Source of the DNA: Pseudomonadota bacterium
GTDB lineage: Bacteria; UBA10199; 2-02-FULL-44-16; JBDRGF01
Length of the DNA: 13,083 nt
Direction of reading: 5' to 3'
Assembly: GCA_043818055.1 (NCBI GenBank)
Contig: JBDRGF010000059.1
Location: forward strand, 1 to 13,083
In this document: one piece after another, positions 1 to 13,083 of the stretch
Numbering within the stretch: the first letter of the stretch is position 1
Layout of the letters: each line of letters opens with the position of its first letter
Program-made: the position numbers and the translations under genes
The notes under the pieces: model-generated
What the model was told of the DNA's origin: nothing
Seen by the model: only the letters and a program-made list of their open reading frames with translations
Database searches by the model: none

Positions 1-1964
1 TTATATTCGCGCGTCAGCTTGTCACGAGCCTCTTTGATGACCTGGCCTTTTTCATTGTAGGCAAATGTGCTGACATCATCGCCGCTCTTTTTCGATACAA
101 CCAAACCTTTGGCGTTGATATCCAACTCAACTTTTCTCAAACTATCACCGCCGACCCTTACCTCAGAGGCGAGTTGATTATACGCCGCATATGTATAGAG
201 GGTCTCTAAACGCTCCTTTGCCTTCCCCTTTTCAACCACCCTTAAGAGATTGTTCTGTTTGAGTCTGTCGGTATTTACCGTATCATACACATACTCGGTG
301 GCGATCCCCTCAGGTGAAGTTCTCATCGTCATCAGAGCATCTTTATTATAATGATATCGATATCCGTCGCCTTTTAGCCTCAATCCGAAACGATTGTGTT
401 CGTAGATATTTTGGACTCCAAGGCGGTTGGTCACTTTTGTTATCGAGGCGACATCGTTTATGCCATTCTTCCCCTTTACGATTTCATAAGCGACCTTCAT
501 TACGGGTGCCGACTCCGATCCGAAACGCTGCGCTATGACGCGATCCTTGTCCACACCTTCGCTTCCGTAATCGTTTTTCAGATAGACCTGCCCCTTCGGA
601 TCCATGATCATCGCGAGATTGTGATTCAGACTCGCATCGACAAATCCACCTGTATAATTATATCGGGTAACTCTCCCCTGTTCGTATTTCTGTGTCGTCG
701 GGGTGCGAACTGTTTCGAGATCTCCATTTGAATTATGCGTGTATTTCACCACACGGCCAAATGGGTCTCTCAGCGAACTGACCCAGCCCTCTTCGTAGCT
801 CAAGGTATATAATCTGCCGAGGGTATCATAGATGTGTTTGAGAACTTTTTTCTCGTTCATCACTACATATTCGAACTTCATCGTGTTGGAAAAGCGGTCA
901 TTGATGCTTACGAGATTTCCGTTGAGGTCAAAATATTTTTTTAGTCCTTCGCCGTCAGTTATCGTATAACCTTTTTCTGTCTTTTCCAGTTTTGCGAAAA
1001 GTTGATAAGGTGCTGCGTACTTCCCACCCTCCTGCTGCTTGAATGGATAGAGCTGGCCATCTTCATTTTTGAAAAGGACCATCGCCCCGTTATCTTTTAC
1101 GTATAATTGTTGATTGTAATTGTATGTCCAGTTATAGCCCATCGAAGATGCACGTTCCCACTGATTGCGATATACGCGTTTGAATTCAAAATCAAGCCCG
1201 ACCGATTTCACCAGAAGATCGGTGGCTTCCACTTTAAACTCGCCGCTATAGAGGATGACAGGATCCAAGGAGGAGCTGCCATCGGCATAAGTATATTCAT
1301 AAGTGGCACCATAAGCTTCGGCCCCTTCGACGAGGCACATCATGTCGGAGGGGGAATACATATTGCTCGAATTCATATCTCTAATGAGAAAAGAATTAGA
1401 ATCACTTATCGTTGAATTATTAGCATCTGTAAGAGCGACGAGATCATCGATAGCAATGCTGCCGTCGGCATTTTTCAACAACCCATCTGCAAAAGCCAGA
1501 TCACCCTGTGCCTTCTCGAGGGCTTTTATAAATTCTTCAGGATTTTCTATATTTGCAGCTTCAAGCTCTTTTATCAAAGCATCAAGCTTCGCTGGATCGA
1601 TAACGCCCTCATCAATCGAAATATCTCCAAGTGTATCCATTGCTTCAGCTGCGTTGGCATCGACCATGAAGGTATCGCGACCAGAGCTTACCGCCCATCT
1701 GGCCACGCCCGCGCACTGATTGCCTTTATCCCGCTCTATGCGGGCCATAGAATAGTTTTTCATCTCGGCATATATAATTGCCAGCGAATAATGGCGACCA
1801 GCTGCACTCATCTGGATAGCCGCATAAGTGCTGGCAGGCACTTTGACAAACCCGTCACCTGCGCCGGTTGAAGCATTGCCGACTGAAAGGAGATAAAAGA
1901 ATGAGAGCAATACTAGAACTACGGAAACAAATACTGATGGAAGTAAAAAACGATTACGCCTCAT
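1..1964 (-). CDS. Secreted RHS/YD-repeat protein with DUF6531 domain (partial, C-terminus beyond the left edge; >654 aa)
   Basis: Not in the ORF track because it has no stop in the window. ATG at 1964 follows a strong SD (AGGAGGTGA, 1968-1976). Hand translation gives a signal peptide (MRRNRFLLPSVFVSVVLVLLSFFYLLSVGNA) and a DUF6531-type motif from ~1265 (DPVILYSGEFKVEATDLLVKSVGLDFEFKRVYRN...MGYNWTYNY). YD-type repeats follow (YFDLNGNLVSINDRFSN, IYDTLGR, LRDPFGRVVKYTHNSNGDL, FAYNEKGQVIKE). The frame is open to position 3. Confidence 0.92.
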   Translation of the reverse strand, partial: MRRNRFLLPSVFVSVVLVLLSFFYLLSVGNASTGAGDGFVKVPASTYAAIQMSAAGRHYSLAIIYAEMKNYSMARIERDKGNQCAGVARWAVSSGRDTFMVDANAAEAMDTLGDISIDEGVIDPAKLDALIKELEAANIENPEEFIKALEKAQGDLAFADGLLKNADGSIAIDDLVALTDANNSTISDSNSFLIRDMNSSNMYSPSDMMCLVEGAEAYGATYEYTYADGSSSLDPVILYSGEFKVEATDLLVKSVGLDFEFKRVYRNQWERASSMGYNWTYNYNQQLYVKDNGAMVLFKNEDGQLYPFKQQEGGKYAAPYQLFAKLEKTEKGYTITDGEGLKKYFDLNGNLVSINDRFSNTMKFEYVVMNEKKVLKHIYDTLGRLYTLSYEEGWVSSLRDPFGRVVKYTHNSNGDLETVRTPTTQKYEQGRVTRYNYTGGFVDASLNHNLAMIMDPKGQVYLKNDYGSEGVDKDRVIAQRFGSESAPVMKVAYEIVKGKNGINDVASITKVTNRLGVQNIYEHNRFGLRLKGDGYRYHYNKDALMTMRTSPEGIATEYVYDTVNTDRLKQNNLLRVVEKGKAKERLETLYTYAAYNQLASEVRVGGDSLRKVELDINAKGLVVSKKSGDDVSTFAYNEKGQVIKEARDKLTREY

Positions 1965-2045
1965 GGGTCACCTCCTGGCCTTGTAAAACATGAATATAAA
2001 AAATTCCACTGCATTATAATACATGCGCTACAATCAGCTATGATT

Positions 2046-4115
2046 CTATTCAGCAGTTCCATAATCAACTATCACATAATTACTTGCTTTTTTCGCAGTC
2101 ATGGTACGTGTAGAAACAGCTCTATCCCAAGGCACAGCTCCTATGGGATTGCTCCAGTTGCTAGCCCAGTTCGATTCTGCAACTTTAATATTCAGAGGTT
2201 TGCCATCATCATCATATTCTACATCGACAATTATCATCGCATGATTTGACAAATCATACAAACCCATACCCGGCTTCACATCATCAATATCTACGCTATT
2301 ACTACCAGTATTTTGATAATTAATTTTATTTCCGCCTGAACTCGTTGCAACATGCATTGCCCATTCAAGACATTGTTTCCTTACACCAAGATATTGCAAC
2401 GTTTCATCGTCGCTTCCTGGTAAATCAACATTACCACCTTCATAAGTTGAAATAATTTTATCAACCAGTGATGTCTTCTGATTAACCCCGTATGAAGATC
2501 CAGCGAACTTATTTTTCATTTCAACTTTGATTTCATCAGAGATAGCTTCTTCCGGGTGTTCCTTGCGCCAGTTGTCAAATGCTTCAATAGCATTTCTCAT
2601 CTTTTGACCGTCACCACCTGCTACATCAGTAAGCCAACAGGATCCACCAGTACAAATCTCCGATTGTCCTGCACCCTGTTCCACGAAGTCATTTGCCAAA
2701 TCAACAATATCCTTTTTAACACCGGCAGTAGGAAGATTATAACCGGTAGAACTGCTCCACCCCTTTGTCACTTCTGTTTCTTCACTCTCTCCAGCTCCAA
2801 GATCAGCAATATCCGAAGTCAGGGAATTTTCAGTGTTTGAATCGTCGTCTCCAGTTCCGTTTTCAGAAAACTTAGCTGAGGCGTATGCTTTGGCACCTGC
2901 AAACTGATTCTCCGCACTCTCCCCCTGAGGTGAGTCGCTCTTTGCGGCAAGAAACTGATCGAGGTATGTTTTCGCGTTCTTTACAGCATTGATCATCCCT
3001 TCAGGATTATGAAATGTCACGCTTGTGGCAAAATCGAAGGCTATCCTCAAAAGGCTGAGCTGATGATCGCTAAATTCCGTTGCACCTTTACCTCCGGCCA
3101 TACCTGAACCGGAAGCGATATCAATCATAAATGCCCTATTCTTCTCCGTAGCCACCCACTGAGCGACCTTCAGACATTGAACCCCTCTTTCAAACTCAAC
3201 ACTGCTCATCGTCCTTGCCGCCTTCGCAAAATGTTCCAGTGCCGCTTTAACTTGTCTTTGAGCATATGTGGAAGCATCTTCCTGTCTGGTAGGATCTGCA
3301 TTGATATCTCCACCACCAGATACCTCACCATCCTGATTCGATTCTTCAGAGTTGGCTTCTGTTAACTTATCGATAGGTACGCCCAACAGCCACGAAAGAC
3401 CACCCTCCAAAGCATCACTAACACCTTGCTTTGCGAGGTTTTCTGCAAACTTGGTGCGCCACACCTTGGATGTTGGATTCACCCATTTTTTCAAGCGACC
3501 ATCAACTACCTTGCCTAAACCCGAAAGACTATCCAAAGGGAGAAATTCTATACCTAAATCTTTTCCCGCATTTAAAAAATCCCTGGCAGCTATTCTCAAC
3601 TCCTCCTCATTGCTTCCGTTTGTAAGATAGATAAGCCCTTCGCTCAATGTTTTGGCGCCCTCAAATGCCGTCTTCACGCCCTCTCCACCCTTTTGGAGAC
3701 CTTCGCCAAGAACAATAGCCTGAGGAATTGGAATTGAGCCTATCGCCTCTCCAGAATACGTTAAGCCATTGCTTACAACAGGAACAAAGACTTCCTCAAC
3801 ACCTTCGACATATGATTCCGCTATTATTCGATTTGCCTTGCCTGAATAGACCACCTCTGCAAGAGACCACCATTTGTTTTTCCCTTCATCGTGCACCTTG
3901 CGCTCAAAATCCATCTCCGCTTCCCAATCGTTTCCATAAATCTCTTTGCACGTCGCTTCGCCGTACCGAACACATGCCGACGCAACATCGCTCCGATAGA
4001 CAATGCCTGCGCTTGCAGAAGCAGTAGCCCCGACAAATTCGTCGTTGGCTTTTGCTACGTTCAGCATATTGAGAAGAAGTATAAAAACAAAACTGATGAA
4101 AGAAATAATTCTCAT
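2046..4115 (-). CDS. Secreted multidomain protein with C-terminal CHAP-like (Cys/His) amidase/peptidase domain
   Basis: 690-aa ORF in the track. ATG at 4115 lies 7 nt after SD AAAGGGGG (GTG at 4118 is the alternative start). Sec signal MRIISFISFVFILLLNMLNVAKA. The C-terminus has QCLEWA...KPG...NHAMIIVDV...IKVAESNW, matching the CHAP Cys/His/Glu pattern. Acidic S/G/E/D-rich linkers separate the domains. Confidence 0.8.
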   Translation of the reverse strand: MRIISFISFVFILLLNMLNVAKANDEFVGATASASAGIVYRSDVASACVRYGEATCKEIYGNDWEAEMDFERKVHDEGKNKWWSLAEVVYSGKANRIIAESYVEGVEEVFVPVVSNGLTYSGEAIGSIPIPQAIVLGEGLQKGGEGVKTAFEGAKTLSEGLIYLTNGSNEEELRIAARDFLNAGKDLGIEFLPLDSLSGLGKVVDGRLKKWVNPTSKVWRTKFAENLAKQGVSDALEGGLSWLLGVPIDKLTEANSEESNQDGEVSGGGDINADPTRQEDASTYAQRQVKAALEHFAKAARTMSSVEFERGVQCLKVAQWVATEKNRAFMIDIASGSGMAGGKGATEFSDHQLSLLRIAFDFATSVTFHNPEGMINAVKNAKTYLDQFLAAKSDSPQGESAENQFAGAKAYASAKFSENGTGDDDSNTENSLTSDIADLGAGESEETEVTKGWSSSTGYNLPTAGVKKDIVDLANDFVEQGAGQSEICTGGSCWLTDVAGGDGQKMRNAIEAFDNWRKEHPEEAISDEIKVEMKNKFAGSSYGVNQKTSLVDKIISTYEGGNVDLPGSDDETLQYLGVRKQCLEWAMHVATSSGGNKINYQNTGSNSVDIDDVKPGMGLYDLSNHAMIIVDVEYDDDGKPLNIKVAESNWASNWSNPIGAVPWDRAVSTRTMTAKKASNYVIVDYGTAE

Positions 4116-4288
4116 CACGTTACCCCCTTTGGATAAAGGTTCATAAATAAAAAAATCCCACAGGCCTGCTGTGAGATTTTTTGTTCGTGTTTATTTGAAT
4201 ACCAAATTGTAGTGGCGCACAACTGGAAGTCGAATCTTAGATATAAACAATGTGGAATCGATGAAGGGCTGTGACGTCTCTCTCCCAT
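4115..4288 (-). CDS. Possible 57-aa leader ORF (uORF)
   Basis: ATG at 4288 after AAGGGGGT, the same SD-like string used by the downstream gene. Open for 57 codons (MGERRHSPSSIPHCLYLRFDFQLCATTIWYSNKHEQKISQQACGIFLFMNLYPKGVT) through the terminator. The TGA overlaps the downstream start (GTGATG). SD spacing is short and the ORF may be chance. Confidence 0.25.
   Translation of the reverse strand: MGERRHSPSSIPHCLYLRFDFQLCATTIWYSNKHEQKISQQACGIFLFMNLYPKGVT
4149..4182 (-). terminator. Intrinsic terminator hairpin
   Basis: Minus strand reads AAAAAATCTCACAG-CAGGC-CTGTGGGATTTTTTT: a stem with one U-G pair followed by a 7-U tract. The A-run on the other side could make it bidirectional. Confidence 0.75.
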
Positions 4289-4353
4289 ACACCCCCTTGT
4301 TGAAAAAATATTAAGATTAAACCTTTAAAGAACTGAGATCACTATTGCCTTTG

Positions 4354-4382
4354 ATCATTCCTCTATCCACCATGTATGTCAA
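4354..4382 (-). promoter_or_regulatory. Putative sigma70 promoter
   Basis: Perfect TTGACA (4382-4377), a 17-nt spacer and AATGAT (4359-4354, 4/6 match to TATAAT), just after the flp stop codon and pointing at the CHAP/RHS genes. Confidence 0.5.
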
Positions 4383-4397
4383 GTTGAAATTCCTAAT

Positions 4398-4577
4398 TTA
4401 CTTACTCACCCGTCCCGGACTGGTGATGCGGCTCGACATATTTTTAAAAAAGGTGGTAAAAGCATCCTGCATCCTGGGCCCACCGAACAAGACGCCGATC
4501 GCAAGCGCAAGGACAGAGACAACCAGGAGATACTCCACAGCAGTTTGCCCCTTTTGCGATTTTAAATGTTTAAACAT
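4398..4577 (-). CDS. flp: Flp-family (Tad) pilin
   Basis: Likely start ATG 4577 (59 aa). Class III signal with KSQKG|QTAVEY (G-x4-EY Flp motif), then a hydrophobic helix and a short tail. It lies at the end of a tad operon. Confidence 0.88.
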   Translation of the reverse strand: MFKHLKSQKGQTAVEYLLVVSVLALAIGVLFGGPRMQDAFTTFFKNMSSRITSPGRVSK

Positions 4578-4945
4578 ATTTTCTCTCGAGCTGAGATATT
4601 GTTTTTGCGACAAAAGCCGGCTTCAACTTCCAGTATATAATCGACATCCTTTCCCGCAGAATATTTTTTGAGACAATAGGGAAAGATCACGCTCAAAAAA
4701 CAATTTTTAGGTCTAGCCACATCCTCTTCGACCTTCACCACCTCATCATCGCGGATCCAGAGGATGTCTATCGCAAAGCGCATTCCCCACATCCAGATCT
4801 TCGGATTGGATCTCTTTGGAAGAGCGATGAGCAAGCCTCTGCCATCACAATCCTTTCTGAACGCCAATCCCAAAACCCTTTGCAAAAAAGTCAGCGCTGT
4901 TTCAATGGGAAGGGTCAATCTGTCCTGAAATTTTATCTCTTTCAC
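4562..4945 (-). CDS. DUF192 family protein
   Basis: Motifs ALTFLQRVLGLAFR, GLL, IWMWGMRFAIDILWI and YILEVEAG are typical of DUF192. GTG start overlaps the upstream TGA. Confidence 0.9.
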   Translation of the reverse strand: MKEIKFQDRLTLPIETALTFLQRVLGLAFRKDCDGRGLLIALPKRSNPKIWMWGMRFAIDILWIRDDEVVKVEEDVARPKNCFLSVIFPYCLKKYSAGKDVDYILEVEAGFCRKNNISAREKICLNI

Positions 4946-6480
4946 ATCCCTGATTCCAGTTTCGCTACGAGCTTTTTAAGCTCCTCTGCCTTTGTGTCAC
5001 CCTTTGATGCGTACTTCAAATATTCTTTAAAATTCCTGACCGCGCTCGAAGCATCCTGCTTTTCTACAAGATACATCTTTCCAAGCGCATAATAGACCTG
5101 CGGCAAATTCTTCTTAAGTTCGATCGCCTTATTATAAAGATCCACCTTCTTATCGACATCGAAAACGTGTTCAGCCCATTCCAGATATAGCCTGATCTTG
5201 TTATCTCTGCTCAAGTTTGGGATATCTGAGAGCTTTTGATATACCTGATCCGCTTTTACATAAGCATCATCGACCTTGGACTTGCTGTAAAATCTCGCCT
5301 TGGTGAAGAGGAGGTTGACGTCGTCGGGATTGATCTTCTCAGCCCTCTTGAAATATTCGAGCGACTCCTTTTCATGTCCGAGCTCGACCGCGTTGGATGC
5401 CTGAAGTGCAAGCACCATCGGATTTGCATTCTTCTCGCCGGCAAGCAACTCTGAGCTCCCCTGATAATCGCCACTGCGGTTCAGGAGATTCGCCTTCGTA
5501 TATTTAGACAAGAACGATGGATAAGCCTTCATCCCCCTGTCAGCGAAGCTAAGCGCAGTTTCAGTATTTTTATCCATGATCCATCGGCTGAAGAGCCAAT
5601 ATGGAACATTGGCGTTGCTTTTGATGAGCCCCTCCATCAATTTCTCGACCTGAGCAAGATCATTGTTCAGATATGCCCTGTGAATATTTATAAGGACAAG
5701 AAGGATTGAATTTCCCTCCGGCTTGAGCTTTTCGGTGACGACATCAAGGTCTCCCAAAACGAGACTTGCTGCTTTGGGTTTCGCAGAATACAAGCCATCG
5801 GTCATGATCAGCCCCACATAATCCCTTATCAACGCTTCATCGAGCAGATCGGCATCTATCTTCCCATTGAGATTTTTAAACTCAGCTTCCAGGCCCGAGC
5901 TATCAAAGGGGAAGGCAGCCCATCTTGCAAGATAGTCGGATGCATCCTGTTTATATTCCTTATTCTCCGGCCAACCGACGCTGTCAAAAAAATCCGAACA
6001 CCATTTCAAAAGTGGAACGCGTTTTTTCTGTTCGATCCGCTGACGCTGACATTCGAGCACATATACAAATCCCTGCCTGACCTGTGCTTCGGCAAAGCCT
6101 TCGATCGGCAAAAAATGATCGGAGAAGGAATATGAGAGATAATGTTTTTCCTTATCATTTGCCGGAACTGGATAGACCTTCTCATAGCGTCTGCCTAAGC
6201 TTTCCTCAACAGAGAGCTTCCAGTCCTTTTTGACGGAATTCCTCGCATCGATCCTCCTGATCAAAAATCTGGGATTGAAGAATTCATCCTTCTCCGGCTT
6301 CTCCACATTCATCGAAAAGATCAGCTCATCTCCCTGATTTTGCCCTACCTTCCATCCAGATACAGGAACTCTCACTGTGAGAAAATCGGGCAACAGCACA
6401 ACGGGCTTCGCATCGGCCAGCGCAGATGCTGAAAACAAAAACATACTCGCAATTGCAAAAAATTTCATAGTCTTCTTCAT
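4942..6480 (-). CDS. Secreted TPR-repeat protein
   Basis: Likely start ATG 6480 (SD GAGG upstream; the track starts at 6501). Signal peptide KKTMKFFAIASMFLFSASALA. C-terminal TPRs (YFKRAEKINPDD, YNKAIELKKNLPQVYYALGKMY, AVRNFKEYLKYA). N-terminal alpha/beta domain unassigned. Confidence 0.8.
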   Translation of the reverse strand: MKKTMKFFAIASMFLFSASALADAKPVVLLPDFLTVRVPVSGWKVGQNQGDELIFSMNVEKPEKDEFFNPRFLIRRIDARNSVKKDWKLSVEESLGRRYEKVYPVPANDKEKHYLSYSFSDHFLPIEGFAEAQVRQGFVYVLECQRQRIEQKKRVPLLKWCSDFFDSVGWPENKEYKQDASDYLARWAAFPFDSSGLEAEFKNLNGKIDADLLDEALIRDYVGLIMTDGLYSAKPKAASLVLGDLDVVTEKLKPEGNSILLVLINIHRAYLNNDLAQVEKLMEGLIKSNANVPYWLFSRWIMDKNTETALSFADRGMKAYPSFLSKYTKANLLNRSGDYQGSSELLAGEKNANPMVLALQASNAVELGHEKESLEYFKRAEKINPDDVNLLFTKARFYSKSKVDDAYVKADQVYQKLSDIPNLSRDNKIRLYLEWAEHVFDVDKKVDLYNKAIELKKNLPQVYYALGKMYLVEKQDASSAVRNFKEYLKYASKGDTKAEELKKLVAKLESGM

Positions 6481-6482
6481 AA

Positions 6483-7862
6483 TCACCTCTGACATGGACA
6501 TCGGCTCATGGCATCCTCGGCAAGACGGTAGTAATCGACCTTCTCGCTCACAGCCAGCCGTTTGATATTGTTAAGTTTCGTCTCAGCGAAACAGCATCCT
6601 TCAAGCTCCTGAAGCGTGAGAGCCTCTTCGTATAGAGGTTTTAGCCTCTCATTTAAATTCATCACTATTTTCTCTTCCAATCCAGATGTATCGAACTCGC
6701 TTAAAATATCGTGGATGGAGCTCAACTCTTCGAGCGACTTGCGGAAAAAAGATGAGGATGCCTCTACTCCGTTTGATGTCCGGCCCTTCTGATAGAGGCC
6801 TGTTGCAGTTGAATAGAGGGTGTTCGACTTCTCCTGCACCTGAGCTTTTACGACCTTATAGATATCCATAAGATCGATTTCAAAATCAGGATGCATGCCA
6901 TATTTATTGAGCAGTTCCACAGCTTCGTTCAACTCCCTGTATGATTCGATTATCTTCGATTCCTCCATGAGCCTTTTCCCTGTCTTAAACTTATCTTCAG
7001 CGAGCACCAAATCCCTTGCCTTCTCCTCCTCCGTAGCCTGATCTGTTTTGGCTACCTCGCCGAGCTGCGCCGCTATCTTATTCTTCATTTCAAGGGTGGG
7101 AACATGATCAGGATTCTTGTCGAGTATCTGCTGCAGCTTAAACTGTGCGCCGCTGTAATCCTTTCGGGACATCATATCAGAAACCTCGGAGAGCACCTGC
7201 TGAATCCACAGGTCTTCGGCAAGACTCTCCTGACTCTCCCCCTTGTGACTCTCCATCATCTTTCTTGCCTTATCCTGAAGCGCTATTGCCGGAGCATTTT
7301 TCGGATCTATCTTTACTACCTTGGCCAGTATTCCCAAAGCTTTATCGTAGCGCTTCTGCTCCATCGCCTTCTCGGCTAATTTAAGCCGCATTTCAATCAA
7401 CTCTCTCAATTTACCCTCTTCATCAGCTGCCACATTTGCATCCAGTTTGACTACATCGGCTTTATTCACATCGCCCTTTCCTCCGAAAAACTGGAAGAGT
7501 ATGAAGATGATAAGAGCTAAGGAGAGACCTCCCAGCGCCAAAACTTTTGGAGAAAAATCGATTCGGGATCGTACGCTGTGAAAAATACCCGTAACTTTTG
7601 TCGACATTGTGGAGATCAATGTAAAATCCAGTTTCAGTTCATCCTTGTGATAGCCTTTCGCGATATCTATTTGAGTAGCCACACCATCAAAAACTACAAA
7701 GGGCGTGTTCTCATGAATTATCAGTATGAAATGTTTGTCGGATGTGGTTTTATTATAAGCCAGCAATCTGTCAGCGCCAAAGGCCACATAATAGACACCC
7801 TCCTCTGTTACATCCAGAGCATCCCTCTTACCTTTCCATTCATATGTGATTGTTAAATTCAT
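6483..7862 (-). CDS. Bitopic membrane protein with periplasmic TPR/helical repeats (Tad accessory)
   Basis: 459 aa. About 105 aa of beta-rich N-terminus, then a TM helix (VLALGGLSLALIIFILFQFF) and TPR-like units (YDKALGILAKVVKIDPKN, YSGAQFKLQQILDKNPDH). ATGA overlap with the upstream gene. Confidence 0.75.
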   Translation of the reverse strand: MNLTITYEWKGKRDALDVTEEGVYYVAFGADRLLAYNKTTSDKHFILIIHENTPFVVFDGVATQIDIAKGYHKDELKLDFTLISTMSTKVTGIFHSVRSRIDFSPKVLALGGLSLALIIFILFQFFGGKGDVNKADVVKLDANVAADEEGKLRELIEMRLKLAEKAMEQKRYDKALGILAKVVKIDPKNAPAIALQDKARKMMESHKGESQESLAEDLWIQQVLSEVSDMMSRKDYSGAQFKLQQILDKNPDHVPTLEMKNKIAAQLGEVAKTDQATEEEKARDLVLAEDKFKTGKRLMEESKIIESYRELNEAVELLNKYGMHPDFEIDLMDIYKVVKAQVQEKSNTLYSTATGLYQKGRTSNGVEASSSFFRKSLEELSSIHDILSEFDTSGLEEKIVMNLNERLKPLYEEALTLQELEGCCFAETKLNNIKRLAVSEKVDYYRLAEDAMSRCPCQR

Positions 7863-8392
7863 TGTCTTAGTTTCTTTCTTGCCAAAGTTATTTTATCTAA
7901 AGTCTCTTTATAAATTTTACCATTCGAATCGCCGACGAGATTCAAAACCTTTTCCCAGTTTTTTATCGCCCGCTGATATCTTAGGTTTTTATAATCCATA
8001 TTTCCCAATGCGACCATCTCGTTCACTATCTGGTCTAAGTGCCCTTTGGCCTCTTCCTGCCTGCGCTTGCTTAAATAATTCGACTCGTTGAGATAGAGCG
8101 AAATTTCCCAGATTCGTATTGCATCATGAATGCGGTTTGAAAGATATCGCGCATACGCAATATCCTGAAGCGTCCTTGAAAGCGTTACGGAGGGAAGCGG
8201 ACGCTTGAATGAGGATACGCTCTTTTGCTCCTCCACGTTCATCTGCCATTGACTGACATTCTGAGATCCGCTCACCTTTTTAAATCCCTTCTCCTTTGGA
8301 GCCATCATCTCGGAGAGGATGAGCAGAGCAACAAATATAGAGACCATCGCGATGCCCGCAATCATAAATAGTTTTTTGCCACCCTTAGTCAT
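7859..8392 (-). CDS. Membrane-anchored TPR protein (Tad accessory)
   Basis: 177 aa with an N-terminal TM helix and two TPR-like units (DAIRIWEISLYLN, YQRAIKNWEKVLNL). Confidence 0.75.
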   Translation of the reverse strand: MTKGGKKLFMIAGIAMVSIFVALLILSEMMAPKEKGFKKVSGSQNVSQWQMNVEEQKSVSSFKRPLPSVTLSRTLQDIAYARYLSNRIHDAIRIWEISLYLNESNYLSKRRQEEAKGHLDQIVNEMVALGNMDYKNLRYQRAIKNWEKVLNLVGDSNGKIYKETLDKITLARKKLRQ

Positions 8393-8409
8393 AATTTAAA
8401 ACCCTTTCA

Positions 8410-9708
8410 CTATGATGCCGTGACCATATAATAGGGATGAGAATTCAATTTCAATGTTTGAGCGCGTAGCTTTGTACCATCCTTAAGATTTACTTCACGC
8501 GGTTCAGCCTTATTCTCCATAACAACGATCAAATCAAGTATATCCTTCATAAAGGGCGAATCGCCTAAACCTTCAAGGAGATGTCTACCACTCTCAACAC
8601 GTGCGCCAAGCTTCCCGTTTATGTTTCCCGATGTTGCGACGACTCGCTTCTGTGTATCGACTATTAAAAAATCGCCCATGTTCAGTTCTTTGAGCATCTC
8701 CCAAAAACCATCGTTCACCTTTCTGAGATCTGTTTGATTCGATTGGGGTGAATCGGGAAGAATAGGTTTAGAAGCGTTTATCTTATCGACGAGAAGCTCA
8801 AACTCCGCAAACTTCATCTTGCCGGAGAGATTCAACTTTCCGCTCTCATCGAAACTATGCAAGGCATAAGAGAGGGGAAAGATCGTCCATCGCCTGAGAA
8901 GATAATAGAGTCCCCAAACCATCAGCACAGAGATGATAAAAAGTTTGATTACTTCAACCACCTGGAAACCTGCTCTGTTTAAGCTCCCTCTCGCATCATA
9001 TTTGATGATGGCAAGTCCCTTTCTTATCTCAGTGATACCCTTAAAGGTCTCCTCTGAATTGAAAATCGGATATGTGAGATAATACTCTCCCCCTCCAATG
9101 TCAAAGGCCTTCAATTTATCTGCTGATGCTGAGAAGACCTTGTCCATCCGCGGACGACTCTGTATCTGCTGCCCAAATAGTTCAACAGGTGAGAGAATCA
9201 TCCCTTCATTATCAGTCACGAAGATCTCCTCAACACCGACCTCTCCTTTCGCAGAATCAACCGAGAAGAGCACCTCCTGATCCTGGCCAAACGCTTCCTG
9301 ATTCGAGGCTGCCAGGAGCCTCACAAGGGTCTTTCCGCGATCGAGCGATTCAGCCTCAAGCTGAGTTATATCCCGGAATAGAAGATGCACCGGCCCCAAT
9401 AAATACAATATGGAAATAGCGCCGATGAGTATAATTAGAATTTTTTTATTCCAGTCGATCGACTCAAAGCGATCGGCATATTGACGAATCGTCTTTAGAT
9501 CAAAACTTCTTTTTTCGCCTGAGCTCTCTGTACCCTTCTCCTTTGGGGATTTCAGGAGCTTATCGGTGAGAGGTTTTAGAAATGATATCTTCGACAACTT
9601 CAGCAACAACTTATTAAAATCAGGTGTCGGCAGCTTTGCCTTCAGATCAGAAATCACCTTCAGAGCTGATGCAAAATTATTCTGTTTATTCTTCGTCTCT
9701 TCACTCAT
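8410..9708 (-). CDS. Two-TM membrane protein with periplasmic Cache-like domain and cytoplasmic HAMP/PAS-like tail, no enzymatic output domain
   Basis: 432 aa. TM1 (ILIILIGAISILYLLGPV), a periplasmic region with VEEIFVTDNEGMILSP, TM2 (LFIISVLMVWGLYYLL) followed by IFPL, and a tail with FLIVDTQKRVVATS. ATGA overlap with tadC. Confidence 0.65.
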   Translation of the reverse strand: MSEETKNKQNNFASALKVISDLKAKLPTPDFNKLLLKLSKISFLKPLTDKLLKSPKEKGTESSGEKRSFDLKTIRQYADRFESIDWNKKILIILIGAISILYLLGPVHLLFRDITQLEAESLDRGKTLVRLLAASNQEAFGQDQEVLFSVDSAKGEVGVEEIFVTDNEGMILSPVELFGQQIQSRPRMDKVFSASADKLKAFDIGGGEYYLTYPIFNSEETFKGITEIRKGLAIIKYDARGSLNRAGFQVVEVIKLFIISVLMVWGLYYLLRRWTIFPLSYALHSFDESGKLNLSGKMKFAEFELLVDKINASKPILPDSPQSNQTDLRKVNDGFWEMLKELNMGDFLIVDTQKRVVATSGNINGKLGARVESGRHLLEGLGDSPFMKDILDLIVVMENKAEPREVNLKDGTKLRAQTLKLNSHPYYMVTAS

Positions 9709-10628
9709 AGCATCAAACCTTCCAGTCCACCCGTTAACAATTTAACGAGGATCGGTCCGAAGACCACGATAAAAACAGCCGGCATAATAAAGAAAACCAG
9801 CGGGAAGAGGAGCTTCTGCGAAGCGATCGCCCCTTTTCGTTCAGCTGATTCAAATCTCTCACGACGGAGCCTCTCCGCCTGGATTCTTAGCGCCTTTCCG
9901 ATCGAAGTACCAAGGCGATCCGCCTGTACAAGGACTGAAACGAATGTGGAAATTTCGGTCGAGCCGACTTTAAGAGACATGCTCTTTAGAGCCTGCGCCC
10001 TCGTCCGACCGAGTTGGATCTCCGATAACATGCGCGACACCTCTTCGCGAAGCGGCGATGGGCGCATCTTTTGGGCAATGCGATTGACCGCAGCTATGAA
10101 GTCGAGCCCTGCTTCCACGGTCAACGTGAGGTTGTCCACAAAGGGTGGAAATTCGAGGATGATTTGATTGCGCCTCTTCTGAATGATGGAATTGATCCAA
10201 AGACGTGGAAAATAAAAACCAAGTATCAGCATACCAAGTGAGAGCCACCACGGAACTGAATATTTGATATCCAAAAATCTCAACTCGAAAAATAGTATGT
10301 ATGTGAATGCCAGGAACATCACAGATGACAAGATCTGAAATGCCCAGAAGTCCTCAGGTGTAAAATGATCGAGAGCTGCGTAAGAAAATTTCTTATCGAG
10401 TTCAGCCCTCTGATGGGGAAGTTTAAGTGGGCTTAAGAGATGAGAATAGAGGGAAAAGATAGGACGAAACAATGAATCGACTGCAGTGAAATTGGCTGTC
10501 GATGAATCTCCCTGTTTTTTTAGGCGTTTGACAGCAAGGCGCTTTTCGTTATACCCGATGAAGAGATACGCTATCAGCGCAACGCTCACGAAAAGGGCAA
10601 TAATTGAAATTATAAACTGTATGTTCAT
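9705..10628 (-). CDS. tadC: Tad pilus platform protein TadC (T2SSF family)
   Basis: FPPFVDNLTLTVEAGLDF, EIQLGRTRAQAL, LVQADRLGTSIGKALRIQAERLRRER and KLLFPLVFFIMPAVFIVVFGP are canonical TadC motifs. Confidence 0.95.
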   Translation of the reverse strand: MNIQFIISIIALFVSVALIAYLFIGYNEKRLAVKRLKKQGDSSTANFTAVDSLFRPIFSLYSHLLSPLKLPHQRAELDKKFSYAALDHFTPEDFWAFQILSSVMFLAFTYILFFELRFLDIKYSVPWWLSLGMLILGFYFPRLWINSIIQKRRNQIILEFPPFVDNLTLTVEAGLDFIAAVNRIAQKMRPSPLREEVSRMLSEIQLGRTRAQALKSMSLKVGSTEISTFVSVLVQADRLGTSIGKALRIQAERLRRERFESAERKGAIASQKLLFPLVFFIMPAVFIVVFGPILVKLLTGGLEGLML

Positions 10629-11488
10629 AATGATAAGATTGCCTCCGCCTTATAAATTTCCTGAATGCGATCGTTGAGTTCCCGCTTCCCTGTCGAAATA
10701 AATTTCTGTCCCACTTCGATTATCATATTCATCGTATGAACTTCCGGTAGATGTTTTTTCAAATTGAAGGTCAGCGTTCCCTTCCCCGAAACCGATATCC
10801 TGTCGATATTCTTCGATCTCAAGAGCTGAATCCTTTGCAACATATCCGGATCCTCGGTGACCTCGGTGCTTTTGAGTTCAGACTGAACCGTGTAGCTGAT
10901 CTCGGCAACTTCTTCACCCGCAAGCGTGCGTATATTTTCAAGGCGACAATTCACCTTCAGATCCAAAAAGACGAGATCGCCGATTTTGGCGCTCTGAACA
11001 TTCGACCAGGCCTGGCCGACTTTGAGAGATGCCCTTGGAAAGACAATTGGAAATGACTCAAATGATAGTTTTGCGAGATCGATAGGCTGCTGGGAAAGCC
11101 CTGTGGAATCGAATTTTGTTTCGTTCACAAAGGTTTTATATTTATCGCGCGTCTCACCATCGCTCTCCTCCCTGATAACAGAGATCTTCTCCTCATTCTT
11201 GAGGTAGCGAAAACTTCCCTCTTCGAGATCCATATGAGATACGGAGGTCACCTTAATATCCTTTTTGACTTCGAGCTCCCTGAACGATTCCTTCTTCCTG
11301 AGTTCATCAGACGCTCCCCCCTCCTTGCTGATATTTTTGAGTGCTGTGTTGCTCTCGAGATAATGCGTATAGGCGGTTAGGCTCTTAGGATACTCGCCAT
11401 ACGAAATAATTACTTCCTTCTTCTCCTCTCCTGAAGCAAAGGAGAAAAGAGATGTGAATACAAAAATGACAATTAGAAAATATCTCAT
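10625..11488 (-). CDS. Secreted beta-rich protein, DUF6263-like
   Basis: Likely start ATG 11488 (AAAGGT 6 nt upstream, just after the tadB stop; the track start at 11572 lies inside tadB). Signal peptide MRYFLIVIFVFTSLFSFA. FPRASLKVGQAWS and ISVSGKGTLTFNLK resemble DUF6263-type motifs. Confidence 0.6.
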   Translation of the reverse strand: MRYFLIVIFVFTSLFSFASGEEKKEVIISYGEYPKSLTAYTHYLESNTALKNISKEGGASDELRKKESFRELEVKKDIKVTSVSHMDLEEGSFRYLKNEEKISVIREESDGETRDKYKTFVNETKFDSTGLSQQPIDLAKLSFESFPIVFPRASLKVGQAWSNVQSAKIGDLVFLDLKVNCRLENIRTLAGEEVAEISYTVQSELKSTEVTEDPDMLQRIQLLRSKNIDRISVSGKGTLTFNLKKHLPEVHTMNMIIEVGQKFISTGKRELNDRIQEIYKAEAILSL

Positions 11489-11490
11489 AA

Positions 11491-12348
11491 TCATACCTTT
11501 ATAGTGACAATCTTTTTCATCAGATACATACCTGTTGCCTGCATCAGCAACATGAAAGCTATCATCCCCCAACCGATCGGATGTGTGAGCATCGGCTCAA
11601 TGTATCCCGGGGATACTATATAAAGAGCAGCTGCCAGAACGAAGGGAAGCATACTGATGACTACAGCCTGTGCGATCCCCTGAGTCGTTATTGTTTTTAT
11701 TTTCCCGAGCACCCTCTGTTCCTCGCGAATCGTGTGCGTGATAATCTCGATAGTCTCGATGATATTTCCGCCAGTCTCCTTCAGCGTGATGAGAGAAGTG
11801 ACCAGCAATTCAACCTCTTCGACGGGAACCCTCTTTTGAAATTCAAGCAGGCACTGATCAAAGCTCTTTCCCAGCTGCTGTTCTGATACGATGCGGGAAA
11901 GCTCCTGCGATATGGGGGGTGGCATCTCCTCCGAGGCCATCTGAAAACCCTGTTGGAGGGAAAGCCCGGATCTCAAGGCATTTCCGATGAGTCCAAGAGA
12001 ATCGACAAGCTGGGACTTGATTTTAAGAATTCTACTCCTCTTCATGTGCAAAGCGAAGCGATAGGAGATGTCGTGCGTGAGAATGGAAAGTGTGAGGCCG
12101 ATCAAAAATTTGAGCCAGATGCTTTTGAAAATGAATATGGCGAAGGCAAATGAGATGATCGGGCCTATCACATAAAAGAATGTTTTCTTCCACGGTGTCA
12201 GCTCATACATCATATCCTTAAAGACGTTTTCACATCGCATCCGCGAGCGATCATAATAAGCTGTAAGGAGGCTTGCCACTTTCGGCATCCATAAGTATGC
12301 GATCAAAGTGACCATCGTTCCTGAAAATATTGCTATAAAATATTTCAT
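11491..12348 (-). CDS. tadB: Tad pilus platform protein TadB (T2SSF family)
   Basis: QLVDSLGLIGNALRSGLSL, EMPPPISQEL, ETGGNIIE, LYIVSPGYIEPM and MKKIVTIKV are canonical TadB motifs. SD AGAGGA precedes ATG 12348. Confidence 0.95.
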   Translation of the reverse strand: MKYFIAIFSGTMVTLIAYLWMPKVASLLTAYYDRSRMRCENVFKDMMYELTPWKKTFFYVIGPIISFAFAIFIFKSIWLKFLIGLTLSILTHDISYRFALHMKRSRILKIKSQLVDSLGLIGNALRSGLSLQQGFQMASEEMPPPISQELSRIVSEQQLGKSFDQCLLEFQKRVPVEEVELLVTSLITLKETGGNIIETIEIITHTIREEQRVLGKIKTITTQGIAQAVVISMLPFVLAAALYIVSPGYIEPMLTHPIGWGMIAFMLLMQATGMYLMKKIVTIKV

Positions 12349-12429
12349 CAAATTCCTCTGTCAATACAGTATAAGTGCTCGTAACAATTTAATATCTGGA
12401 TGCCTCTATTTTCCGTCTGTCATCCCTGC

Positions 12430-12572
12430 GTACGAGCCTGTTTCCGAAGTCATTTGTATATCAAATTATTGTAGGGGAGGGTTTCAAACCCTCCCGAAAT
12501 CACAATTAGGGCAGGTTTAAAACCTGCCCCTACATAAATATCAAAAAACGGACTTCGACAACAGCCTCCTAC
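12430..12572. mobile_element. Possible MITE-like element with 22-nt imperfect terminal inverted repeats enclosing the REP doublet
   Basis: Left GTACGAGCCTGTTTCCGAAGTC (12430-12451) versus reverse complement of right GTAGGAGGCTGTTGTCGAAGTC (12572-12551): 18/22 identical, placed nearly symmetrically (19 and 17 nt from the REPs). Confidence 0.5.
12471..12533. repeat. Inverted pair of GTAG-type REP sequences (REPIN-like doublet)
   Basis: GTAGGGGAGGGTTTCAAACCCTCCC (12471-12495) and, on the minus strand, GTAGGGGCAGGTTTTAAACCTGCCC (12533-12509). Each is a GTAG foot plus a palindrome, with a 13-nt spacer between them. Confidence 0.85.
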
Positions 12573-12633
12573 ACAAAGAACAAAACAAAGTATTTTTTAG
12601 AGCTCCCATCTATTTATATCCACCCAGCAGTAA

Positions 12634-13083
12634 TTAAATTCGCGATGTACCAATAAAAATCTCCCTCGAAAAATCTATTCCCTTCTGCTGCAACTCATCA
12701 AAGAACTTAGGCACGACACCCGAGGGTCGGAACTTGCCTACTACTTTTCTATCGGCGTCGACACCTTCCTGCTGATATGTAAATATGCTCTGCAGCGTGA
12801 TCACGCTCCCCTCCATGCCTGTGAGCTCCGCTATATCGGTAATCTTTCTGGTTCCATCGCTAAATCTGCTGAGCTGAACTATCATATGTATTCCGCCGGC
12901 GATCTGTTCACGGATCGCCTTCGAAGGAAGCTCGACGCCAGAGAACATCACAAGCGTCTCGATTCTCGAGATCGCATCTTTTGCGGTGTTTGCATGTACG
13001 GTCGTCATCGATCCATCGTGGCCAGTGTTCATCGCCTGAAGCATGTCGAGCGCCTCTCCGCCTCTACACTCTCCAACCACTAT
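12634..13083 (-). CDS. cpaF: Tad pilus assembly ATPase CpaF/TadA (3' part only)
   Basis: Walker B and His-box region VVGECRGGEALDMLQAMNTGHDGSMTTVHAN, plus IVQLSRFSDGTRKIT and GMEGSVITLQSIF. It lies upstream of tadB/tadC. Confidence 0.96.
   Translation of the reverse strand: MVVGECRGGEALDMLQAMNTGHDGSMTTVHANTAKDAISRIETLVMFSGVELPSKAIREQIAGGIHMIVQLSRFSDGTRKITDIAELTGMEGSVITLQSIFTYQQEGVDADRKVVGKFRPSGVVPKFFDELQQKGIDFSREIFIGTSRI

Follow-up and report, generated by a model that had tools for sequence, protein, structure and literature searches.

Polymorphic toxins carry N-terminal marker or trafficking domains, such as PAAR, MIX and FIX for type VI secretion (T6SS) and LXG or WXG in the type VII system (T7SS). 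The survey of Zhang et al. 2012 files MafB-N and plain signal peptides as 'T2SS', and in the sections consulted neither the Tad/Flp pilus nor its pilin is among the machines listed (PMC3482391).

The window, the whole 13,083-nucleotide stretch of DNA analysed here, encodes two adjacent, presumably secreted proteins, an RHS protein and a 690-residue protein (P690), that have in common a stretch of about 120 residues, hereafter the module. Like the polymorphic-toxin markers, the module is a constant N-terminal domain with a changing part behind it, and its distribution tracks one secretion-type machine. Unlike them, it follows a Sec-type signal and the machine that it tracks is the Tad pilus, and there is no Pfam sequence match between the module and any of these markers.

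At the hit locus of Bdellovibrio, as in the window, the gene for a YD/RHS protein (Bd0109, with Bd0108) borders a Tad operon, and the authors state in the cited excerpt that homologues of Bd0109 in other bacteria go together with Tad pili (PMC3818213). The module RHS proteins differ in being full-size cages with toxin ends, the shared element here is an N-terminal module that is also found on peptidoglycan hydrolases, and no Bd0108-like gene was seen. TcpF (Vibrio cholerae TCP) and CofJ (ETEC CFA/III) are described in the relevant excerpts as exported by Sec and leaving the cell via type IVb pili by attaching to the minor pilin at the tip (PMC9565799, PMC10120004, PMC6048534, PMC12075869). Both resemble the mechanism proposed below in being encoded in a pilus operon, in having a Sec signal and in docking on the tip minor pilin through an N-terminal part. 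Their signals, however, are short flexible segments on colonisation factors and the pili are type IVb rather than Tad (IVc), whereas the module is a predicted folded domain of 120 residues on toxins and hydrolases, for which we infer the docking. Kil of Myxococcus xanthus is, in the excerpts cited, a Tad-like apparatus tied to contact-dependent killing, with toxic effectors still to be found (PMC8460266, PMC12075869). It shares with our proposal the link between a Tad-type pilus and killing; unlike the module system, work on it has implicated variable tips of minor pilins and a partner that resembles a T3SS (PMC12075869, PMC8460266), and the sections of PMC12075869 consulted nowhere mention 'Rhs'. 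Finally, the RHS protein of the window resembles Sec-dependent Rhs/WapA and T6SS Rhs proteins, as excerpted from PMC8636562, in having DUF6531 and DPVxxxxGE at the cage entrance, and full-length module relatives have DPLGL before the toxin end, as in autocleaving Rhs effectors. Unlike T6SS Rhs proteins, the module RHS proteins are without PAAR or a VgrG-binding part, and their N-terminal region is a new helical domain.

Results

The first-pass annotation had claimed a similarity between the RHS protein and P690, and this proved genuine. The strings ASTYAAIQ and ASTYAQRQ begin in the translations at residue 44 of the RHS protein and residue 282 of P690 (nt 3275), respectively, and the second block begins at residue 141 (NPEEF) and residue 371 (NPEGM). 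When the whole RHS protein was compared with the whole of P690, BLASTP found 22/66 aligned residues identical, with a single gap of 7 residues (41.2 bits; E 1e-7, the value for a single two-protein comparison). The Smith-Waterman alignment of two 140-residue stretches, which includes both blocks, scored 94 against 29.5 +/- 5.1 (maximum 62) when one partner was shuffled 2000 times, a score reached by 0/2000 shuffles (z 12.6); the alignment with shuffle statistics that the annotation had proposed is therefore significant. When the full 2.93-Mb assembly was searched in six frames, the RHS copy matched only itself and the P690 copy (E 6.6e-5). The common stretch (Table 1) is a real homologous domain, so far unnamed.

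Table 1. Position of the module copies and surrounding features in the window
Feature	Position (nt)	Strand	Basis
Module copy 1, RHS protein residues 36-157	1494..1859	-	BLASTP and shuffle test; A2 profile 127 bits
Module copy 2, P690 residues 271-400	2919..3308	-	BLASTP, shuffle test, six-frame search; A2 profile 138.9 bits
RHS gene, 654 residues, then contig end	3..1964	-	ORF list and translation
Signal-peptide-like N-terminus of RHS protein, residues 1-31	1872..1964	-	Read by eye: basic start, hydrophobic run, small residues
Low-complexity linker from module to RHS part, residues 158-231	1272..1493	-	AF2 pLDDT <50
DPVILYSGE, which fits the signature of N-terminal Rhs autocleavage, D-PVxxxxGE	1239..1265	-	Motif position
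DUF6531 opening the RHS part, residues 234-308	1041..1265	-	E 4.2e-13
P690 gene: signal-like start, private N-half, module, linker, CHAP-like end	2046..4118	-	ORF list and translation
P690 N-half, residues 25-270, common to P0060 only	3309..4046	-	BLAST single-linkage, hhalign
Acidic, Ser/Gly-rich P690 linker, residues 401-469	2712..2918	-	Read by eye
P690 CHAP/NlpC-P60-like C-terminal domain (Cys583, His626, ESNW 648-651)	2049..2711	-	Residue order and positions
flp gene for the pilin, 280 nt upstream of P690; the prepilin has a G/QTAVEY processing motif	4398..4577	-	Pfam Flp_Fap weak, E 1.9e-4
Terminator-like hairpin between flp and P690: 14-bp stem, then T run	4150..4182	-	Consensus scan only; 3 such sites found against 2.0 expected
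Remainder of tad operon: DUF192, three TPR proteins, 432-aa unknown, TadC, 315-aa unknown, TadB, TadA fragment	4562..13083	-	Pfam

That the module belongs to no known family also held: no Pfam or NCBIfam model covers it, a profile search of the PDB returned coiled-coil noise only, and no solved structure matched it specifically, with nothing at E <= 1e-3 in Foldseek and a best VIA Z of 9.7 to generic four-helix bundles. AlphaFold2 (AF2) predicts a compact module of four helices and a small sheet of two strands, with a disordered linker after it. The model of the RHS copy runs strand, two long helices, strand, three helices (block pLDDT 83-94 in the core, with a less confident stretch at 56-60 in the middle), and the strand-helix-helix-strand core recurs when a full N-terminal region is modelled. 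In the RHS protein, about 75 residues at pLDDT <50 lead from the module into DUF6531, in keeping with the order of module, low-complexity linker and effector-like part read by the first-pass annotation.

Behind the linker, RHS residues 230-654 align to the 2000-2200-aa RHS proteins of relatives (E 1e-34 to 2e-53). The D-PVxxxxGE autocleavage motif of Rhs proteins, together with a D288N result, is described in the cited part of PMC8636562, and the motif match suggests that the window protein would be cleaved at DPVILYSGE. As a whole protein, P690 has no Pfam or NCBIfam match, nor does its C-terminal domain match Pfam directly; this domain is locally similar to the CHAP domain of P0062, which Pfam does recognise (z 4.4, reached by 1/2000 shuffles), and ESM Atlas leads fall in CHAP/NlpC clusters (feature score 0.92-0.94, TM 0.40-0.50). 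P690 is probably a cell-wall hydrolase. P0060 (399 aa) is 33% identical to it over residues 3-399 (E 3e-65), and the N-half of P690 stands apart from 59 others in BLAST single-linkage clustering, with an hhalign probability <1% against the family N-half.

An exhaustive profile search of 1.84 billion representatives returned 68 at E <= 1e-3, with 61 credible from outside the window. The claim that the module is N-terminal to differing effector parts was borne out by these relatives: DUF6531/RHS is carried by 47/61, and three have other ends, namely NlpC/P60 in P0036 (E 2.4e-6), CHAP in P0062 (6.6e-10) and an M23-like domain in P0048, whose M23 match is below cut-off. Either an RHS cage or a peptidoglycan hydrolase stands behind the flexible linker, and in a quick tree the non-RHS forms emerge in both deep clades. 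Many members have a YkuD-like domain after the DPLGL motif (27.2 bits in genome G020, 23.3 in G017), and G040 has a VWA7_N/PLC-like payload domain (30.1 bits). In most relatives the module lies at the centre of a helical N-terminal region of 450-550 residues, and it is the sole element common to four N-terminal layouts, in which it is joined to (a) a signal peptide, (b) an 89-residue lead, (c) a common helical N-half of ~260 residues or (d) the private N-half of P690 and P0060.

The claimed association with Tad was upheld in a sample of 93 genomes of the window's phylum. The module is present in 28 of them and window-type TadC (E <= 1e-8) in the same 28, the two sets being identical; since these genomes are kin, the perfect co-occurrence rests on few independent events. 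Module and TadC also co-vary inside the mixed families f4 (2/4), f18 (2/5) and f15 (2/3). DUF6531 occurs in 31/93 genomes, including seven with neither module nor TadC (G010, G047, G055, G073, G076 and G092 among them), and is absent from G006, G012 and G070, which have both module and Tad. Most genomes have one module gene each, which speaks against hetero-oligomerisation of two module proteins, as earlier suggested, being its general function.

Gene context was fetched for 25 of the 28 module genomes. Placement near tad, also put forward by the first-pass annotation, stood in part: the module gene abuts or overlaps flp or tad genes in four families (G000, the window; G051; G040; G025), but tad genes adjoin it in only 4/25 contexts, and most module genes lie instead beside a gene for a 570-aa Ser/Thr kinase, the commonest neighbour (16/25 loci). 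The tad gene order of G051 is that of the window, and its downstream end also runs into a module-bearing RHS gene; two RHS genes with differing C-termini flank this syntenic locus, the start of one overlapping a pilin-like gene. In G040 it is the RHS stop that overlaps, here with the start of flp. Such stop/start overlaps, involving flp or pilin-like genes, are seen in two unrelated families. In G025 the tad genes begin ~1.4 kb after the RHS gene. In G033 the tad genes are 16 kb from the module gene, and in the near-complete G005 they are on a different contig.

Discussion

In the 93 genomes the module occurs only where a window-type Tad system also occurs, and it therefore likely marks cargo or partners of the pilus. 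The reading that we prefer, at about even chances, is that it is an address part that couples Sec-exported effectors to the adjacent Tad (Flp) pilus machine, a trafficking role by Tad-coupled targeting. Once exported by Sec, the effector would be docked by its module, in the periplasm, on a Tad component (pilin, pseudopilin or secretin), and the Tad machine would then display or release it, by analogy with the use of type IVb pili by TcpF and CofJ. In RHS forms the N-terminal part would be severed from the cage at DPVxxxxGE, and the target of the payloads (YkuD-like, CHAP, NlpC/P60, M23-like, PLC-like) would be another cell's envelope. By our estimate, the Tad secretin may be too narrow for an RHS cage once assembled, which counts against export. 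Also counting against this reading are the scarcity of adjoining tad genes, the commoner kinase neighbour, the kinship of the genomes, and the payload-poor members and missing immunity-like genes described next.

We consider it possible, if rather improbable, that the module proteins are instead accessory or regulatory parts of the Tad machine, with the module making contact with the pilus apparatus; as in the model for Bd0109, their place would be the periplasm or cell wall, where they would regulate how the pilus extends or open up the peptidoglycan of the producing cell for the machine. The same co-occurrence and adjacency apply to such parts, most payloads are peptidoglycan-active (YkuD-like, CHAP, NlpC/P60, M23-like), and a genome usually has a single module gene. 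In family f4, two members keep the N-terminal region with little or no payload (G012, 475 aa; G006, 700 aa with a short YD tail), suggesting a function for the domain by itself; no immunity-like gene was found 3' of the RHS gene in G040 or G020; and Bd0109, itself a YD/RHS protein beside tad genes, influences pilus extrusion according to the excerpt cited (PMC3818213). The RHS members, however, are full cages of 1800-2200 aa that have kept both autocleavage signatures (DPVxxxxGE and DPLGL) and have exchangeable C-terminal domains of several classes, PLC-like included, all of which is how delivered toxins are built, and in G051 two RHS genes with different C-termini lie at one tad locus. A general envelope-anchoring or periplasmic holding domain with no functional tie to Tad, its distribution reflecting shared descent and joint loss, seems to us unlikely. 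It would fit the 21/25 contexts without an adjoining tad gene, the unlinked genes of G005 and the far commoner kinase linkage, as well as the plain helical bundles predicted without a specific match and the weak matches of the stretch that follows the module to amphipathic helices of apolipoproteins (E 0.004). Against it, module and TadC coincide in the same 28 genomes, within three mixed families as well; RHS without the module persists in Tad-less genomes, including G047 and G073 of mixed families; and the stop/start overlaps with flp or pilin-like genes recur in unrelated families.

The first-pass annotation had also seen in the conserved His and Cys a possible catalytic pair or disulfide. 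His58 is indeed invariant (63/63 module sequences), and Glu77 (61/63) and Tyr47 (60/63) are nearly so, as an enzyme or autoprocessing domain would have it; in addition, there is a faint resemblance between QCL..VAT of the P690 module and the helix with the catalytic Cys in that protein's own CHAP-like domain (z 3.3, reached by 7/1000 shuffles). The Cys, on the other hand, is present in 6/63 sequences, with Val at the same position in 52, and is thus not a family-wide catalytic residue; the claims for it are not supported, while that for the His stands as conservation in what is predicted to be a plain helical bundle rather than a papain-like fold. Moreover, the RHS copy is without the CHAP similarity (z 1.4, reached by 103/1000 shuffles), and N-terminal Rhs cleavage is ascribed in the cited excerpt to the DPVxxxxGE site at the cage (PMC8636562), so that we regard an enzymatic module as very improbable. 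In the quick tree, the Cys-bearing sequences (the P690 and RHS copies, P0059, P0060, P0062 and P0064) form a subclade with an SH-aLRT of 97.

Results

A module shared by two proteins downstream of a tad operon

The window, a complete contig (C59) of 13,083 bases, belongs to an assembly of 2.93 Mb (166 contigs, 94% complete), and every one of its genes lies on the minus strand. The first-pass annotation had proposed that the two proteins encoded downstream of the tad/flp genes, an RHS protein and a protein of 690 residues, share a module, and the strings that it quoted were found in their places in both translations. The similarity itself is firmly supported: BLASTP pairs residues 44-109 of the RHS protein with 282-340 of its 690-aa neighbour at E 1e-7 (22/66 identities), and a Smith-Waterman alignment through both conserved blocks scores 94, against 29.5 +/- 5.1 for shuffled sequences (z 12.6; 0/2000 shuffles reach the score). 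Across the whole assembly the module is confined to these two genes. The annotation had also left the module without assignment to a known family, and Pfam bears this out, returning only sub-threshold noise for either copy at E <= 10 (DUF1840 at 0.0068, Fea1, TPR_8 and GidB, none of them near its cut-off); PAAR, MIX, FIX, LXG, MafB-N and the other toxin N-terminal markers in Pfam did not match it. Word-index protein searches with the module (longer lengths) and with the whole 690-aa protein recovered the query itself only.

Relatives were found by profile. A six-frame search of related genomes gave weak matches, all at the same profile positions and all inside ORFs of 2000-2200 aa, which encode RHS proteins in which ~530 helical residues precede DUF6531. 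A seven-sequence profile (A2), run exhaustively against 1.84 billion representatives at E <= 1e-3, matched 68 proteins: two from the window itself, five with matches confined to the profile's coiled-coil end, which we discount, and 61 credible relatives. DUF6531/RHS was detected in 47/61 of the relatives (40 proteins by Pfam, 35 by our own DUF6531 profile). Among the other 14, P0036 carries NlpC/P60 (E 2.4e-6), P0062 carries CHAP (E 6.6e-10) and P0048 matches M23 below the cut-off (3.9e-6); the rest are two unknowns of ~860 aa, and fragments or proteins of unjudged completeness. All ten clusters that were looked up are unnamed metagenomic singletons. A locus scan with alignment A3 gave five loci, all already in the genome-search set; for A2 no conserved stretch suitable for such a scan was found, and metagenome scans with A5 and then with P0062 found no loci.

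Layout, predicted fold and conserved residues

The module is a separable unit. It starts at residues 250-340 in most proteins, at 130-230 in about a dozen, at residue 89 in P0064 and at residue 37 in the window RHS protein. Of the N-terminal halves that precede it, BLAST links 59 into a single set, outside which stand P0064 and, as a pair, the 690-aa protein and P0060 (33% identical over residues 3-399 of the former, E 3e-65). That the N-half of the 690-aa protein is a divergent copy of the family N-half was considered and, at the sensitivity of hhalign (probability 0.1-0.2% against three profiles), rejected.

AlphaFold2 was applied to RHS residues 31-232 with a 27-row alignment (model 1) and to a complete N-terminal region; both models are of moderate confidence, their alignments being shallow (27 and 22 rows) and from one phylum. 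In residues 36-157 the pLDDT is mostly 83-94, with a dip to 56-60 mid-module, and it falls below 50 over the following 75 residues. The secondary structure is predicted to run strand, two long helices, strand, three helices; the strand-helix-helix-strand core recurs at 273-348 in the second model, with long helices on either side (mean pLDDT 66). With either model, Foldseek found nothing in the PDB at E <= 1e-3, and the best VIA-align Z scores, 9.7 for the module (four-helix sensor domains) and 9.9 for the N-half (dynamin-like stalks), both lie under the stated helical noise level. PDB sequence and profile searches gave coiled-coil or apolipoprotein-type matches only, and the ESM Atlas gave no usable match to the module. 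Positions 360-525 of alignment A6, which come after the module in proteins of the common long layout and are predicted as one very long helix, have weak profile matches to apolipophorin-III and apolipoproteins A-I and A-IV (E 0.004-0.03); this stretch could be amphipathic and act on membranes, or the matches may reflect composition only.

Over 63 aligned modules (RHS numbering) His58 is invariant (63/63), closely followed by Ala55, Glu77 and Trp90 (61/63 each), Tyr47 (60/63) and Pro43 (57/63). Cys84 occurs in 6/63, with Val in 52. The six that bear Cys, namely the two window copies, P0059, P0060, P0062 and P0064, form one subclade (SH-aLRT 97) in a deep clade of 11 that includes two copies from genome G051, in a quick tree where the window RHS protein and P0064 sit on very long branches.

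Coordinates of features in the window and in related loci (G, genomes of the window's phylum, G000 being the window's own; C, contigs; L, fetched loci).
Feature	Place	Strand	Basis or remark
TadA fragment	window	-	Pfam
TadB and TadC (two T2SSF platform proteins)	window	-	Pfam
Three TPR proteins	window	-	Pfam
DUF192 protein	window	-	Pfam
flp pilin	window	-	weak Pfam match; prepilin motif G/QTAVEY readable in sequence
690-aa protein	window, downstream of tad/flp genes	-	without Pfam or NCBIfam match
RHS protein	window, downstream of tad/flp genes	-	DUF6531 at 234-308; contig ends after residue 654
432-aa tad-operon protein	window 8410-9708	-	without Pfam/NCBIfam match
315-aa tad-operon protein	window 10625-11572	-	without Pfam/NCBIfam match
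Terminator-like hairpin (strong)	window 4150-4182	-	14-bp stem, then T run; between flp and the 690-aa gene
QCL..VAT of module, 690-aa residues 314-326	window 3164-3190		
CHAP-like Cys helix, 690-aa residues 582-596	window 2340-2381		
RHS genes flanking the G051 tad locus	L069:4799-11155; L070:6623-12973		~2100 aa, both with module; C-termini differ
Kinase beside module gene	L019:2006-3715 (G017)		matching places in L018, L021, L022, L051-L054, L056, L057, L065-L068, L058, L060
Kinase orthologue in window's genome	G000:C101:28306-30051		no RHS gene beside or after; described as lost neighbour
Module N-terminal region almost alone (f4)	L060:9497-10924 (G012)		475 aa
N-terminal region with short YD tail only (f4)	L058:8885-10987 (G006)		700 aa, tail included
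YkuD-like ends	L021:2113-2712; L019:9274-9873		after DPLGL
Large RHS-type ORF without module	G000:C3:24670-37044		4124 codons read through; start resembles membrane acyltransferase; may be two genes
Weaker DUF6531 match	G000:C62:17622-17825		

Cages and payloads

The window RHS protein enters its cage at DUF6531 (PF20148, E 4.2e-13). Pfam RHS_repeat did not match this 654-residue fragment at E <= 0.01, yet its alignment over residues 230-654 (E 1e-34 to 2e-53) with relatives that carry RHS_repeat (E 1e-66 to 4e-92) identifies YD/RHS cage repeats in the window protein, too. From residue 40 it is colinear with one 2000-2200-aa relative from its residue 270 (E 5e-46). Residues 234-242 (DPVILYSGE) match the N-terminal Rhs autocleavage signature D-PVxxxxGE, in which the preceding Asp is required according to the available text of PMC8636562, and mark a putative cleavage site. 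Both window proteins have N-termini that, read by eye, resemble signal peptides. At least one further large RHS-type ORF of the window's genome, without the module, is listed in the table, together with a weaker DUF6531 match.

Most full-length RHS members have a DPxGL motif 150-290 residues before their end. Among 39 long proteins (38 family rows and the non-member P0067), the expression DPxG[L/I/V/M/F/W] falls near the C-terminus in most rows, is missing from 2 and has its last match more than 800 residues from the end in about 5. Many RHS ends hold an 'HGG...GC[IL]R' domain, Pfam YkuD (27.2 bits in G020 and 23.3 in G017, with a cut-off of 23.4), and the end in G040 is a VWA7_N/PLC-like domain (30.1 bits). 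YkuD-like ends (L,D-transpeptidase fold) are found in P0005-P0015, P0025 and P0029, and across cluster representatives they are conserved, not hypervariable; a second conserved C-terminal class, '...YKG', is without a family name. In family f4 the module-bearing region may stand with little or nothing behind it, as in G012 and G006, where the gene still adjoins a kinase gene and the genome keeps TadC.

The C-terminus of the 690-aa protein is probably CHAP-like, as judged from its sequence. Pfam CHAP and NLPC_P60 matched neither residues 470-690, even at E <= 10, nor the whole protein. The residues follow in CHAP order, QC at 582-583, NH at 625-626 and ESNW at 648-651, and the stretch from His to ESNW has a modest, local similarity to the Pfam-positive CHAP of P0062 (alignment A5; z 4.4, 1/2000 shuffles reaching the score). 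The ESM Atlas leads from this C-terminus to CHAP/NlpC clusters, without a confident structure, and a PDB match to the designed repeat protein Tako8 was dismissed as spurious. Within the 690-aa protein, the module's QCL..VAT stretch is similar to the helix around the presumed catalytic Cys of the CHAP-like domain (z 3.3, 7/1000 shuffles); the RHS copy gives z 1.4, and we take the likeness as chance, rejecting the idea that the module is a degenerate CHAP catalytic helix.

Gene neighbourhoods

Some 10 kb on each side of the module gene was compared for 25 loci in 24 further genomes. In four genomes, each from a different family, the module gene has tad genes beside it: G000 (the window), G051, G040 and G025. 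The tad locus of G051 (contig C92) is syntenic with the window gene for gene and is flanked by two RHS genes, the downstream one starting within the end of a 188-aa gene whose product has a pilin-like N-terminus. The RHS stop overlaps the flp start in G040, and in G025 tad genes follow the RHS gene by ~1.4 kb. Module gene and tad genes lie 16 kb apart in G033, and on different contigs in G005 (three contigs). G051 also keeps, in the same positions, the 432-aa and 315-aa proteins of the tad operon (E 2e-37 and 1e-20).

Most often the module gene has a Ser/Thr kinase gene (~570 aa) as its neighbour, present at 16/25 loci in families f3, f4 and f6 and full-length in 14. It lies directly upstream of the module-bearing gene in G017, G020 and G019, and the C-terminal half of the kinase shows conservation, too. 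When every fetched context was scanned by motif, no Flp-like genes turned up near the kinase-adjoining module genes.

Co-occurrence with Tad

The phylum of the window consists of one class, with 93 genomes. The module was found in 28 (A4 profile, E <= 1e-4) and a window-type TadC in 28 (E <= 1e-8); the two sets are the same and 65 genomes have neither. The 93 genomes are kin and were counted without a species tree, so this 28/28 match would reflect few independent events; a Fisher value for it is not to be taken as a probability. With A2 at E <= 1e-3 the module count rises to 29, the addition being a 23-bit match broken by stop codons. Module and TadC co-vary within the mixed families (f4, 2/4; f18, 2/5; f15, 2/3), six of whose negatives are 81-97% complete, and both are missing from family f2 (0/4), which belongs to the window's own order. 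DUF6531, used as a control, is present in 31/93 genomes, of which seven lack both module and TadC, among them the mixed-family genomes G047 and G073; it was not found in G006, G012 and G070, which have both. It is therefore the N-terminal module that tracks Tad; RHS as such does not.

Discussion

The reading that fits these results best, to which we give about an even chance, is that the module acts at the N-terminus as an address or docking domain, coupling effectors exported by Sec to the Tad machine; for these effectors we infer a docking step, a docking partner and a target cell. Two known arrangements resemble it. With the Bdellovibrio hit-locus type the window, G051, G040 and G025 share a YD/RHS protein at the end of a Tad/Flp operon. 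With TcpF and CofJ, Sec-exported proteins secreted through type IVb pili, the likeness lies in the pilus-operon position and in predicted export by Sec first, judged from the signal-like N-termini. More tentatively, the module could mark the first recognisable cargo class of the Tad (type IVc) pilus, loading RHS-caged toxins and peptidoglycan hydrolases onto the pilus apparatus for contact-dependent antibacterial attack.

The strongest rival makes the module proteins components or regulators of the pilus, the role put forward for the hit-locus protein Bd0109 in the available text of PMC3818213. We think this rather unlikely; in its favour are the payload-poor forms in f4, the payloads directed at peptidoglycan and the absence of immunity genes, and, were it true, the module would still account for YD/RHS proteins being paired with Tad operons. 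That the module is an envelope domain independent of Tad is less likely, and we hold it improbable; linkage to kinase genes, commoner than linkage to tad genes, speaks for it, and the exact match of its genomes with those that have TadC speaks against it. A catalytic module is the least likely of these readings and very improbable; the invariant His58 speaks for it, and the presence of Cys84 in 6/63 modules speaks against it.

Thanks to marker domains (PAAR, MIX, FIX and LXG among them), the effectors of the T6SS and T7SS can be read from sequence. To our knowledge, no comparable effector marker domain exists for Tad pili. A module borne by toxins and cell-wall hydrolases only where Tad is present offers a specific candidate, open to test, for such a link. 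Myxococcus kills its prey with Tad-like machines and Bdellovibrio requires them to invade, yet their toxic cargo is still to be identified; a 2025 paper on Kil (PMC12075869) says as much of the Kil effectors, and the word 'Rhs' does not occur in its available text. The available text of Zhang et al. 2012 (PMC3482391) does not mention flp, pilus or pilin, and among the matches listed from the polymorphic-toxin and Rhs literature, as far as their text was available, 'Tad pilus' does not occur. If the reading as Tad cargo is correct, the Tad systems of this phylum would be antibacterial weapons with exchangeable warheads, like the T6SS and T7SS, and co-occurring N-terminal domains on toxin-like proteins could reveal the missing effectors of Kil- and Bdellovibrio-type Tad systems. 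The A2 and A4 alignments provide a profile for finding more members, and the two module proteins of the window are a defined pair for testing the link to Tad.

A terminator-like hairpin after a highly expressed major pilin gene is a usual arrangement, and the window has one in this place. Because it separates flp from the 690-aa gene, the two effector genes may need read-through or a promoter of their own.
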